From a bacterium (lineage in GTDB: Bacteria > Bdellovibrionota > Bdellovibrionia > Bdellovibrionales > Bdellovibrionaceae): a DNA stretch of 64,000 bases. The DNA is taken from contig JAIELP010000008.1 of assembly GCA_019752925.1 (NCBI GenBank), positions 101,223 to 165,222 on the forward strand. Direction: 5' to 3'. Below the pieces are notes generated by a model, which saw nothing but the letters and a program-made list of their open reading frames with translations, was not told where the DNA came from and made no database searches. Positions within the stretch are counted from its first letter, which is position 1. Every line of letters begins with the position of its first letter. A program made the translations under genes and the position numbers. This document shows, in pieces, positions 1 through 64,000 of this stretch.

Positions 1-177
1 TGCCTGAACGTTAGCTAAAGACTTCTGCATCGCAGGAGCTGTAGATTCAGTTGCAGTAAAATAAGATTCCATGGCCTTAAAACCCTGTTCGCTTTTAAAC
101 TGAACAAGATAACGATCCTTAGCCTGAGCAAAACTAGCTAGCAAAAGTACTGATGCTATTAAAGATGCTAATTTCAT
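1..177 (-). CDS. 5' part (runs off window) of a secreted protein, probably an S8/subtilisin-type protease prodomain
   Basis: Hand translation MKLASLIASVLLLASFAQAKDRYLVQFKSEQGFKAMESYFTATESTAPAMQKSLANVQA: signal peptide followed by a YLVQFK strand typical of I9-like prodomains; purine-rich SD (GAGGG) upstream. Product is inferred. Confidence 0.55.
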   Translation of the reverse strand, partial: MKLASLIASVLLLASFAQAKDRYLVQFKSEQGFKAMESYFTATESTAPAMQKSLANVQA

Positions 178-497
178 ATTCCCTCTTTCCGTAGGTAATT
201 ATTTATTTTTTCGTAGACGTATTTGTCTGACGCAAAGGATTCAAACCCAAAATGGAACCTAAATCAAAATTATTTTTGTAATGAAATTTCAAGAGCTTAC
301 GAAAAACGGTAAAAGTGAAATTGTCTGTCAAAGGATGGAGGTTCCAAAATGGGTCCAGATCGAAAATATTGGCTACTCACATCGTCAAATAATGAAGATT
401 TGGGTGCAATATAAGAGTTACTTATAAGAAAAACTAATTTCTGTGCAAAAAAATTGTTAAAATATGACGCGACGCGAATCGTTCCTGTAGCTTCTGG

Positions 498-995
498 CTA
501 CTTAAAATCACGAGCCATCACCGTTTTACGGCCATCAGCCTTGGCTTTAGTTATCGCCTTTTCGCACTCTGTTCGTATGATTTCAGAAATAATCTGATTA
601 ACATCTTCAGATGTATTCATCTCACTGATGTCACGTATATATTGCTTCATCTTTGAGACAACCACTAACACTTCGTTACTCATCGGTGATTTTTTAACTG
701 CAGCAGAAGACGTAGATATTGAAGAAGCTGCCTGCTGATTCACGATAATTCTCTTAGGAGCAGATACCTCTGTAATATCTGAAGCCGGAGTTTGAGGGGA
801 TTTTTTCTCTACAGCGCCAGCATCGCGATGGCGAGCACCGGGCAAGTGCACTTCCCAACAGCTCACACTACAAAACACATAACCAGTGCGCAGACCTGTG
901 CAAGTTGAAACACTGCACTCATAGTATTTAGAGCTAAGACCAATTTCTTTTTTGCAAGTGCTGCATTTACGCCAGAAGCTTTGAGTTGTATTCAT
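498..995 (-). CDS. Bacterial histone-fold protein with N-terminal Cys/His zinc-binding domain (Bd3044/ZZ-histone-like)
   Basis: C-terminal ~58 aa EVLVVVSKMKQYI...MNTS...AKADGRKTVMARDF closely resembles Bdellovibrio histone Bd0055 as I recall it; N-terminus has CSTC, CSVSTC, CSVSCWEVH and a further His; Ser/Ala-rich linker between them. Confidence 0.85.
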   Translation of the reverse strand: MNTTQSFWRKCSTCKKEIGLSSKYYECSVSTCTGLRTGYVFCSVSCWEVHLPGARHRDAGAVEKKSPQTPASDITEVSAPKRIIVNQQAASSISTSSAAVKKSPMSNEVLVVVSKMKQYIRDISEMNTSEDVNQIISEIIRTECEKAITKAKADGRKTVMARDFK

Positions 996-1004
996 ATATT
1001 AAGG

Positions 1005-1829
1005 TTAGAATAACAATTCAGGATTTTCAAAATAATTCAAAAAAAGTCTATTCATAGCGGCGGCATGAACTCCATCCATAAACCTATGGTCAAAGGTACA
1101 GCCAATTCGAAGTATCGGACGAGGTTCAACTTTTCCATTCACAACCCAAGCACGCGACTTAACACTTCCTACTGTTAATAACAGTGGTACCCGAGTGTAA
1201 GGCACTAACGGGGCCCATGCCGTATCTACACCCATTCCACCTACATTTGTAATCATCACTGAACCGAATGGATCTTTTGGCATACCCAAAAAACGGAGCG
1301 GTAAGTTTAAATCATAATTGAGGAACGAAGTGCAATTAAGAACATGTCTCATTAATTGCCAGGGCACGAACGAAAGTGTTTTCACACTTTTGGTCATTTC
1401 ATTTTCGTGACCAGCTTTAATTTTAGAAGCTTTGTCTTTTAATTCACGTGCAATCTCAAAAACTGACTTGTTTTCGGCATTTTGAATCGTAAGACCTAGC
1501 AAATTGGCTTTACCAATCGGATCATTTTCACCGCCTGGAACATTCACTTGATAAAACAAATTGACTGAGTCACGTAGGTAAATGCGACCCACTTTCACCA
1601 TTCCATTCATTTCTGGTCTTTGTTTTAAAACAAGAGCCGTTGCTTTTCCCACTAATTCGCTAATGCCTATTTTAATTTCTAAATTTTGATTTACTTTATC
1701 TAAGTAAGCCAACGCATTGGTCATATCAATTTCTAAAAGGCCATACACGCTGGGGTCGCCAGCAGTTTTCCAGCTACCCATGGCAATTTTTCTAAAAACA
1801 GCTCCGCCTTTAGATTTCGTCAGTTTCAT
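1005..1829 (-). CDS. Stand-alone 2-oxoacid dehydrogenase E2-type acyltransferase catalytic domain (no lipoyl domain)
   Basis: C-terminal TFDHRFMDG (HRxxDG catalytic motif) and ITNVGG; no lipoyl or E3-binding domain. ATG 1829 chosen over TTG 1850. Confidence 0.85.
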   Translation of the reverse strand: MKLTKSKGGAVFRKIAMGSWKTAGDPSVYGLLEIDMTNALAYLDKVNQNLEIKIGISELVGKATALVLKQRPEMNGMVKVGRIYLRDSVNLFYQVNVPGGENDPIGKANLLGLTIQNAENKSVFEIARELKDKASKIKAGHENEMTKSVKTLSFVPWQLMRHVLNCTSFLNYDLNLPLRFLGMPKDPFGSVMITNVGGMGVDTAWAPLVPYTRVPLLLTVGSVKSRAWVVNGKVEPRPILRIGCTFDHRFMDGVHAAAMNRLFLNYFENPELLF

Positions 1830-2871
1830 CGAAATCTTCGTCCTCTTCAAAATCGTAACGGGCTTCTGCTAATTCGATCTGCGATTGGATGAATTTTTTA
1901 AAACTAATATCAGCCGCAAGTAACTGCTGCGGCATAAATGAAGGCTTAGATAATCCGGGCAAAGTATTAGTTTCCAGGAAGTATGGGCCATCTTCTGTTA
2001 AAATCATATCCGTCCGAGAATAACCATAGCAGCCAAAAGCACTGTGAGCTTCTAACGCCAACTCCTGCGCCTGTTTTAACTCATACTCGCTTAGCTTTGC
2101 AGGAGTTACTTCTTTAGAACCGGCGCCCAAGTATTTACCTTCGTAGTCAAAAGCTCGGCCTTCATTAATAATAACTTCCGAAGCTGGAAGCGAAATCAAC
2201 TCACTTCCCTCTTGAATTACTCCCACTGTTAACTCTCGACCTTTAATAAAATTTTCGGCCAAGTAATTTTCAAACTGAGATGTTTTAATTTTCAATAAAG
2301 CTTTTTCGAGTTCATCTTTGGTATTAACAATATAAAGACCAAAACTTGAACCACTGGCTGTGGGCTTTAAAACCATTTTTTTATGCTGAGCTAAAAAAGC
2401 TTCAAGTTTGGATTTTACTGAGTCGACCTGTTTATTTTTAAATTTAATCTCTTCAGGCATTTTAATATCGGTACCTGCAATAATTTCCTTAGCCTTATTT
2501 TTTTCAAAGGCTAAGTGGCTGGCTTCAGAGCCCGAGCCCGTAAATGCAATTCCATGATCTTCAAATAAAGACTGAATAGCCCCATTTTCGCCTTGCGAAC
2601 CATGCAGCCCAAGGAAAATGACTTTGTCCTGAAACTTTTCAATAGCTTCTTCTAGATTGGCGGCAAAAGCTTTCGACTGAGGTTTAAACTCTTTTGTAAA
2701 TACATCTTGATGGGCAAATAATTCGTCCAAAGAAATCTTATAAAGATTTTCGTGAAAATCCTGATAAACAAGCTCATCAAAATTGTATTGCGCAGCCAGA
2801 TTCTGAGCCGAAGCCACAGAAACCAGACGCTCTTCTGAATTACCGCCGAATAGCAAAACTACATTTGACAT
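1810..2871 (-). CDS. ddl: D-alanine--D-alanine ligase
   Basis: GGNSEERLVS, LHGSQGENG, KPTASGSS, FDYEGKY and ETNTLPG ATP-grasp Ddl motifs. Confidence 0.92.
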   Translation of the reverse strand: MSNVVLLFGGNSEERLVSVASAQNLAAQYNFDELVYQDFHENLYKISLDELFAHQDVFTKEFKPQSKAFAANLEEAIEKFQDKVIFLGLHGSQGENGAIQSLFEDHGIAFTGSGSEASHLAFEKNKAKEIIAGTDIKMPEEIKFKNKQVDSVKSKLEAFLAQHKKMVLKPTASGSSFGLYIVNTKDELEKALLKIKTSQFENYLAENFIKGRELTVGVIQEGSELISLPASEVIINEGRAFDYEGKYLGAGSKEVTPAKLSEYELKQAQELALEAHSAFGCYGYSRTDMILTEDGPYFLETNTLPGLSKPSFMPQQLLAADISFKKFIQSQIELAEARYDFEEDEDFDETDEI

Positions 2872-2875
2872 ATAA

Positions 2876-4870
2876 TTACCAAATTTTAACGCGTTCTGAA
2901 TCTGGTAAAGTCATTTTATCGCCAGCTTTACAATTAAAGGCTTCAGCGAATGCTTTTTGATGTTTAACCTGTTCGTTGATGCGCGCCCAGCCTAATGCGT
3001 GAGGATCTGTTTTTAGTTGAGCTTCTTCAGCTTTGGGGCGAGCTACCGTACACCATAAACGACCGTACGCAATGAATAATTTTTTCTGGTCTTCGACTTT
3101 GGCTTTACCGTCTGGGAATGCGGCTTGATATGCAAATGTTAAACCTACTAAGTCACCAATGTTTTCACCTAAAGTTAAGGTGCCATTATGGCCAGCCTTA
3201 TTAAACTGATCAATCATTTTACGGCCACGCTCTGAAAACTCTTTTAAGTCTTTCATGCTCATCCATTGCTGTAACCTACCTGCTTCATCATAACGTGAAC
3301 CTTGATCGTCGATACCATGACCTAATTCGTGACCAATGACTGCACCTACCGCACCTAGGTTTTCAATAATATCACCTTCAGCATTAAAGAATGGGTATTG
3401 TAAAATACCCATTGGCATTACGAACTTATTAGCAGATGGATCATAATAAGCATTAACAGTTAATGGTCCCATTCCCCACGCTACAAGATTTGCACCTTCT
3501 TTAAAGCTTTTGATTGTTTTAGCCAATGCCGCCTGATTGTAAATTTCGCTATTACGGAATCTGTCAGTAGAGGAATATTTTTGAACCGGAATAAAATCCC
3601 ACTCTTTTGCATTTTCAGGTTTAACTAAATAGAGTTTTGCTTTTTCCATTTTAAGGATGGCTTTAGCTTTAGTTTCGGGTTCTAACCAAGTATTGTTTTT
3701 AACTCCACGGATAATGCTTTCGCGTATTTTTTGAGCCACTAATTTAAACTTAGCTGTAGGAAAATCAGGAAATAATTTTTTAATAAGCAATTGGTCTAAC
3801 TCTTTAGGGAAGGTGTACATCACTTTGCGGGTACAACGCTCATGACGTTCTGATCTGGTTAAAGAACCACCTAAATATTTATTGTTGAATGCAAATTGTT
3901 TATTAAAATACTCAGGGTTGCTGTCATCAATAACTCCGCTACCAAAACTGTAAATATAAAAATCTTTAAGCACCTGAAGATTCTCAGCAGTTAAAGACTT
4001 ATTATAAAACTCCAACGCTTCCGGCACAGGGTTTTGCACTAAAATACTTTTTGGAGCTTTTGCTACTAACGCCGCAACATCGATATTAGGATACTTAGCC
4101 AAAAAATCAGCTTGTTTTTCCTGTCGCTTCTCAGACCATCTTTGTCTTCTTACTTCGGGATATGGGTAGGCTTTAACAAAACTTTTTTCAAACGCAATAA
4201 GCTTATCGGCTTTTTCATTTAACTGAGAATGTGTTAATTCCGGCTGAGCAATTTTAAAGAAGTCGATGATTAATTTTTTATAATCTAGCATTAACTCTTT
4301 ATTTTCGTAATAAGTATGCTCAGGTAGGTTCATTAATTCCGTCATGATATAGATATCGTTAATTTTCGGATTGTCCTGATTCGAACCACCATCAAAACTT
4401 AAAAAACTCGGACGTCCCGCTTTAATCTGAGCGATTTGAAATTTAGCAAATTCCTGAGGAGTCTTGATAGACGAAACTTCATCTACAATTCTTTTTAAAG
4501 CTTTTTTTTCATTTTCAGCGCCGGCTTTGTCGTTCATGCAAGCCATGTAGCTGTCTTTAATTTGCAAAGAACGTGAATCAAGCTTTTTCTGCTCACCTAT
4601 TTTAGCAAAAAAGTTTTTCTTGGCTTCTAAAATTCTTTCTGATGAGTCACTGAATGAAAATGTGTGGCGGCTTCGGTCGTCTCTTAATTTAAATGATTTT
4701 TCAACTTCGTCACAAACGTATTTATGGAAGTTTTCACAAGGGTTTACTTTTGAACTTAATGGAAACTCACGTTTAGCGGGAATTTCAGAACTTGGCTGAG
4801 GTGTATCCGCAGCAAAGGCTCCGACAGATGTTAATAAAACAGCAAATAACAAAACTGAAAACTTATTCAT
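2876..4870 (-). CDS. Secreted M13 family (neprilysin/PepO-like) zinc metallopeptidase
   Basis: Signal peptide; PCENFHKYVC, VNAYY, HELGH (HExxH), GENIGD and DPH motifs. Confidence 0.93.
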   Translation of the reverse strand: MNKFSVLLFAVLLTSVGAFAADTPQPSSEIPAKREFPLSSKVNPCENFHKYVCDEVEKSFKLRDDRSRHTFSFSDSSERILEAKKNFFAKIGEQKKLDSRSLQIKDSYMACMNDKAGAENEKKALKRIVDEVSSIKTPQEFAKFQIAQIKAGRPSFLSFDGGSNQDNPKINDIYIMTELMNLPEHTYYENKELMLDYKKLIIDFFKIAQPELTHSQLNEKADKLIAFEKSFVKAYPYPEVRRQRWSEKRQEKQADFLAKYPNIDVAALVAKAPKSILVQNPVPEALEFYNKSLTAENLQVLKDFYIYSFGSGVIDDSNPEYFNKQFAFNNKYLGGSLTRSERHERCTRKVMYTFPKELDQLLIKKLFPDFPTAKFKLVAQKIRESIIRGVKNNTWLEPETKAKAILKMEKAKLYLVKPENAKEWDFIPVQKYSSTDRFRNSEIYNQAALAKTIKSFKEGANLVAWGMGPLTVNAYYDPSANKFVMPMGILQYPFFNAEGDIIENLGAVGAVIGHELGHGIDDQGSRYDEAGRLQQWMSMKDLKEFSERGRKMIDQFNKAGHNGTLTLGENIGDLVGLTFAYQAAFPDGKAKVEDQKKLFIAYGRLWCTVARPKAEEAQLKTDPHALGWARINEQVKHQKAFAEAFNCKAGDKMTLPDSERVKIW

Positions 4871-5024
4871 AAATCCTCTTGAGGTTGATAATTAGAATTG
4901 CAGGATTTAATGATCGTCTAAATATTGGTTATAAACAAAGTAGTTTTTTCAAAAAAATTACATTTTTTGCCTACCATTACGCATTAAATTGCTCATTAAC
5001 CCTGTTTTGCTATATAAGTAGGCT

Positions 5025-5753
5025 ATGAAAATAGTCATACCAGCTCTTTTATTAGTATCTTCTATTGCTCTGGCAGAAATCGACTACGATGCCCGCTACT
5101 CTTACGGTCAGCCAGTGGCATGTGGAAATAAGGGAGTCTCTGTAAGACCTTTTCAGCCACCTTTGATTGATGTTCCTTCCGGCGAGCGCGGCGCTGTGCA
5201 AGCGCTTGGAATCAGAAAATACTCAGCTTATTTAAACGAACAAACCTCTATGTTGCAGATCAATATCGGCATGTCGATGAGTTCTTGCGTGAAAGATCCA
5301 GAAACAGGCAACGAATACTTTTTCAGCGAAGAAGCCGACCCGCAAGACTATTTATTGTTGATGGCCTATCATAGCATTTTTTCTGATGCACGATTCAGAC
5401 AAAGCTTTACGCAAATGAATCACGTTAATATGGATACAGGAGCTGTTAGATCTATTTCAACGGCTGTTATGAATATTCCTTTGCACGAATTTCTAGGCAA
5501 AAAAATAATGAGAAAATTTGAACAAGGCGAGAGTGTTACTGTGAAAATGTCGGCTCATTATGCTTTCAAAAATTTTGAATCACCTAAACGCGCCTATTTT
5601 CCGTATTTCAGCCCTACAACAGCCCGCATGTTAGGAAACCCGGTCAAGCCTTATGAAGAAGACCTAAAAGGAGCTTACCTTTACGGAGCCAGTCACGGTC
5701 TCAGTATAACAATTAAAAAAGATGCTGGCGTTATTGAATTCAAACGCAATTAA
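5025..5753 (+). CDS. Hypothetical secreted protein
   Basis: 242-aa ORF with signal peptide and two Cys; no recognised motif. Confidence 0.7.
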   Translation: MKIVIPALLLVSSIALAEIDYDARYSYGQPVACGNKGVSVRPFQPPLIDVPSGERGAVQALGIRKYSAYLNEQTSMLQINIGMSMSSCVKDPETGNEYFFSEEADPQDYLLLMAYHSIFSDARFRQSFTQMNHVNMDTGAVRSISTAVMNIPLHEFLGKKIMRKFEQGESVTVKMSAHYAFKNFESPKRAYFPYFSPTTARMLGNPVKPYEEDLKGAYLYGASHGLSITIKKDAGVIEFKRN

Positions 5754-6184
5754 TTAAGATTTTTCTGAAATTTTTTACCAAGAAAAAGTTGTTCATTTTT
5801 AGATAAAACAATAGCCGCTTGTTTTAACAAAGCCACTTTTTCTTGTGAGTTATTCTGAATCAGACGCATCAGAGTTTTAAGTTTTGCAATAACTTGAGCG
5901 TCCCATTTGTTTTTGTAATCAAGCTCTTCCAGATCGAAAATCAGAATCTGTGCTATTGCATGGCCTTCTATTACATCGAAGGCCAGTTCCTGACAAATAT
6001 CGCTTTGCTGCAGAACACCGAGTAAGCTCTTTTCTTCAGCCTTCATACATGCAATCAACATATCAACAAAGAAAATCATCTGCTCCTGTTTATGTAGGGG
6101 ATCGACATTGGGGTTTTGTAATAATGCTATACTCCTACTAAGTAAAAGATGCTGCTTTTTAATGAGAGCAATGACTGTTTTCAT
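5750..6184 (-). CDS. Degenerate hemerythrin-like four-helix protein
   Basis: Helical pattern with QH, (C)MKAEE and EGH at hemerythrin-like spacing; several metal ligands replaced. Start set at ATG 6184. Confidence 0.5.
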   Translation of the reverse strand: MKTVIALIKKQHLLLSRSIALLQNPNVDPLHKQEQMIFFVDMLIACMKAEEKSLLGVLQQSDICQELAFDVIEGHAIAQILIFDLEELDYKNKWDAQVIAKLKTLMRLIQNNSQEKVALLKQAAIVLSKNEQLFLGKKFQKNLN

Positions 6185-6241
6185 TTTATAAAATAAAAGC
6201 GCGTTTCCGCGCATTTATTCCTGGAAATATCAGTCACAAAT

Positions 6242-6784
6242 TTAGAACCAATATTTAATGGCGGCATTTACGGCCAAAGCATCTGGCTCAACGCCATCTA
6301 TAAAAAGGTATTTTGCATTAGCCCCTAGAGTCCACATTCCTTCGTCGGTAACAGGAATATCAAATCCTACAATCGGACCTCCAGCAAAATAGCTGTTGTC
6401 GTCACGGATAACACTACCAAGACCAACTCCAGCGTAACTATTACGAATAATAGTAGTTGAACCACCGAAATTGTAATTACCTTTTGCCAAAACTGCTGTT
6501 CTTGATGATTTGCCTCCTGTTGTATCAGGAGCATCCGACCAAGTAGCTTCTAAACCTAAGCCAAAAGGAATATAAGGCTGATATCCAATATCAACACCAT
6601 ACTCACCAGTATTGCCGTCACTATTATTAGTGTTAACAACACCACCCATCAAACCTATATGAGGTTGGCTTTCTGCGCGCGTATAAATTGGACGTGCATC
6701 GGGAAAAGTTTTCGATTGCTGAGCATTGACTTCAAATGCCAGAAGTAAAGTAACCGCTACGTATAAAAATTTTTTTTTCTTCAT
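6242..6784 (-). CDS. Outer-membrane beta-barrel protein (small, OmpA/OmpW-like barrel)
   Basis: Signal peptide, alternating beta strands, C-terminal KYWF aromatic BAM signal. Confidence 0.8.
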   Translation of the reverse strand: MKKKKFLYVAVTLLLAFEVNAQQSKTFPDARPIYTRAESQPHIGLMGGVVNTNNSDGNTGEYGVDIGYQPYIPFGLGLEATWSDAPDTTGGKSSRTAVLAKGNYNFGGSTTIIRNSYAGVGLGSVIRDDNSYFAGGPIVGFDIPVTDEGMWTLGANAKYLFIDGVEPDALAVNAAIKYWF

Positions 6785-6826
6785 TGCTGAAAATCCTTTC
6801 TGATTGATTTACATAAGCAGCAATAA

Positions 6827-6842
6827 AGCATGAATGGTGCCA
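6827..6842 (-). promoter_or_regulatory. Sigma54-like -24/-12 promoter for the OMP gene
   Basis: Minus strand TGGCACCATTCATGCT = GG-N10-GC, ~43 nt upstream of ATG 6784. Confidence 0.6.
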
Positions 6843-6963
6843 GCGCTTGACTTGAGTATTTTCGAAATGGTCTCAGGTATTTTCAAAAAAAGCGGCAAAA
6901 TCCCCCACTTCAGATTTAATACCCCATTTAAATTGAATTTGTCTGTGTCATTTTTGTTTGGAT

Positions 6964-8535
6964 TTAGTCTAAGCTCCGTTTAAGCTCTTCAAGTATTTCG
7001 GTACCAAATTTTTCAACTTTTGCTTCACCGATTCCATAGATGTTCTGAAGTTCTTCGATGTTTTGTGGATTAACCTGAGCCAACTCACGCAATGTTTTAT
7101 CACCAAAAATAACAAATGCTGGAACATCTAACTCGTTAGCCTTTTCTTTTCGCCAATTTTTAAGGTTTCGGAATACAATTTGTTGCTGAGGACTCATTTC
7201 TTCGCCAACAACAAATTTATATTTTTTCTGATTTTTAGTCAGCTTGAGTGGAGCGGCTACTTTTTGCGGAATCACTTCTAATATTTTGCGGTCAGAGTTA
7301 GGTAAGCAACTATCACAGTGACCGCATTTTTTTAAGCGCTGCGCATCTTTGTAATAAGTTAAAATTTCAGCGTGACGGCACTCGCCACCCTCTGAATAAC
7401 TCACCAAAGCTTCTAAATTGCGCCATTTTAAATCCTTAATAGTTTTGTCTGCCTGTGAGTTTTGAATAAAGAAAGACTGCAGACCCTTATCTTTTTTAGA
7501 GTACAGCATGAGGCATGTTGAAGGATCACCGTCACGTCCAGCACGACCCATTTCCTGATAAAGTGAGTCTATATTGGCCGGCATTTGATAATGCACTACA
7601 AGTCTTACATCAGCTTGATCTATCCCCATGCCAAAAGCATTTGTTGCCACTAATATTCGGAGATCTCCGTTGATATAGGCGTCCTGAATACGGCTGCGCT
7701 CTTTGGCTCCTAGGCCGGCATGATAGTAATCTACTTTTTCAAATTTTTCCTGAAGCATGGCTGAAGTTTCTTCGGCCACTTTACGGGTACCGCAATACAC
7801 AAGTACACGTCCTGTCGGGAATTGTTTTATAGCTTGCAGCAACCATGCATCTTTAACATCATCGTCTTCACAATTTTCAACCTGATAATACAAATTAGGA
7901 CGGTAAAAACCGTGAACCAGTCTTTCCGGCTTAACAAGTTTTAAATTTTTAGCTACGTCATCCAACACAGTAGGGGTTGCAGAGGCAGTTAAAGCTAAAA
8001 TCGGAACGTCCGGTCTCAATTTTTTTAATATTTTTAGCTCTGAATACTCCGCACGAAAATCGTGTCCCCATTGCGATACGCAGTGAGCTTCATCTACAGC
8101 AAATAAAGCAATTTCTCTTTGAAGTATCCACTTTTGAAAACCTTCTTTTTGAACCCTCTCCGGAGATAAATATAAAATAAACGCTCCACCTAAATTAATT
8201 TTTGCAAAGACTAATCGCTTTTGTTCTTCAGTTTGGCCGGAATATAAGGCGCCCGCTGGTATGCCTTTTTTTTCTAAAGAATTAACCTGATCTTTCATTA
8301 AAGCAATTAAGGGAGAAATAACAATGACTAGTTTATTTAAACTAACTGCTGGAAACTGATAGCAAAGTGATTTACCGCCACCTGTTGGCAAAACCGCTAA
8401 TGTATCTTTTTTAGCAAGAACCGCATTGATGATGTCCTGCTGACCAAGCCTGAAATTATCTAAGTTAAATGACTTTTTAAGTTGCGTCTGTAAATTCAAA
8501 TAAACCTTCTTTGGGTATTGTTTAACCCAAAACAA
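6964..8535 (-). CDS. recQ: RecQ-family ATP-dependent DNA helicase with C-terminal HRDC domain
   Basis: PTGGGKS, DEAHC, LTASAT, YHAG, QEMGRAGRDG, Zn-binding Cys, HRDC (VPAFVIFGDKTL). Start may be TTG 8499. Confidence 0.93.
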   Translation of the reverse strand: MFWVKQYPKKVYLNLQTQLKKSFNLDNFRLGQQDIINAVLAKKDTLAVLPTGGGKSLCYQFPAVSLNKLVIVISPLIALMKDQVNSLEKKGIPAGALYSGQTEEQKRLVFAKINLGGAFILYLSPERVQKEGFQKWILQREIALFAVDEAHCVSQWGHDFRAEYSELKILKKLRPDVPILALTASATPTVLDDVAKNLKLVKPERLVHGFYRPNLYYQVENCEDDDVKDAWLLQAIKQFPTGRVLVYCGTRKVAEETSAMLQEKFEKVDYYHAGLGAKERSRIQDAYINGDLRILVATNAFGMGIDQADVRLVVHYQMPANIDSLYQEMGRAGRDGDPSTCLMLYSKKDKGLQSFFIQNSQADKTIKDLKWRNLEALVSYSEGGECRHAEILTYYKDAQRLKKCGHCDSCLPNSDRKILEVIPQKVAAPLKLTKNQKKYKFVVGEEMSPQQQIVFRNLKNWRKEKANELDVPAFVIFGDKTLRELAQVNPQNIEELQNIYGIGEAKVEKFGTEILEELKRSLD

Positions 8536-8731
8536 GCACTTAAGCTAGATTCGTTCCGAGCCTGCCCTGACATCCAGCGTTTTGAACAACGTTATCCGGA
8601 TTTGTGGTCAACTTTGTCTTAAAAGGTCTAGTTATTCGGATAGAAACTTTATGAGTCATGAAAATACTAAGATAATGAACATAAATCGCCTTTATTTTGA
8701 ATATCCAATTTAAAAATACACAGGAGTGTAA

Positions 8732-10150
8732 ATGACGAAATCAGTTCTATTATTATCGATGACTCTCGCATCAACTTTATTGATCTCAGCCTGCACCCAC
8801 AGCCCGAGTACACCGATATCTGAACAACGCGTACCTGCCAGTGAAGAGTTAAGCCAAGCAGAAAAAAATGAACTATCCGATGTGGTTTTGAAAAAAAACA
8901 GTAATCGCTTAAAGCAACTTTTTGTTAAAACACGTATAGCGCAAACAATGATTGCCTCATTTGACGCACGTATTGCTAAAATTAACAAAGCCGAAGATAT
9001 GGATAAGTTATTAGAGTCCAATCTATATTGTAAAGTTTGGCAGGTGCGCACGGCTTCTGAACACACAGATGAGCAATTACTTCATGTAATGAAATCGGCT
9101 AAAGCTAACAATCGCGCTGACTGGGTGTACTCTGAAATTTCAGCTTTCGCAAAACAAGAACTTCTTAGCGAAGCCGCAATGTTAAATATGTTCCGCGGTT
9201 TTATTAATGACGAACAAGAAATTTGCGGCCGTGCAAATTGCATGGCGGAAGATGTTTCAAAATTGAGAAACATCCGAGTTAATCCTTTAAACCAAGCAGC
9301 TATGTCTAAATTTATGAAAGACAATCGTGGCAGAATTGCAGCTTACGCAAATATTACAACTAATGATTTAAAACCAGGCGCCTGTTACGAACAAAATCCT
9401 AACAGAAAACCACAAGCCGCGGGTTTTGACTGGGTTAACCGCAACTGGGTTGGCTCAGTATTACCTGTAGGTAGCTTTGTTATCACATACGATGACGGCC
9501 CTCATGTTGTTCACACTCAAGCTATTGCGGATTCTTGGGAACAAGCAGGCTTAGCTAAGCCTGCTTTCTTCTGGTTACGTAAAAACGCAAGTGCTTTACC
9601 TGACGTTGTTCAAAAATTAAATAACCAAGGTTACTCAATCGGTTCTCACTCTGAAAGACATGCGGACTTAGGAAATATAGCTAAGTCCACTTCAGTAGAA
9701 GGCTTAAATGGTACTAATAAACAAGCCTTAGCTTCAGAATTAAAAGGCTTATCTGCAAGTCAATTCAGTGCGTGGAAAGAGCAAACTCTTAACCGTGAAA
9801 TCAACCAGTCCGCAGACGATCTTTCAACTATCATCGGCAAACCATTACGTTACTTCCGCTTACCCTACGGTTCTGGTGTACGTAACGATTTAATCGGCGC
9901 ACGCTTTGAAGCTAAAAATTTAGATCACTTCTTCTGGAGAGTAGACTCTTTAGACTGGCAGGATAAAAATCCTCAATCTATTTTTGAACGCGTAACAACT
10001 CAAATGAAGGCGGTACAAAAAGGTATTATCTTATTCCACGATATTCATCCACAATCAGCTGCCGCTTCAAAATTATTAGTGGAGTACTTCCGCAATAATC
10101 CGAGCCTCAAGGCTGTACCTATGAAAGACCTTCCTGGTTTAAAGGACTAA
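8732..10150 (+). CDS. Lipoprotein polysaccharide/peptidoglycan deacetylase (CE4/NodB) with N-terminal helical domain
   Basis: Lipobox LISAC; CE4 motifs TYDDGP, HSERH, RLPYG, DSLDW and LFHD all intact. Confidence 0.9.
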   Translation: MTKSVLLLSMTLASTLLISACTHSPSTPISEQRVPASEELSQAEKNELSDVVLKKNSNRLKQLFVKTRIAQTMIASFDARIAKINKAEDMDKLLESNLYCKVWQVRTASEHTDEQLLHVMKSAKANNRADWVYSEISAFAKQELLSEAAMLNMFRGFINDEQEICGRANCMAEDVSKLRNIRVNPLNQAAMSKFMKDNRGRIAAYANITTNDLKPGACYEQNPNRKPQAAGFDWVNRNWVGSVLPVGSFVITYDDGPHVVHTQAIADSWEQAGLAKPAFFWLRKNASALPDVVQKLNNQGYSIGSHSERHADLGNIAKSTSVEGLNGTNKQALASELKGLSASQFSAWKEQTLNREINQSADDLSTIIGKPLRYFRLPYGSGVRNDLIGARFEAKNLDHFFWRVDSLDWQDKNPQSIFERVTTQMKAVQKGIILFHDIHPQSAAASKLLVEYFRNNPSLKAVPMKDLPGLKD

Positions 10151-10153
10151 TTC

Positions 10154-10639
10154 TTGAAATCAATTTTCTTTATAATACTTTTGAGCGGCCTAACACAGGC
10201 CGCTTCTGCTAAGGTACCCTATTCTTCAATTGAAAAATTAAGACAGTACACTGTTGTTGTTCGTGTGAGCCTAGACAATCCAGATTCTACACTAAACAAA
10301 AGATGTGGCATTCGCGCAGAAGATTTAACTCAGCTAGGTGCTGAGCTTTCTGTCTTAACAGATAACAATAAAGCTGAATGGGCTAAAAACAAGTTAGAGG
10401 CCTCTGACCTATCTTTATTAAAAGGAAAAGTTGCCAACTGTATTGGACGCGGTAGCTGCAGTGTTTATAGTGATTTTTTAAGTAAAACTCAAATTGCTGA
10501 TGACAATACAAACAAACAAGTATCGGAAATTCAGACACAGCTTGAGGCAAAATTGTCCGATTTAAAATCGGATACTTATGTAAAAGCCATGTCTAGCGTA
10601 AAAAATCCCTGTTCACATCTAACAGAACTCCTTAAATAA
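10154..10639 (+). CDS. Hypothetical secreted four-Cys helical protein
   Basis: TTG start 3 nt after the deacetylase stop; signal peptide; 4 Cys. Confidence 0.7.
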   Translation: MKSIFFIILLSGLTQAASAKVPYSSIEKLRQYTVVVRVSLDNPDSTLNKRCGIRAEDLTQLGAELSVLTDNNKAEWAKNKLEASDLSLLKGKVANCIGRGSCSVYSDFLSKTQIADDNTNKQVSEIQTQLEAKLSDLKSDTYVKAMSSVKNPCSHLTELLK

Positions 10640-10669
10640 ATTTTGTACGCTTCGCACTGTAATTGAAGC

Positions 10670-11911
10670 TTATTTTGTGATAGCTTTAAATCCATCCAAA
10701 GCCGCTACATAGTCTTGTTCAATTATATTGTAAAATTCAGGAATATATTTTTGAATTTCAGTATGGCGGTATTTATCTTTTTTTTTCGTCCAGACTGCAA
10801 ACTTTTTCCAAATCACAGGATTGCATTCTTTTGACATCATGTAACCTGTAATGCCCGCCAACTTTTCACGATATCGTGAGCTGTTTAACTTATCTTCAAT
10901 TATTTTTTTACTAGCTTCCGGTATATTCACTACCGCATAGTACCTGGGCTCATGCACCGTTGTCATATGAAGTGCTGACTCTTGGAAAAAGCTTTTTAGT
11001 TTTTCTAAAATTTCCGGTAAATAAAAAATATTTAAAATGCTCACTGTAATATTAACGCCAAACGAAACTTCACAATTAATTTCCTGAGGCAGCTCACGGG
11101 TGTAGAATTCAAGATTTTTCTCAACCTTGCTCCACTCTCCTGGCCAACGTATATAATGATAATTTTCGTTAATGCCATCTAATGAAAAATTAAAGTGCAC
11201 TTTTTTAAACTGACTGAATAATACTTTCAACTCAGTAGAAGGCAGCGTTGAAGCATTCGTACAGTAAAACAATGAAATCTTTGAAGACCGTCCGGAAGTA
11301 ATCAAATCCTTCAACAGAATATGATGAGTGGTATTAAGCAAAGGCTCGCCACCGTAAAATTCAATATTTTCGGCATTAGCACAGGTTTTGGCTATTTCAT
11401 ACATTTCTTCAGCACTGAACTCACGTCGAGCATCTTTTTGCACATAGCGGCTGTTAACATCACCGTAATTTTTTGCGTAAAAGTCGCCTTCGGCTTTAAA
11501 CAAACTTGAATCCAATGAATGACAGGTACGGCACGCGTAATTACAAATGTTGCTCAAGCGCAGAACCAAAGCTTTTGCTCCCGCCCTATATGAACCCGAG
11601 TTTATTTCCTCTTCTGTGGTTTTCAGTAAATGACTTTGCTCTAATTGCCGATAACTTAAAAATCCTGATTCCTCTTCAGTGTAGCAACGCTGACATAGTG
11701 CAGGTTTTTCGCCATTTAAATGCTGGCGCTGTAACTCGACTGTAGACTTTGCTGCCCAACGGTCTTTTATGTTTACATTGCTGAAATCAAAACAGCCCGA
11801 ATTGTACGGACAAGGCCCCGAACGCCCCTGATAATCCTGAACAAGCGAAGTAAACGGCGCTGGGCAAAAATAAGGATTCTTTTTAAAAATTTTATTAACA
11901 AAATCACCCAT
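10670..11911 (-). CDS. Radical SAM protein with N-terminal twitch/SPASM-like domain
   Basis: CNYACRTC (CxxxCxxC), YGGEPL; N-terminal CPAPF...GPC...CQRC cysteines. Confidence 0.85.
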   Translation of the reverse strand: MGDFVNKIFKKNPYFCPAPFTSLVQDYQGRSGPCPYNSGCFDFSNVNIKDRWAAKSTVELQRQHLNGEKPALCQRCYTEEESGFLSYRQLEQSHLLKTTEEEINSGSYRAGAKALVLRLSNICNYACRTCHSLDSSLFKAEGDFYAKNYGDVNSRYVQKDARREFSAEEMYEIAKTCANAENIEFYGGEPLLNTTHHILLKDLITSGRSSKISLFYCTNASTLPSTELKVLFSQFKKVHFNFSLDGINENYHYIRWPGEWSKVEKNLEFYTRELPQEINCEVSFGVNITVSILNIFYLPEILEKLKSFFQESALHMTTVHEPRYYAVVNIPEASKKIIEDKLNSSRYREKLAGITGYMMSKECNPVIWKKFAVWTKKKDKYRHTEIQKYIPEFYNIIEQDYVAALDGFKAITK

Positions 11912-12159
11912 ACCCTATTAAACAATGCGAGCCTATACCGAGTCTAGAGCCAATTTACGCTTTTATTAAAACTTTTACACCGTCTATAACCGAACTACTT
12001 GCAAGATGCTTATTGAAGTCAAAAATCAAAGCCAAGCCCAATGATTTTTTAGTTTCAAAAAACCTTCGCAGTGCACGATTAAATTTTGGAGTAAAATTTA
12101 AGCTAGTCTCTCAGTAAAATCATTTTAAACCTTAGAAGTTAAATTTTTAAGGCTATTTT

Positions 12160-12777
12160 TCATGTTAATACCGCAACTCCTTCATACATATATCCCATTA
12201 ACTTAGGAGACTTTTCATTATAATAATTATTTATATATTTAATTTTGAAACCCGCATTTGTAAGCTGCTGGGTGGTATTCACCGTGAGAGAACAGCCACA
12301 TGCCACTATGTTTTGAATTGGATTTAAACGTTTTTGCCAACTTGCAATGTGAGTCTCGTTACTAAGACCATGTTCTAAAAAAATCAACTGCCCTGATTTT
12401 TTCATCACTCTTTTAACCTCAGAAAGTGCTCTAGGTAGGTTCGATATACTGCAAAAAGTTAGTGTGCTTATCACTGTATCAAAAGTTTCGTCTTCATACG
12501 GAAGATTTTCAGCATCAGACAAACTGAAATTAATTTTTATACGGTGATTAGAATGCTTTACCTTAAGTTGCGCTGCCATACCTGGATTAAAATCAACCGC
12601 GGCTATCTCACTTATATGCGAAGGGTAAAATTTTAGATTTAAGCCTGTTCCGATGCCAATCTCTAAGCATTTGCCTTGAGCTTCATTTAAAAGCTTATAT
12701 CTTTGCGCATCGAAGGAGTTTCGAAGCATCAATAAATCAAAAATTTTTGGAAAAATAAATTCAGAGTAAATTTTCAA
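12160..12777 (-). CDS. Class I SAM-dependent methyltransferase
   Basis: LEIGIGTG motif I, DAENLPY, FDTVIS, LEHG; TTG start. Confidence 0.9.
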   Translation of the reverse strand: MKIYSEFIFPKIFDLLMLRNSFDAQRYKLLNEAQGKCLEIGIGTGLNLKFYPSHISEIAAVDFNPGMAAQLKVKHSNHRIKINFSLSDAENLPYEDETFDTVISTLTFCSISNLPRALSEVKRVMKKSGQLIFLEHGLSNETHIASWQKRLNPIQNIVACGCSLTVNTTQQLTNAGFKIKYINNYYNEKSPKLMGYMYEGVAVLT

Positions 12778-12871
12778 TGTACTTCGCTTTTTTACTGGCG
12801 TTATTGCATTCTTAGCTTTAGCTAGTTCTAAACGTTACCAAATTCGTTCGAAAATTCTCGCAAGCGAAGTT

Positions 12872-12945
12872 TGGAGGTGACGGAGGGACTTGAACCCCCG
12901 TACAAGCTTTTGCAGAGCCTTGCCTAACCCCTCGGCCACGTCACC
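12872..12945 (-). tRNA. tRNA-Cys(GCA)
   Basis: Reverse complement folds as a cloverleaf: acceptor GGTGACG/CGTCACC, anticodon loop CTGCAAA, T-loop TTCAAGT, U73 discriminator, encoded CCA. Not in the ORF track. Confidence 0.97.
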
Positions 12946-12987
12946 CTAAAGAGGCAGCAACCAAAATAAGAGACAAGCTGTTTTAAG

Positions 12988-14361
12988 TCAACTCATGCCC
13001 TTTTCAAGCTGCTCAAAAGGTCTAATAACCCACTGTTCTGCCCTATTATAGTGTTTTATAGGCTCTAAAAGCTTACCTGGCGCGCTTGATACTTGGGCAA
13101 AATCCTCTAAAGCGTAGATCCTAGCCACCTTCTGCAAGTAATTTTTCCGGCGGGTGGTTAAGCTCTGATAGTAACTTTCAAATATTTGAGGCTGCTCTAA
13201 AAGTGGAATCACTTCCGGATTTTGTTTTAAAAACGTCCTGTAATTCTGAACTCGTTTAAAAACATCCTCACCTTTTATTTTACGTTTTTGTCGGTAGGTT
13301 GAATAAAGTAATAAGCCAAATCTATCCAAAACCGGACCGGAAAATTTCTCTAAATAACGAGTGCACTTCAAGCGACTGAATCTGCAGCCTACATTTGGTT
13401 TGGACGGAGTCCATTTACCACAAGGACATAAATTAGTAGTTGCGATCACCTGAAAATCCGGCGTAATTTCCCGATAAGAACCTCCACGGGAAATCCTCAA
13501 TTTTTCGCCGGTCATCGGGCCACGCAAAGCTTCGATAATTTCAGGATCAAATTGCAAAAACTCATCCAAAAGTAAAATACCACCCTGCACTCTTTCAATT
13601 TCACCTTCATACAAATTCTGACTACCACCTAAAAATGCAGCCTTAGTAATGCTATCATGAGGCGCAACCACCGGGCGCCAGAAATCAGTAATGCGGATAT
13701 TTTCGCGATCCTGCGGCTCTGCTAAAAAAGAATTTAATGAATGAGCTAGAGTGGACTTACCGGCTCCTGAGTCTCCGGCCAAGAGCGCATGTAAGCCACT
13801 TGTTGCTGCTAAAAATAAAAACTCAGCTTCTTCTTCGGTGTAGAATCTTTCTATACCCGCAGTAGGTCTGACTATTTTTTTTGGATTACTTGTAAAATTA
13901 ATTTCGATATTTTTTAAACTCTCAATGCGGTAACAGTTGGAATCTGTTCCCCGTCCCGTTAAAACTGGCTGATCTTTAAGGTAGGACATACTTAAGCTTA
14001 AATCTGAAGGCTCATAAACATTTCCATCTAAACCCAACTCGCCGTAAATAATCCAATCTGAATTAACTATCGCGCCTTCGAGTTGATCTGTTTTAAGCAA
14101 AATACCTAAAGCTACAGCCAGCTCTACTCCCCGCGAACTTTTGCGCAAATGATTGGGTTTTATATTAACGATCATCTGACTGGTTAACGGAAATTTAAAA
14201 CCTGAACTTTTAAGCGCCGATTTTATGCGGTAAAAACTTTCTTTAATAATCCTGTCCGGTAAACCTAAAAAATGAATTTGTGGAATTCCCGGAATAAACT
14301 CGATTTCGACTTCGGCCACTTCAAGTCTGTTAGCATTTTGAATTAAAGATTTAAGCTTCAT
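12988..14361 (-). CDS. comM: YifB/ComM Mg-chelatase-like AAA+ ATPase
   Basis: N-terminal Lon-like domain (GLPDRIIKES, INIKPNHLRK-like), Walker A GDSGAGKS, LLDEF, NLCPCG, SGPVLDRF. Confidence 0.85.
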   Translation of the reverse strand: MKLKSLIQNANRLEVAEVEIEFIPGIPQIHFLGLPDRIIKESFYRIKSALKSSGFKFPLTSQMIVNIKPNHLRKSSRGVELAVALGILLKTDQLEGAIVNSDWIIYGELGLDGNVYEPSDLSLSMSYLKDQPVLTGRGTDSNCYRIESLKNIEINFTSNPKKIVRPTAGIERFYTEEEAEFLFLAATSGLHALLAGDSGAGKSTLAHSLNSFLAEPQDRENIRITDFWRPVVAPHDSITKAAFLGGSQNLYEGEIERVQGGILLLDEFLQFDPEIIEALRGPMTGEKLRISRGGSYREITPDFQVIATTNLCPCGKWTPSKPNVGCRFSRLKCTRYLEKFSGPVLDRFGLLLYSTYRQKRKIKGEDVFKRVQNYRTFLKQNPEVIPLLEQPQIFESYYQSLTTRRKNYLQKVARIYALEDFAQVSSAPGKLLEPIKHYNRAEQWVIRPFEQLEKGMS

Positions 14362-14432
14362 ATACCAAGCTTTTTGCAAAGCTCAGACTTGGTTAAGATG
14401 TAATATATTACTTAATAAGAACGTCTGCCGGA

Positions 14433-15320
14433 TTAAACCGACTGATCTTTGATTTTTGATAACGGATGATGTTCTTCCACTGCTTTAACTGCAGTGTTTG
14501 TAGTAACAGCCGTATAAACCTGAGTGGTTTGAATGCTGGCATGGCCTAACATCACCTGAATAGAACGTAAATCAGCTCCGCCCTCTAATAAGGCTGTAGC
14601 ACAACCGTGGCGGAATCTATGTGGATGCACAGGTTCATCAAATCCGGCCTTAGCCGACCAAGCTGCTAACCATCTCCAAACGTCTACACGTGAAGGCCTG
14701 TGACCTCTATCATTTAAAAGTAAAGCTGAGTTAGAGCCGTTTAAATTAGGACGAGCTTCTTTTAAGTAGGACTCTAAAGCAAAGTAAAGAGCATCTGTTA
14801 AAGGAACCAGTCTTTCTTTATTACCTTTACCCAAAACCTTCACCCAACGTTCTGTCTGTGAGAAATCATTCAAGTTAAGACCTATCAGCTCACTAACTCG
14901 ACAGCCTAAGCCATATAAAAACAATAAGGTTAATTGATTACGGGCCGTTTTAGCTTTATCAGCCCCACTGCAAGCTAAGAACAATCTTTCGAACTCATCT
15001 ACACTAATAGCTTTGGGAAGCGAGGTTTTAACTTTAGGTGGCTTTAAATCGCGAAGTTCCGGACACTTCTCACCGCGTGTTTCACAGTATTTTAAGTATG
15101 TGCGAACACTGCTGATGACTCGCGCCTGCGAGCGCGTTGATAGACCTTCTTTTTTCATAAAATCAAAGAACTCAATCATACGGCTGTTTTTTTCGCTGAA
15201 TTTTTTGTAGAGCTCTAAATCACGTCGGTAAGCCATAACGGTATTAAGAGAACGGCCGCGGACATTTTGCAAATCATCAAAGAAGTCGATCCAAAGTGTG
15301 TTATTCATAGTTGATATCAT
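14433..15320 (-). CDS. xerD: Site-specific tyrosine recombinase XerD-like
   Basis: GCRVSEL, GKGNKER, HRFRHGCATALL, LGHASIQTTQVY (R-K-H-R-H-Y). Start 15320 or 15308. Confidence 0.85.
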   Translation of the reverse strand: MISTMNNTLWIDFFDDLQNVRGRSLNTVMAYRRDLELYKKFSEKNSRMIEFFDFMKKEGLSTRSQARVISSVRTYLKYCETRGEKCPELRDLKPPKVKTSLPKAISVDEFERLFLACSGADKAKTARNQLTLLFLYGLGCRVSELIGLNLNDFSQTERWVKVLGKGNKERLVPLTDALYFALESYLKEARPNLNGSNSALLLNDRGHRPSRVDVWRWLAAWSAKAGFDEPVHPHRFRHGCATALLEGGADLRSIQVMLGHASIQTTQVYTAVTTNTAVKAVEEHHPLSKIKDQSV

Positions 15321-15360
15321 TATGATGTCGTTAAAAGAAAGATATAACAAGCTTTAAATA

Positions 15361-15393
15361 AAAAACCCCGAATGATTGGCTCTTCATTCGGGG
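15361..15393 (-). terminator. Rho-independent terminator after the two-lipoprotein operon
   Basis: CCCCGAATGA/TCATTCGGGG stem followed by a T-run on the minus strand. Confidence 0.85.
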
Positions 15394-15423
15394 CTGGAGA
15401 AAATCACGAAATTTTATAGAATC

Positions 15424-16044
15424 TTAGTTCAAGTAAAGATTCGCACCTTGGCAGTAGTAACCGTTAACTTGTTCGATTAACATCTGTCCAGAAACACGGC
15501 CACTTGTTGAATATTGGTAACCGTTTTCATAAGCCTGAGCATCGTTGATTACTGCAGTCATTGTTACCGGACCAGAAACAATCATTCTTAATCCAGAGAT
15601 TTTACCATTAGCCCATTGACCAACAGTTTGAGTTGCAATGTTGTACTGACCAGCAGGAACTTGCGGGCAGAAACCTAAGTTTAATGCTGCTGTTACATTT
15701 ACTTGTCCGGCAGCGCTTACTTTACCTACGTAGTTCATAGCAGGTGAAGCATATTGATTGTAGTTTTGGCCTTGAGCTTGTCCGTTGATATTTTGGCCTG
15801 AAAAACTCCAGTTAACCGTAAAGGCATTTGTATAACCATAACCGTAGTAGCTCATAATATAAGCCTGAGTCTGTGCCGAGAAGAACGAGACACCCGTAAT
15901 TCCGTCGCAGTTAACACAGTTTGCTGTGAAAGCATTTATGTTTTGGTTGTTATCTTTATTTTTGTTACCGCAAGCAACTAAAGTTGATAGTAGTGCAGCC
16001 GCAAAAATTCCTTTTACTATTTTGGTTAAGTTGTTGTTTTTCAT
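15424..16044 (-). CDS. Hypothetical beta-rich lipoprotein
   Basis: Lipobox LVAC, Asn/Gly/Tyr-rich, CxxC and additional Cys. Confidence 0.8.
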   Translation of the reverse strand: MKNNNLTKIVKGIFAAALLSTLVACGNKNKDNNQNINAFTANCVNCDGITGVSFFSAQTQAYIMSYYGYGYTNAFTVNWSFSGQNINGQAQGQNYNQYASPAMNYVGKVSAAGQVNVTAALNLGFCPQVPAGQYNIATQTVGQWANGKISGLRMIVSGPVTMTAVINDAQAYENGYQYSTSGRVSGQMLIEQVNGYYCQGANLYLN

Positions 16045-16078
16045 AAAATTTCTCCGTTTTAAGTTCGTTATAATAATC

Positions 16079-16879
16079 TTAATCTATGTTAAATGCTTGT
16101 TTAATGTTCACATTTGTAAAACTTCCAAGCTTTGTATATCCAGCATCAGAACCTGGAGTCAATCCGCACTTAGTTTGTATTACATTTGAACGACAGTCAT
16201 GACCGTTTAAACCTGTATAAATGAACCAACAAGAACGGTATGGCGTCGATTTCGCAGTCTTGAAGTTTCTAAAGTAAACATCGCCTTTATAAGTGACATT
16301 TAACGGCTCAGCATCATTACCACCGCCCGAAGTTATTTCAGGTGTAAGCGTAATAGTAATAGCGCCAAAGTCGTCTTCAAAGAAACCTGTAAATACTAAC
16401 TGATTTTCAAAAGTGAACCAGTAGTTATAGTCAGCTTCTAAGCGATCGTTGTCGTACATACCTTTAAAGCTTTGGTTACGACCCATACCTGCACGGAACA
16501 CACCTGTATGTTGTACGCCGTTATCCGTATATGAAATGGTTACCGCACCACCGTAACGACCAGCTTCTGATTGAGCGAAGTTTAAGTTGATCTGAATATT
16601 CGTCGGGTTATTTACCGCTGTAAAGTTACCCGGAATAGTCGTATAGGCACGCATCGCAGTTAAATTTGTAGATAGGGTTCCAGTATATCCCCCACCAAAA
16701 TCAGATGGGTTACCTGCACCGCCAGGAGCTATCGGATCTACAATTACCGGAGCCGGAACTGTTCCGCCTAACCCAGTATTAGTATTGTTGTTGCCTGCTG
16801 CATTTGAGTTTGATTTTGAGCAACCAACACCCATCAATCCTAGAGCCATCAAAGATATGATAAATAATGTTGTTTTCAT
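16079..16879 (-). CDS. Hypothetical beta-rich lipoprotein
   Basis: Lipobox GVGC, Gly/Asn/Pro linker, C-terminal Cys triplet. Confidence 0.8.
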   Translation of the reverse strand: MKTTLFIISLMALGLMGVGCSKSNSNAAGNNNTNTGLGGTVPAPVIVDPIAPGGAGNPSDFGGGYTGTLSTNLTAMRAYTTIPGNFTAVNNPTNIQINLNFAQSEAGRYGGAVTISYTDNGVQHTGVFRAGMGRNQSFKGMYDNDRLEADYNYWFTFENQLVFTGFFEDDFGAITITLTPEITSGGGNDAEPLNVTYKGDVYFRNFKTAKSTPYRSCWFIYTGLNGHDCRSNVIQTKCGLTPGSDAGYTKLGSFTNVNIKQAFNID

Positions 16880-16904
16880 AAAACCTTCCTTTTCCCTATT
16901 AATA

Positions 16905-16920
16905 TGCTAATGGCGTGCCT
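16905..16920 (-). promoter_or_regulatory. Sigma54-like -24/-12 promoter for the lipoprotein pair
   Basis: Minus strand AGGCACGCCATTAGCA = GG-N10-GC, ~26 nt upstream of ATG 16879. Confidence 0.55.
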
Positions 16921-17039
16921 AAAGAACCTCACAGTCTAAGTAATGGGAATAACTTATGATTTATGGATAGTGTTTTACACTGAGACGTACAACAAATGTT
17001 AATAGCGGCGCGAAGATACAAAAAGCGCTAACAGTGCTC

Positions 17040-18086
17040 TCAGTTTGAGACTGTATTTTGAAGAGCTTCTGAAGGGAAATTCAGTGACAATAGCAATGAA
17101 TTTCGCTCTATTTTAGCCTTTGGATAGTAGTGTTCCAGCACTCGAATATAGCTTCTGCCTTGCTTAACCTGCGCTAGAGTACCCCATTGACAAAGCCCCG
17201 CTCCGTGACCAAACCCCTGACCGGTAATTTTAACTTTATCCTCCGAAATTTCAAAACTATCAAAGGCACTGCGTATCTTAAAAAAACCGAAAACTTCTCT
17301 AAGCTTCTGGACTGAAAATATTTGATTTGCAACAGGAATTATTTGAGCTTTAGAACTGAAAAAACTTGTTTGAGTTTGCATCGGGTCTTGCATTTCAAGT
17401 CTATTGAAAAATTCATTTTTTGCTATTTCAAAATTCCACTGATTTGATTTTTTTTGTTCGCACCATGGGTCTTTTGCCGTACCCGAGTCTATTGCTTTAT
17501 CGCCCCAAACTTCAGATGCATTAACAGTTTCACCACCGCAGTCAGAATGATAAAAAGCTTTTAAGATCTGACCTGAAGGCATTTTTAAAACTGTGTTTTC
17601 AGTTGCATAGACAGCCTGTCTTGTTTTTTGCGAGTCCGTTATCAAAAACACCTGATCTTGCTGATCGGATTCTAAATGAAAATTTTTGTTGTTTCTTTCT
17701 TTAATACGCGCCAAAGCGTAAGAGCGCGCAACCACAGCTTGAGCCTTCAGAGCTTCAAGAGGCCAACCTATCGGCATTTCTTTAGCCACAACTCCAGCTA
17801 GATATTCATTAAAATCGAGAACTGCAATTACATCGTACGCACCGCTGTCTTTTTTAATAATAAAATTATTCTGCGGTAATTTTTTGCCAGAAAAAATTAA
17901 ATTGTTGCCGTTCGCAGTCCACATTTTTTCGTTTATTTTTTTAATTTGTGAATTTGAAATTTGCGGAAACTGCGAAAGCTCTTTAAACATTCGAATGCGC
18001 ACAAGAGCTGGGTTTGATTGAGCAAAAGAATCTTCGGTTGATAAAATTACAATGAGGATAAATATAAAATACAACATGATGCGCAT
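17040..18086 (-). CDS. SpoIID/LytB-family lytic transglycosylase
   Basis: EYLAGVVAKEMP, EALKAQAVVARSY, DQVF, GHGAGLCQWG. Confidence 0.9.
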   Translation of the reverse strand: MRIMLYFIFILIVILSTEDSFAQSNPALVRIRMFKELSQFPQISNSQIKKINEKMWTANGNNLIFSGKKLPQNNFIIKKDSGAYDVIAVLDFNEYLAGVVAKEMPIGWPLEALKAQAVVARSYALARIKERNNKNFHLESDQQDQVFLITDSQKTRQAVYATENTVLKMPSGQILKAFYHSDCGGETVNASEVWGDKAIDSGTAKDPWCEQKKSNQWNFEIAKNEFFNRLEMQDPMQTQTSFFSSKAQIIPVANQIFSVQKLREVFGFFKIRSAFDSFEISEDKVKITGQGFGHGAGLCQWGTLAQVKQGRSYIRVLEHYYPKAKIERNSLLLSLNFPSEALQNTVSN

Positions 18087-18172
18087 GAATTCATTTTGGT
18101 GTGATTCATATACCTTGGGCTAGGCAAATGTTGCCGAATGCACGTTAATCAATTCTAAAGTCGAGTGTTTGT

Positions 18173-18574
18173 TTAATTATACTGCTTGAAATGCGCAATT
18201 ACTTTTTGCAAATCATTCCACGCATTTTTTTTATAATCAGGATTTTTCAACAGATACTTTGGAGAGTAGGTTTGAACTAAATTATCTTCTGTTGAGTTGA
18301 TTAGATTTTGATTATCAGTGAAGTAAACGAAAAACTCTGCCTGATACTGATTAACTTCCGATAGATCAGTCACTTGAATATTTTTTTGTTCAATTTTTAA
18401 AGCCGAAATTATTTTAATCAGAAGATCTTTTTCGCTGTCGTCGTAGGCTAAATATCCCTCAACCGCTATTAATAGCGGAGTTTTTTTTGTGTCCGAAGCC
18501 TGTAAGTCGTTAAGAATGGATTTAACACCCAGAACCTGACTGACATAATCAAAGTAATCATTTTTTTCCGACAT
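18173..18574 (-). CDS. Hypothetical protein resembling HolD (Pol III psi) or a degenerate family-4 UDG fold
   Basis: LLIKIISALKI and C-terminal YSPKYLLKNPDYKKNAWNDL pattern. Confidence 0.45.
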   Translation of the reverse strand: MSEKNDYFDYVSQVLGVKSILNDLQASDTKKTPLLIAVEGYLAYDDSEKDLLIKIISALKIEQKNIQVTDLSEVNQYQAEFFVYFTDNQNLINSTEDNLVQTYSPKYLLKNPDYKKNAWNDLQKVIAHFKQYN

Positions 18575-18637
18575 GCTCCTGTTTAAACATAGATAAAGGC
18601 CCTTGTCCATAATAAGAGAATAGAATAATCTTAATTT

Positions 18638-19411
18638 ATGAAATCAAAAGAAGAAATTGTTGAAAATTGGCTCCCTCGATATACTGGCGTAGCTCTTAAT
18701 GAATTTGGCGAGTACATCTTGCTGACCAACTTTAATAACTACGTGGACATGTTTGCTGAAAAGTTTAACGTACCTATTAATGGCCAAGACCGCCCTATGC
18801 GCAGTGCGACTGCGGAAAATATCACGATTATTAATTTTGGTATTGGTTCTGCGATGGCTGCACTGATCATGGATTTATTATCCGCAGTAAACCCTAAAGC
18901 CGTTTTATTTTTAGGTAAGTGTGGCGGATTAAAAAGAAAAAACCAATTAGGCGATTTAGTTTTACCTTTAGCCGCAATACGTGGCGAAGGAACAAGTAAT
19001 GATTATATGCCACCGGAAATACCCGCACTCCCCTCTTTCCGTATGCAGAGATCTATTTCATCTATGATCATCAAGCATAATCTCGATTACTGGACCGGCA
19101 CTGTGTACACAACCAATCGCCGCGTTTGGGAACATGACGAAGCTTTTAAAGAATATTTAGTTAAATCGCGCGCTATGGCGATTGATATGGAAACAGCAAC
19201 TTTATTTACGGCAGGTTTTGCCAATGATATTCCGCGCGGTGCTTTATTATTGGTTAGCGATAATCCGATGACTCCCGAAGGTGTCAAAACGGAACAGTCT
19301 GATAAAAAAGTGACTGAGAGTTTTGTTAAAAATCATTTAGCAGTAGGAATTGATTCGCTTCGCGAGTTAAGAGATTCCGGCGAGTCGGTTAAACATCTTC
19401 GCTTCGAGTAA
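18638..19411 (+). CDS. amn: AMP nucleosidase (short PNP/UDP family type)
   Basis: YILLTNF, FGIGSA, FLGKCGGL, AIRGEGTS, AIDMETAT, LLLVSD. Confidence 0.88.
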   Translation: MKSKEEIVENWLPRYTGVALNEFGEYILLTNFNNYVDMFAEKFNVPINGQDRPMRSATAENITIINFGIGSAMAALIMDLLSAVNPKAVLFLGKCGGLKRKNQLGDLVLPLAAIRGEGTSNDYMPPEIPALPSFRMQRSISSMIIKHNLDYWTGTVYTTNRRVWEHDEAFKEYLVKSRAMAIDMETATLFTAGFANDIPRGALLLVSDNPMTPEGVKTEQSDKKVTESFVKNHLAVGIDSLRELRDSGESVKHLRFE

Positions 19412-19413
19412 TT

Positions 19414-21306
19414 TTAAGTTTCACTTGATTCGTCCGATTTTTCTTCAGCTTCATTGAGTTGAAGAATAATTCGTTCCGCTAAAACTCGATTGAAACTTTT
19501 TAAGTTTGCAATTTCCTCGGGCTCCGCTTGCTTGATATCTTCAACGCTTTTGAATTTTTGCAGCAAAAGTTTTTTTCTTTTTTCGCCAAGACCCACTACA
19601 TAATCTAATTCGCTCTCTAATGAAGTTTGCTCTCTTAGTTTGCGATGGTATGTAATAGCAAATCTGTGCGCCTCATCACGCAAGCCCGTTAAAATTTGAT
19701 AGGCGTCGGAGTTGGTTTTGAATACAACTGGGTTAGCTCTACCTGGTAAATAAAATCTTTCTTCTGTTGATGTGACTTCTTCCGATTGAAAGTCGGCTTT
19801 AGTTCTGGCTTTTGCTAAACCTACAACTGGAATATGGGTTTTACCAATCTCTTGAAGAATTTTAACAGCCATCGATAGCTGACCTTTCCCACCGTCCACA
19901 ACAATCAGTTGCGGTTCTTCGTATTCGTCATGACCGAATCTACGTTTTAATACTTCGTACATGGAAGCAAAGTCATCTATACCGGTAACAGTTTTAATTT
20001 TGTAACGGCGGTAATGTTCGCGGGCCGGAACGCCTTCTTCAAACACAACTTGGCTGGCGACAGTTTCAGCTCCCTGAAAGTGTGAAATATCAAAACACTC
20101 AATGCGGTTTGGTCTTGCTGGCAAATGAAGTTTACTTTGAATTTCTTCAAGACCTTTTTTCTTTTCTTCGTCTTTAGAAACATGTTTTTCAAAATGAGCC
20201 TTGGCATTTTGCGAAGCCATCTCGATTAAGTCCTGACCTTTCGTGTCTGTAGCAAATCTCACAACAACTTCGTTACCAGATCTTTCTTTTAATACATCCT
20301 GTAAAAGTTTATTAATGTCGCCACCCAAATCGGTACTCAGTAATACATCGTCTGGAATAAAGTTATCTTCATAGTATTGATTCAGGAATGAGGCCAACCA
20401 TTCACGCGGATCTTCATCTGAACTTAATGGGTTAATATTAGATAAAAAGTGAGGCCTATGCCCGATCACCCGGCCACTGCGTACGTGGATCGTTTCTACT
20501 AACACTCCGCGATCATCACCGAAGTAACTGATAATATCCTGATCTTTATCCGATGAATCGTTAATAACCGTCTGTTTTTCAATAATACTTTTAATAGAAA
20601 ATAATGAATCGCGCATTCGCGCCGCCACTTCAAATTTCTCTTCATCGGCAGCAAACACCATTTTCTTTTCGATATCTTTAATTAATTTTTTGCCACGGCC
20701 TTTTAAGAAATCCCGTGCACCTTCAACATCCGAACGATAATCCTCTTTAGAAATAAATTTCACACAAGGGGCGGTACAGCGGCCAATTTGGTATGTCATA
20801 CATGGGCGTGTACGGGTTTTAAATACATGATCGGTACAGTCACGTATTTTAAAAATACGGTTTAAAAATCTGATAGTGCCAAAAACTGCTCCACCGGATG
20901 TATAGGGGCCAAAGTACAGACTCCCATCTTTTTTGACTTTACGAGATAAGTATAAACGCGGAAATTCATCGTGCCACGATAGTTGAATATAAGGATAACT
21001 TTTGTCATCCTTTAAGCGGATATTGTATTTAGGCCGGTGTTTTTTAATTAACGAAGCTTCCAGCAAGAAAGCTTCTACTTCTGTTTTTGTTAGAAGATAT
21101 TCAATTTCATTAATGTTGCGCACCAAGGCCACAGTTTTAGCCGAGTGATCTTTCGATTCCTGAAAATAACTTTTTACACGGCTTCTGATATTTTTGGCTT
21201 TACCGACATAAATAATTTTGTCAGCAGCACTCTTCATCAGATACACACCACTTTGGGTGGGAAACTCTTTTATTTTTTCTTTGAGTTTATCAAATATTTC
21301 CGACAT
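19414..21306 (-). CDS. uvrC: Excinuclease ABC subunit C
   Basis: GIY-YIG (GVYLMK...YVGKAKN), ECFDIS, DGGKGQL, RDEAHRFA, HhH tail. Confidence 0.97.
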   Translation of the reverse strand: MSEIFDKLKEKIKEFPTQSGVYLMKSAADKIIYVGKAKNIRSRVKSYFQESKDHSAKTVALVRNINEIEYLLTKTEVEAFLLEASLIKKHRPKYNIRLKDDKSYPYIQLSWHDEFPRLYLSRKVKKDGSLYFGPYTSGGAVFGTIRFLNRIFKIRDCTDHVFKTRTRPCMTYQIGRCTAPCVKFISKEDYRSDVEGARDFLKGRGKKLIKDIEKKMVFAADEEKFEVAARMRDSLFSIKSIIEKQTVINDSSDKDQDIISYFGDDRGVLVETIHVRSGRVIGHRPHFLSNINPLSSDEDPREWLASFLNQYYEDNFIPDDVLLSTDLGGDINKLLQDVLKERSGNEVVVRFATDTKGQDLIEMASQNAKAHFEKHVSKDEEKKKGLEEIQSKLHLPARPNRIECFDISHFQGAETVASQVVFEEGVPAREHYRRYKIKTVTGIDDFASMYEVLKRRFGHDEYEEPQLIVVDGGKGQLSMAVKILQEIGKTHIPVVGLAKARTKADFQSEEVTSTEERFYLPGRANPVVFKTNSDAYQILTGLRDEAHRFAITYHRKLREQTSLESELDYVVGLGEKRKKLLLQKFKSVEDIKQAEPEEIANLKSFNRVLAERIILQLNEAEEKSDESSET

Positions 21307-21312
21307 CAGATA

Positions 21313-23385
21313 TTATGTTTCATTTCCGGTAGATGCCCTGTCTTGAGAACTACCCTCGCGAATTTGCAACTCTAAAATTTCCAACCGCTTAATTTCATCA
21401 CGCACATCGGCGGCTTCTTCAAACTCCAGCTCAGAAGACAATTTTTTCATTTTATTTTTCAGACGAATAATCTCATCCTGAATTTTATTTGGTTTTTCAG
21501 AGAATTTTTTAAGCTGCTCTGCCGTTTTATCTTTTGTTCCCTGAATTTTATAGGCGCTTAGCGAACCATCGAACATATCGCCGATACCTTCACGTATTTT
21601 TTTACGAATAGTTTGAGGTGTAATACCATGAGCTTCGTTGTATTCCTGCTGAATTTTTCTTCTGCGAGAAGTTTCACCCATGGCTTTTTCCATAGATTGC
21701 GTAATGCGGTCAGCATATAAAATAACGCGGCCTTCGGCATTTCGGGCAGCTCGGCCTATAGTTTGAATTAAAGAGCGCTCAGATCTTAAAAATCCTTCTT
21801 TGTCAGCATCTGTAATACCAACTAAGCTCACTTCAGGAATATCTAAACCTTCGCGAAGTAAGTTAATACCCACTAACACATCAAATACACCTAAGCGCAA
21901 ATCACGTATAATCTCACTGCGTTCGATGGTTTCAATATCGCTATGGAGATATTTTACTTTAATTCCTATAGATTCGTAATACTCAGTTAAATCTTCTGCC
22001 GAGCGCTTGGTTAATGTGGTAATTAGCACTCTTTCTTTTTTTTCTATGCGGATTTTAATTTCTTTTAATAAATCATCAACCTGATTTTTTACCGGACGTA
22101 CTTCTACCACCGGATCAATAAGTCCGGTTGGGCGAATGATCTGCTCAACGATAAGACCTTCAGATTTTTGCAGTTCATAAACTTGCGGAGTTGCGGATAC
22201 ATACACAACTCGATCCATCATTTTTTCAAATTCCTGAAAATTTAATGGACGATTATCTAAAGCTGATGGTAGCCGGAAACCGTGTTCTACTAAATTCATT
22301 TTACGGGCTCTATCTCCACGATACATACCACCGATTTGCGGTACGGTTACGTGGGATTCATCGATAAAAGTCAGAAAATCTTTTGGGAAATACTCAAGTA
22401 ATGTCGGAGGTGGCTCACCCGGCCCGCGACCTGTTAAATGGCGCGAGTAGTTTTCGATACCTTGGCAAAAGCCAATTTGCTCCATCATTTCAATGTCATA
22501 ATAAGTTCTTTGCTCTAAGCGCTGTGCTTCTAAGAATTTAATGTTGGTATTTAAATCTTTTAAGCGCTCTTGAAGCTCTGCCTGAATTGTTTTAATGGCT
22601 TTTTTAATATTATCATCACCGGTAGCATAGTGCGATCCGGGATAAATGCCGATTTGATCCAGTTCTTCATAAATTTGCGCCGTCAAAGGATCAATCCAGC
22701 ATATTTTTTCAACGTAATCACCGAAAAACTCAATACGAAGTGCTCGGTCTTCTTCATACGGCGGAAATACTTCTACTACATCGCCGCGTACGCGGATATT
22801 ACCGCGCGAAAAATCTACGTTGTTACGGTTATACTGAATACGTATTAATTCTTTAAGTAAATCATCGCGTTTAAGCTTATCGCCGTTAGTCACCTGAATC
22901 ATCATGCCTTCGTAGGCTTCCGGAGAACCTAAACCGTAAATACATGAAACAGACGAAACAATAATAACATCACGGCGGTCAAACAACGAGCGCGTAGCTG
23001 AGTGGCGCATACGATCGATCTGTTCGTTAATGGCTGAGTCTTTTTCGATGTAAGTATCACTTGATGGAATATAGGCTTCCGGTTGGTAGTAATCGTAATA
23101 AGAAACAAAGTACTCAACAGCATTATTTGGAAATAATTCTTTAAATTCTGAATACAACTGCGCAGCCAGTGTTTTATTAGGCGCCAGAACAATAGCTGGC
23201 ATATTCATTTGTTCAATAACATGAGCCATTGAAAATGTTTTACCACTGCCCGTTACACCTAATAAAGTTTGGTGCTTTAGACCTTTATTAAAATTTTCAA
23301 CCATAGTTTCAATAGCCTTAGGCTGATCGCCACCTGGCTTAAACGGAGAAACTAATTGAAAGTTTTTTTTAAACTGCTTAGCCAT
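21313..23385 (-). CDS. uvrB: Excinuclease ABC subunit B
   Basis: [42 protein letters not shown]. Confidence 0.98.
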
Positions 23386-24521
23386 TAAATCGTAATGCTT
23401 TCTTCCTGGTAAAGCCCGAAGCCAAAACGTATTCTTGAACCTCGGTAATCGGTGCGTATGCTTCGAGTATACAAATCATCATGAATTTTTTTTGCTATAT
23501 CGTTAGCTCCGGTTTCAAATGCATAAAAATGTCCATGCTTGTTAAAATCAAGATGCAAAATATTTTTTTCATTCAATACAGGATGCCCTGCAGCAGCTAG
23601 CTTAGCTCTAAAATTAGTTTGTAACTTTAAAACATAATCGTGAATCACTTGAACTGTAATCTTTTCAGCTTTAAACAATTCAAGTACGGCAATTAAACGA
23701 TATAAGGCCGCAAAGTCCATCGTTGAACCAGCAAACCTGAAGCCGTCTGCTGAATAACTAACTTCACCGCCTTTGCCGGCAAGCGCAGAAAAACCTGCAA
23801 ACCATCCGGTATGTCTTGGACGCATTTTAAAATCAGGAGGCACATACATAAAACAACAACCTTCGCCGCCTTGAGCGTACTTATAAGAACCTGCAATATA
23901 AAAAATGCGTTTTTGCACATAACGTAAATCCGTGGGAATAGCCATAAAGGCGTGGTAACCATCTACAACAATCATGGTTTCGGGATTTTTTACAGCATTA
24001 ACAATTTTTTCGAGATTTTGAACAGCCACACCAGAATTAAAGAAAACCTGACTCAAAAAAATCATATCATAGTGTTCAGATTTAATTTTTTCGACGAAGC
24101 GGTCTTCAAAAGTAGAAAAGTCCTGAGTTGGCACTTTATCCACTTTAACATTTCCGTCTTCGGATAATCTATTGATCTGGCGTTCAAAACTATAGAACTC
24201 AGAATCTGTGGTTAATACTTTAATTTCTTTTTTTAAATCAAAACAAGAAAGTAGTCTGTATACAAATTCATGGGTATTAGGAGCAAAAGCAATTTGCGAT
24301 GGCTCGTGTAAATGCAACACTTCCGCAATCAGCTTTTGAGCAGCCGGAATTTTTGTACTGAAAATGTAATTCCACTTATCGTCCACCATTTTGGCAGAGT
24401 CATCCCAGTATTGTATGGTGGCATCACGGGTCACATCGGGCCAAAAATGATGGCTGTGAGCCGCGTAATGCTGGATACCTTTGTTAGCCTCTAAAAACCG
24501 CTGATAATATTTTTTATACAT
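23385..24521 (-). CDS. kynU: Kynureninase-like PLP-dependent class V aminotransferase-fold enzyme
   Basis: [25 protein letters not shown] (PLP Lys); directly downstream of TDO. Confidence 0.7.
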
Positions 24522-25617
24522 AGTTAAAGTTCAACTGTTTTTTTATAGCATCCGGAATTTTAGGTAAACGGCTGCGCGGAATTAAGTAAGTGGATAAATT
24601 AAATAAATCAAGGAATACGCGGTTGTTGTCGGCCGCCTTTTTTAAATAAGCATGGCCTGAAGAGCCACCCGTTCCGATTTTAGTTCCCAACATACGTTGC
24701 GCCATGAGCGCATGGCGGTAGCGCCAAGTTGTGAAATTCTCATCGATGTCCATCATTAAGGTCATCATTTGAAATGGCAGGGTTAACATGGGTTCATCAC
24801 GGTACAACATAATAAATAAAGCATTTAATGTAGCTTTACGGGAAAGTTTGCGCCCGCCAGCATCCACTACTTTTTGATGAGCTTCATCGCTGAAAAGGCT
24901 ATCAAAAGTATCTTTCGTTACTTTCAAATTTTCAATTTGCATTTGTTTTTGCTGTTCCGACAAATTAGCAATATTCGACAATACTGTTTGTTCGTCTTCA
25001 TTTAGAATAAGCTTAACGGCTGCTTGATATTCATTCCAAAAATTAAATTCTTTAGAAATTGTAAATGGAGTGCGCTCAAGCCACTCCTGCAAATATTGAA
25101 ACAAATTAGAGCTGCCTTCAAGAGCCGTTAATTTGTCGCGATCTTTTTGACTGAGTCGTCCAGAGAAGAACTCACGGTCAACATTTTGACGATTGTGAGT
25201 TCCTAATCCTAATTTAATTTCGATTTCACGGAACTGCATACTTTGAAAACCTGAAGCCGGAATCAATAAACTTCTGAATTCTAAAAAATCCATTGGCGTC
25301 ATCGTTTCAAGAACCTCAAGCTGACCGCTGATTAAATTCTGAATTTTACGAATTCTTTCCAGCCGTTGCACGACAGTACCCACATCAGAATCTTCAACTT
25401 TGTTTTTGCTAAAGATTGCTAACACTGAATTCAGGTCGTGGAGCATCTGTTTAAACCACAACTCATAGGCCTGATGAACTATAATAAATAAAGTTTCATC
25501 ATGAGCTTCAGGATTTTCAGAATCTGCATATTTTTTGCTTAAAGGTTTCTGGCAATCTAAAAATTGATCCAGCATGAGGTAATCGTTGTAATAGACTGGT
25601 CCCTGGTTCTTGTGCAT
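24514..25617 (-). CDS. kynA: Tryptophan 2,3-dioxygenase (long form)
   Basis: HDETLFIIVHQAYELWFKQ, PASGFQS, WRYRH, GTGGSSG. Confidence 0.95.
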   Translation of the reverse strand: MHKNQGPVYYNDYLMLDQFLDCQKPLSKKYADSENPEAHDETLFIIVHQAYELWFKQMLHDLNSVLAIFSKNKVEDSDVGTVVQRLERIRKIQNLISGQLEVLETMTPMDFLEFRSLLIPASGFQSMQFREIEIKLGLGTHNRQNVDREFFSGRLSQKDRDKLTALEGSSNLFQYLQEWLERTPFTISKEFNFWNEYQAAVKLILNEDEQTVLSNIANLSEQQKQMQIENLKVTKDTFDSLFSDEAHQKVVDAGGRKLSRKATLNALFIMLYRDEPMLTLPFQMMTLMMDIDENFTTWRYRHALMAQRMLGTKIGTGGSSGHAYLKKAADNNRVFLDLFNLSTYLIPRSRLPKIPDAIKKQLNFNYV

Positions 25618-25711
25618 AGAAGTTCCTTATAAAATAGGTTAAGAGCACCGTTATCTATTCTATAAGTTTAATTTTGCAAATCAAGTTGGCTTTTATTTTG
25701 ACCACTCACGT

Positions 25712-27193
25712 TTAAACAAGGTCATAAAGCCACTTAACCAGTTCTACCATAACCAAAGTATCTTTTTTACAATACTCGATCAGAGCCTCTTTTAATTCGT
25801 TTTTACGCAAGAGGGCTGTTTTATTAGAGATGATTTCTTCGAAGGCTCGCTGAGCAGCTCCACCCTCACCGACAAGCATGTTTTCATAGCTGAAATTTTT
25901 ACCTAAAATAGCCGGCCCCACACTCTTAATACTGTAGCTATCGGCAAATTCTTTGTCGTAAATATGCTCTCGAAAAATAGGCAAAGGATCTACAATCCGT
26001 GTGCGAATTTGTTCCAATTGCTCTTTAAATTCCGGCGCGAAATCTTCCATTTCCTGAATGCGTCCGGCTTCAAACTGTCCGTAATAAGCTACTACCGATC
26101 CTTCACCTCTACAGGCCTCAATTAACTTTGGAATTAAATTTGGACGAGGATCTGTTTCGTCGGTATGCAAATATTCGTAGTGAATTAATTCTGAATCCAG
26201 AGAATTTAAAATATGTACACTGAACTGAAACGGCACCTGGGTAAATGGACCAGTTCCAATATATCGTGGAATGGCTGGATTAATAGTTTCAAAATCTAAA
26301 AACACTAAAGGAAACTTCCATTTTGAAATTTCAGATTTTACACCGGCTTTATCAATATGGCGCTGACCACTTTTTAAAACCTCTAAGCAGATGTTTTGTT
26401 TTTCATTTAACTTATCTTTCGGTACATCATCTATTTGCAAAAAGCCTTCAGAATAAAGCTCCCATTTTTTTTCACGCAAACCCGGTATACTAAATAAACT
26501 CACATCAGGAATATTTTTTTGCTTCCAGCAGTGTTCAGTAAACTGACATTCGCGTGGCTCAAAACAATGGGCTCCTATATCTATTACTGGTACATCATCC
26601 TGCCTGATACTTTTAAAAAGCTCATTCAGCCTTGGTGCAATTTTAGTATGTAAAGAACGTAATCGATCAGTCACATCATCTTCAATAAATAGATTATCCA
26701 AATTAGGGTATTTACATAAATTATTTAAATGCATGATGGAAATTTTTTCGATAGGAAGCCCGGCATTAGCCATAATCCACACCTGCAACCCCACATCATC
26801 TAAATGTTCATCTTTGGTTTTAGTTGAAGATTTAACTTCGTATATAGACCATCTTTGAGTTTGCTGATTGTAGGTAATTACATCAGCTCTGGCATAACAA
26901 CCTTTATATTCAAAGGCCGCTTCAAAAATTGAAGCCGTATGCATCGCCAGCAAGTCTCGGGTTTTCTTAAGAGAGCCCACAAAGTCAAAGGCCGGATTAT
27001 CCACCAACATCCCACCCGGAAATCTTTTGCGAGCTTCAATGGTAACCTGATTACCTTGATCAAACAGTGCTTGTAAGTCGGGCCCAACCGGAGGAATTAA
27101 ATGTTTTTGGTGAATGGATAAATACAGGTTTTTATGGCACTGATAGCCCTGCATGATTTTGGTTTTACTTAAGAGCTTAGGTATTTGTGCCAC
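25712..27193 (-). CDS. DUF2779-domain protein (RecB/Cas4-like nuclease N-terminus, RNase H-like C-terminus)
   Basis: RADVI...EVKSS PD-(D/E)xK-like motif, Cys cluster CFEPRECQFTEHC, FLDFET, PFQFSVH, YSIK, YCKKDT; GTG start. Confidence 0.8.
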   Translation of the reverse strand: MAQIPKLLSKTKIMQGYQCHKNLYLSIHQKHLIPPVGPDLQALFDQGNQVTIEARKRFPGGMLVDNPAFDFVGSLKKTRDLLAMHTASIFEAAFEYKGCYARADVITYNQQTQRWSIYEVKSSTKTKDEHLDDVGLQVWIMANAGLPIEKISIMHLNNLCKYPNLDNLFIEDDVTDRLRSLHTKIAPRLNELFKSIRQDDVPVIDIGAHCFEPRECQFTEHCWKQKNIPDVSLFSIPGLREKKWELYSEGFLQIDDVPKDKLNEKQNICLEVLKSGQRHIDKAGVKSEISKWKFPLVFLDFETINPAIPRYIGTGPFTQVPFQFSVHILNSLDSELIHYEYLHTDETDPRPNLIPKLIEACRGEGSVVAYYGQFEAGRIQEMEDFAPEFKEQLEQIRTRIVDPLPIFREHIYDKEFADSYSIKSVGPAILGKNFSYENMLVGEGGAAQRAFEEIISNKTALLRKNELKEALIEYCKKDTLVMVELVKWLYDLV

Positions 27194-27230
27194 GTAGAAA
27201 TGCTAGCACAGAGATTACTGTTTACATAAT

Positions 27231-27259
27231 AAAAAAGGCGCTCTGCTGAGCGCCTTTTT
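27231..27259. terminator. Bidirectional intrinsic terminator
   Basis: AAAAAGGCGCTC-TGCT-GAGCGCCTTTTT. Confidence 0.88.
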
Positions 27260-27272
27260 CTAATTTGTCAAT

Positions 27273-27629
27273 TTAGGCTCCAACCTGTTCTGTATTTTCA
27301 TAATATGGCTTGAGCTCCACAGTTTTTATTCCGTGGCGATCGTGACGTTTTGATTTCCATTTTTCAATACGACGACGGATTTGATCTACTAATCTTACAG
27401 TAACTTCATTGAGGTTATCGGAAGCCGCTACCGCAAAAAATGGACCTGCGTAGGACCCGACTTGCAACATACCTTTAACAACATCGTCTTTTTTAGAAAA
27501 AGTGGCTTTGATAGTTGAGCCATCCGGCAACTCCTGATGAATTTCTCGAATGAGAGAATCAATAAAAAGTTGAGTACCTTTAGAGGCGTGAAAATTATGA
27601 TAATTAATTACAATAGCTTTTTTAGACAT
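27273..27629 (-). CDS. HPF/RaiA-like ribosome-associated protein (divergent)
   Basis: Predicted beta-alpha-beta-beta-beta-alpha pattern; basic C-terminal helix RLVDQIRRRIEKWKSK; SD AAAGGA. Confidence 0.6.
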   Translation of the reverse strand: MSKKAIVINYHNFHASKGTQLFIDSLIREIHQELPDGSTIKATFSKKDDVVKGMLQVGSYAGPFFAVAASDNLNEVTVRLVDQIRRRIEKWKSKRHDRHGIKTVELKPYYENTEQVGA

Positions 27630-27690
27630 AGAGAGATCCTTTCAAGTAATGAACTGTTCTAGTGACGTAAATAAAATTTATAATTTATTT

Positions 27691-27762
27691 TTATTGCCGG
27701 GGTGGGTGCCCGCGAAAGCCTTTAATTGCAGAAGGATCTTTCGCTTTGTTTGATTTAAACAT
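27691..27762 (-). CDS. Putative 23-aa leader/small ORF MFKSNKAKDPSAIKGFRGHPPRQ
   Basis: Strong SD AGGAGGA 5 nt before ATG 27762; stop TAA at 27691; not in the ORF track. Confidence 0.55.
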   Translation of the reverse strand: MFKSNKAKDPSAIKGFRGHPPRQ

Positions 27763-27866
27763 CTAAGTCCTCCTTCCTAATTTAAATATGATATCAAAAA
27801 AGCTATCGTCAAGCTTCCAATAAATAGGCAGGTCAGACTCTTTTTAGACTAAAGTTCTTTAAATGA

Positions 27867-28778
27867 TCAAAGCTCGTAAAATGGATCCCGTTTGTAGGAT
27901 TGAAAGGGATCGAATTGGACGGCGTCGCGGTATTTTTTCTTATTATATTTTTCCCAACGCTCTGCCATAACGAATGGATCATAGCTGATGCCGCCTGAGA
28001 TCAAATGCTCAACAAGCTCTTGTGGAATTGGCTTTTCCTCAGTACTACGGCTGAACTCAAATACTGGGCTGCCGAATGCACTCTGTCTTTCAGAAAAATT
28101 ATTATAACGGCTAGCGAGATTAAATTCAAAACGAGCTTTAAACAAAGTTGGCTTCGATTCTTTTGCAAATTTTGTTTTATTTAGAGGTTCGCTTAAAGAT
28201 TTTTTTATAGCTCTTAATACATGAACTTTTAAAATTGCATCTTCGGCCTCGGCTTTGAGGTCATCCATTACAAAGAGGCCCTGTTCAGTTACTTTAAACT
28301 GAACATATACATGGCCAAAATGGCCGTACTGCGCGAGCAAAGAATCAAACAACAGATGACTATCGATGCGATGGTAAATTTCCTGATAATATGACCAGTT
28401 TTTATTACCTCCTTCACCAAAATAATCTGCGCTGCCTGCACTAATTGTCCGCGGACTGTTAAACTCACCGCTTTCTTTTTTTCCACCGCTGCTCTTAGCC
28501 CAAGCTGTGTTTTGCTCAACTATTTCAACCAATTCTGCACTACTCATAGACGGAAAAAATTGGTTTGCATTAATTTTATTCCAAGCGGCTTTATAACCTT
28601 TAACACCCTGTCCACGTTGGGCTCGCCGCCCTGGCTTTTTAGCGGCAACAGAAGCTTCTTTAAATTCAATTTCTACTATTTGTTGAGGTTCTTGTATCTG
28701 AATATCAAAACTGAACAGCAAAAGAGCTGTAATCGTTGTATGAACCAGAAATGAAATTAAAATCGATTTCAGGTTCAT
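27867..28778 (-). CDS. TonB/TolA-like energy transducer
   Basis: N-terminal TM with SxxxH (SFLVH), low-complexity linker, TonB_C-like region (VYVQFKV...). Confidence 0.6.
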   Translation of the reverse strand: MNLKSILISFLVHTTITALLLFSFDIQIQEPQQIVEIEFKEASVAAKKPGRRAQRGQGVKGYKAAWNKINANQFFPSMSSAELVEIVEQNTAWAKSSGGKKESGEFNSPRTISAGSADYFGEGGNKNWSYYQEIYHRIDSHLLFDSLLAQYGHFGHVYVQFKVTEQGLFVMDDLKAEAEDAILKVHVLRAIKKSLSEPLNKTKFAKESKPTLFKARFEFNLASRYNNFSERQSAFGSPVFEFSRSTEEKPIPQELVEHLISGGISYDPFVMAERWEKYNKKKYRDAVQFDPFQSYKRDPFYEL

Positions 28779-28785
28779 GACTCTC

Positions 28786-30246
28786 CTACTTAGTTACTTC
28801 CCAGAAGCTACCTGTCGGCGTATCGCTTACAGAAATACCCCTGTCGGTTAATTTTTTTCGGAATTCATCGGCCTTAGCGAAGTCTTTCTCTTCACGTGCT
28901 TTTGCACGCTCAGCTACTAATGCATCAATATCAGCACGTGAGTGACCTAGCTTTGCTAACAACTTGTTATCGAGCTCAGTTAAAAACTTTTGAGGCTCCT
29001 GTTGGAATAAGCTCAATGCTGAACCAAATTTTTTCATAAATGCTAAGAACTGTTCGCACTGACTAATTACTTGCGGAGTAACTTTCATACCACGGCGAAT
29101 ACGAGAGTTGAATTTACGAATAGTTTCAAATACCGCAGCAAAAGCTGATGGAGTACCGAAATCGTCGTTAAACGCTTCAGTGATTGTATTCCATACTTGC
29201 TCTAGTTCAGCCTTGTATTTTTCATCCATTACAGCGCTAACACTTGCATCGCTGGCTTTAACATTTTCGGCCATGGCCATTGCTGAGTAAAACTTAGCTA
29301 AACCTGCATAGGCGCGGTCAATAGTATCATCGTTAAAGTCGGCAACACTTCTATAATGAACCGATAATACAATCCATTTATAAACTTCTGCGTGGTGTTT
29401 GTCTGAAAACTCACGCATGCTCACCACATTACCTAAAGACTTCGACATTTTAGTGCCGCCGAAGTTAAACATATTCCAGTGCATCCAGTATTTAGCTAAA
29501 GCATGGCCACTGCAAGCCTCAGACTGCGCAATTTCATTTTCGTGGTGAGGGAAAACCAAGTCTAAGCCACCACCGTGAATATCGATTTGATCGCCGAACA
29601 TTCCTCTGACCATAGCCGAACACTCAATGTGCCAGCCCGGACGACCTTCGCCCCATGGAGATGGCCACTTTAACTGTTCAGTGGGTTTAGCTGATTTCCA
29701 AAGCGCAAAATCAAGTGGGCTTTTTTTGTTAGCGTCCACATCAATACGAACGCCTTCTTTAAGCTCGTCAGTTTTACGGTTTGATAGTTTTCCGTATTCA
29801 GGGAATTGGGCGATTTCAAAATTAACATCAGCACCGGCCACATAGGCTTTTTTCTTTTCGATCAAGTCAGTAACCATCGAAATAATTTCCGGCAAAAACT
29901 CCGTTACTTTAGGGTTTTTATCGTGCATACGCAGGCCTAAAATTTCAAAGTCTTTGTTGTATTCTTTAATGTAGGTACTTGAAATATCATCAGCTGTTTT
30001 ATTTTCTTTTGTAGCGCGATTTAAAATTTTATCATCAACATCCGTAAAATTTTGAGCATATGTCACTTTGTAACCTAATTGCTCCAACCAATTACGGATA
30101 AAATTAAACACCACAGGTCCACGAAAATTACCCACGTGCAAAAAGTCATAAACCGTAGGACCGCAAACATAAATGCTAACTTCACCCGCTTTAAGCGGTT
30201 TAAACTCCTCAATCTTGCGGCTGATCGTATTGTAAACCTTTAACAT
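28786..30246 (-). CDS. cysS: Cysteine--tRNA ligase
   Basis: YVCGPTVY, HVGN, PGWHIECS, HHENEIAQSE, KMSKS. Confidence 0.98.
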   Translation of the reverse strand: MLKVYNTISRKIEEFKPLKAGEVSIYVCGPTVYDFLHVGNFRGPVVFNFIRNWLEQLGYKVTYAQNFTDVDDKILNRATKENKTADDISSTYIKEYNKDFEILGLRMHDKNPKVTEFLPEIISMVTDLIEKKKAYVAGADVNFEIAQFPEYGKLSNRKTDELKEGVRIDVDANKKSPLDFALWKSAKPTEQLKWPSPWGEGRPGWHIECSAMVRGMFGDQIDIHGGGLDLVFPHHENEIAQSEACSGHALAKYWMHWNMFNFGGTKMSKSLGNVVSMREFSDKHHAEVYKWIVLSVHYRSVADFNDDTIDRAYAGLAKFYSAMAMAENVKASDASVSAVMDEKYKAELEQVWNTITEAFNDDFGTPSAFAAVFETIRKFNSRIRRGMKVTPQVISQCEQFLAFMKKFGSALSLFQQEPQKFLTELDNKLLAKLGHSRADIDALVAERAKAREEKDFAKADEFRKKLTDRGISVSDTPTGSFWEVTK

Positions 30247-30247
30247 T

Positions 30248-31723
30248 TTAACCAACTCTCGCTAGTGCTTTATCGGCACGGGCCAAAATTGAGGTTTTGT
30301 TCATAAGTGGAACTAAAATTTTTAATTCCGCACCATGGGGTTTACCGATTAAAGCAATTCGAATCGGGAAAAATAAATTTTTGCCTTTTTGGCCTGATTT
30401 ATTTTTAACTTCGTCTTGAATAGCTAAAAACTCAGCTTCAGTGAAAGATTCTTTCGGATGAGCTGTTACCGCTGCCTTCCAAGCTTCTAATACCGACTTA
30501 GTTGATTCCATTTTAAGAGCTTCGGCACTTTCTTCTTCGTTGATTTGATATCTAGAATCATCTAACGGAGAGTATAGAGCTACGGCATCAGCTAAAGTTT
30601 CTAAGTAAGGTTTGAAAGTTTCAACCGATTGCATTTGCCAGTTTAAATCAGAAGGTAATTGTAAATCTGCTGCTACCAAGAACGGAGAAATCTGTTTGTA
30701 GATTTCATCATTAGGCAAAGCACGTAAATGTTGCGAGTTAACCCATTTTAATTTGACCGGATCAAATACAGCTCCGGCTGAGTTCACGCGGTCTAAAGAA
30801 AATAGAGATTCCATTTCTTTTAAACTTAAAATGTCTTTTTGATCTGGGTGCGACCAACCCAGTAAAGCTAAGTAGTTATTCATAGCTTCAGGCAAGTAGC
30901 CCATGCTTTTAAACTGATCGCAAGCCACTGCACCTTTACGTTTAGAAAGTTTTTGTCTTTCATCGTCTAAAATTAAAGAAATATGACCGAACTCAGGAGT
31001 TTTCCAGCCCATACCTTCATAGATCATCAACTGACGTAAAGTATTCGGTAAGTGCTCTTCAGCGCGCAATACGTGCGAAATTTTCATCATGTAGTCATCA
31101 ACTACGCAGCAGAAGTTATAAACCGGCATACCGTCAGAACGTAATAATACAAAATCGCCTACCATATCAGAAGGGAATTTAACTTCACCACGGATTAGGT
31201 CCTTTAAAATATAATCTTTTTTTAATTCACGGGTTTTAAAACGAACAACTGCTTTATCACCTTTAGCCATACGGGCACGCGCATCAGCTATAGGTAAATT
31301 TTCGTAAGGCGATTCGACGTGAGGCTGCAAGCCCTGAGCTTTTAATTTTTCGCGGGCGGCTTCCAATTCTTCATCCGTCATGAAACAGTAAAATGCTTTT
31401 CCTTTTTCAAGAAGCTCTAATGCTACTTTTTGGTAAATATCTTGGCGTTCACTTTGTCTGTATGGACCATAAGGCCCAACATCTTTAAGCGTTACTGGAT
31501 CTACGCCTTCATCCCAGTGTAAACCCAACCAATTAAGATCGTTCACCATCATTCTTAATGACTCTTCTGTTGAACGAGCCTGATCGGTGTCTTCAATTCT
31601 TAAGATAAACTTGCCGTTATTTTTTTTTGCAAAAAGATAATTAAATAATGCAGAACGGGCTCCACCTACGTGAAGATAACCTGTCGGACTTGGTGCAAAT
31701 CTCACTCTAACTTCTGATGCCAT
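30248..31723 (-). CDS. gltX: Glutamate--tRNA ligase
   Basis: RFAPSPTGYLHVGG, RIEDTD, KLSKR. Confidence 0.97.
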   Translation of the reverse strand: MASEVRVRFAPSPTGYLHVGGARSALFNYLFAKKNNGKFILRIEDTDQARSTEESLRMMVNDLNWLGLHWDEGVDPVTLKDVGPYGPYRQSERQDIYQKVALELLEKGKAFYCFMTDEELEAAREKLKAQGLQPHVESPYENLPIADARARMAKGDKAVVRFKTRELKKDYILKDLIRGEVKFPSDMVGDFVLLRSDGMPVYNFCCVVDDYMMKISHVLRAEEHLPNTLRQLMIYEGMGWKTPEFGHISLILDDERQKLSKRKGAVACDQFKSMGYLPEAMNNYLALLGWSHPDQKDILSLKEMESLFSLDRVNSAGAVFDPVKLKWVNSQHLRALPNDEIYKQISPFLVAADLQLPSDLNWQMQSVETFKPYLETLADAVALYSPLDDSRYQINEEESAEALKMESTKSVLEAWKAAVTAHPKESFTEAEFLAIQDEVKNKSGQKGKNLFFPIRIALIGKPHGAELKILVPLMNKTSILARADKALARVG

Positions 31724-31742
31724 GATAACCCCTTAAAAACTA

Positions 31743-31769
31743 AAAAGCCCGGTGTAAAACCGAGCTTTA
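31743..31769 (-). terminator. Possible intrinsic terminator after carD
   Basis: AAAGCCCGGT-GTAAA-ACCGAGCTTT imperfect stem with T-run on the minus strand. Confidence 0.6.
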
Positions 31770-31803
31770 AGTTATTGCATTTTTAAGACAGTTTTGTCAG
31801 TTA

Positions 31804-32298
31804 TTATTGAACGCCGAAGATCGCTTTGATCTCTGCGTCTGAGTTTACAACGTCTTTAACTTCAGGAGCTAAATTAAGCTCTTTTAAAAGAAGGTTTTTA
31901 GCTGTATCGAGCATTTTCTTTTCGCCGAAGCTTAACTCTTTATCTACTTTAAGAACGTAAAGGTCGCGTAAAACCTCAGCAATTTCAAATACCGAACCGG
32001 TTTTGATTTTTTCCATGTAATCACGGTAACGGCGATTCCATGTTTGAGTATCAATTTTAACGTCTTTATCTTTTAAAATATCCACCACTTTAGTGGCTTC
32101 TTCTTTAGATATAAGAGGGCGTAGACCGATTTTTTGGATATTAGCTGCTGGGATCATAATTTTCATGCCGGTTTCGAGAATTTGAACCGAGTAAAATTCA
32201 TGCTTAGTTCCAAGAATTTCTTTGGATTCAATTGAAGCTATTCGGCCCACACCGTGACCGGGATAAACTGCATGATCTCCTACTTTGAACTGTGACAT
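31804..32298 (-). CDS. carD: CarD/CdnL RNA polymerase-binding regulator
   Basis: FKVGDHAVYPGHGVG, TWNRRYR, LSFGEKKML. Confidence 0.95.
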   Translation of the reverse strand: MSQFKVGDHAVYPGHGVGRIASIESKEILGTKHEFYSVQILETGMKIMIPAANIQKIGLRPLISKEEATKVVDILKDKDVKIDTQTWNRRYRDYMEKIKTGSVFEIAEVLRDLYVLKVDKELSFGEKKMLDTAKNLLLKELNLAPEVKDVVNSDAEIKAIFGVQ

Positions 32299-32381
32299 TC
32301 ACTCCACCTTTGGTAGTTTGGACAGATTACTAACCACGCAAGTTATAGCACTTTTTGACACCTATCAGCAATGGAATGCTT

Positions 32382-32472
32382 AAAAAAAACCCCCTATTGT
32401 AAAAGCTTCACAAATAGGGGGCTTCATAAGCTCTATATGATATTTGAGTAAAAGGTGCCAGCTACCTTTTAC
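32382..32472 (-). terminator. Two tandem hairpins after the S8 protease gene
   Basis: GTAAAAGGT/ACCTTTTAC (32448-32472) and CCCCCTATT/AATAGGGGG (32390-32421), followed by an 8-T run on the minus strand. Confidence 0.75.
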
Positions 32473-32475
32473 CTT

Positions 32476-34578
32476 TTACTGAACTGAGGCTACTAAAGCA
32501 AAAGGCTGTTTACCTGATTTGCCCATTGGAACGTTTACACCTTTAATTTTAATAACTACTTCGCCCGCCTCTACAGCGCCTTGTACGAAGGAATGATTAT
32601 TAATTTGATCATTTGCGCTCAGCACTTTTCCATTAGGCAAAACCACCTCTAAATCTAAGTCGTTAACTAAGGCTTTGCTTGCGTTCACCGAACCTGGAGC
32701 GTCTGTCCAAACGATGTTTACAACTAAGTTACCAGCTTTAGAAACTGTGAATTTAGCTGTTTCAGTTTCGCCTGTAGCCACACCTTTTGAGTCTGCAATC
32801 ATTAATGAACCTGAAGTTCCTAATGCAACCACTTGAGCCATGTTCACGCGACCATAACCTTCGTCATTATTGGGACGTAAAGTTAAAATTTCCTGACCAC
32901 GAGCGGCTCCTACATTACCGTACTGACCCGGGAACATTTCCGTAGCTGTATGTAATAAGTAAGCTTTAACTAAAGCTGCAGAAGGTTTTGCTTGCGACAT
33001 TTTTTCAATTAACATCTGACGAGCTATTGCTGCACCGGCTGCTGTTAACGGACAAGCCATGGATGTACCGCCTGAATAAACGTAATCGTTATTATAAGCG
33101 CCCCATAAAACTTCAGCGGTTTTTTGCTGTGATTTTACAGATAAAATATTTGTACCCGGAGCTACGATATCGGGTTTGGTACGACCGTCAGCAGTTGGAC
33201 CACGTGAGCTGAACATGGCAATACCATTGATATCGTCTGATAACATTGACTCTGTAATTGGAGCTGAAGGCCAATTTTCAGGAGATGATTTTAACTCGCC
33301 TACTTTTTTCTGAATACCACCGGTAGCTAATAAGTTTTCACTGGCACCAACTGTTAATGCGTTTTTAGCAGTACCTGGAGTACCGATTGAGTTTGCATCA
33401 ATACGGCCATCTTTATTTTTATCAACACCACTGTTACCAGCAGCAAATAAAACTAATAGATCTTCTTTATCAAACATTACTTGGTCCACTGTGGCTGCCA
33501 TTTTTTCGTAAGCACCAAAATTAGCCGCCGCTCCCCAAGAGTTGGTGTGAAGTCTTGCACCATCTGTGTAAGCTTGGTTGAACATTCCGGCTAAGTTAGA
33601 AGGAACTGATAAATTATTTAAAATCGGAGACCACATACCTTGCGCCACCATTAAAGATGAATAAGCTCCACCTTTAAGTTTGCCTCCTGAAGCAGTACCG
33701 CGACCTAATACCGAACCCGCTACGTGAGTTCCATGGCCCATTGGATCGGCCCAAGTTTTACCGAACATACCAACAGCGTAACCAGATTTAACGGCGCCGC
33801 TGAAATCTGTGTGAATAGCGCGAGTATCACCAGAATCTAAACCCGTGTCGGCCATTCCGACGATTTGATTTTGACCAGTTAAGCCCATAGCCCAAGCTGC
33901 ATCAAAGTTCATAACTTTAGTTCCGGTTTCAAAACCGTTTAAGTCCGAGTAATCACCTGGTGCTGCTGGAGTTGGTTCTTGAGCTTGCTGATCTTCTAAC
34001 AAAATATGTAAAGGTTGAACTTCAGCAAAAGCCTGAATGTTTTCAACACCTGCCACTGCCGCAATAGCTGGTAAGTTTGCACGCTCAGTGGTTAATACAA
34101 AATTACGTGCTGCCGATTTTTGAATCAAAATATTTTTTGAGATATTTCGGATTGTAGCTTCGATAATTGTTCTTTCGCTTTGGTCAAACACGCTTACGAT
34201 AAAAGTTTCACGTGTTGGAGCGGTTACAGAACTCAATACACCCAATGTTGGTGAAATTTTCATATAAGCTTCAAAAGGCAATACAGCCTGAACTTTATTT
34301 TGGCTTCTGATTTGTTTAATTGTTGCAAACTCAGCTCTAACAATTAAAGCGTCTTCCGGTAGGTAGCTGTAGATTTCTACACCAGCTTTTTGTAATTCGT
34401 GCTTAATTGCTTCGGTCACATGATTTTTGTACTGAATGATCCATTCAGTTTGTTCGGCCTGAGCTTCACTGATTACAACCTGTGAGTTGATTGTTGAAAT
34501 AGAACCTGAATTCAGTTTGATTTCAGTTCCAGCAAATGCTGAAAAAGACAACAGAGACAAGATAATCCCTAGTTTCAT
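32476..34578 (-). CDS. Secreted S8 subtilisin-like serine protease
   Basis: Catalytic triad motifs ADTG, HGTHV, GTSMA; NSWG, AAGN; C-terminal beta domain (VNDLDL). Confidence 0.95.
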   Translation of the reverse strand: MKLGIILSLLSFSAFAGTEIKLNSGSISTINSQVVISEAQAEQTEWIIQYKNHVTEAIKHELQKAGVEIYSYLPEDALIVRAEFATIKQIRSQNKVQAVLPFEAYMKISPTLGVLSSVTAPTRETFIVSVFDQSERTIIEATIRNISKNILIQKSAARNFVLTTERANLPAIAAVAGVENIQAFAEVQPLHILLEDQQAQEPTPAAPGDYSDLNGFETGTKVMNFDAAWAMGLTGQNQIVGMADTGLDSGDTRAIHTDFSGAVKSGYAVGMFGKTWADPMGHGTHVAGSVLGRGTASGGKLKGGAYSSLMVAQGMWSPILNNLSVPSNLAGMFNQAYTDGARLHTNSWGAAANFGAYEKMAATVDQVMFDKEDLLVLFAAGNSGVDKNKDGRIDANSIGTPGTAKNALTVGASENLLATGGIQKKVGELKSSPENWPSAPITESMLSDDINGIAMFSSRGPTADGRTKPDIVAPGTNILSVKSQQKTAEVLWGAYNNDYVYSGGTSMACPLTAAGAAIARQMLIEKMSQAKPSAALVKAYLLHTATEMFPGQYGNVGAARGQEILTLRPNNDEGYGRVNMAQVVALGTSGSLMIADSKGVATGETETAKFTVSKAGNLVVNIVWTDAPGSVNASKALVNDLDLEVVLPNGKVLSANDQINNHSFVQGAVEAGEVVIKIKGVNVPMGKSGKQPFALVASVQ

Positions 34579-34716
34579 AATTCCTCCTTGAAATTATTAT
34601 TTTAATGAGAAAATTCCACCACGACTTATGCACTGGAGCCACTATTAAATGACTTTAACGCGGCTAAGAAATGTAAATATTTCGGGGTGTTAGCCCTATT
34701 CATAGATTTAATCTAT

Positions 34717-34734
34717 GTTCATATATGTATGAAC
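34717..34734. promoter_or_regulatory. Putative GbsR/MarR operator GTTCATA-N4-TATGAAC upstream of the lipocalin operon
   Basis: 14/14 arm match to the core of the 38052-38099 palindrome; 55 nt upstream of ATG 34790. Confidence 0.7.
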
Positions 34735-34789
34735 TATTTTACTTGTTTAAAAAACTAAAGCTCAGTAAAAGAAAAGCAACGGAGAATTT

Positions 34790-35314
34790 ATGAAAATTTT
34801 AAAAGCCCTCGTTGCCAGTATAATTTTAAGCTCATGCGCTTCTATAAACAAGAGTTATGCCGATGAAACCGACCCTAGCGTTGTAAGCCAAATTGATTTA
34901 CAAAAATACTCCGGCAAATGGTACGAAATTGCACGTAAGCCGACGTTTTTTCAGCGTAACTGTATTCGCTCTACCGCCGAATACCAAGTTATAGACGACT
35001 CTTCTGTTTCTGTTTACAACGTATGCTACAAGGCCGACAACAGCACCAGCGATATTAAAGGTACGGCTAAAATTGTGGACCGCAATGTACCGGCTAAACT
35101 TAAGGTTAAATTTAATATTTTTGCTCAGGGTGAATACTGGGTTACTGAACTTGACCCTAATTACCAATGGGCCGTGGTGAGCGCGTCTAAAAAATCCTCA
35201 TTATTTATTTTAGCCCGCGAAGCTCCTATGAAACCTGAGTTATTGAAATCGATACTGGATACTTTAAAAGCTAAAAACTTTGACTTAACAGATTTAGTTT
35301 ACGACCAATACTAA
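34790..35314 (+). CDS. blc: Bacterial lipocalin lipoprotein (Blc-like)
   Basis: Lipobox LSSC; YSGKWYEIAR, YWV...DPNYQWAVV, LFILAR. Confidence 0.92.
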   Translation: MKILKALVASIILSSCASINKSYADETDPSVVSQIDLQKYSGKWYEIARKPTFFQRNCIRSTAEYQVIDDSSVSVYNVCYKADNSTSDIKGTAKIVDRNVPAKLKVKFNIFAQGEYWVTELDPNYQWAVVSASKKSSLFILAREAPMKPELLKSILDTLKAKNFDLTDLVYDQY

Positions 35315-36027
35315 TGAATTTTTTTGCAAGCCTACTTATCTTAATTCAACTGACCTCTGCCCGCGCTGAGTTCAGCCCCTATAACGCTCAGGTTTCTGAT
35401 CTGGATGCAGATCAGAAAAAAATATTATTTGATATCAAGGCCGACAAAAAAATTATTGATGAAAATCTTTATCTGGATGTTAGCGTTTTAGACAAAAACT
35501 CAGAAATAGCTATACGAGAAAGCGCCATCGTTAATAAAAACAGCGCAGAAATTATAGAATACAAAATCACCAATAATCAAACCCGCGAGCGCGGTGTTGT
35601 TACAGTCAAAGATAAAATTATAATTGAGTACACAGACCCTGAAAATAAAACCAAAACTAAAGAATTTGCTAAACCTTCCCGCTTAGTGGCTCCTGCAAAT
35701 TTTGAGCTTTGGATTATACGTAACTTTGAGCTCCTAAAAAAAGAAAAAAGTCTCAGTGTTGATTTCCTGATCTGGGACCGACTAGAAACCATTAAATTTA
35801 AAGTAACTTATATGGGTGAACAATCCCTGGATGGCGAGAATAGCCAACTTTTCAAGATGAATATTGATAACTTTTTACTGGCCGCTTTTATTTCGCCTAT
35901 TAAAATCTGGTATAAGGCCGACATGAGCGAAATCAAACTTTATGAAGGACGCGTGGCCGTACGCAAAAAAAACAGCTCCGGCAAATATGACGACCTGGAC
36001 GGACGAGTCACCTACACCTACAAATAA
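35314..36027 (+). CDS. Hypothetical exported beta-rich protein (DUF3108-like)
   Basis: TAATG overlap with lipocalin; signal peptide; beta-strand pattern ending IKIWY...YEGR. Confidence 0.6.
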   Translation: MNFFASLLILIQLTSARAEFSPYNAQVSDLDADQKKILFDIKADKKIIDENLYLDVSVLDKNSEIAIRESAIVNKNSAEIIEYKITNNQTRERGVVTVKDKIIIEYTDPENKTKTKEFAKPSRLVAPANFELWIIRNFELLKKEKSLSVDFLIWDRLETIKFKVTYMGEQSLDGENSQLFKMNIDNFLLAAFISPIKIWYKADMSEIKLYEGRVAVRKKNSSGKYDDLDGRVTYTYK

Positions 36028-36036
36028 ACCTAGGAA

Positions 36037-37533
36037 TCATTTTTTAACTACCTGTTGAAATAATGAAATCGCTTTTACTTTTTGAGTGGCGTGATCCACC
36101 ATAGGTCGCGGATACATACTTCCACGGGCTCCGTCAGGGTCATGAATCGTTTTGGCCGGAATAGTTTTGAGTTCAGGAACATAGGTTTTAATATATTCAG
36201 CTGCTGGATCAAACTTTTCAGATTGAAGCCATGGATTGAATATACGGAAATAAGGCTGAGGGTCGCATCCGGTTGAGGCCGCCCATTGCCAGCCACCATT
36301 ATTAGGAGCCAGATCTCCGTCTAAAAGCATTTTCATGAAATAGTTTTCACCCCAGCGCCAATCAATTAATAAATCTTTTACCAAAAATGAGGCCACTATC
36401 ATGCGTACACGATTGTGCATCCAACCCGTTTGATTGAGCTGCCTCATTCCAGCATCTACAATCGGAAAACCCGTTTGCCCAGCACACCAACGCTCAAAAT
36501 AACTTTTATTATTTTCCCACTTTAAGTTTATATACTGAGGTAAAAAGGCCTGCTTTTCACATTCAGATTTGTGATACATGATCGAATAGTAAAACTCGCG
36601 CCATGCAATTTCTTTCACATATTGAGTAGAGTTATCTTTTGTGGCCCACTGTTTACTTTGCAGTTTCAGCGTGGCTAAAATCTGAGATGAAACCAAACTT
36701 CCGTTTTTTTGATACATTGAAAGCTGCGACGTGCCGTCGATGTAAGGCAAGTCCCGCTGTTCTTTGTAGTTTTCAACCTGTTGTTTAAAATTCAGCAAGC
36801 GTTCATAGGCTGTTTTAAACCCGGCCTCCGGAATTTTAATACTAACGGATTTATTATTTTCATTTTCAAATTTGGCTAAACTATCTGTGTAAGGTAAATT
36901 TTTAAAATCAGACCACTTTAAAGAAAAAATCTGATCTAAATTGTTTTGTTTTAAACGTTTATAGTACTGCTCGATATTGGCCTGCGCTGCCACGCGCTTT
37001 TGGCCTTCCGCTGTGGCCAGCTTTTCAAACCAGCGCCGCGCATAGGGCGAATAAATCTGATAAAAACTTTGATCGTCTTTTAATATTTCATGGGGCTCAA
37101 ATAAAACATGGTCTCTTTCGGAATATGTTTTAACTCCATAGGAATTAAAAATATTTATAAGATTCTCATCGCGGCTTCTGGCAAAAGGTTCATAATCTTG
37201 ACCAAAGCTGATGAGTTCCGGCAGACTTATATTATTACTTTTAAAGTGCTCAAATAAACGCGTAAACGCCACATGGGGTTGCTCGTCCACAACCAGCAGA
37301 TCTCCACCTTGCACTTGCATTTCTTTTTTTAGCTCTTTCAATGTATTTATAAAAAAAGCAAATCGATTGTGGGAAAAATCAGGCCTGCTTAAAAAAGCCG
37401 AATCAAAACAAAAAAGACCTAGCACTTTTTGATCGCAGGATTTCCAGCTATAACGGAGATTGGCATTGCCGGCAATTCTCAGATCGCGTCTGAACCAATG
37501 TATGCCGTACTTGGTTTTTGAATTGAGCTCCAT
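36037..37533 (-). CDS. phrB: Deoxyribodipyrimidine photolyase (class I)
   Basis: HWFRRDLRI, TSQLS, WREFY, TGFPIVDAGMRQL, GWMHNRVRM, NNGGWQW, RIFNP. Confidence 0.95.
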   Translation of the reverse strand: MELNSKTKYGIHWFRRDLRIAGNANLRYSWKSCDQKVLGLFCFDSAFLSRPDFSHNRFAFFINTLKELKKEMQVQGGDLLVVDEQPHVAFTRLFEHFKSNNISLPELISFGQDYEPFARSRDENLINIFNSYGVKTYSERDHVLFEPHEILKDDQSFYQIYSPYARRWFEKLATAEGQKRVAAQANIEQYYKRLKQNNLDQIFSLKWSDFKNLPYTDSLAKFENENNKSVSIKIPEAGFKTAYERLLNFKQQVENYKEQRDLPYIDGTSQLSMYQKNGSLVSSQILATLKLQSKQWATKDNSTQYVKEIAWREFYYSIMYHKSECEKQAFLPQYINLKWENNKSYFERWCAGQTGFPIVDAGMRQLNQTGWMHNRVRMIVASFLVKDLLIDWRWGENYFMKMLLDGDLAPNNGGWQWAASTGCDPQPYFRIFNPWLQSEKFDPAAEYIKTYVPELKTIPAKTIHDPDGARGSMYPRPMVDHATQKVKAISLFQQVVKK

Positions 37534-38063
37534 CAGTTACCATTACTTTTAGTATGAGGGCCCACCAACTCACCCAGCTCAGAAAAATCACCTGCATGAC
37601 ACAAAATTGTAATAAATGAATTGGCCTGATTGATCATTTCGCCAAGTGACTCCAGACGCTGTTGGTTCAGAGAGCTCTTTGATCCTGAGTTTTGAAGTTC
37701 TGAAAATTTTGAGAACTCCTGACTTACTTTTTGCAACATCACGAACTCTCTGTTTTCTAAAACATTTCTGATGACCGACATAAAATCGGGATTGGCTTCA
37801 TAAAGCTTTGTTCTGGTATCGCCGGACTTAACTTGAAATATGACCTTGTGCTTGATCAACTCTTTTAAAGCGGGGCTAACAAGTGCTTTAGACACACCTA
37901 TGTTTTTAACTAAATCAGCACCAGACAAAGGCTCATTTGAAAGATAAAGCTGCGACCATATTTGCCCGTGAATACGGCGAAAGCCCCAGTAGTGTATAAA
38001 GTCGCCAATAGCCCGAGACAGGGCTTTAAACTGCTTATTTTTGAGATCTGCTTGTTTTTTCAT
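37533..38063 (-). CDS. GbsR/MarR-family winged-helix transcriptional regulator
   Basis: WGFRRIHGQIWSQLYLSNEPLS...GVSKALVSPALKEL; TGATG overlap with phrB; start revised to ATG 38063 (MKKQADL). Confidence 0.85.
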   Translation of the reverse strand: MKKQADLKNKQFKALSRAIGDFIHYWGFRRIHGQIWSQLYLSNEPLSGADLVKNIGVSKALVSPALKELIKHKVIFQVKSGDTRTKLYEANPDFMSVIRNVLENREFVMLQKVSQEFSKFSELQNSGSKSSLNQQRLESLGEMINQANSFITILCHAGDFSELGELVGPHTKSNGN

Positions 38064-38099
38064 ATAGTTCATAGTACTATGAACTATATGAAAAAACAA
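38052..38099. promoter_or_regulatory. Perfect 48-bp palindrome: symmetric bidirectional sigma70-like promoter and operator overlapping two start codons
   Basis: TTGTTTTTTCATATAGTTCATAGT|ACTATGAACTATATGAAAAAACAA; each strand reads TTGTTT-17 nt-TACTAT-7 nt-ATG. Confidence 0.8.
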
Positions 38100-38501
38100 T
38101 ACGAACTTAAAGTTTTTTACGATGGTTTATGTAGAGTTTGTTCAGCGGAAATCGAATACTACAAAAAACAAAGTGGTAGCGCTAAAATAAATTTTGTTGA
38201 TATTTTTTCGCCGGACTTTAACGCCGAGTCCGAAAATTTAGATCCAGCCAAAATTCACAAACACTTGCACGCAAAAAAAGAAGATGGAAGCGTTCTTGTA
38301 GGAGTGGATGTTTTCATTGAAATCTGGAAAAATCTCGATCGCTTCAAAAAAATATCAGTTCTCGCTGAAAATAAAATAATTAAAACCACCCTAAAGTGGG
38401 GCTATAAACTATTTGCAGATATACGGCCCTATCTGCCACGCCGTAAGGCTGCGGATTGCACCGAAAGCCCTTATTGCACAGCCCACAATCCAAATAGCTA
38501 A
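38088..38501 (+). CDS. DUF393/DCC1-like thiol-disulfide oxidoreductase
   Basis: FYDGLCRVC (CxxC), LHAKK, GVDVFIEIW, RPYL; start revised to ATG 38088 (MKKQYEL). Confidence 0.88.
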   Translation: MKKQYELKVFYDGLCRVCSAEIEYYKKQSGSAKINFVDIFSPDFNAESENLDPAKIHKHLHAKKEDGSVLVGVDVFIEIWKNLDRFKKISVLAENKIIKTTLKWGYKLFADIRPYLPRRKAADCTESPYCTAHNPNS

Positions 38502-40585
38502 CCTATTCCCGCCAGTGCTGTGGGACCATGAGCTTTTAACAGTTCTTCTTTAAGAGACTGATTTTCTTTTTTATTTAGTTTTGGATCTCTGTGCAAAATT
38601 TCGAAGGCCGCATCTCTTGCTGCTTTTAAAGTTTCGAAATCTCTTACTAAGTTGGCCATTTTAAATCCCGGAAGTCCTGATTGTTTTGAACCCATGAATT
38701 CGCCCGGGCCGCGGATTTCTAAATCGAACTCAGCCACCTTAAAACCATCACTGGTTTTTTCCATAAACTCCACTCGCTCGCGAGTTTCTTGAGAAACAGC
38801 ATAGCCCATAATCATAATACAAAAACTTTTATGCTGACCACGACCTACTCGGCCACGTAACTGGTGTAATTGCGACAAACCGAATCTTTCTGAATGCTCA
38901 ATCATCATAATCGTAGAATTAGGAACGTCTACACCTACTTCAATTACCGTGGTTGAAACCAAGACATCGATTTTATGTTCACGGAACTGAGTCATGACTT
39001 CGTCTTTTTCGGCAGGCTTCATTTTTCCGTGCAACAAACCAAACCGCACTTTCGGATATTGCTTTTGAAGTTTGTCGTACTCTTCGGTGGCATTTTTTAA
39101 ATCAATCTTTTCGCTTTCTTCTACTAACGGATACACCACATAGGCTTGGCGGCCCCGGGCTATATGATCCATCATAAAATCAAGAGCCTGTGCTCGTTTT
39201 GATTCAGTAATAACCCGGGTTTGAATGGGCGTACGGCCCTCTGGCATTTCGTTAATAATTGAAACATCTAGGTCGCCATAAACAGTCATAGCCAAGGTTC
39301 GCGGAATAGGAGTTGCTGTCATAATTAAAAAATGTGGCGATGTACCTTTGTTCTTTAATAGCCCTCGCTGTTCAACACCGAATCTGTGTTGCTCATCGAT
39401 GATAACTAAACCTAAATTCTGAAATTGCACCCAATCTTCGATTAAAGCATGAGTGCCGATTAAAAAATGAATTTCTCCCGCCTGTAGTTTTTCTTGAATT
39501 TCTTTGCGCTCTTTGGTTTTACTTTTTCCTGTCAATAAACCAATTTTTACACCTAGAGGTTCTAAAATTTTTTGCGCGTTTTTAAAGTGCTGTTCAGCTA
39601 AAATTTCAGTTGGAGCCATTAAACAAGTTTGAAAGCCTGAATCAAAAGCTTTTAATGCCGACATAAAACTAACCAAGGTTTTACCTGACCCTACATCCCC
39701 TTGCACCAAGCGGTTCATAGGTTTACCGGATTCCAGATCTTTTTTGATATCGTAGTAAGATCCCATTTGAGCGTTTGTTAATTTAAAAGGTAAAACTTTA
39801 ACTAATTTTTCCAGGCTTTTTTCTAAAGATGAAAACACTAAGCCCTTTTCATTTTTTAAACCGGATTTTTTTGACGCCAAGTACAGCTCTAACCAAAAAA
39901 ATTCTTCAAATATAATTCTTCGATGGGAGTCCGATTTAAATTCGTTATAGGCGGCTGCATTTTCAGGCTCTGGTTTATGAATACGGTATAGAGCTTCATC
40001 TACGCCGATCAGTTTTTGTTTGCGAACCAACTCAAGCGGTAGTTTTTCAGCAGGCCATTCTTTAATTTGCTCAAAGCTCGATTGAATCATTTTTTCAATT
40101 TTAGCAGAGCTTAAACCTTCGGTTTCTACGTAAATAGGAATTAAAGCATCTTTTAAATCTTCGTCAGGGTCGATATCTCGCAAATCCGGATGATGAAACT
40201 CTAATCGTCCGCGATAGTTGGTTACTTTACCAACAACACGCACCTCTTTACCTTGCTGAAATCTTTCAAAGTAGCCTTTGTACGGCGTGCGAAAATATTT
40301 GCAGCGGATTTGTCCCGAGTTATCGCGCACCATTATGTCGTAAATTTTGCGTGTGGATTTCCCCATAGCATAAGAAGAAACACCCATCACTTTGGCTTTA
40401 AGGCTCACCACGTCGTTTTCTTTAAGGCTTGCAATGTTGCGTGCTGCTCTACGATCTTCATAGGCACGAGGATAGTTTTGCAAAAGGTCTCTAACCGTTT
40501 TAATTCCGTGGCGCGAGAACAAAGCACCAAGCTTTGGTCCGACTCCTTTTACATATTGAATTTCGGTCTCTAGACGAAGGGCCAT
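38498..40585 (-). CDS. recG: ATP-dependent DNA helicase RecG
   Basis: YPRAYEDR, QGDVGSGKT, DEQHRFG, SQLHQLRGRVGRG, RGPGE. Confidence 0.97.
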   Translation of the reverse strand: MALRLETEIQYVKGVGPKLGALFSRHGIKTVRDLLQNYPRAYEDRRAARNIASLKENDVVSLKAKVMGVSSYAMGKSTRKIYDIMVRDNSGQIRCKYFRTPYKGYFERFQQGKEVRVVGKVTNYRGRLEFHHPDLRDIDPDEDLKDALIPIYVETEGLSSAKIEKMIQSSFEQIKEWPAEKLPLELVRKQKLIGVDEALYRIHKPEPENAAAYNEFKSDSHRRIIFEEFFWLELYLASKKSGLKNEKGLVFSSLEKSLEKLVKVLPFKLTNAQMGSYYDIKKDLESGKPMNRLVQGDVGSGKTLVSFMSALKAFDSGFQTCLMAPTEILAEQHFKNAQKILEPLGVKIGLLTGKSKTKERKEIQEKLQAGEIHFLIGTHALIEDWVQFQNLGLVIIDEQHRFGVEQRGLLKNKGTSPHFLIMTATPIPRTLAMTVYGDLDVSIINEMPEGRTPIQTRVITESKRAQALDFMMDHIARGRQAYVVYPLVEESEKIDLKNATEEYDKLQKQYPKVRFGLLHGKMKPAEKDEVMTQFREHKIDVLVSTTVIEVGVDVPNSTIMMIEHSERFGLSQLHQLRGRVGRGQHKSFCIMIMGYAVSQETRERVEFMEKTSDGFKVAEFDLEIRGPGEFMGSKQSGLPGFKMANLVRDFETLKAARDAAFEILHRDPKLNKKENQSLKEELLKAHGPTALAGIG

Positions 40586-40648
40586 GACTTCATTTGAAGC
40601 CAAAAAAAAAGCTTCGTCAAACAGTCAAAACAGATACACTTGTAAAAG

Positions 40649-41599
40649 ATGGATTTAACTGAATATTTTCGTATTAGACTCAGTACGGTAAGAGCCTTTG
40701 AGGACCTGCCTTTTGATATTTATATTTACCTTGATGGTAAAATGATCACCTACGTAAAAATAGGCAGCCAGCTCACCCGCGAAAAAATCTCGCACTTACA
40801 CGGAAAAGACACCGGCGAATCTTTTTATGTTCACTTAAGTCATCAGCAAATTTACCGCGATCACGTTAAATTTTCGATGAATTCAGATAAAATTACTAAC
40901 GATGAAAAAGCCAATATCTTGCGTGAAACCTCAATTGGTATTTTAGAAGACCTTTATGAAGCTCCCGATGTAGGCAAGGCTCTTGAGCAATCAAAGCCTA
41001 TCATCACAGAGCTGCTCACTTTCATGGATAATGCGCCGGAATCTATTGGTAAATTAATCAGCCTTTCCGGACACGATTTTTACACTTACAACCACTCTTT
41101 TGACGTGAGCATTTACTCTTTAGGGCTTGGACAAGCTCTCGGTTTTGATAAAAAGACTTTAGAAGAATTAGGTCAAAGCTCTCTGTTTCACGATGTGGGT
41201 AAACGCAATGTTCCTATTGAAATTTTATGCAAAAAAGGCCCCCTCGATGAAAATGAATGGGTGCAAATGCGCATGCATCCCACCTATGGTTTAAAAATTT
41301 TAAATGAACATACAGGCATCAGCGACGCCATCAAAGCCGCTTGCTACGAACATCATGAATCTTGGACCGGTGGTGGTTACCCGCAAGATCTTTCTGGAAA
41401 CGAAATCCACCCATTTGGTCGCATTGTAGCCCTCACCGACACCTACGACGCTATGACTACGCAAAGATCCTACAATAAACCTATGAAGCCCACTGAGGCT
41501 CTGAACATGATGAAAGAAAAGATATCCGGCCGATTCGATCCCGATATGCTTAACGCCATGTATTCAATTCTTTTTAAAATGGAAAAGAAAGTTTCTTAG
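40649..41599 (+). CDS. HD-GYP domain cyclic-dinucleotide phosphodiesterase
   Basis: YNHS, FHDVGK, EHHE, GGGYP, DTYDAMT, GRFDP. Confidence 0.9.
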   Translation: MDLTEYFRIRLSTVRAFEDLPFDIYIYLDGKMITYVKIGSQLTREKISHLHGKDTGESFYVHLSHQQIYRDHVKFSMNSDKITNDEKANILRETSIGILEDLYEAPDVGKALEQSKPIITELLTFMDNAPESIGKLISLSGHDFYTYNHSFDVSIYSLGLGQALGFDKKTLEELGQSSLFHDVGKRNVPIEILCKKGPLDENEWVQMRMHPTYGLKILNEHTGISDAIKAACYEHHESWTGGGYPQDLSGNEIHPFGRIVALTDTYDAMTTQRSYNKPMKPTEALNMMKEKISGRFDPDMLNAMYSILFKMEKKVS

Positions 41600-41635
41600 T
41601 TTAACATCTAGCAATCACATTACGGAGAAAACACC

Positions 41636-42550
41636 ATGGCCTCACCTAACGGTTCAACTAAAGTTATTGTCATTGCCCTATTTGCCAACTTAGGAATTGC
41701 CCTAACTAAATTTGCAGGTGCTGTCTTTACAAAAAGTGCCTCAATGATGGCTGAAGCCATTCACTCACTGGCCGACTGTACCAATCAGGTGTTTTTATTA
41801 ATCGGCGCTAAAAAATCACAAAAACCTGCAGATGAAATGCATCCACTGGGTTACGGACGTGAAAGTTTTTTTTGGTCGTTCTTAGTGGCGATTTTACTTT
41901 TCTCAATGGGTGGTATGTTTGCCATTTACGAAGGTGTTCATAAACTTTCAGGAGCCGATCAAGAACTTAAAATGCCTTTCGTTGGCGTTGGTATCTTAGT
42001 GCTTTCTATTTTGCTTGAAGCCGGTTCTTGCTGGGCCTGCCTTAAGGAAGTTAATAAACAAAATACCTATGGAAGTTTATGGCAGTGGTTCCGCAAATCG
42101 ACTGCTTCTGATCTGGTTGTGATTTTCATGGAAGACTTAGCTGCACTTTTAGGTTTAGTTCTAGCGTTGATTTTCTTATGTATTGCAATTGCTACAAACA
42201 ATGCGGTTTGGGATGCCTATGGTTCAATTACCATCGGAGCACTCCTAATTGTGGTTTCTGTATTATTAGCTAACGAGGTTAAATCTTTATTAGTGGGTGA
42301 AGCCCCTTCAAAAAACTACAAAGATGAAGTGCAAAAGCATTTCACAGATATTGCCCCCGGAATGAAGGTATTAAAGTTTATTGCTCTAGTAACCGGTAAT
42401 AACGAACTTTTGGTGAGCCTTAAAGTTCATCCTGGTTCAAAAACCACCAGTGCCAGCTTGATTGATGCTATTAATGCTGCTGAAGTTGCAATTAAAAAGC
42501 AATTTCCGGAGATTAGATGGTTGTTTGTGGAGCCGGATAATCAGGAGTAA
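41636..42550 (+). CDS. Cation diffusion facilitator (CDF) transporter
   Basis: AEAIHSLAD, HPLGYGRE, FMEDLAAL, multiple TM helices. Confidence 0.92.
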   Translation: MASPNGSTKVIVIALFANLGIALTKFAGAVFTKSASMMAEAIHSLADCTNQVFLLIGAKKSQKPADEMHPLGYGRESFFWSFLVAILLFSMGGMFAIYEGVHKLSGADQELKMPFVGVGILVLSILLEAGSCWACLKEVNKQNTYGSLWQWFRKSTASDLVVIFMEDLAALLGLVLALIFLCIAIATNNAVWDAYGSITIGALLIVVSVLLANEVKSLLVGEAPSKNYKDEVQKHFTDIAPGMKVLKFIALVTGNNELLVSLKVHPGSKTTSASLIDAINAAEVAIKKQFPEIRWLFVEPDNQE

Positions 42551-42558
42551 AGAAATAT

Positions 42559-43131
42559 CTAAGAAGTCTGATTTTTATCTAAAATTTTTAATAAAATTTT
42601 CTGCTTAATGGAATAATCACTACCGTATGCAGCAGTCGCCAACAACTCGATCTTTATAATGTCTGAAAAAATAGTAAGTGATGTAAGCCCCAAAGAATGC
42701 TTTTTTTGTGATATTTTATAATTATCAAATATAAAGGAGTGTTCTTCACCCTTGGTCCATCTGCTCTTAACTCGAATGTAAATACTTTCTAAACTAACTA
42801 TGTGATCACGAAAACAAACTTCATCTTTATTATTCAAGATCTCATGTTCAAAATACTTAAACAGATGCGAATCTTCAGCTTTAAACGCTGAAATATTATG
42901 AATATGAATATTTTTTCCATCATTCAATTCAATAGCCGCTAAAACTCCTCTACCAATAAAAATTCTTACATCTTTAATCTCGGAAAAAAGCAATTTTTTT
43001 TCTTTATAAAATATATGTTTATATGTAAGATGATTTTCAAATATCTTGCATACGACCAAACTGGGTAGAGTGTTTAATAAAAAAACAAAAATAATCAGAA
43101 AAATTATATAGAACAAGGAAATTCCTGCCAA
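42559..43131 (-). CDS. Hypothetical AT-rich membrane-anchored protein
   Basis: TTG start, N-terminal TM, then a bPH-like segment (KKLLFSEIKDV); visibly more AT-rich than neighbours. Confidence 0.55.
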   Translation of the reverse strand: MAGISLFYIIFLIIFVFLLNTLPSLVVCKIFENHLTYKHIFYKEKKLLFSEIKDVRIFIGRGVLAAIELNDGKNIHIHNISAFKAEDSHLFKYFEHEILNNKDEVCFRDHIVSLESIYIRVKSRWTKGEEHSFIFDNYKISQKKHSLGLTSLTIFSDIIKIELLATAAYGSDYSIKQKILLKILDKNQTS

Positions 43132-43140
43132 TCTAATAAT

Positions 43141-43674
43141 CTACAAACAATTCTTATCCGACCACTTAACAAAGCACAAATCCGCTTTTTTAAGAACAGT
43201 CATTGGGTTACGCACTTCCCACACGGGCATTACTTCTGCCTCAGCTTGCGGGATTAGGTTTTTATTCATCTTGCGGTAGTCTTCAATAGGAACCATTGAA
43301 ACATTTTTTACATCTAATTGCTGAAGCAACCAGTTCCATTTTTTATTTTCAACTGAGTCGGCTTTATCAGAAATTAAAACTACAGATTTTAAAGGAGAAA
43401 TCCCACGTTTTGCTAAGCGCTCAACTGTTTGAGCCATATCGGGATCTAAAACTCTGGTTTTAGTTTTTGTATTTTTTAAAATCAGAAAGCTTTCTGAATT
43501 TAAGTTTACACTGCCCGCTACATGGTATGTGGCGTATTCAAATGCAGGGCGTGTGTCTACAAGCACAACATTTTTAGCGTAATTGTTAGTTGATTCTTCT
43601 TCAATGCGCGTTGGGGCCTGTTGGCAGGCCACAACTGCAAAACCTAGAGCCAATAAAACTAACTTATTTAACAT
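43141..43674 (-). CDS. Rhodanese-like lipoprotein
   Basis: Lipobox VVAC; LVDTRPAFEYATYHVAGSVNL; no clear catalytic Cys loop. Confidence 0.75.
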   Translation of the reverse strand: MLNKLVLLALGFAVVACQQAPTRIEEESTNNYAKNVVLVDTRPAFEYATYHVAGSVNLNSESFLILKNTKTKTRVLDPDMAQTVERLAKRGISPLKSVVLISDKADSVENKKWNWLLQQLDVKNVSMVPIEDYRKMNKNLIPQAEAEVMPVWEVRNPMTVLKKADLCFVKWSDKNCL

Positions 43675-45151
43675 TGTGATTAATCTTCATTGTTGGGAAG
43701 AAGATGATGTCACGAATACTCGGACGATCCGTTAAGATCATCACGATGCGCTCGATACCTAAACCTACGCCGCCTGTTGGTGGCATACCGGTTTCGATAG
43801 CATGTAGGAAGTCTTCATCCATTGGATGAGCTTCTTCATCGTGACCACGTTTAGATTCTTGCTCTTTTAAGCGGTTACGTTGCTCTTCCGGATCGTTTAA
43901 CTCTGAGTATGAGTTACCGATTTCCATACAAGCCGCAAAAGGTTCAAAGCGCTCAACTAATTTATTATTACCGCGGTGAATTTTAGTTAACGGAGAAATC
44001 TCTACCGGATGGTCCATAACCATGGTTGGTTGCCACAAGTGAGGCTCTGCTGCAAATTCAAAAACCTTCATTTGCTTTTCACCTTTTGAAAGATTTTCTA
44101 ATTTAAGAGGCTTGTCTGAATTCTTTTTTAAGTACTCATCTAAAGCTTTTTCATCCTGAGGATCAATTTCAGCATACTGCTTGATACCGTCCATTACTGT
44201 TAAACGTCTCCAAGGAGTAGCAAAATCAATTTCTTTTTCTTGGTATATAACCTTAGTAGTACCGTGAATTTCTTTACAAACAGTTGAAACTAATTCTTCA
44301 AATTGTTTCATTTGATAATTGTAATCTGTGTAAGCTTCGTAAAACTCAAGCATTGTAAATTCCGGATTATGAGAACGGTCGATACCTTCGTTACGGAAGT
44401 TTTTACCGATTTCATAAACTTTTTCAAAACCACCTACGATGAGGCGTTTTAAATAAAGCTCAGGGGAAATTTTCATGTAAAGCTTCATGTCTAAAGCTCT
44501 GTGATGAGTTGTAAACGGATGAGCAGCAGCACCGCCGTACAAAGGCTGTAAGGTCGGAGTTTCAACTTCCATAAAGCCACGCTCGTCTAAGAATTTTTTA
44601 ATGGCTTTAATGATTCTACCGCGAATAACAAAAACTTTGCGGGATTCAGGGTCAGAAATTAAATCTAAGTGGCGGTGGCGGTATTTAATTTCAACATCTT
44701 GAATTCCATGGAATTTTTCTGGAAGAGGCTCAAGAGTTTTAGTTAAAACCTGAAATGATTTTACATAAAGTGAGAGCTCACCTTTTTGCGATTTAAATAC
44801 ATAACCTTCAACGCCAACGATGTCGCCTAAGTCGATTAAGTCAAAAACGGATTTATCTTGCTCAGACAACTCTTCAACTTTTACGTAACACTGTAAAGAT
44901 CCGCTTTGGTCCTGAACATTAAAAAAGCTGGCCTTACCCATTTGACGAACAGTCATTAAGCGACCGGCAATTTTAAATACGGACTCAGGTTTTTTATCGC
45001 CTGCGTTTAAATTGTTGAAATCCGCGATGATCTTTTCAATGTGAGCCGTTTTATCAAAAGAGTATGGGTATGGATTAATACCCTTCTCACGCATAGCGTG
45101 GAGTTTTTTTCTTTTTTCGGCTTTGATCGGATTATCGTGGATGTCAGACAT
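43664..45151 (-). CDS. lysS: Lysine--tRNA ligase (class II)
   Basis: MGKASF, YRHRHLDL, FRNEG, HNPEF, GMPPTGGVGLGIERIVM. Confidence 0.98.
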   Translation of the reverse strand: MSDIHDNPIKAEKRKKLHAMREKGINPYPYSFDKTAHIEKIIADFNNLNAGDKKPESVFKIAGRLMTVRQMGKASFFNVQDQSGSLQCYVKVEELSEQDKSVFDLIDLGDIVGVEGYVFKSQKGELSLYVKSFQVLTKTLEPLPEKFHGIQDVEIKYRHRHLDLISDPESRKVFVIRGRIIKAIKKFLDERGFMEVETPTLQPLYGGAAAHPFTTHHRALDMKLYMKISPELYLKRLIVGGFEKVYEIGKNFRNEGIDRSHNPEFTMLEFYEAYTDYNYQMKQFEELVSTVCKEIHGTTKVIYQEKEIDFATPWRRLTVMDGIKQYAEIDPQDEKALDEYLKKNSDKPLKLENLSKGEKQMKVFEFAAEPHLWQPTMVMDHPVEISPLTKIHRGNNKLVERFEPFAACMEIGNSYSELNDPEEQRNRLKEQESKRGHDEEAHPMDEDFLHAIETGMPPTGGVGLGIERIVMILTDRPSIRDIIFFPTMKINHNVK

Positions 45152-45177
45152 ATTTTTAATTCTCTCTTGTTAAAAAA

Positions 45178-46104
45178 TTATTTTAAAGGCTTTCCTGCAA
45201 AAGCTTCCATCACGTTATGAAGTAACTCGATAGATTCTTTTTTAGGTCTTTGGAAAGCATTACGGCCCATAATAGAACCGAAAGCTCCACCCTGTGCCAA
45301 CTGTTTTACTTCTTCAAGTAATTCAGGAGTACCTTTAGCTTCGCCACCTGAGAAGATCACAACACGCTTGCCATTGAAGCAAGATTTAACAACGTGATCA
45401 ATACGTTGAGCTAATGTGCCAACTTTAATACCTTGAGCTTCATAAACTTTTTTAGCTTCCGCTTGTTCAATGTGAGCAGTTGGTGGTTTTACTTTAATGA
45501 TGTTGGCACCTAATTGAGCTGCGATGTGAGCCGAGTAAGCAATAACGTCAATACCAGTTTCACCTTCTTTAGAAATTTGCTCGCCACGTGCGTACGACCA
45601 GATAACAACTGCAAGGCCTGCTTTTTTAGCTTGGCGTGAAGCTTCAGCGATTTCTTCGTACATTTGTTTACGGTGAGCTGAGCCCGGATAAATTGTAAAA
45701 CCAATTCCCGCACAACCTAAACGTAAAGCATCGTCTACAGAAGAAGTTAATGCTGAGATCGGAGCCTTTGAACCGTAAAGAACATCAGAGTTATTAATTT
45801 TTAAAATTAACGGAATTTCGCCGGCGTAATCACGCGCACAAGCCTCTAAAGCACCGATTGGAGCAGCATAAGCATTACAGCCTGACTCAATAGCTAATTC
45901 AAAGTGGTAAGCAGGATCGTAAGCATCTGGATTTTTAGCGAAGCTTCTTGCGGCTCCGTGCTCAAAACCTTGGTCCACAGGAAGAATAACTAATTTACCT
46001 GTGCCCGCTAATTTACCCGTATTCATCATGCGGGCCATATTTGTTAAAACCCCAACGTTTTCAGCTCCATACCAGCTTAAAATCTCGCGTACTCTTGGCG
46101 TCAT
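45178..46104 (-). CDS. fbaB: Class I (DhnA-type) fructose-bisphosphate aldolase
   Basis: LPVDQGFEHG, WSYARG, NIIKVK Schiff-base Lys, GRNAFQR. Confidence 0.92.
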   Translation of the reverse strand: MTPRVREILSWYGAENVGVLTNMARMMNTGKLAGTGKLVILPVDQGFEHGAARSFAKNPDAYDPAYHFELAIESGCNAYAAPIGALEACARDYAGEIPLILKINNSDVLYGSKAPISALTSSVDDALRLGCAGIGFTIYPGSAHRKQMYEEIAEASRQAKKAGLAVVIWSYARGEQISKEGETGIDVIAYSAHIAAQLGANIIKVKPPTAHIEQAEAKKVYEAQGIKVGTLAQRIDHVVKSCFNGKRVVIFSGGEAKGTPELLEEVKQLAQGGAFGSIMGRNAFQRPKKESIELLHNVMEAFAGKPLK

Positions 46105-46225
46105 GTGATCTCCTTAATTGATCTAAGATTAAACAAACATAAAACTTAGTAAAAATACGGCTATCTAGCAAGAATTATAGAGATAATTTGACTTTCCTAA
46201 CACAGCTGATAAAACAATTAGCACT

Positions 46226-46768
46226 ATGAAAGTTACATTTGAACCAACACCAAATCCAGCCACTATGAAATTTAACTTCGGTCAGAAGATCGCAGACCAG
46301 TCTTATGACTTCCCGAATGTTGAGTCTTCGGAGCAATCCCCACTGGCTGCTAAAATTTTTGGCTTTCCATGGACAGCTTCAGTTTATTTAGGTGAGGATT
46401 TTGTAACTGTAACTAAGCAAGACTGGGTTGATTGGGACATTTTAGCAACACCTCTGGCCGGCTTACTGGGCGAACACGTTGAAAGTGGTCAACCTATTGT
46501 GATCAAATTAGAGGCGAGCCTTGATGAGAGCCAAAACGACAGCCCTGTTGTTAAACAAATTAAACGTATTTTACAAAATGAAATTAAACCTGTTGTTGCT
46601 CTTGATGGCGGCGATATCGTGTTTTCTAAATACGAAAATAATAAACTTTATATTCACATGCGTGGTTCCTGCGCCGGCTGCCCCAGTTCGCAAGCCACTT
46701 TAAAAGATGGAATTGAAGTTCGCATGAAAGAACTGATTCCTGAAATTACTGAAGTAATAGCGGTTTAA
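46226..46768 (+). CDS. NifU/NFU1-type Fe-S scaffold with N-terminal Nfu_N domain
   Basis: TPNPATMKF, DGGDI, GSCAGCPSS. Confidence 0.92.
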   Translation: MKVTFEPTPNPATMKFNFGQKIADQSYDFPNVESSEQSPLAAKIFGFPWTASVYLGEDFVTVTKQDWVDWDILATPLAGLLGEHVESGQPIVIKLEASLDESQNDSPVVKQIKRILQNEIKPVVALDGGDIVFSKYENNKLYIHMRGSCAGCPSSQATLKDGIEVRMKELIPEITEVIAV

Positions 46769-46772
46769 ATCA

Positions 46773-48240
46773 CTAATTTTCCGTAAACACATAAACAGCA
46801 CCAGAGTTTCCAGATGAATTATCCGGAGAGGCCATACTGCCATTTGTGATTGTGACTTGGTTGGAATCTTCACTGAAAGCACCCACCGCAATCACTGAGC
46901 CGTCGATAGCCACATCTTGTCCGAGAATATCTCCCGCTTCCATATTTGAAGATTTAATATAATTTATTGGAGACCAATAAGATCCATATCTCTGATACAC
47001 ATAAACGGCACCGGCTCCGGAAGCGGTGGTATCATTTGAAGAATTAATTCCAGCTATTGGCGAGGTTTGCGCAGACGACTCGTTCGTAGCTCCCACAACC
47101 AGTCTGTCTTTATAAAATGCCAGTGAAGAACCAAAGGCTGCACTGGCTGTTGCGTTAGATGCTTTGATGTAAGCCTCTTGGCTCCAGTTTACTCCGTCGC
47201 GGCTAAATACATACACAGCACCTGAAAATGTAAGCCCAACACTAGGGCTGGCCGTCGTGCCATGACTTATAAAATTTTGGCTGGAGCTTTCTTGTGTGGC
47301 CGATACAGCTATACTATTACCGCTAATGGCCACATCGTAGCCAAAATTGAGACTTGTGGTTGAATTAGATGGCTTGATAAAAGACTCTTGAGCCCAGTTT
47401 GTGCCCGTTCTTTTAAAAATATACACAGCTCCCGAATTGGATAAACTATCATCCGAATTAGCCGTTGAGCCATTGGTAATACTCGCCTGATTTGAATCTT
47501 CAAAAAGACTTGATGCCACAATGGTATCGCCCTGAATGTCGACACTAGTACCAAAATTATCTCCGCCTCCCACATTAGGAGCTTTGATGTAAGCCTCTTG
47601 AACCCATGTGGCACCGGTTCTCTTAAATACGTAAACCGCACCCGATGCTATAGCGGCGTCGTCTGCGCTGGCTGTAGATCCATTGGTAATTGTATTTTGT
47701 GATGAAGATTCGCCTTTAGCACCCACAACTAATGTATCACCAGAAATGGCCACACTGGTTCCAAAAAAATCGCTGGCGCCGGCATTAGGAGCTTTGATGT
47801 AGGCTTCCTGAACCCATGTAGCACCCGTACGCTTGTAAACATAGACGGCACCTGAATCAGTTGATGAATTATCGGAGCTCGAAGATGGACCATTTATAAT
47901 TGTAAGTTGATTTGAATCTTCGTTCGGTGCTCCAACAACCAAAGTATCTGCATCAATATCAATTGCTAGCCCAAAGAAATCTGAGGCCTCTGAATTGGAC
48001 GCTTTTATATAGGCTTCTTGCGCCCAGCTCGGAGACTTTAAATAAACATACACAGCGCCGGCATTGCTATTTGCATTGTTCGCACTGGCCGCCGATCCGT
48101 TAGTTATTGTTATTTGATTTGAAGCCTCTTGCTTAGCGGTAACAGCCACAGTGTTACCGCTCATAGCAACTCTATAACCAAAAAGGTCGCTGGGGTCAGC
48201 GTTAACAGCTTTGATATATGCCGATTGACTGTACTGTTTA
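46773..48240 (-). repeat. Intragenic coding tandem repeats (7 FG-GAP units)
   Basis: Repeated protein units; the DNA is also recognisably repeated (e.g. gctttgatgtaagcctcttg at 47161 and 47581). Confidence 0.85.
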
Positions 48241-49640
48241 CCTTGAAGTGGGCTAATAAATAGACCACCGTACTTCTGTAATGCTCCCCCAATACTTGGA
48301 CAAATATAATATTTATAGGAAGCATTCGGAGCTGCAGTTAAAGAAAAAATAGCCTCAGAACCCGATACTTTTGATCCGCCAAGAGCTAAAGCTTCTTCAG
48401 TGAAACCTTCAGCAGATAATGCGGTTGCATCGCAAGTTAATTCTTTACTTGTAATCGCGCCATTCTTGCTGAATAAACGTAGACCATCAAATCCACCGGC
48501 AACAAATGTACCGGGTAAGGTGCGGAATGAAAATGTATTTCCCGCCGCGCGATACTTGGTAAAATCAGAACTTGATGTACCAATGTAGGTAAAAGAACCT
48601 TCGATTGATTTAGCATTGTCGTTGCCAAGTCCTGCATGCTGGAAGTGATCAATATCAATTCGGTTGGACGAATATCTTTGAGTGACTAATGTAGGACTGA
48701 TACACAAACCTGTACCATTCTCAACTCCGCCTTCTAATAAAATGGTATTGGACGCCAATACACCGTTAACAACGAAACTCATATCAGACGGCCCTGCTGA
48801 GCTGGTCGACATATTGTTTAAAGCTGTGGTGCCCGTGGGTTGCCGGCAAACAACTTCACTACTCACTGCAGGACCAAAAAATCCGTACACTATATTCTGC
48901 ATTTTTGAAAATTCCCATGTACCACGAAACTCATAGTGGTCCGGACGCTCCACATGCACCACATGATTACTTGTAGCAAAGTCATCGGTGGTTACATCGG
49001 TAAATAAATCACTTCCGTTTTCAAGAGTGTAGGTCATTGGAAAATTTGTTGAGGCCATAAAGTCAAACCAGCCATTGATGATAGGCTGTTTTTGCATAAT
49101 AAAATCATCTGCCCCTTTAAACGGAGATACTTTCACATTAACAAAACCTGTAGGTCCGGTGTTTGTGCCGGTGAGGTAACGCCCCACTAAATTTGCATGT
49201 TCAAAATCGCCCAAATAATCAATATTCATGTTAAGCGTAACTTCAGCACCTTCAATATCAACTGTTTTACTGGCGTAATAAAACTTAACCGTTTCATCAG
49301 TTGTAAAATCCATATAAGCACCTAAAACGGCAATTTTTCTTTGCTTGCCCGGAGGTACTAAGACTTCAATAGTACCATCTATGGAGGTACCCGACTCACG
49401 GAATTCAGGATGTGATTTACCCTCTACTATTGTTTTCATTGAATCCGCACTTACGTTCACACCCAGATGTTTAAGGCACGTAGTGCACGATAAAGCTCCT
49501 GCTTTTTTACTCATGTCACTGCTCATGGAAATCGAAACTTTCGACATATTATCGTTGGCACGATTGCATGATGAAAATGCAAAGATACTAAATAGCAAAA
49601 TAAAGAAAATCTGGATGTGGTTATTGAAAATTTTTGTCAC
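46773..49640 (-). CDS. Large lipoprotein with C-terminal seven-bladed FG-GAP (integrin-alpha-like) propeller
   Basis: GTG start, lipobox FSSC; 7 repeats AYIKAxN...FG..VA.SG.T.VVGA...SGAVYVF. Confidence 0.85.
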   Translation of the reverse strand: MTKIFNNHIQIFFILLFSIFAFSSCNRANDNMSKVSISMSSDMSKKAGALSCTTCLKHLGVNVSADSMKTIVEGKSHPEFRESGTSIDGTIEVLVPPGKQRKIAVLGAYMDFTTDETVKFYYASKTVDIEGAEVTLNMNIDYLGDFEHANLVGRYLTGTNTGPTGFVNVKVSPFKGADDFIMQKQPIINGWFDFMASTNFPMTYTLENGSDLFTDVTTDDFATSNHVVHVERPDHYEFRGTWEFSKMQNIVYGFFGPAVSSEVVCRQPTGTTALNNMSTSSAGPSDMSFVVNGVLASNTILLEGGVENGTGLCISPTLVTQRYSSNRIDIDHFQHAGLGNDNAKSIEGSFTYIGTSSSDFTKYRAAGNTFSFRTLPGTFVAGGFDGLRLFSKNGAITSKELTCDATALSAEGFTEEALALGGSKVSGSEAIFSLTAAPNASYKYYICPSIGGALQKYGGLFISPLQGKQYSQSAYIKAVNADPSDLFGYRVAMSGNTVAVTAKQEASNQITITNGSAASANNANSNAGAVYVYLKSPSWAQEAYIKASNSEASDFFGLAIDIDADTLVVGAPNEDSNQLTIINGPSSSSDNSSTDSGAVYVYKRTGATWVQEAYIKAPNAGASDFFGTSVAISGDTLVVGAKGESSSQNTITNGSTASADDAAIASGAVYVFKRTGATWVQEAYIKAPNVGGGDNFGTSVDIQGDTIVASSLFEDSNQASITNGSTANSDDSLSNSGAVYIFKRTGTNWAQESFIKPSNSTTSLNFGYDVAISGNSIAVSATQESSSQNFISHGTTASPSVGLTFSGAVYVFSRDGVNWSQEAYIKASNATASAAFGSSLAFYKDRLVVGATNESSAQTSPIAGINSSNDTTASGAGAVYVYQRYGSYWSPINYIKSSNMEAGDILGQDVAIDGSVIAVGAFSEDSNQVTITNGSMASPDNSSGNSGAVYVFTEN

Positions 49641-49715
49641 AACAATATATCGGATTTAATTGAATCGCGCTTGAATCGTATAAGCTTAAAACGTTTCAGA
49701 AAGATACGCTTTACT

Positions 49716-50678
49716 TTAGATGGGATCGTAATTGGTCTGAATACGTTGATGAATGGCCTGACGAGCTTTTTCGATTTGTTCTTCAGTGGGCATTTTTCCG
49801 TATTTTTCATTATAGGATTCAATGTATTTATCAAGAGCACCGATTTCTTTTTGCATTAATTGATCTACCTGTGCCATATCGTGCGCGGTTTGAGATAGGG
49901 GGGCTAAAATCTGTTGCGCTTGCTCTTGTCCTATTTTCATCTGCTCCACGTAATATGAATGGGTCATATAGGGAACCACAGTAAATAGCGATATAACCAC
50001 TGCATAATTGTAAACTTTTGAAAATTTATTGAAGAAGTCGCGACCTTTGATTTGTGGCATATACTTTTCAACTTCGCTGCGATGTACATTTAAACCTTCT
50101 AGTAATATTTTATGGGCTAATTCGGGAGGAAGTGCGTTTCCCACAAGCTTTGGCATCAACATCCAGGCCGTGGCCCAACGCCAGTACTTCCAACTGGTGG
50201 CTTGTGAAAAACCGTAACCAAATTTCTGAAAAAAACCCTTTCGCTCTTTATCAAGGCCAAAATGTTTAATAATACCATCGGCAACCAGGGCGCGGCGCGA
50301 CTCAGCCAGTACCGATTTCTCATAGGAAGTTAGTTTTTTACCATAGTCGGCATTGGCGTCGATAGTTTCAGCTAAAGCCAATTTTTCAAGCTTGTATACA
50401 AACTGCGATAGTTCGTATTGATCAAAGCTCTGCCCGTTTTTTTCCAGATTACGGAACATTCTTTTTAACTTAAATAATTTAAAGCTGCGGACAACAAATG
50501 AAGATTGAAGTATGTTTTCGTCAACGGCTTTTACAAATAACTGTTCTGAGTATTTTTCGTTGATTGTATTTAATATTTCAATAGCACTCTGACGTTCAAA
50601 AAGAGCTAAGCACTTAGGGGCCGCCTGAGTGCTTAGTGTTAAAAACAAAAATGAGAGCGCAAAGAAATACTTAAGCAT
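49716..50678 (-). CDS. Hypothetical exported protein with internal TM segment
   Basis: Signal peptide, APKCLALF, hydrophobic YAVVISLFTVVPYM. Confidence 0.7.
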   Translation of the reverse strand: MLKYFFALSFLFLTLSTQAAPKCLALFERQSAIEILNTINEKYSEQLFVKAVDENILQSSFVVRSFKLFKLKRMFRNLEKNGQSFDQYELSQFVYKLEKLALAETIDANADYGKKLTSYEKSVLAESRRALVADGIIKHFGLDKERKGFFQKFGYGFSQATSWKYWRWATAWMLMPKLVGNALPPELAHKILLEGLNVHRSEVEKYMPQIKGRDFFNKFSKVYNYAVVISLFTVVPYMTHSYYVEQMKIGQEQAQQILAPLSQTAHDMAQVDQLMQKEIGALDKYIESYNEKYGKMPTEEQIEKARQAIHQRIQTNYDPI

Positions 50679-50687
50679 TCTTTACAA

Positions 50688-51548
50688 CTATTTTAACGAT
50701 GCTTTAAGGTTAGCTTGAGTTACTCTTAAGTTAGATAAAATAGCATCCAATTGAGCTTGAGAATCTTTTCCGGCCATACCTGCTACTGTTGAAAGTAATG
50801 TTGCTATATTGGTAGAACCTAAAGCCTGCATACCTTGTTTTTTAGTTTTCGCTGCATGTCCTAGCATTGTAGGAGCTTTATTTGATACAACCTCTTTTAA
50901 CTTTTTAGGTAAAAATGGTGCAGCATAGTTTAATGCTAATGTAACAACAGCCACAATCGCTAAATCTGTCTGTCCGCTGTCGATAGTTCTTTTGATATCA
51001 TTCATACGACTGTCTAATTCGGAATTGATCTGAGCGATTTGTGCTACTGCGCCGGAAATTAAAGCAGCATCTTCTTTACTAACTGCACCTGAAATTGAGT
51101 TCACTAAATCCTGCTGGTTTTTAGTTAAAAGATCTCTGACTTCATTCATGTCGATTTTTTGTGTAGAAACATACTTTTCTAGAGCTGTAGACAAAACACC
51201 TGCTACTGCTGCTAAAGTTAATTCAATAGACGACTGAGCCTGAACGTTTTTCATGTGAATCGCCGTACTACCTAAACCCAAAATAGTAATCATTAATCGG
51301 GCTGCATTTACGAAAGCATTTTGTTTTTCGCCTTGACTAGTGGTTCTGTATGTTTCAATAGATTTAATTAAAGCCGTAACTTGTAAAAGATTACGCTCCA
51401 TTTCTTTGGATTGAGCAGACAGACTCTGATCTATCAGAGATTCGTCAATTTTTACCGCCTGTGCTTGGTTGTAAGCGTGGGCTGAAAATCCCACTGTATT
51501 TGTTAAAAGAACAGTTGATAAAACTAATGCAATATTTTTAGATTTCAT
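50688..51548 (-). CDS. Hypothetical exported helical/coiled-coil protein with hydrophobic hairpins
   Basis: Signal peptide, SD AAGGAG, heptad-like segments and three Gly/Ala-rich hydrophobic stretches. Confidence 0.75.
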   Translation of the reverse strand: MKSKNIALVLSTVLLTNTVGFSAHAYNQAQAVKIDESLIDQSLSAQSKEMERNLLQVTALIKSIETYRTTSQGEKQNAFVNAARLMITILGLGSTAIHMKNVQAQSSIELTLAAVAGVLSTALEKYVSTQKIDMNEVRDLLTKNQQDLVNSISGAVSKEDAALISGAVAQIAQINSELDSRMNDIKRTIDSGQTDLAIVAVVTLALNYAAPFLPKKLKEVVSNKAPTMLGHAAKTKKQGMQALGSTNIATLLSTVAGMAGKDSQAQLDAILSNLRVTQANLKASLK

Positions 51549-51591
51549 GAAATCTCCTTATTTATTAATGTTTTTCAAACGAAACCTAACA

Positions 51592-51607
51592 AGCACGAAG
51601 TGTTCCA
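51592..51607 (-). promoter_or_regulatory. Sigma54-like -24/-12 promoter candidate
   Basis: Minus strand TGGAACACTTCGTGCT = GG-N10-GC, ~44 nt upstream of ATG 51548. Confidence 0.4.
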
Positions 51608-51757
51608 TAGTGAAAATCAATATAGCCGCCGCCATTGTCTTAACTTTAGACAGTGATGATAAAAAACGTCGTTTAGAAGACTTTAAAAAGCCTAAAGCGC
51701 ATACATTTAAGTTAAAAGTGAGCTGGGCTGGCCCAAAGTTTGTACTTATCAATATAT

Positions 51758-53245
51758 ATGAAGCAATTCTATATTGTTCTATTTTTAGTTTTATCAGTAA
51801 TACAGGCCAATGCCGACAAACTGGTATTACTTAATAACAATATAGATTCTTTGCGTGCCCGAGTGGATTATATCCAAAATGCTAAAAAAGAAATACGAGT
51901 TCAATATTTTTCAATCGATAATGATGTAATTTCATTCACAACTTTAGCCCTACTTCGCGATGCAGCTAGCCGCGGAGTAAAAATTAAAATTTTAGTAGAT
52001 TCTATGCATAACTCTATGAAGCCTGAAACTATGGCGGCATTAATCATGGCACTTCATCCTGAAGTAACAGCTAATATCGAAATTAAAGTTTATAATCCGT
52101 TTAATTTATTCCGGATGTTTCGTTACACCAAACGTATGCACGACAAAAGCCTGATCATCGACAACGAGGCTTTAATTTCCGGAGGGCGCAATATTGGAAA
52201 TGGCTACTTTGGCCGTTATCATAAAACCAAGGGCTCTGCTACTTTACCTATATTTGAAGACAGCGATGTTTTAATTTTAGAGAGTCCGGCAATCAATACT
52301 GCTACTCAATATTTTGATGATCTTTGGGGTTCTAAGTTTGTTTCAGATGTAGCACTTTACAATTATTCTAAAGACAACTTGGCTCCAGATTATTGTCGTT
52401 ATAACCAATCAGGAGAGGGTCAAAATACTTATCAATGTGAAGAAAACCAACGTCACCACAAAAAACAGGTTCAAGACGAAGAAAGAAAATTTCACAAGTT
52501 TATTGCACAATATAAAAATACGCAGGCCAGTGAAGGGTATTACCCACTTGATTGGAAAACCGCATCAATAGAAGTTGATGAGATTGAGTTTTTACATGAT
52601 GACGTTAAAACTCAGAACTCAAGCCTTGATAAACCTGAAAAAAACATTGCGGCTCGCCTGTATAGCCTGATCGCCGGAGCTCAAAAAAGAGTGCTCATTG
52701 TAAGCCCTTACCTAGTCATAACACCTGAACAGGAAGCCCTATTTAAAAATTTAAAAGATAAAAATGTTTCAGTACATATTTATACAAATTCAAAAGCATC
52801 AAATGACTCAGCCGCTGCCTATGTAGGTTATGAAAAAACGCGCCACATAGCACTTAATCAAGGCGCAAAAATATTTGAGTATCAAGGGCCTGATACATTA
52901 CATGCAAAAATGGTTCTAGTAGATGATGTGACTTTATTTATAGGATCATATAACTGGGATTTCCGCAGTCAAAACTTAAACCGGGAAGTAGGAGTTATCG
53001 CTAAGCTTCCTGTAAGTGAAGATTTTTCAACAAATATGGTTCTTTATGAAAAAATATCGCGCATTTTTGGAAACTCTTGTGAGTTAAACAGCTCTGCTGA
53101 AAAGTGCTCACCTATTTCAAATATCAACTATGGCGACATTGATGAAGAACAGGTTGAAAAACTTATGGCCATGAGTAAAAAAAGAGAGCAAAGCCGCGCC
53201 GGATTTTTCAGATTCTTCTTTCTATTAATTAAAGAGCAACTATAA
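51758..53245 (+). CDS. Secreted phospholipase D / cardiolipin synthase-like (ClsC/YmdC type)
   Basis: Two HKD motifs, HDKSLIID...GGRN and HAKMVLVD...GSYN; signal peptide from ATG 51758. Confidence 0.9.
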   Translation: MKQFYIVLFLVLSVIQANADKLVLLNNNIDSLRARVDYIQNAKKEIRVQYFSIDNDVISFTTLALLRDAASRGVKIKILVDSMHNSMKPETMAALIMALHPEVTANIEIKVYNPFNLFRMFRYTKRMHDKSLIIDNEALISGGRNIGNGYFGRYHKTKGSATLPIFEDSDVLILESPAINTATQYFDDLWGSKFVSDVALYNYSKDNLAPDYCRYNQSGEGQNTYQCEENQRHHKKQVQDEERKFHKFIAQYKNTQASEGYYPLDWKTASIEVDEIEFLHDDVKTQNSSLDKPEKNIAARLYSLIAGAQKRVLIVSPYLVITPEQEALFKNLKDKNVSVHIYTNSKASNDSAAAYVGYEKTRHIALNQGAKIFEYQGPDTLHAKMVLVDDVTLFIGSYNWDFRSQNLNREVGVIAKLPVSEDFSTNMVLYEKISRIFGNSCELNSSAEKCSPISNINYGDIDEEQVEKLMAMSKKREQSRAGFFRFFFLLIKEQL

Positions 53246-54058
53246 AGAAACAATATCGCCGATTTTGATAATTCCGGTATTGGCCGGTGTTAAATACACT
53301 CCGAACGGAATTTTAGAGCTACCCTCTTTTTTACGGGTTTCAGCTAAAGTAATTAAGGTCTGCTTAGAAACCACTTCGCCGGTTTCAACATCTTTTGTAA
53401 TAACCGGGCAACGACCGCATAATTTTGGATTTTCAAATTTAAGTTCACCGACTGATACAAAAGCAGCTTCGTCTTCAACATAAGCCTGGTCAATACCGCT
53501 TACAATGACATTAGCGCGGAATCTTTCCATAACGCTCGGAGCTTCGCCTTTAGCTGCTAATTTCGCATTAAGATCTTTTAAAGAAGCTTCATTAGCTAAC
53601 AACAAGGGCTTGGAGTCGCTGAACATTGTCTCTTTCACAACTGAAGTGGCTGATGCTCCGATATCACGAAAACTTTGTGATTGATAACGTACTAGCTTTA
53701 CAGTTTTAGATAAAAAGTCTGACAAAGCTTCATTAATACTTTTGTTTTCAATGCCGCCTTTAAAAGTATCTCCCCAGATTGTGACATCTTCGACCTGTTC
53801 GCACTCTTCGGTAAAATCTACTAAAATTTTATTGCTGCCAGCGTATAGATGTAAGTATGGGCCCTGAATAGAAGTTTTAATTTCAGCCAGTTTATTGAAA
53901 GTTCTTAATGTGATGAATTGATTGTTTTCATCCACAATCATCCACTGGCGATCAAATGCAGGGCCGCGAGAGTTGATTTCAAGTTCAGTAACAGAAATGC
54001 CACGGCAAGATTTAACTGGATAAATATATAATCCGCTAACCTTGCCAGTGTATTTCAT
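53240..54058 (-). CDS. MOSC domain protein (YcbX/mARC-like)
   Basis: YPVKSC, DRQWM, RFRANVIV, CGRC, FGVYL. Confidence 0.9.
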   Translation of the reverse strand: MKYTGKVSGLYIYPVKSCRGISVTELEINSRGPAFDRQWMIVDENNQFITLRTFNKLAEIKTSIQGPYLHLYAGSNKILVDFTEECEQVEDVTIWGDTFKGGIENKSINEALSDFLSKTVKLVRYQSQSFRDIGASATSVVKETMFSDSKPLLLANEASLKDLNAKLAAKGEAPSVMERFRANVIVSGIDQAYVEDEAAFVSVGELKFENPKLCGRCPVITKDVETGEVVSKQTLITLAETRKKEGSSKIPFGVYLTPANTGIIKIGDIVSL

Positions 54059-54060
54059 AA

Positions 54061-55029
54061 TTACATCCCTAAGATGTAGTAGAACATCAAGGGAGCTACG
54101 ATAGAAGCGTCTGATTCAACGATAAATTTAGGAGTGTCGATAGCTAATTTACCCCATGTGATTTTTTCGTTAGGTACAGCGCCTGAGTAAGAACCATATG
54201 AAGTGGTAGAATCAGAAATTTGGCAAAAGTAGCTCCATAGCGGAACATCTTCGTAACCTAAGTCTTGAGATAACATCGGAACAACGCAAATTGGGAAGTC
54301 ACCCGCAATACCGCCGCCGATTTGGAAGAAACCAACTTTGTTTTTAGCCGACATCGCTTTGTAAGCTTCAGCCCAGTAGATCATGTAATCGATACCTGAC
54401 TTAACTGTGCGTGAACTTTTGATATCGCCTTTAATGATATGACCAGCAAAGATATTACCAGTTGTTGAATCTTCCCAACCTGGGCAGATAATTGGTAAAT
54501 TCTTTTCAGCAGCTGCTAATAACCAAGAATCTTTTGGATCGATTTGGTAGTGTTTTTTTAATTTACCGCTGAGTAAAATTTTATACATAAATTCATGCGG
54601 GAAGTAGCTCTTACCTTCTTTTTCAGCGGTTTGCCATTCTTCTAATATTGCATCTTCGATACGGCGGATAGCTTCTTCTTCAGGAATACAAGTATCAGTT
54701 ACGCGGTTTAAATGACGCTCTAAAAGTTTTTGTTCATCTTCCGGAGTTAAGTCACGGTAGTTTGGAATACGTACGTAATGATCGTGCGCAACTAGGTTGT
54801 AGATATCTTCTTCTAAGTTAGCACCTGTTGTAGAAATCGCGTGAACTTTTCCTTGGCGGATCATTTCAGCTAATGACAAACCCAACTCAGCAGAGCTCAT
54901 TGCTCCCGCAAGAGTGACTAACATCTTACCGCCGTTATCAACTAGGTCTTTATATGATTTAGCTGCATCTTTTAAAGCCGCTGCATTAAAATGACGATAG
55001 TGATGGTCGATAAACTGCGTAATGTTCAT
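54061..55029 (-). CDS. Deoxyhypusine synthase-like protein (probable homospermidine synthase function)
   Basis: LAGAMSSAELG, TGANLEED, GSYSGA.PNEKITWGK with catalytic Lys; start revised to ATG 55029 with SD GGAGG. Confidence 0.88.
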   Translation of the reverse strand: MNITQFIDHHYRHFNAAALKDAAKSYKDLVDNGGKMLVTLAGAMSSAELGLSLAEMIRQGKVHAISTTGANLEEDIYNLVAHDHYVRIPNYRDLTPEDEQKLLERHLNRVTDTCIPEEEAIRRIEDAILEEWQTAEKEGKSYFPHEFMYKILLSGKLKKHYQIDPKDSWLLAAAEKNLPIICPGWEDSTTGNIFAGHIIKGDIKSSRTVKSGIDYMIYWAEAYKAMSAKNKVGFFQIGGGIAGDFPICVVPMLSQDLGYEDVPLWSYFCQISDSTTSYGSYSGAVPNEKITWGKLAIDTPKFIVESDASIVAPLMFYYILGM

Positions 55030-55070
55030 GGGGAAATCCTCCAAAAATTTTAAGAGTTGAAAACTTACTT

Positions 55071-55211
55071 TTACTGAACTGATTCAGCAAGCTTTTTCTG
55101 AATTTTTGCCTCTTTAGCAAGCTTGTACCAGTGATAGAAGGTAACAGACATAACCGTAACGCCCAAAAGGAAAATAAACAGGGCAAATCCGAAGAAAATT
55201 ACTAAACTCAT
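55071..55211 (-). CDS. Unannotated 46-aa single-pass membrane protein
   Basis: MSLVIFFGFALFIFLLGVTVMSVTFYHWYKLAKEAKIQKKLAESVQ; ATGA overlap with the tcdA stop; fills the tcdA-dhs gap. Confidence 0.7.
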   Translation of the reverse strand: MSLVIFFGFALFIFLLGVTVMSVTFYHWYKLAKEAKIQKKLAESVQ

Positions 55212-56071
55212 TGGGTTAAAGCCTTCTCTTGGTTGTTAGTGATTTCACGCACAACCCATGAAGCCATGGCTAAACCGAAAGCTCCGGTAACAAAGCCGGC
55301 ATTTCCGTAAATGATTGAACGATGCATACAACCATGAGGGTCCACTTCGCCTTGCGGACAAACGCATTTAAAGCCCTGTCCGTTGTCGTATTTTAATTCA
55401 ATAGGCTGCGCCGGAACTTCATCAGAGAAAACACAAGGTACATCAAACTTTTGGCGCTGACCGCGTGGCCAAGCGTACTCTTGACGTAAAATTTTACGAA
55501 CAGCATGAGATAAAGGATCGATATTAGTTTTTGCTAAGTCGATAATTTTAATACGTGTTGGATCCATTTTACCTGAAGCCCCACCGCTCGTAATAACTTT
55601 AATTCCACGCGTGCGGCATTCGTTTAACAAGTGAGTTTTTGCAGTTAAGTTATCGATAGCATCTAAAACGTAATCTGGTTTTAAAGCCAAGATTTGCTCA
55701 GATGTATCTTTATTGTAAAACAAAGCAACAGATTCAACTTTAATTTGCGGATTAATTTTTTTAATACGTTCAGCCATGACGTTGGCTTTTTTCTGCCCAA
55801 CTAAACCTTGAATAGCATGCAACTGACGATTGGCATTTGTAATACAGATTTCATCATGATCAACGATTGTTAAACGCCCAACACCCGAGCGCGCAATAGC
55901 TTCAGCGGCCCATGAACCTACTCCACCTAAACCAAATACCATCACGTGAGTGTTGAAAAGTTTTTTCATCATTTCATCACCAACTAAACGACCCATACGG
56001 TCAAAACGACGGTGTAAAGTGTAGTTGTCTTCAACGATCTTAAATTCTGGTTTTGTAGATTCAATTTCCAT
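55208..56071 (-). CDS. tcdA: tRNA threonylcarbamoyladenosine dehydratase (ThiF family)
   Basis: GLGGVGSW, DHDEICITNANRQ, DAID, GGASGKMDP, FGLAMAS. Confidence 0.9.
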   Translation of the reverse strand: MEIESTKPEFKIVEDNYTLHRRFDRMGRLVGDEMMKKLFNTHVMVFGLGGVGSWAAEAIARSGVGRLTIVDHDEICITNANRQLHAIQGLVGQKKANVMAERIKKINPQIKVESVALFYNKDTSEQILALKPDYVLDAIDNLTAKTHLLNECRTRGIKVITSGGASGKMDPTRIKIIDLAKTNIDPLSHAVRKILRQEYAWPRGQRQKFDVPCVFSDEVPAQPIELKYDNGQGFKCVCPQGEVDPHGCMHRSIIYGNAGFVTGAFGLAMASWVVREITNNQEKALTQ

Positions 56072-56157
56072 GAGGGAAAATGTATAGCAGATAGATATTG
56101 GACTGAAAAGTAATTTAAGAATTATAGGTATTTAGTTCAAGGACAGAGAGACAAAGC

Positions 56158-56190
56158 TCTAAGCGTTTATATCGAATATAAACGCTTAGA
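56158..56190. terminator. Long perfect hairpin, probable terminator
   Basis: TCTAAGCGTTTATAT-CGA-ATATAAACGCTTAGA, 20 nt after the stop at 56210 (minus strand). Confidence 0.65.
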
Positions 56191-56209
56191 TTTATTTAAA
56201 ATGAGTGTT

Positions 56210-57397
56210 TTACTGGCAATCTTCCAAATTCATGTAAACGCTGATTTTTTTAACCTGCATAATCTCAGAAGCCTGAGCGGCTGTTAAAGACCCTGATGCG
56301 GTCGTTAACAATGCATTCGTATTAATTCTCAGCTGTGATTCGCCACCGCAGTTAGAGCTTAATACATTTGTTTTTCTCATGATGAATGAACGCTTACCTT
56401 GATTTAATGTCATCGTCTTAGTTTGGATTTTTTGAGAAGAACCTGCCAAGAAAGCTTCAAAACTTAATTTACCTGAAGTTTTAGAAGTATCGCTTAAACC
56501 GCTAACCTGACCTTGAACATCGATTAAAGAAACAACTAATTTTTTACCAGCTGGCAAAGTTACTGGAATTGTTAAGCTACAAGCCTTACGGTCGAAAGCT
56601 TTGTCTGCGTTTACTGATGTGATGTAATCGTAGAAAGAGATTTCAAAAGAGTTATTAGCTAAATTTAAATCTGTGAAGAAGCGGTTTGTTCTGTTTACGC
56701 AGCCAGTACCACCCGATTGGATTTTATTACGGTTAACAACAGAAACTAAAGAGTCTTCGTTGATTAATGGAACTAAAGGAACTAAACGAGTGTTCACTTG
56801 TAATTCAACTGGGAAGTCTAAGATTAATTTAGAAATAACATAATTATCATCGTTAACACCGGCGCTGCGTAACATTTCATGTAATACTAAGTAGTATACA
56901 TTACGTTGTTTTTCAAAATGCTCATTCCAAGAATCTGATTGAAGCAAGATTAAGCCCGGAACACCTATCGCATCAACTACGGAACCTGTGTTGTCTATTA
57001 ATAAATCGTTAACAACAGCGATTTTATTGATATCTAAAGTATCTTTTAAATCATTTAAGTTTAAACGTGAATCATTTGCTAAATCCGATTTTTCGATATG
57101 CTCAAGAACTTGCTCACCTATTAAGATGAACTGACCTCTTAAGTAATCACCACCGTTACCCACTTTATGACCTAATAAATCAATACTTTTATCGATTTTA
57201 AATAGGCCGTTAGCATCTTGAATAATTTTAAGATTATCCGGCAATAAATAAGTTTTACCATTGATAGTTAAGGCGTTTTTCTTAACCGGTGACAACACCG
57301 TGGCTGTCTTATTGTTAAGGTCCACATTGAGATCAATTGCATATGCACTTGATGCCAATAAACTTAGGATTAGTGCGGTTTTTAATGCTGCTTTCAT
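56210..57397 (-). CDS. Secreted protein: N-terminal GNGGD/HE-type domain fused to a C-terminal DUF4360-like domain
   Basis: Signal peptide, VGNGGD, LHEMLR; C-terminal SGGTGC...RKACSLTIPV...C pattern shared with 58307..58894. Confidence 0.7.
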   Translation of the reverse strand: MKAALKTALILSLLASSAYAIDLNVDLNNKTATVLSPVKKNALTINGKTYLLPDNLKIIQDANGLFKIDKSIDLLGHKVGNGGDYLRGQFILIGEQVLEHIEKSDLANDSRLNLNDLKDTLDINKIAVVNDLLIDNTGSVVDAIGVPGLILLQSDSWNEHFEKQRNVYYLVLHEMLRSAGVNDDNYVISKLILDFPVELQVNTRLVPLVPLINEDSLVSVVNRNKIQSGGTGCVNRTNRFFTDLNLANNSFEISFYDYITSVNADKAFDRKACSLTIPVTLPAGKKLVVSLIDVQGQVSGLSDTSKTSGKLSFEAFLAGSSQKIQTKTMTLNQGKRSFIMRKTNVLSSNCGGESQLRINTNALLTTASGSLTAAQASEIMQVKKISVYMNLEDCQ

Positions 57398-57401
57398 GGT
57401 T

Positions 57402-58190
57402 TTATTCCTCGTCTGTCATTCTGCTCGTCAGTGGGTACAAATAGAAAGTGAATTTATACACTTCGTTTTTGTCGCCTTCTTCTAAACACAAAGTTAGTTC
57501 GTCTTGAAATTCTCGTATCATTTTTTTGGCTTTATCTAAATTTTTTGAGTTGGCGGCTACAGTAATGGCCGTGAAGTCACGCTCATCTACCGGGCAAGAA
57601 TCTAAAGCTTTTTCTGCCAATTGTAAATCCACATAATGCGATTTACGCACAGCTTGGTTCGGAATATTATCACTGGTGATTAAAGCTTTTTTATTTGTGA
57701 TTAGTTTTTTATTTTTCTTAAAGATAAAACCTAAGCGCAACAAACGCTCAATAGCTTGGTTAACTGTAGGCTGAGGCATAGCGAGCTTTTTAGCAATCCA
57801 AGCCACATCAGACTTAAAACCCTTAGTTTCCATTAATGAAAGTAAAGCAAAGTGCTGCCATTCACTGATTAAGTTAAATTGATCTGAACTCAACTGTAAG
57901 AAATCGATGCTTTTTTGAGCCCGAGGGTTAGCGCGTACCGTTTCCAGCATTTTTTGATCAAAATGGCTTAAAAGGCCTGTGGCCTCTTTGGGGTCTAAAT
58001 TCATTTTATCAAGAATGCGGGCTGCCAGTTTTTTAGAGATTTTACGTTTACCGTTCAGGATTTCGCTTAAGGCGCTTGGGGCTAAGTTCAGCTTTTTGGC
58101 GTAAGCTCGTAAAGAAAAAGATGGGCTTTTTTTCTTTATAAGCTCCAAATGGGAGCGTATTTTATTCTGAATTAAAATTTGTTCATTCAT
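57402..58190 (-). CDS. TIGR02147/DUF4423 family protein with N-terminal XRE-like HTH
   Basis: FSLRAYAKKLNLAPSALSEILNGKR, SEWQHFAL, ERDFTAIT, REFQDEL, YLYPLT. Confidence 0.88.
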   Translation of the reverse strand: MNEQILIQNKIRSHLELIKKKSPSFSLRAYAKKLNLAPSALSEILNGKRKISKKLAARILDKMNLDPKEATGLLSHFDQKMLETVRANPRAQKSIDFLQLSSDQFNLISEWQHFALLSLMETKGFKSDVAWIAKKLAMPQPTVNQAIERLLRLGFIFKKNKKLITNKKALITSDNIPNQAVRKSHYVDLQLAEKALDSCPVDERDFTAITVAANSKNLDKAKKMIREFQDELTLCLEEGDKNEVYKFTFYLYPLTSRMTDEE

Positions 58191-58246
58191 TATACACTCC
58201 GGAAAGTTTTTACCATGGCCCGATTTTTGTGGTCATTGTGGCACTT

Positions 58247-58276
58247 AAGTGTTCCAAAAATCGGCTCCGAACACTT
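58247..58276. promoter_or_regulatory. Inverted repeat AAGTGTTC-N14-GAACACTT upstream of the TIGR02147 gene
   Basis: Perfect 8-bp arms; half-site shared with 58965-59000. Confidence 0.5.
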
Positions 58277-58306
58277 ATTAGCAATTTCTTTGCCCAGTTT
58301 TTTTAA

Positions 58307-58894
58307 CTACAGACAACGGCGAACTTCGATTCTTAATTGAGCACTTTCAAGACTTAAATAACTGTTCATATCCGTCTGTGTCTGACGTAATAATCCTGTC
58401 ATTGAAACCGCCAGCATAGCCGAAGTTGCTCCACATTTAGAAACAGCCCATTCTTTAGAATTAAGAGATGTTCGCGTTTGTAAGCTATTAGAACCTCTTA
58501 GCTTTAAGCTGGTTGGTTTAACTCTCACCGCACCAACAATACTTACACCGTGATCTAATGTTAAAACATCACTGATACCCGCACTGTAGCTACCTTGAAG
58601 CTCAACGCCTCTTACAATAACTTGGTATCCTTGAGCTATAGAAAGTGGAATACGGAGGTTACAGTTTTTTCTATCAAACAAAGCATCGCGTTTGCCTTCA
58701 ACAACAAATCCATCCAATAAGGCAACAACCAGATCGCCTTCGGCAGAAACTGAAGTTGAAGCGGGTGTACAACCTGTACCGCCGTAACCGATTTGACCTA
58801 ACTGAACTGCAGAGCTCAATGATCCGCCCGGAACCAATTGAGCTAAAACTTTAACTGATATTAACAAAGAAACTAATACTAATGCTTTTTTCAT
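58307..58894 (-). CDS. Secreted DUF4360-like protein
   Basis: Signal peptide, YGGTGC, RKNCNLRIP, SKCG, terminal C; ATG 58894 with SD GGAGG. Confidence 0.78.
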   Translation of the reverse strand: MKKALVLVSLLISVKVLAQLVPGGSLSSAVQLGQIGYGGTGCTPASTSVSAEGDLVVALLDGFVVEGKRDALFDRKNCNLRIPLSIAQGYQVIVRGVELQGSYSAGISDVLTLDHGVSIVGAVRVKPTSLKLRGSNSLQTRTSLNSKEWAVSKCGATSAMLAVSMTGLLRQTQTDMNSYLSLESAQLRIEVRRCL

Positions 58895-58964
58895 AACCCC
58901 TCCCACAAGGTGTTTTATTTAACTTGAGCTAGAATTAGCGTGGCCGTTAATGAAATACAAGCTT

Positions 58965-59000
58965 TTTTGGAACAAAGTGTTCCAAAATTTATTTGGAACA
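58965..59000. promoter_or_regulatory. Triple alternating TGTTCCAAA half-site array
   Basis: TTTTGGAACA-AAG-TGTTCCAAA-ATTTA-TTTGGAACA. Confidence 0.5.
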
Positions 59001-59024
59001 GAAAAAGAGCACAAAATGATTAAA

Positions 59025-59813
59025 TTACAGACGAAACAGGCGTTTAAAATTACCTGAGCCAATTTCAAGAACATCGAAAACACTTAAATTTCTGATGTTC
59101 GCAATAGCTTCAGCAACATTGTAAATGGAAACGGATTCGTTTAAACCTCTCCACCCTGCCGGTGTTTGATCGGGAGAATCACTTTCAATTAATAAATACT
59201 CAAGTGGTATTTTAGAAATACAGTCGCGCAGCTTCGAGTTTTTTTCATGAGTTATTGCCCCACCCACTGAAATTAAAAAACCTTTATCAATAAATTTTTT
59301 AGCTGTATCAAAACTGCCATTGAAAGCGTGTAAAAAGCCTTTTCGCTCTGGAGAACCCCAAATTTCTAAAATTTGATTGGCTTTTTCATGGGCCTGAACA
59401 ATGTGAAGCACCATTGGTTTTTGAAATACTTTCGCTAACTCAATTTGGTTTTCAAACATTTCGATTTGTAACAACTCAGATTCTTTCATGATATGTGGTC
59501 TGAAATCTAAACCAGCTTCACCTAGCGCCATGGCATCAGGTAATAATTTACTGAGTTCGTCTAAGGCGGCTTCGCACACTTCAACTTCGCTATCGCTTAC
59601 AAAGTAAGGATGCAGGCCGAAGCAAAGACCGATATTTTCAGGGTAACGTGCTTTGATCGCGATCTGACGCTGCCATTCTTCAGGATTAACTCCGCCTTGC
59701 AGAAAAAAATCGATATTCTTAACTAAGCAAGCCTGAAGCATTCGATCAATCTGTGATGAATCCTGAGCAAATCTCATATCGGCCCAATGTGAATGTGCAT
59801 CTACAAATTTCAT
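59025..59813 (-). CDS. tatD: TatD family hydrolase
   Basis: VDAHSH, GLHP, GEAGLD, LHIV, LHAFNG, ESDSP. Confidence 0.92.
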   Translation of the reverse strand: MKFVDAHSHWADMRFAQDSSQIDRMLQACLVKNIDFFLQGGVNPEEWQRQIAIKARYPENIGLCFGLHPYFVSDSEVEVCEAALDELSKLLPDAMALGEAGLDFRPHIMKESELLQIEMFENQIELAKVFQKPMVLHIVQAHEKANQILEIWGSPERKGFLHAFNGSFDTAKKFIDKGFLISVGGAITHEKNSKLRDCISKIPLEYLLIESDSPDQTPAGWRGLNESVSIYNVAEAIANIRNLSVFDVLEIGSGNFKRLFRL

Positions 59814-59959
59814 GACATTTACCCTATCCAACGTCCTGCTGGCTTGTGCTTTAGTCCTGTTAACCGGCTCTTACTTCTAGACTTATCAATGTTCACATTT
59901 ATTCCGATAAAAGTCATATGGAAAATCCATGTGATGTTCCATATTGAAGGAGTACGTTC

Positions 59960-61018
59960 ATGAAAAATGAAAATTTTCAAATGCTGATTGAGATCAAAAC
60001 ACACACAGGACCGGTGCTTAAACCTCACGAAGTCCATTTCTGGGATCTTAATTCCTCACACAATCCTAAGCATTTGCATAATTTAGTTCCGAATGCTCCT
60101 TTTAAATTTTATACCGATGCCATTTTAGGTTTATGCTTTCATAAAATGACAGACTACAAACATTTAACTCCGGAACAAAAGAGCTTTTCTGAAAAAGCTT
60201 ATCGCACATTTGACCCATACACTGAGCTTTTCCAAAAATCTGCTCCTCGTGTTAAATCATTACGTGCGAAAGATTTAAAACAACAAATTCATTTTGAAAA
60301 TTTTGAAAAACAAATGACTGAGATCTGGTCTCATGCGTTTGAAAAAAATTCGATTTCGTTCAATAAACTGACAGCTGCAATGGATTGTATTGCACAGTTT
60401 GAATTACACACCTCATCTCCCCTCATTTACAACTTCTCAGTTAACTTCAGTGCTAAATTTACTGAAAAACTGATTTGCTTTTACTCTTTATTGTTCCATT
60501 TAAGATCAGTAGTGGCTGTAGATCACAATGCTCATGTTGAAGACAGCTCTTATGAGTCAGTAACTTGCGATTCTATTTCAGACTACTTACCTAAAGCCGA
60601 CTACACTGTTAATGATGCCTTACTTTACTGGCAGTTTAAAAAGCTAAGTACTCCATTCGTAGGCCATAAAGACAAAGATTCACGTTTAGAAAAATTATTT
60701 GTAGAACCATTACACAGACACTTTAAACAGTACAATCACAACGCCTGTGCCTTGGTAGATCAATTGCCGCCGTCTTTCTTAAGTTCGCTAAAGCCAACTG
60801 AAATGGAAGAAGCGCTTCACCATGTTCAAATGGACTGGCTATTAGGTTCTGAAAGCGGTTTATTATTTAAAATCAGAGAAGAATTATTTGGCGTAATCGA
60901 AGGTTACGATAAAATTTTCTGGCCAGAAACCACAAACTTAAAAACAAAGAAAGCTTCAGCGCTTAACCTTTGCTTTGAGTTAAATGAAAAAGACTTGTCT
61001 TGGCATGCAGTAGCTTAA
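59960..61018 (+). CDS. Hypothetical cytoplasmic protein
   Basis: 352-aa ORF with SD GAAGGAG and genome-like codon usage; no recognised motif. Confidence 0.75.
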   Translation: MKNENFQMLIEIKTHTGPVLKPHEVHFWDLNSSHNPKHLHNLVPNAPFKFYTDAILGLCFHKMTDYKHLTPEQKSFSEKAYRTFDPYTELFQKSAPRVKSLRAKDLKQQIHFENFEKQMTEIWSHAFEKNSISFNKLTAAMDCIAQFELHTSSPLIYNFSVNFSAKFTEKLICFYSLLFHLRSVVAVDHNAHVEDSSYESVTCDSISDYLPKADYTVNDALLYWQFKKLSTPFVGHKDKDSRLEKLFVEPLHRHFKQYNHNACALVDQLPPSFLSSLKPTEMEEALHHVQMDWLLGSESGLLFKIREELFGVIEGYDKIFWPETTNLKTKKASALNLCFELNEKDLSWHAVA

Positions 61019-61043
61019 GAGTTTAATACATTTTTAAAAGTTG

Positions 61044-61068
61044 CGCCGGTTAATAGCCGGCGTTTTTA
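61044..61068 (+). terminator. Intrinsic terminator between convergent genes
   Basis: CGCCGGT-TAATA-GCCGGCG followed by TTTTT. Confidence 0.75.
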
Positions 61069-61070
61069 TT

Positions 61071-61754
61071 TCAGGCTTCGGCTTTTTTTGCGAAAAATTT
61101 TTTATAGATAAAGTAAATAGCGATTAATATTAAAATACAAAGAACTACTATTTTAAACTGCTTCAGGCCTTTTAATATTGGATCACCGTAATAAGCCAAT
61201 AACAAAATCTGTGTCGGAACAGAAATCCCCGCCGCTATTCCGTCAATAACGCCAAACTTCCAAGCAGGAAACTTCAACATTCCACAGGCTAAGTGGCCTG
61301 GGAATCTTAGGCCCGGTGTAAAACGAAAAATACCACAAGCATAGGCTCCATATTTCTGAGTCCACTCTTCGATTTTAATTCTATTCTCTTCAGACAGAAC
61401 TGCACGTATAGGTCGCCACTCAAAGATACGCCGCCCGAAAAAACGCCCGATCGCATAAATCAGGAAGTCCGCCAGAAATACCGCTAAAAATGCAACTACT
61501 GCAGCAACTTCTGCATCCACCGGATGAGCGCCCGCATAGGGAGGCGGATATTTTCCAGGATGAGATCCCATATATGCCAATATACCCACGCTGACTAACG
61601 TAGCCTCTTCAGGAAGAGGTAAACCCACAGCCGACAGGAGCATCATAATTATTGTGAAAGCGTAAACCCACATAGGTTCATAGGCATAAGGAGTCAGGCA
61701 CACTAAAGTGTCTTTACTATTCCATAAGCAGTGAATTAGAGAGTCGTTCATCAT
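61071..61754 (-). CDS. DedA family membrane protein
   Basis: GLPLPEE, DFLIYAIGR, RFTPGLR, AG. Confidence 0.92.
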   Translation of the reverse strand: MMNDSLIHCLWNSKDTLVCLTPYAYEPMWVYAFTIIMMLLSAVGLPLPEEATLVSVGILAYMGSHPGKYPPPYAGAHPVDAEVAAVVAFLAVFLADFLIYAIGRFFGRRIFEWRPIRAVLSEENRIKIEEWTQKYGAYACGIFRFTPGLRFPGHLACGMLKFPAWKFGVIDGIAAGISVPTQILLLAYYGDPILKGLKQFKIVVLCILILIAIYFIYKKFFAKKAEA

Positions 61755-61826
61755 GATATCATGAGCAGTTTTAGTTCATTTGTTAAGCTCTTGAACGAAG
61801 TCGGTACACTGTGCTATTCAAAAGTC

Positions 61827-62708
61827 ATGAATGAATCAAACAACTCTCTCGTGAGCTCGCAAGGGTTTGAGTACGGAGTTAAACATTTCTACAATCAAAG
61901 GTCTGGTTTAATAAGTGAAATACTGTTTGATTCACTTGATTTAAACTCAGAAGCCTCTAATGCTTTGCTTAATTTAGGTGCTATATACGTTAATAATCAA
62001 AGACAAACGGCAGATACAGTCATTGCAGAAAACAATTTGTTCCGTGTTCATACTAAGCCGCGCCGCTATAATTGCGATTACGACTGGAATTCGCTGATTG
62101 TTTTTGAAAATCAAGATTTCGTTATTATTAACAAACCTTCAAGAATTCCGAGCCACCCCTCAGTCGACAATATCATTGAAAACTCACTGACTCAGGTTGC
62201 AAGTGCTCGAAATATTAAACTTTTAATTACTCACCGCTTAGATACATTAACTTCAGGCTTAATTGTGTATGCCAAAACTGAAACCTTCGTTAGAAGTTTT
62301 AATATTCAGATGCAGGAACGCAACATTGAAAAAAAATATGTGGCGTTGGTTGAAACATCACATACTTTACCATCACGCCTCATTCACTATATGGAACCCT
62401 CTCCACGGGCTCCTAAAAAAGTTTCTGAAACATTTACTGAAGGCTGGGCATTCTGCGAGCTTGAAATTTTAAATCAAAAGAAAATATCGACAGATATGAG
62501 TTGGCTTAAGATCAACCTACTAACTGGACGTACTCATCAGATCAGATCCCAGCTATCCTCAGCTGGTGCACCGATTTTAGGCGATCAGCTTTATGGCTCA
62601 AAAATGCCATTTCCTGCCAATTCAATTGCTCTCAGAGCCTTTCAGTTAGAGTTTAACTGGGGTACACAGCGTGTTGAATTCAAGCTCAATGAAGATTTTG
62701 ACATTTAA
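61827..62708 (+). CDS. RluA-family RNA pseudouridine synthase
   Basis: INKPS, HRLDTLTSG, KYVALV, GRTHQIR, GDQLYG; ATG 61827 preferred. Confidence 0.92.
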   Translation: MNESNNSLVSSQGFEYGVKHFYNQRSGLISEILFDSLDLNSEASNALLNLGAIYVNNQRQTADTVIAENNLFRVHTKPRRYNCDYDWNSLIVFENQDFVIINKPSRIPSHPSVDNIIENSLTQVASARNIKLLITHRLDTLTSGLIVYAKTETFVRSFNIQMQERNIEKKYVALVETSHTLPSRLIHYMEPSPRAPKKVSETFTEGWAFCELEILNQKKISTDMSWLKINLLTGRTHQIRSQLSSAGAPILGDQLYGSKMPFPANSIALRAFQLEFNWGTQRVEFKLNEDFDI

Positions 62709-62732
62709 GCCCACTCTGCCTATGTTTTTTTC

Positions 62733-63857
62733 ATGAAAAAAATTAACTCATTCAAATTATTGGCTGTTCCATTTTTATTAACATTAATTGTTGGCTGCAA
62801 ATCAACTCCTAAACAAGACGCTGCCGCAGCTTCAGCACCAGCAGTTATTGATGCAAAAACAGTTGCTAAGTCTGATGGCGAGCTCTCTGTAATGACTTTC
62901 AATGTAGAAAACATGCTTGATACAATTCACGATAAAGGCACAGAAGATTACACTTACCTTCCATTATCTAAGAAAAAGAAAAACAAAGAAGTTCAGGCTT
63001 TCTGCAAAGCCATGACAAACAGCTACTACCAAAAAGAATGTTACGAATTTGACTGGAGTGATGCAGTTCTTAAAGCCAAACTTAAAAATGTAGGCGATGT
63101 AATTAAATTTGTTGATGGCGGAAAAGGCCCAGACAACATTTTAATGGCTGAAGTTGAAAACTTACGAGTTTTAAAAATGCTGGTCAAAACACAGCTTTCT
63201 AAATTAGGTTACAAAACAGTTGTATTAATCGAAGGACCGGACTTACGCGGTATCGATCCGGCTTTTATTTCTAAATTCCCAATGGTCGGCAAACCCAAGC
63301 TTCACATTATCCCTTACCAAGACAGCAATCCTGAAAAATTAAAATGGGCCAAACGTTCACGCGGAATTTTAGAAGTTACTGTTCAAGCTCCTAATAAAAA
63401 GAATATTACTTTCTTATCAGCTCACTTTCCGTCACAGTCTAACCCGACTGAATGGAGAGCTCAGGCTGTTGAGTTTGCCAAAAACTTAATGCTGGACTAC
63501 CAAAAACAGGGCCGCGCCGTTATTTTCGGTGGCGACTTAAATATCATTACAACTGAAGAAGCTTCTAAAGCTTACTTCAAGAACGAATTAAGCAAAGCTG
63601 GTCAGGTTTCTCACTTAGTGGGTTGCAAACACTGCTTAGGTAGCCATAACTACCGTGGCGACTGGTCATTCTTAGACGTATTGGTGTTTTCTAATAACTT
63701 AAAAGACGTTGGTTTTGAATTACAAACAGACTCTTTCCAAGTTGTAAGATCTCCTTACAATACAAAAGCAGACGGAACTCCTAACCGTTTTAACCCTGAA
63801 GCTAAAACTGGCGCAGCCGATCACTTCCCGCTTTATTCAAGAGTTAAGTACTTTTAG
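62733..63857 (+). CDS. Endonuclease/exonuclease/phosphatase (EEP) family lipoprotein
   Basis: Lipobox IVGC; TFNVEN, AEVEN, GDLN, LD, DHFP. Confidence 0.9.
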   Translation: MKKINSFKLLAVPFLLTLIVGCKSTPKQDAAAASAPAVIDAKTVAKSDGELSVMTFNVENMLDTIHDKGTEDYTYLPLSKKKKNKEVQAFCKAMTNSYYQKECYEFDWSDAVLKAKLKNVGDVIKFVDGGKGPDNILMAEVENLRVLKMLVKTQLSKLGYKTVVLIEGPDLRGIDPAFISKFPMVGKPKLHIIPYQDSNPEKLKWAKRSRGILEVTVQAPNKKNITFLSAHFPSQSNPTEWRAQAVEFAKNLMLDYQKQGRAVIFGGDLNIITTEEASKAYFKNELSKAGQVSHLVGCKHCLGSHNYRGDWSFLDVLVFSNNLKDVGFELQTDSFQVVRSPYNTKADGTPNRFNPEAKTGAADHFPLYSRVKYF

Positions 63858-63874
63858 TAAAAACGGATAGTTTT

Positions 63875-63927
63875 AAATTAAGGCCTTGGTTACTGAATTC
63901 TTCAGATTGAGCAAGGCTTAATTTTTT
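63875..63927 (+). terminator. Probable terminator after the EEP gene
   Basis: AAATTAAGGCCTTG...CAAGGCTTAATTT stem with inner CTGAA/TTCAG, followed by T-run. Confidence 0.6.
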
Positions 63928-64000
63928 AAAGTTAAATTTCCAGTTTACAGGATGAATGACCAAAATTCCGTGAACATTAGATTCTAATTTTTCCAAAATT

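Follow-up and report, generated by a model that had tools for sequence, protein, structure and literature searches.

A conserved palindrome and its predicted MJ223/GbsR-type repressor at photolyase and antioxidant genes of the Bdellovibrionota

Organisation of the locus

Within the 64-kb stretch of DNA that was analysed (the window), the following features were assigned:

34717..34734, unstranded: putative operator copy 1, GTTCATA-TATG-TATGAAC, within the 211-bp gap between an S8 peptidase gene and the lipocalin gene
34790..35314, plus strand: blc, lipocalin outer-membrane lipoprotein with lipobox LSSC (Pfam Lipocalin_2, 4.7e-42; NCBIfam Blc, 7e-25)
35314..36027, plus strand: ORF237, predicted exported beta-barrel protein of no named family (AF2 model, fold search)
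36037..37533, minus strand: class-I-type CPD photolyase (Pfam FAD_binding_7, 2.6e-81; DNA_photolyase, 2.1e-27)
37533..38063, minus strand: regulator REG, 176 aa, MJ223/GbsR-type winged-helix protein and predicted autorepressor (profile, fold and alignment)
38052..38099, unstranded: perfect 48-bp palindrome, read as a mirrored bidirectional promoter (inverted-repeat search and sequence)
38067..38084, unstranded: putative operator copy 2, GTTCATA-GTAC-TATGAAC, between the divergent start codons of the regulator and DCC1-like genes
38088..38501, plus strand: DCC1-like (DUF393) thiol-disulfide oxidoreductase, CxxC = CRVC, divergent from REG (Pfam DCC1-like, 6.1e-21)

Pfam and NCBIfam searches upheld the lipocalin, photolyase and DUF393 CxxC protein calls of the first-pass annotation. 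The blc gene is the first of an operon downstream of operator copy 1, its stop codon being overlapped by the start of ORF237 (TAATG). The start of the photolyase gene likewise overlaps the stop codon of REG by one base (TGATG), which suggests that the two genes are co-transcribed.

ORF237 had been labelled DUF3108-like, an assignment without support at the sequence level: the protein had no Pfam match at E<=1 (PF11306 included) and no NCBIfam match. Its AF2 model (pLDDT 90) comprises a signal peptide and a barrel, with DUF1849 (6NTR, TM 0.50) and LolA/LprG-like proteins as the top fold matches; the YmcC-like exported protein 3FZX reached a TM of only 0.34-0.37. Only 34 homologs were retrieved, none of them named.

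The family profile of REG matched MJ223 (PDB 1KU9) over residues 26-154 with an E-value of 2.2e-16, and the AF2 model (pLDDT 87) returned the same structure as its top fold match (TM 0.60-0.68), followed by 5JBR and 4NB5, with canonical MarR structures at a TM of ~0.4. REG fell below the cut-off of every curated family model that it matched, namely Pfam MarR_2 (a weak 18.3 bits, cut-off 27) and NCBIfam CudC, a GbsR-type choline regulator (a weak, whole-length match of 30 bits, cut-off 218). The earlier designation of a GbsR-type repressor is hence sound with respect to the fold, on both profile and model, but not with respect to the curated GbsR family, and because REG scores so far under the thresholds of that family it is better described as forming, within the Bdellovibrionota, its own branch of the MJ223/GbsR-type fold than as a 'repurposed GbsR'. 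Members of the REG family have so far been seen in Bdellovibrionota only. Their alignment revealed an invariant motif, GDFIxYWGFRRIHGxIW, and a recognition helix, SKALVSPA. A cysteine switch is unlikely; in the alignment of 39 family members no cysteine column is invariant or nearly so, and the single Cys of REG sits in a variable tail.

The palindrome and its conservation among relatives

A pattern scan of the window retrieved exactly two perfect copies of GTTCATA-N4-TATGAAC, GTTCATATATGTATGAAC (copy 1) and GTTCATAGTACTATGAAC (copy 2), and a scan with GTTCATANNNNTATGAAC that tolerated up to two mismatches found no further match in the 64 kb. The start of copy 1 is 3350 nt away from copy 2, and 55 nt separate the end of copy 1 from the lipocalin ATG (34790). 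From the base composition of the window, 6.4e-4 additional exact 14-base matches are expected by chance. The recurrence with identical arms, the spacings of 55 nt and 3.3 kb and the chance estimate of 1e-4 to 1e-3 given in the first-pass annotation are all in agreement with these values. Scored with a weight matrix derived from 73 orthologous sites, copy 2 reached 30.0 bits, at the family optimum of ~30 bits, and copy 1 a well lower 17.3 bits; shuffled windows gave 0.05 matches of at least 15 bits with the same matrix.

Of 85 related loci in the Bdellovibrionota, about 75 have the palindrome directly 5' of the REG gene, even though the regulators across the operator-bearing loci are only 40-77% identical. 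Among loci from GTDB genomes it was present, with 0-3 mismatches, in 73 of 80, and it was also present in five loci of close relatives. Arm positions are 97-99% invariant, the GTTC/GAAC arms being the best conserved, as compared with only 55% conservation at third codon positions within an identical peptide of the same genes. Four loci (L027, L042, L058 and L062) carry a TAA between an in-frame ATG internal to the operator and the downstream ATG, indicating that the conserved start of REG is the ATG 3 nt past the operator. Conservation of the motif upstream of orthologs, on which the earlier reading had been made to depend, was thus observed.

Sites were also found away from the regulator gene. 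Where the DCC1-like gene is unlinked from REG, it has an operator copy of its own (L012, L016, L045, L049, L054, L055 and L062), and in close relatives the orthologs of the lipocalin site have perfect arms in L081, one mismatch in L084 and a degenerate form in L085, in surrounding sequence that has diverged. An unbiased scan of metagenomes for the exact operator yielded 43 matches, 23 of which lie directly at genes of the set described below; the other 20 are close to chance expectation, by a rough estimate of the size of the collection.

A symmetric change in the operator (TATAAAC / GTTTATA) was confined to two loci, and the same two loci are the sole ones with a changed recognition helix, VSKGLISTAV in place of VSKAL[VI]SPAL; both may belong to a single clade and would then represent one covariation event. 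The protein and the site are accordingly tied, at the level of sequence, by association and by one such event. These data support the prediction that the palindrome is a genuine and deeply conserved operator of the REG family, to which this small GbsR/MarR-type repressor very probably binds.

Genes associated with the operator

Across about 125 loci, the genes that follow the operator come repeatedly from approximately 12 families, in widely varying order, with operon membership assigned by a simple walk along open reading frames. These families include two photolyase types, DCC1-like proteins, OsmC/Ohr, glutathione peroxidase, lipocalin and the exported beta-barrel, together with UbiB/ABC1, SDR-SRPBCC, DUF2805, SOUL and GTP cyclohydrolase I. 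The DCC1-like gene is divergent from REG in ~45 of 80 loci. In ~24 loci a photolyase-family gene lies directly 3' of REG, a position shared by two non-orthologous classes, class I and DPRP/PF04244, and GTP cyclohydrolase I, an enzyme of folate antenna synthesis, joins the photolyases in four loci. Lipocalin genes occur in operator-controlled operons at eight further loci, with the ortholog in L055 scoring 6e-57, and homologs of ORF237 follow the operator in two other layouts, SnoaL-ORF237 (L055) and DCC-ORF237 (L066). A more distant branch of the REG family also adjoins photolyase, ABC1 and SDR-DUF1731 genes.

As the operator in other Bdellovibrionota is predicted to govern shuffled combinations of photolyases, peroxidases and lipid-, quinone- and haem-handling proteins, the predicted regulon is best supported as one of UV and photo-oxidative defence. 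The photoprotective character that had been proposed for the gene set is thereby supported, and comparative genomics likewise favours the sites as serving the regulator-photolyase, DCC1-like and lipocalin-ORF237 genes. We consider it likely that REG acts as a repressor on the palindrome and co-controls the photolyase, the DCC1-like protein and lipocalin-ORF237 as such a regulon.

A possible, though clearly less probable, alternative retains the same operator and repressor and assigns them to an organic-peroxide, lipid-peroxide or general oxidative stress response instead of to light; the photolyases would then be passengers, owing to the coincidence of UV with oxidative stress in surface waters. 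The commonest members of the set, OsmC/Ohr-like peroxiredoxin (43 loci), glutathione peroxidase, DCC1-like, lipocalin, SRPBCC and UbiB-like proteins, are compatible with peroxide or lipid-peroxide stress without any light, and no photoreceptor domain was found in any conserved neighbour. The photolyases speak against it, being of no use without light and typical of light and singlet-oxygen regulons, as do the occupation of one position behind REG by two unrelated classes, the company of GTP cyclohydrolase I, and the absence of an OhrR-type conserved cysteine from the family alignment.

Predicted promoter geometry and proposed mechanism

Copy 2 forms the centre of the 48-bp palindrome, which contains both divergent start codons (regulator ATG at 38063, minus strand; DCC1-like ATG at 38088, plus strand); the 18-bp copy itself fills the 24-bp gap between them. 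A -35-like TTGTTT occurs at 38052-38057 on the plus strand and at 38094-38099 on the minus strand, and a -10-like TACTAT lies inside the operator at 38075-38080 (plus) and 38071-38076 (minus), 7 nt from the respective start codon in each case. This 7-nt distance is fixed in 61 of 77 regulator genes, and 49 loci show a -35-like signal 17 nt 5' of this central -10. A consensus promoter scan proposed a different -10, TATAGT at 38063-38068. In a B. bacteriovorus-like strain, a species other than that of the window, RNA-like contigs assembled from runs of unrecorded type end on both sides of the operators and never span them, and match leaderless starts only if ~14 nt were lost from their 5' ends. 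The centre of the operator probably also supplies the -10 boxes for a pair of back-to-back promoters whose leaders would be very short or absent, a geometry deduced for the regulator/DCC1-like locus from its sequence.

In the mechanism that we propose, REG, as a member of the MJ223/GbsR-type branch within the MarR superfamily, would repress as a winged-helix dimer that recognises the arms of GTTCATA-N4-TATGAAC. The palindrome centre (TAsTAT on either strand) would serve as the -10 box of both back-to-back promoters. Each -35 box would fall within the opening codons of the gene on the other side, and transcripts would begin at, or a few bases 5' of, the ATGs. With both -10 boxes in the palindrome, a single bound dimer would silence both promoters, regulator-photolyase on one side and DCC1-like on the other, and since this shut-off would cover the regulator's own gene, the system would be autoregulated. 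Copy 1, with its identical arms, would extend this control to the lipocalin-ORF237 operon. We infer binding and repression by REG, and also its release by a signal, for which the most likely candidate is a small molecule, hydrophobic or oxidised, that would arise under light or oxidative stress and occupy the usual MarR pocket. The content of the regulon is what would point to light, flavin, porphyrin or ROS as the signal, or to a chromophore.

It is improbable that the palindrome is a mirrored bidirectional promoter and nothing else, with overlapping -10s and leaderless starts, recurring as a shared promoter type. The central TAsTAT, the fixed start codon and the 17-nt spacing would all fit such a promoter, and conservation of the centre and flanks could be due to that role alone, but the best-conserved part, the GTTC/GAAC arms, matches no sigma-70 element and co-varies with the recognition helix of REG, and the motif is limited to one gene set. 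Moreover, the lipocalin sites, 13-55 nt 5' of genes with a Shine-Dalgarno sequence, retain the arms and lose the central TA..T, which fits the arms being the protein target and the centre a -10 box.

Still less credible is that another factor (LexA/SOS, a CarH/LitR-type protein or a sigma-factor system) binds the site, with the REG gene merely among its targets. Several LexA boxes contain GTTC/GAAC words. LexA governs photolyase and DNA-damage genes in some bacteria (PMC3323433); the LexA box reported for B. bacteriovorus, however, is TTAC-N3-GTAA (PMC3323433), unlike GTTCATA-N4-TATGAAC. No other regulator gene is conserved at the loci, Pfam found no MerR or B12-binding domain in REG, and the site adjoins the REG gene in nearly every locus, its variant form tracking the REG recognition helix.

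A role for REG as a true GbsR that responds to choline or osmolytes, heading an osmotic-stress set, is very improbable: CudC is the top curated sequence-model match and homologs are labelled GbsR (MarR family) by JGI (COG-based) and in some NCBI records, but the CudC score is far below its cut-off, opu, gbs and bet genes are absent from about 125 loci, and the linker at residues 88-106 (consensus YxANPDVxxVIxxVLxxRE), as read from the family alignment, appears to have at most 1-2 aromatic positions, short of four to six, six being the number that form the GbsR cage (PMC6207618).

Comparison with known systems

The osmostress subgroup of GbsR-type proteins is defined by an aromatic cage close to the linker, in which choline or glycine betaine is bound (PMC6207618). 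The first-pass annotation had taken GbsR-type proteins to be choline/osmolyte regulators, a view that is too narrow, as CydE, a cytochrome bd repressor with sulfate as inducer, and 73 unassigned members have been described (PMC6207618). With GbsR, OpuAR, OpcR and CydE (1KU9; PMC6207618), REG shares the arrangement of an N-terminal winged helix with long helices C-terminal to it, and also a small repressor gene divergent from its target, autoregulated in those systems and predicted to be so here. It differs from them in its own invariant YWGFRRIHG motif, in the apparent lack of an aromatic cage in the linker region, and in its predicted regulon of photolyase, antioxidant and lipid-handling genes, with neither osmoprotectant uptake or synthesis genes nor cydAB found when the neighbours at about 125 loci were clustered. 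This gene context is absent from the classes of a 2018 survey of 179 members (PMC6207618). The literature searched contained no description of this operator and photoprotection gene set, as predicted here, under an MJ223/GbsR-type regulator, nor any paper tying GbsR to photolyase, in line with what the first-pass annotation had supposed.

Light induction mediated by a MarR-type repressor has an existing precedent in CrtR of Corynebacterium glutamicum, which represses light-induced carotenoid genes, is encoded divergently from its target, has its binding site in the promoter region that the two share, and is required for light induction (PMC6739363). The logic is the same as that proposed for REG, a divergent MarR-superfamily repressor at a shared promoter region. 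CrtR is, however, a canonical actinobacterial MarR protein, whereas REG is of the MJ223/GbsR type, and the footprint of CrtR is long and shows no clear palindrome; CrtR controls crt genes, not phrB in that study (PMC6739363).

The physiological output predicted for REG is comparable to that of CarH/LitR and ChrR-sigmaE, the sensing chemistry of which is known. In these systems, light or singlet oxygen induces photolyase, lipid-modifying and antioxidant genes. CarH/LitR are MerR-type adenosyl-B12 photoreceptor repressors (PMC6739363), whereas REG has neither the MerR helix-turn-helix nor the C-terminal B12-binding domain and has an MJ223-like fold. Unlike in ChrR-sigmaE, the conserved element here is a palindrome and not an ECF-type -35/-10 pair, and no ECF sigma/zinc anti-sigma pair was found, either between 32 and 42 kb in the window or in the set of conserved neighbours. 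OhrR-type members of the MarR superfamily regulate a peroxiredoxin of the Ohr/OsmC type from a palindromic operator overlapping its promoter. REG resembles them in superfamily, in predicted target and in the predicted overlap of palindrome and promoter, but its family is of the MJ223-like subtype, lacks the conserved N-terminal reactive cysteine and is associated with a far wider regulon that includes photolyases. GbsR-type regulators outside osmolyte control (CydE) and MarR-type repression of light-induced genes (CrtR) were thus already known; the site and gene set described here recur throughout a whole phylum of predatory bacteria, the Bdellovibrionota.

Two perfect copies of a probable operator in the window

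The GTTCATA-N4-TATGAAC repeat is real and functional, and is very probably the operator, as predicted here, of an autoregulated MJ223/GbsR-type repressor presiding over a phylum-wide photoprotection and oxidant-defence regulon. A search of the window for the palindrome (GTTCATANNNNTATGAAC), with up to two mismatches allowed, retrieved two sites with identical arms, both perfect, as the first-pass annotation had described; its view that such a recurrence is improbable by chance was also borne out, in that a further exact 14-base match is expected 6.4e-4 times at the base composition of the window (39% G+C). A 30-bp weight matrix that included the flanks missed site 1, hence an 18-bp core matrix was used, and no further sites were found in the 64-kb window down to 8 bits. 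Homologs of OsmC, DUF2805, ABC1, SDR and SOUL were likewise absent from these 64 kb, and the wider regulon of the source genome, if any, must therefore lie outside them. Genes of the window were assigned with Pfam and NCBIfam.

Features of the window around the two predicted operator sites
34717-34734, site 1, ending 55 nt before the lipocalin gene start
34790-35314, Blc-type lipocalin lipoprotein
35314-36027, ORF237, exported protein of 237 aa with no family; start overlaps the lipocalin stop
36037-37533, minus strand, class-I-type photolyase; start overlaps the regulator stop
37533-38063, minus strand, regulator of 176 aa
38052-38057, -35-like TTGTTT
38067-38084, site 2, between two divergent start codons
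38088-38501, DCC1-like (DUF393) CxxC protein
38094-38099, other strand, -35-like TTGTTT

The earlier label of ORF237 as 'DUF3108-like' was without sequence support in Pfam or NCBIfam. Its structural model (pLDDT 90) comprises a signal peptide and a closed beta-barrel, the closest folds being DUF1849 (6NTR, TM 0.50) and hydrophobic-ligand carriers of the LolA/LprG/nitrobindin type.

Sequence of the window was encountered elsewhere in DNA metagenomes only, from fresh, drinking and ground water. In its three closest relatives a gene for a four-transmembrane (4-TM) protein of about 140 aa lies 3' of the photolyase gene (L081, 9294-9713; L084, 6598-7002; L085, 3914-4315); this gene is absent from the window, where the convergent stop codons are just 9 nt apart (36027-36037). 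The stretch at 34579-34690, just upstream of an S8 peptidase gene, is conserved in the same three loci (alignment columns 1-100) and could serve that gene as a leader or regulatory element; the middle of the peptidase-lipocalin intergenic region is not conserved in them. A CarD/CdnL-type gene (CarD_TRCF_RID; 31804-32298), which lies 2.4 kb from site 1 and keeps its synteny in L081, L084 and L085, has no operator upstream. CarD has a part in the light response of Myxococcus; the gene in the window is probably of the housekeeping CdnL type.

The regulator belongs to a small family

The regulator was weakly recognised by existing models, scoring 18 bits with MarR_2 against a cut-off of 27, and 30 against 218 with the GbsR-type choline regulator model CudC. 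The profile of its family matched MJ223 (PDB 1KU9) with an E-value of 2.2e-16, and 1KU9 was also the best structural match of the regulator AlphaFold model (pLDDT 87), with TM-scores of 0.60-0.68 compared with approximately 0.4 for canonical MarR proteins. As the GbsR family has MJ223 as its structural template (PMC6207618), these profile and fold matches place the regulator within the MJ223/GbsR-type branch by fold, and in a separate subfamily by sequence.

In a protein search 209 relatives were retrieved, and an exhaustive profile search (E<=1e-30) gave 211 clusters at 50% identity among 1.84 billion representatives, indicating that the family is small. An alignment of 39 members revealed an invariant GDFIxYWGFRRIHGxIW motif, a recognition helix of SKALVSPA, and an RE pair opening a long helix, with no conserved cysteine. 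All 80 of the recovered genome loci originated from Bdellovibrionota, including Bdellovibrio, Pseudobdellovibrionaceae, Bacteriovoracaceae, Oligoflexia MAGs and one cultured B. bacteriovorus strain. A distant branch of the family, characterised by the motif YWGFK and often by long low-complexity tails, adjoins photolyase, ABC1 and SDR-DUF1731 genes, and GTTCATA-N4-TATGAAC is absent upstream of its members (L129 3793-4051 and L130 7937-8001 among the loci checked). Locus L130 carries GTTCAAAGAAGCTTAAAC in place of this site, which is possibly a related operator.

Conservation and covariation of the probable operator

The motif proved to be conserved upstream of regulator orthologs, as the earlier proposal of an operator had required: the palindrome was present just upstream in all 73 loci in which the YWGFR anchor was found, with no mismatch in 36 and at most three in the remainder. 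The arms (G1 T2 T3 C4 A5 and T14 G15 A16 A17 C18) are 97-99% invariant about a centre of sTAs, whereas third codon positions within FIRYWGFRRIHG, an identical peptide encoded by these genes, have a mean conservation of 55%; among regulators that are 40-55% identical, the site is thus kept far above neutral expectation. Numerous homolog ORF calls open with MNYM or MNNM, encoded by ATGAAC-WAT-ATG, in which the right half-site precedes the true start codon. Several loci have a TAA between the intra-operator in-frame ATG and the downstream ATG, which establishes the latter as the real start of the regulator.

In approximately 45 of the 80 loci the DCC1-like gene and the regulator are divergently arranged, and unlinked DCC1-like genes carry their own operator at the start (L012, L016, L045, L049, L054, L055 and L062). 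Three closer relatives, with regulators 77% and 55-57% identical, share the full arrangement of the window, namely DCC1-like, regulator-photolyase, lipocalin-ORF in the opposite direction, and S8 peptidase. The site preceding the lipocalin gene has perfect arms in L081, one mismatch in L084 and is decayed in L085, amid surrounding sequence that is unalignable.

The exact operator GTTCATASTASTATGAAC was found in 43 stretches of a metagenome collection, 23 of which place it directly at regulator, DCC1-like, OsmC, DUF2805, SDR, amine-oxidase or photolyase genes, nine of these without an adjoining regulator gene; by a rough estimate of the collection size, the other 20 are about the number expected by chance. 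Two marine metagenome contigs each harboured two exact operators approximately 740 bp apart (L114, 487-504 and 1231-1248; L128, 199-216 and 934-951). Both contigs are GC-rich, and neither regulon genes nor convincing ORFs were seen in them; they were rejected as related elements and treated as chance, though the paired copies might also be a repeat of unrelated origin.

A changed operator, GTTCACA...TATAAAC and, symmetrically, GTTTATA...TATAAAC, was confined to L025 and L037, the only two loci in which the recognition helix reads VSKGLISTAVNEL instead of VSKAL[VI]SPAL. Such covariation is as would be expected if the regulator reads these bases. It probably reflects a single evolutionary event, and is therefore supportive of this reading, not decisive.

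A proposed mirrored promoter within the probable operator

Site 2 sits at the middle of a longer palindrome, perfect over 48 bp (38052-38099), owing to which both divergent proteins start with MKKQ, encoded by the ATGAAAAAACAA that opens each gene. The central TAsTAT constitutes a -10-like hexamer on both strands; conservation within it is highest at T9, A10 and T14, which correspond to the key bases of a -10 box. In the DCC direction a TTGACA-like signal occurs 17 nt upstream of the central -10 box, at operator position -15. The two TTGTTT boxes of the window lie, as reverse complement, within codons 2-4 of the opposite gene, which explains the 48-bp mirror and implies that coding sequence and promoter constrain one another. 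At the lipocalin sites the arms are kept and the central TA..T is lost, suggesting that the arms are the predicted protein target and the centre the promoter. A consensus promoter scan of this AT-rich region yielded 12 sites against 10.9 expected from shuffles, and so no excess; it offered an alternative -10 box, TATAGT, at 38063-38068.

The start codon lies 3 nt past the operator, and hence 7 nt past the -10 box, in 61 of 77 regulator genes. Operator-adjacent starts have no space for a Shine-Dalgarno sequence; the lipocalin and peptidase genes nearby have one. In L062, a B. bacteriovorus-like locus, neither operator is covered by contigs from any of the four public runs, the gaps being at 7960-8011 and 9293-9351. 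The contig ends are reproducible (7959, 8012/8013 and 9292) and fall 13-14 nt inside the model-predicted starts, a fit that requires a uniform shortening of the 5' ends; two runs have adapter sequence joined at 7959, and adapter is also present at 9292. These breaks look like transcript ends, although the data are assembled contigs of runs whose type is not on record, from which start sites cannot be fixed. A metatranscriptome contig of a relative starts approximately 5 nt before the regulator ATG. Taken as they are, the contig ends agree weakly with very short or absent leaders.

Gene content of the predicted regulon

ORFs were walked on both sides of every site, their products clustered and representatives annotated.

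Genes found at the predicted operators, with number of loci
Regulator, 79
DCC1-like, 51
OsmC/Ohr-like peroxiredoxin, 43
4-TM protein of about 140 aa with no family, 40 (fourth commonest member)
Photolyase family, 31
DUF2805/TIGR03643, 26
ABC1/UbiB-like kinase, 16
TIGR01777 SDR fused to DUF1731 and SRPBCC, 15
Flavin amine-oxidase-like, 13
Lipocalin, 8
SOUL haem-binding, 5
GTP cyclohydrolase I, 4
Glutathione peroxidase, 3

SnoaL-like proteins and a methyltransferase were also represented. The photolyase-family genes are of class I or of the DPRP type (PF04244), the latter being the iron-sulfur (6-4)/CryB-like group. Gene order about the operator varies from locus to locus, as is the pattern of a regulon and not of one inherited operon, and the ORF237 family occurs behind the operator in three different arrangements. 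Light and singlet-oxygen regulons of other bacteria have matching content. The initial guess of a light or photo-oxidative stress regulon is thus supported by gene content, but this content cannot separate light from oxidant stress.

Predicted repression and possible inducing signals

As the site overlaps both proposed promoters at their -10 boxes and start points, repression and autoregulation are implied: a regulator dimer on the site would repress both promoters, that of its own gene included. The proposed role as a light or ROS switch is reasonable but hypothetical. The lack of a conserved cysteine makes an OhrR-like thiol switch unlikely. The invariant residues Y25, W26, F28, R29, R30, H32 and W36, together with R105 and E106, map to helices 1-2 and the start of helix 5, the region in which MarR ligands usually bind. 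By analogy, these aromatic and basic residues favour release of the repressor by a small molecule, which would arise upon illumination or oxidative stress; less likely routes are control by the neighbouring flavoprotein and direct photo-oxidation of the Trp/His cluster. We consider it improbable that light or singlet oxygen is sensed by the regulator itself, whether alone or with the adjacent photolyase/cryptochrome-family or DCC1-like protein. In that event the invariant Tyr-Trp-Phe-His-Trp cluster (YWGFRRIHGxIW) might be photo-oxidised or capture a ligand, or the regulator might contact the flavoprotein in a light-dependent manner, and the switch would be of a previously unknown, light-responsive kind, specific to non-pigmented predatory bacteria.

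Significance and comparison with known systems

Bdellovibrio and related bacteria swim freely in sunlit waters as unpigmented predators, and no description of how their sunlight protection is regulated was found in the searchable literature. The present analysis offers a phylum-wide regulon with a sharply defined predicted operator, about a dozen listed co-regulated families, and a testable repressor whose layout is shared by at least one cultured B. bacteriovorus strain. It would also give a physiological context to families without a known function, namely DUF2805/TIGR03643, the 4-TM 140-aa protein, the ORF237 barrel and the DCC1-like proteins. If the mirrored promoter, embedded -10 boxes and near-leaderless starts hold true, the locus would be a compact case of overlap between gene start and promoter.

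Readings of the system as LexA, CarH/LitR, OhrR-type or choline-GbsR control were rejected on the basis of motif, domains, cysteine and model scores; the LexA box of B. bacteriovorus, for instance, is TTAC-N3-GTAA (PMC3323433), which differs from GTTCATA-N4-TATGAAC. The architecture of the repressor is familiar, whilst its subfamily, operator and regulon were not found described in the searchable literature, where no paper brought GbsR and photolyase together and nothing relevant was retrieved for DUF393 with photolyase, DUF2805, COG1510 or TIGR03643/TIGR01777. A 2018 survey assigned 179 GbsR-type proteins to osmolyte uptake, glycine betaine synthesis, cytochrome bd (whose regulator CydE is induced by sulfate) and other transporters, leaving 73 unassigned, and included neither a photolyase context nor Bdellovibrionota (PMC6207618); the predicted regulon would widen the known range of the MJ223/GbsR-type fold. 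CrtR of Corynebacterium, whose ligand is not known, is a MarR-type repressor on which light-induced expression of carotenoid genes depends; phrB lay outside its control in that study (PMC6739363). CarH/LitR and ChrR-sigmaE have an output similar to that of the predicted regulon, although these proteins are unrelated to the regulator. Beside CarH/LitR, ChrR-sigmaE and CrtR, the repressor predicted here would represent a fourth type of regulator over light and UV defence genes.

Follow-up and report, generated by a model that had tools for sequence, protein, structure and literature searches.

Symmetric bidirectional sigma70 promoters, including a 23-bp class, have been documented in Escherichia coli, where a distance of 18 bp between divergent starts is the commonest and distances of 10 and 23 bp are also common (bioRxiv 10.1101/2020.01.31.928960; PMC12825309). 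At these bidirectional promoters, of which PacrA/acrR is an example, RNA polymerase occupies one orientation at a time, and a local repressor can control both directions (bioRxiv 10.1101/2020.01.31.928960; PMC12825309). A different layout is known from Rhodobacter sphaeroides: AcuR is encoded by the first gene of its operon on a leaderless mRNA lacking a Shine-Dalgarno (SD) sequence, the operator is an inverted repeat (8 bp-N6-8 bp) that overlaps the promoter, and homologs conserve the start ATG (PMC3017554). The members of the GbsR family (GbsR, OpuAR, OpcR, CydE/CioR), for their part, repress as homodimers, respond to small ligands and are frequently encoded beside their targets (PMC6207618, PMC11837568).

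The element analysed here is a palindrome located between two divergent genes in the window, the whole 64-kb stretch of Bdellovibrionota DNA under study. As in the bidirectional promoters of E. coli, -10 hexamers of opposite strands overlap with their key bases paired, and here the first TA is shared, which is the 23-bp configuration. Unlike the E. coli cases, which are mostly pseudo-symmetric and in the -10 region only, the palindrome is symmetric throughout, both -35 boxes included; moreover, it would double as an operator, its predicted starts coincide with both start codons, and the whole unit is conserved across the phylum and occurs repeatedly within a genome, at several loci. The regulator-photolyase operon on one side of it has the same layout as the AcuR operon, but AcuR belongs to the TetR family, is transcribed from a unidirectional, non-symmetric promoter and has no divergent second leaderless gene. 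Palindromic operators lying over back-to-back promoters, with autoregulation, are also found in lambda PRM-cI and in Tn1721 tetR/tetA. There, too, a repressor is made from a leaderless mRNA, as is predicted here, but these systems have several separate operators, non-symmetric promoters and a leaderless message for the repressor only. Finally, the regulator gene next to the palindrome encodes a protein of the same fold class as the GbsR family, modelled on MJ223 (PDB 1KU9); unlike members of that family, it falls well short of the cut-offs of the named equivalogs (for CudC, 30 bits versus 218), has no osmoprotectant or cytochrome bd gene context and would have a different regulon. The recently described class of symmetric bidirectional promoters would gain a member that is symmetric throughout, conserved across a phylum and probably leaderless on both sides.

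A palindrome between two divergent genes

The sequence at 38052-38099, TTGTTTTTTCATATAGTTCATAGT up to the dyad and ACTATGAACTATATGAAAAAACAA beyond it, is identical to its own reverse complement, and hence constitutes a perfect spacer-less palindrome of 48 bp with arms of 24 nt. The runner-up among the spacer-less palindromes of the window has an arm of 12, and in 100 dinucleotide-preserving shuffles the arm had a mean of 8.5 and a maximum of 13. Weaker symmetry (86%) surrounds the perfect 48 bp at 38040-38111. The features of the locus are the following.

38052..38099, no strand: perfect palindrome, predicted to be the entire bidirectional promoter-operator; dyad between 38075 and 38076, with +/-24 limits that recur in the family matrix and in close relatives
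38061..38090, no strand: conserved core (-15..+15 of the 76-site matrix), presumably the operator of the regulator encoded beside it, whose gene accompanies it in 77/81 loci
38052..38057, + strand: putative -35 (TTGTTT) of the promoter of the DCC1-like gene, within codons 2-4 (K-K-Q) of the regulator gene; TTG/CAA kept at +/-22-24, coding or not
38075..38080, + strand: putative -10 hexamer (TACTAT) of the promoter of the DCC1-like gene, recognised from its sequence; TAsTAT conserved at -1..+5 in both directions
38094..38099, - strand: putative -35 (TTGTTT) of the regulator promoter, within codons 2-4 (K-K-Q) of the DCC gene; TTG/CAA kept at +/-22-24
38071..38076, - strand: putative -10 hexamer (TACTAT) of the regulator promoter, sharing TA 38075-38076 with the opposite -10 ('23-bp' configuration)
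37533..38063, - strand: gene of a GbsR/MJ223-type MarR-superfamily regulator, 176 aa; ATG at 38063 (MKKQ), predicted leaderless
36037..37533, - strand: photolyase gene, sharing an operon with the regulator gene; regulator stop and photolyase start overlap as TGATG (37531-37535)
38088..38501, + strand: gene of a DCC1-like (DUF393) thiol-disulfide oxidoreductase, 137 aa (Pfam PF04134, E 6e-21); ATG at 38088 (MKKQ), predicted leaderless

On the + strand, TTGTTT (38052-57) is followed by 17 nt, TACTAT (38075-80), 7 nt and A38088, and this order is mirrored on the minus strand. The original prediction of a perfect spacer-less palindrome, from which two divergent proteins start with MKKQ at 38088 (+) and 38063 (-), is therefore upheld by the identity with the reverse complement, by the shuffles, which never exceeded an arm of 13, and by the two reading frames.

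We consider it probable that this element is a conserved, autoregulated and symmetric bidirectional promoter-operator in which four functions are superimposed. As far as sequence can tell, it most likely combines a pair of overlapping promoters with the site where the repressor encoded next to it binds and with the points at which both messages begin. Two outward sigma70-type promoters would have -10 hexamers (TAsTAT) that overlap by the central TA. The -35 (TTGnnn) of each would be separated from its -10 by 17 bp and lie at the far end of the arm across the dyad, so that RNA polymerase could bind in only one of the two orientations at any moment. If transcription begins some 7-8 nt beyond the -10, its first nucleotide would be the A of the ATG at 38088 (+) or 38063 (-), and both mRNAs would have no leader or almost none. 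GTTCAT-N6-ATGAAC with the flanking ATAT, which makes up the inner 30 bp, may be the operator to which the adjacent GbsR/MJ223-type MarR-family regulator binds as a dimer; when bound, the dimer would cover both -10s and both start points and shut off both directions, the regulator's own synthesis included. Such an element would be a complete repressible two-gene switch within 48 bp, holding both promoters, the operator and the start codons of both genes, and synthetic biology might use it as a minimal bidirectional repressible promoter.

Conservation across Bdellovibrionota

The original prediction had proposed a comparison of orthologous intergenic regions. When these were aligned, 77/81 loci, from independent assemblies of Bdellovibrionota, carried the core by the regulator start, with the element located between equivalent gene types. 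A position matrix was built from 76 unique orthologous sites aligned on the dyad. In this matrix, positions -15..+15 are conserved, reading CATATnGTTCATAsT to the left of the dyad and AsTATGAACnATATG to its right, with invariant half-sites that correspond in the window to GTTCAT (38067-38072) and ATGAAC (38079-38084). Outside the core, conservation is limited to TTG at -24..-22 and CAA at +22..+24, and none was seen beyond +/-25. Full symmetry over 24 positions is present in merely 2/76 sites, so perfect symmetry appears to be dispensable; most sites are imperfect, with a mean of 17/24 symmetric positions. On the evidence of this alignment, the palindrome is a control element conserved across Bdellovibrio-like bacteria.

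Start codons and N-termini of the divergent proteins

On each strand a second in-frame ATG, which the original prediction had not mentioned, is located 9 nt upstream (38079 on the + strand, 38072 on the - strand) and would give proteins starting with MNYMKKQ. These proximal ATGs were rejected as starts for the family: in 60/77 loci the first codon of the regulator ORF is the one at +13 (an ATG in 57 of the 60), and in 5 loci an in-frame stop lies just upstream, between the two ATGs. Judged from these reading frames, the distal ATG, that of MKKQ, is the start codon. The divergent gene starts at -13 in 26/77 loci, with an ATG in all 26, and both genes start at the +/-13 codons in 24/77; on leader-type sides, position 13 is a purine in 39/50. 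These starts would account for a systematic mis-annotation of start codons, in which gene callers run ORFs through the palindrome to MNYM... or MVHSTMNYM...

The 20 nt upstream of the starts are operator sequence (TTCATAGTACTATGAACTAT) and contain no GGAG-like motif. The lack of an SD is thereby confirmed, although it is weak rather than diagnostic evidence, because only 15/44 long ORFs of the window (about one third) have a clear SD. With an AUG start and no SD or 5'UTR signal, both genes have the appearance of leaderless ones. The leaderless 5' ends are predicted from the -10 spacing only, the A of the ATG lying 8 nt past the hexamer, and two leaderless mRNAs are probably made.

The -35 and the T-rich spacer of each putative promoter sit in codons 2-4 of the opposite gene, which would force the proteins to begin with M-K-(K/S)-(Q/K). 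It had been proposed that promoter geometry constrains the N-termini; in agreement with this, the regulator uses the distal start (+13) in 60/77 loci, and MKKQ or MKSK is retained while the residues after them diverge. Promoter signals would in this way dictate protein sequence, the -35 of one promoter being codons 2-4 of the other gene, and the overlap would account for unrelated proteins of about 80 species beginning with MKKQ or MKSK.

Proposed promoter geometry and predicted position of the transcription starts

The conserved TTG/CAA is located exactly 17 bp from the TAsTAT hexamers, which share TA at the dyad in the 76-site alignment, where T(-1) is present in 72/76 sites, A(+1) in 74/76 and T(+5) in 76/76. 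Each opposite-strand -10 of the form TAnnnT thus has its key bases paired and a -35-like element within 16-18 bp. The proposed -35/17/-10 arrangement fits the only conservation outside the core, which falls on TTG/CAA at +/-22-24. At non-coding sides, CAA occurs at exactly +22..+24 in 11/17 and 22/50 cases against a background of 0.021, an enrichment of TTG/CAA of 20-30 fold. Because TTG persists on non-coding leader sides, we consider it a promoter signal and not a codon effect.

It should be noted that the hexamers of the window are modest (TTGTTT 3/6, TACTAT 4/6) and that both fail a consensus scanner, whose only match in the region is TTGAGA-16-TATAGT on the + strand, with a score of 10/12. 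This scanner promoter was set aside in spite of its better score, since its -35 is not conserved in the 76 sites, and is kept as a minor rival. On the one hand, the core could be an operator only, with transcription starting at the dyad from TTGAGA-16-TATAGT (+, 38041-38068) and from a weaker mirror, TTAAGT-16-TATAGT (-); this would result in SD-less leaders of 12 nt, or in near-leaderless proximal ATGs (MNYMKKQ). Besides the scanner score, the presence of TATnGT at -13..-8 within the conserved core speaks for such promoters. On the other hand, positions -35..-30 are without conservation in the 76 sites, whereas +/-22-24 are conserved; the mirror -35 matches at just 3/6; the stop codon between the two ATGs in five loci means that the proximal ATG cannot be the start there; and such promoters would not explain why CAA/TTG occurs at +/-22-24 where that side is non-coding. 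We therefore regard this alternative as improbable, though it is the one that survives best.

Transcript evidence bears on the same question. The organism of the window is present in metagenomic DNA runs only; a homologous copy of the element, locus L064, is present in the cultured and experimentally tractable B. bacteriovorus, for which Logan contigs provide bounds on 5' ends only. Among RNA-like contigs from five runs of two studies, the L064 palindrome is never covered, and the contig ends are sharp and symmetric, at -27 (with adapter; runs X28 and X29) and at +27/28 (X28, X29 and X31). At the second operator of L064 a contig again ends at -27 (X30), here within the DCC start codon, which indicates that the contig ends are truncated 5' ends. 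All L064 contig ends are 14-15 nt short of +/-13. Loss of 5' sequence occurs in RNase H/Pol I second-strand synthesis and is the sole account that we offer for the 14-nt offset. The +/-27 ends are compatible with starts near +/-13 but not precise for them, fitting a start at the dyad equally well, and two small RNA-labelled runs have contigs over the dyad (X17 for the window, X23 for L064).

The regulator, its presumed operator and a possible regulon

The regulator profile matches 1KU9 (MJ223) at E 1.6e-17, and its AF2 model (pLDDT 86.8) has 1KU9 as best Foldseek match (E 2.8e-7, TM 0.59/0.67). Both point to an MJ223-related protein with a winged helix-turn-helix head and long C-terminal dimerisation helices. 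Curated family thresholds are not reached (MarR_2, 18.3 bits versus a cut-off of 27), nor are the NCBIfam equivalog thresholds of CudC (30 versus 218) and MsvR (26 versus 220). The regulator is a distant, unnamed GbsR/MJ223-like subfamily, for which the motif GDFIxYWGFRRIHGxIW is specific, and a literature search retrieved no earlier description of this regulator, of the motif or of TSS data in Bdellovibrio.

The proposal that the palindromic core is the operator of the adjacent regulator gains support from its co-occurrence with the regulator gene (77/81 loci) and from its recurrence before other genes. The divergent partner differs between loci (DCC, OsmC, SDR, DUF2805 and others) and the site remains with the regulator; a palindromic site at the regulator's own promoter that co-occurs with it across genomes is the arrangement of an autoregulated pair. 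The regulator-operator link is drawn from co-occurrence. Sequence comparison shows the palindrome and its conservation, where the start codons lie, the TTG at its fixed position and the further sites; from these we infer where exactly transcription starts, which protein binds, that it represses, and that a signal induces the genes.

Further core copies lie before other stress-type genes and mark the core as a probable operator. Within the window there is one such copy, with a probable target.

34717..34734, no strand: the core repeated without mismatch (GTTCATATATGTATGAAC), 56 nt ahead of a lipocalin gene; predicted operator without the symmetric promoter geometry
34790..36027, + strand: probable second target operon, consisting of the lipocalin gene (34790..35314) and an unknown ORF of 237 aa (35314..36027)

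At one further locus, too, a site close to the regulator has a lipocalin gene as its neighbour. Secondary exact cores, most of them located before DCC genes, are present at loci L012, L016, L048, L057, L058, L059 and L064; they repeat the TTGnnn-17-TAsTAT arrangement in both directions. Altogether, a DCC gene is next to a site in 54 cases. One-mismatch 'sites' within DCC genes (GTGCAT...TTATGAAC) were discarded, being a conserved coding motif and not operators. The regulon would be small and stress-flavoured, comprising here the DCC-type thiol oxidoreductase, the photolyase, which may be translationally coupled to the regulator, and the lipocalin through the second operator, and in other species OsmC, SDR, DUF2805, an FAD oxidase and a UbiB-type kinase. 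The regulator-photolyase order recurs in L001 and L081-L083; a universal link to photolyase was rejected, as a photolyase is within reach in just 8/81 loci. No opu/gbs osmoprotectant genes are among the site neighbours, which are DCC, OsmC, photolyase, SDR, lipocalin and similar genes. These data suggest a cis-element and a first regulon (thiol oxidoreductase, OsmC, photolyase, lipocalin) for a GbsR-like family that is widespread in predatory Bdellovibrionota.

The palindrome might instead be bound by another, global factor, the GbsR-like protein merely adjoining it. In favour of such a factor, the core is found at several promoters per genome, and no regulator residue tracks the variable operator position: a comparison of the residues of the DNA-reading head with the operator base at +/-10 yielded no informative co-varying column, the top match being a codon that overlaps the site. 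Against a global factor, in 77/81 loci from across the phylum the core sits where the regulator gene itself starts, irrespective of the partner gene, a pattern typical of a local factor that regulates its own gene. To our knowledge, the core motif is unlike LexA, Fur or CIRCE boxes. We judge a global factor to be quite unlikely.

Symmetry of the two arms

Complementarity at position +/-10 is kept in 76% of cases, versus 38% expected, and all four pairs occur; the difference between the window and a 77%-identical relative is a double change at this position. As a single strand, the palindrome folds into a very stable hairpin (-19.8 kcal/mol, z = -10.7). These properties, and the dyad-spanning molecules in the two RNA-labelled runs, would fit an element that is mainly a nucleic-acid structure, that is, a DNA cruciform or hairpin extruded by negative supercoiling that hides both -10s, or an RNA hairpin in a crossing transcript. 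However, most sites are imperfect; positions +/-2-4 show no covariation between the arms; the logic of -10, -35 and half-sites explains the conserved positions base by base; no transcript covers the palindrome in the five RNA-like runs; and mutation by template switching can yield covariation without function. Rfam gave no family match, only sub-threshold miRNA-hairpin noise, so that a known RNA family was ruled out. A mainly structural role is, in our estimation, a little less likely still than a global factor.

A related proposal, that within a bidirectional promoter-operator the two arms evolve in concert as a hairpin-forming unit, is tentative, and we think it somewhat more plausible than a core acting as an operator only, but still unlikely. 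It is based on the double changes at +/-10, on the exemption of +/-2-4, the would-be loop, and on loci L022 and L023, in which symmetry extends to about +/-33, past any promoter signal, and two unrelated proteins share their first 6-7 codons. If it were true, extrusion of a cruciform or hairpin could be part of the switch, as a supercoiling-sensing, self-occluding promoter; alternatively, template-switch repair in a functional promoter would keep rewriting the N-termini of two proteins.

Authenticity of the palindrome

The possibility that the palindrome is an assembly fold-back or a chance occurrence, suggested by Logan unitigs of source-like runs that stop exactly at it, is negligible, since a k=31 graph is expected to break at a 48-bp palindrome, a contig of a diverged, slightly asymmetric strain variant (X7 record 12) and 8-11 kb contigs of the 77%-identical relative from three samples span it, shuffled sequences remain far shorter in arm, and the same architecture is present between like genes in 77 independent assemblies (77/81 orthologous loci). 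The fold-back that the original prediction had named as a danger is rejected on the evidence of these contigs and assemblies. A phage-borne or mobile repeat was also rejected, there being no match in viral contigs and two copies only in the window. In close relatives, the 48 bp are nearly unaltered, while the flanks differ by about 15%.

Palindrome, flanking genes and regulator family

The segment 38052-38099, TTGTTTTTTCATATAGTTCATAGT followed directly by ACTATGAACTATATGAAAAAACAA, is identical to its own reverse complement, which confirms the original prediction of a perfect spacer-less 48-bp palindrome. Its arm is 24 nt long. No other spacer-less palindrome in the 64-kb window has an arm longer than 12, and dinucleotide-preserving shuffles (n = 100) reached 13 at most (mean 8.5); symmetry extends more weakly out to 38040-38111. 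The second-longest palindrome in the window, the perfect 24-bp AAGCAGGCTTAG plus CTAAGCCTGCTT at 9543-9566, lies inside a 472-aa ORF (8732..10150, plus strand), and its sequence bears no relation to that of the predicted operator. The 48-bp element contains the start codons of two divergent genes:

38063, minus strand: ATG of the regulator gene (176 aa; weak MarR_2 match)
38088, plus strand: ATG of a DCC1-like (DUF393) thiol-disulfide oxidoreductase gene (137 aa; PF04134, E 6e-21)

Both proteins begin with MKKQ. On each strand a second in-frame ATG, absent from the original prediction, is present 9 nt upstream (38079 and 38072) and would give MNYMKKQ.

Within the MarR superfamily, the regulator belongs, as a distant member, to the MJ223/GbsR branch: its profile matches PDB 1KU9 (E 1.6e-17), which is also the best Foldseek match of its AF2 model (pLDDT 86.8). 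It scores far under every curated equivalog (CudC, 30 bits versus a cut-off of 218) and, whereas characterised GbsR proteins have an osmoprotectant gene context, it has none. Its stop codon shares the sequence TGATG (37531-37535) with the start of a photolyase gene, an overlap suggesting that the photolyase may be translationally coupled to the probably poorly translated, predicted leaderless regulator. On the other side, the DCC gene meets a convergent RecG gene (38498..40603, minus strand), their 3' ends overlapping by 4 bp (38498-38501), and no terminator-like site was found between them. A sub-threshold Rfam match to Ysr141 within recG (39512-39764) looks spurious.

The palindrome is not an assembly artefact

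Among public runs, the window organism was found solely in freshwater and drinking-water metagenomes. Logan unitigs of source-like runs break at the palindrome (37700-38081, 38070-38450, and a 48-nt unitig that is exactly 38052-38099), because a k=31 graph must do so at a 48-bp palindrome. One contig of a strain variant, about 15% diverged, spans the palindrome and differs from the window inside it only at 38074 and 38077. In a relative with a 77%-identical regulator, the element lies within 8-11 kb contigs from three samples, in the same gene order as in the window (RecG, DCC, regulator, photolyase, then an unknown ORF and lipocalin). With contigs of both the variant and the relative crossing the palindrome, an artefact is ruled out.

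The proposed promoter geometry is conserved and constrains the protein N-termini

A regulator-homolog profile yielded 80 loci from species-representative genomes, nearly all of them Bdellovibrionota and one from the cultured B. bacteriovorus (L064). A core, GTTCAT-N6-ATGAAC, with at most two mismatches is present at the regulator start in 77 of the 81 loci, window included. We aligned the 76 unique sites at their dyads, numbering them so that the regulator side is positive. In this alignment the information content stays high over -15 to +15 (CATATnGTTCATAsT and, across the dyad, AsTATGAACnATATG), peaks again outside the core only at -24..-22 (T 61, T 55 and G 46 of 76) and +22..+24 (C or A 37 each, A 67, A 70), and is flat past +/-25; these conserved limits coincide with the boundaries of the perfect palindrome in the window. 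The outer peaks fall where a symmetric sigma70 promoter (TTGTTT-17-TACTAT) had been proposed to have its -35 boxes, and either strand reads TTGnnn, 17 bp, and TAsTAT at -1..+5. The promoter preferred by a consensus scanner, TTGAGA-16-TATAGT on the plus strand, is a less likely alternative, its -35 positions (-35..-30) not being conserved across the 76 sites.

In many loci one side is non-coding at +/-13-24: non-coding regulator sides have a 25-100-nt leader with its own SD, and on non-coding divergent sides GGAGGTCAAnATG precedes a later start of the gene. These non-coding sides keep CAA (TTG on the opposite strand) exactly at +22..+24 (11/17 and 22/50; background frequency 0.021), and therefore the TTG is a DNA signal. 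Within coding sequence it dictates the N-terminus of the protein, as originally suggested: regulators begin with MKSK (18), MKKQ (10), MKNQ, MEKQ and others, and the residues after this tetrapeptide diverge freely.

Start codons

In 60/77 loci the +13 codon opens the regulator ORF (57 ATG, 2 GTG, 1 TTG), and in 5 of these 60 a TAA stop lies between the proximal and the distal ATG. The distal ATG, in the window the predicted MKKQ start, is therefore the start codon. Gene callers often over-extend ORFs through the palindrome, giving MNYM... or MVHSTMNYM..., and in locus L081 the two gene calls abut. The divergent gene starts at -13 in 26/77 loci, with ATG every time, and both genes start at +/-13 in 24/77. 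No SD is possible upstream of these starts because the predicted operator occupies that sequence; a missing SD is weak evidence alone, since only 15/44 long ORFs of the window show a clear one. On leader-type sides position 13 is a purine in 39/50 cases (A in 31), as would be expected of an initiating nucleotide.

Predicted operator copies and candidate regulon

The site accompanies the regulator irrespective of the partner gene.

Divergent partners at regulator-proximal sites (number of sites)
DCC: 39
OsmC: 15
SDR/DUF1731-SRPBCC: 3
DUF2805: 2
FAD amine-oxidase-like, lipocalin, membrane protein: 1 each

A constant site next to the regulator with a varying partner is the classical signature of autoregulation, and on this comparative sequence evidence the core is the predicted operator of the neighbouring regulator. 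A photolyase is nearby in just 8/81 loci; it directly follows the regulator in the window, L001 and L081-L083. In L012, L016, L048, L057, L058, L059 and L064 there are additional exact cores at a distance of a few kb from the regulator; they are mostly upstream of a DCC gene and share the TTGnnn-17-TAsTAT geometry both ways. The window has one as well:

34717-34734: second exact core, GTTCATATATGTATGAAC, 56 nt ahead of a lipocalin gene that is followed by an unknown ORF (34790-36027)

This copy is without the symmetric -35/-10 geometry and so is predicted to be an operator-only site. A possible TTAGCC-17-TATGTT promoter would initiate at its centre. The unknown 237-aa ORF has no Pfam or NCBIfam match. 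The one-mismatch look-alike GTGCATnnnnnTTATGAAC inside DCC genes (L012, L016, L051, L053, L072) was dismissed as a conserved coding motif; it is a trap for motif scans.

In B. bacteriovorus (L064, 3507-6665), two complete cassette copies lie 1.3 kb apart, one between OsmC and the regulator and the other between DCC (then DUF2805) and a UbiB/ABC1-type kinase. The locus of this cultured species suits experiments.

Transcript evidence

The window organism is poorly represented in RNA runs, and the RNA evidence comes from L064, with dyads between 3985 and 3986 and between 5318 and 5319. Five runs from two studies are RNA-like, showing gene-wise depth and gaps at promoters, and 3960-4011 is covered in none of them. 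The OsmC-side contig terminates at 3959, continuing into Illumina adapter (runs X28, X29), and the regulator-side contig begins at 4012/4013 (X28, X29, X31); the contig on the DCC side of the second operator terminates at 5292, also continuing into adapter (X30). The ends are symmetric, about +/-27 from the dyad. The end at 5292 falls within the DCC start codon (5293-5291), 3' of its GGAG, and therefore the contig ends represent truncated 5' ends, each of the three stopping 14-15 nt before it would reach +/-13. Such a shortfall is compatible with the 5'-terminal sequence loss that accompanies RNase H/Pol I second-strand synthesis. In those libraries the ends exclude far-upstream starts and read-through, and they only bound the TSS. 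Counting against the absence of read-through, two very small RNA-labelled runs contain nothing but a piece of 200-240 nt that has the palindrome at its centre and spans the dyad (X23, L064 3902-4096; X17, window 37998-38240). Carry-over of DNA, snap-back bias during amplification and a genuine RNA across the dyad would each be a possible source.

Comparison with known systems

In E. coli and other prokaryotes, bidirectional promoters that arise from -10 symmetry are well documented. The most frequent spacing of their divergent starts is 18 bp, spacings of 10 and 23 bp being common too, and binding of RNA polymerase in one orientation competes with binding in the other; in PacrA/acrR such a promoter is under repressor control (bioRxiv 10.1101/2020.01.31.928960; PMC12825309). 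The hexamers here share their first TA, which corresponds to the 23-bp configuration of those promoters. Leaderless repressor mRNAs are classical (lambda cI, Tn1721 tetR), and the AcuR operon of Rhodobacter begins with a leaderless regulator gene whose inverted-repeat operator overlaps the promoter (PMC3017554). What is new is the combination. The promoter is symmetric throughout, both -35 boxes included; it coincides with the predicted operator and probably also with the starts of two leaderless mRNAs; the first codons of each gene contain the -35 of the opposite one; and the whole is a reusable cassette, conserved across the phylum and serving an uncharacterised regulator family. Comparative evidence and coarse RNA evidence support the original prediction, TSSs and operator binding being its predicted elements.

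Symmetry and possible concerted evolution of the arms

Only 2/76 sites are fully symmetric over 24 positions, and therefore perfect symmetry is not required; on average 17.0 of 24 positions are symmetric, versus 15.8 for arms paired across different loci. The window is an extreme case, with AAA-AAA-CAA in both genes and both starts at +/-13. Across the 76 sites, position +/-10 (38066/38085 in the window) covaries symmetrically (76% observed versus 38% expected) and can be an A, T, C or G pair; none of the conserved DNA-reading-head residues of the regulator tracks it. Position +/-2 (38074/38077) is anti-symmetric (24% versus 41% expected): AGTAGT/ACTACT centres are favoured over the palindromic AGTACT (ScaI-like) and ACTAGT (SpeI-like), and the window has the rarer form, AGTACT. 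Precisely at +/-10, a double change separates the 77%-identical relative from the window. In L022 (about 3050-3115) and L023 (about 3938-4003), near-perfect 64-bp palindromes (arms of 32, one mismatch) carry symmetry to about +/-33, and regulator and divergent protein both begin with MKSKES; this symmetry beyond the -35 boxes suggests arm-to-arm copying. Single-strand hairpin stability is very high (-19.8 kcal/mol, z = -10.7). Together, the covariation at +/-10, the double change in the relative, the L022/L023 symmetry and the hairpin stability suggest that the arms may evolve in concert, via template switching or a structural role.
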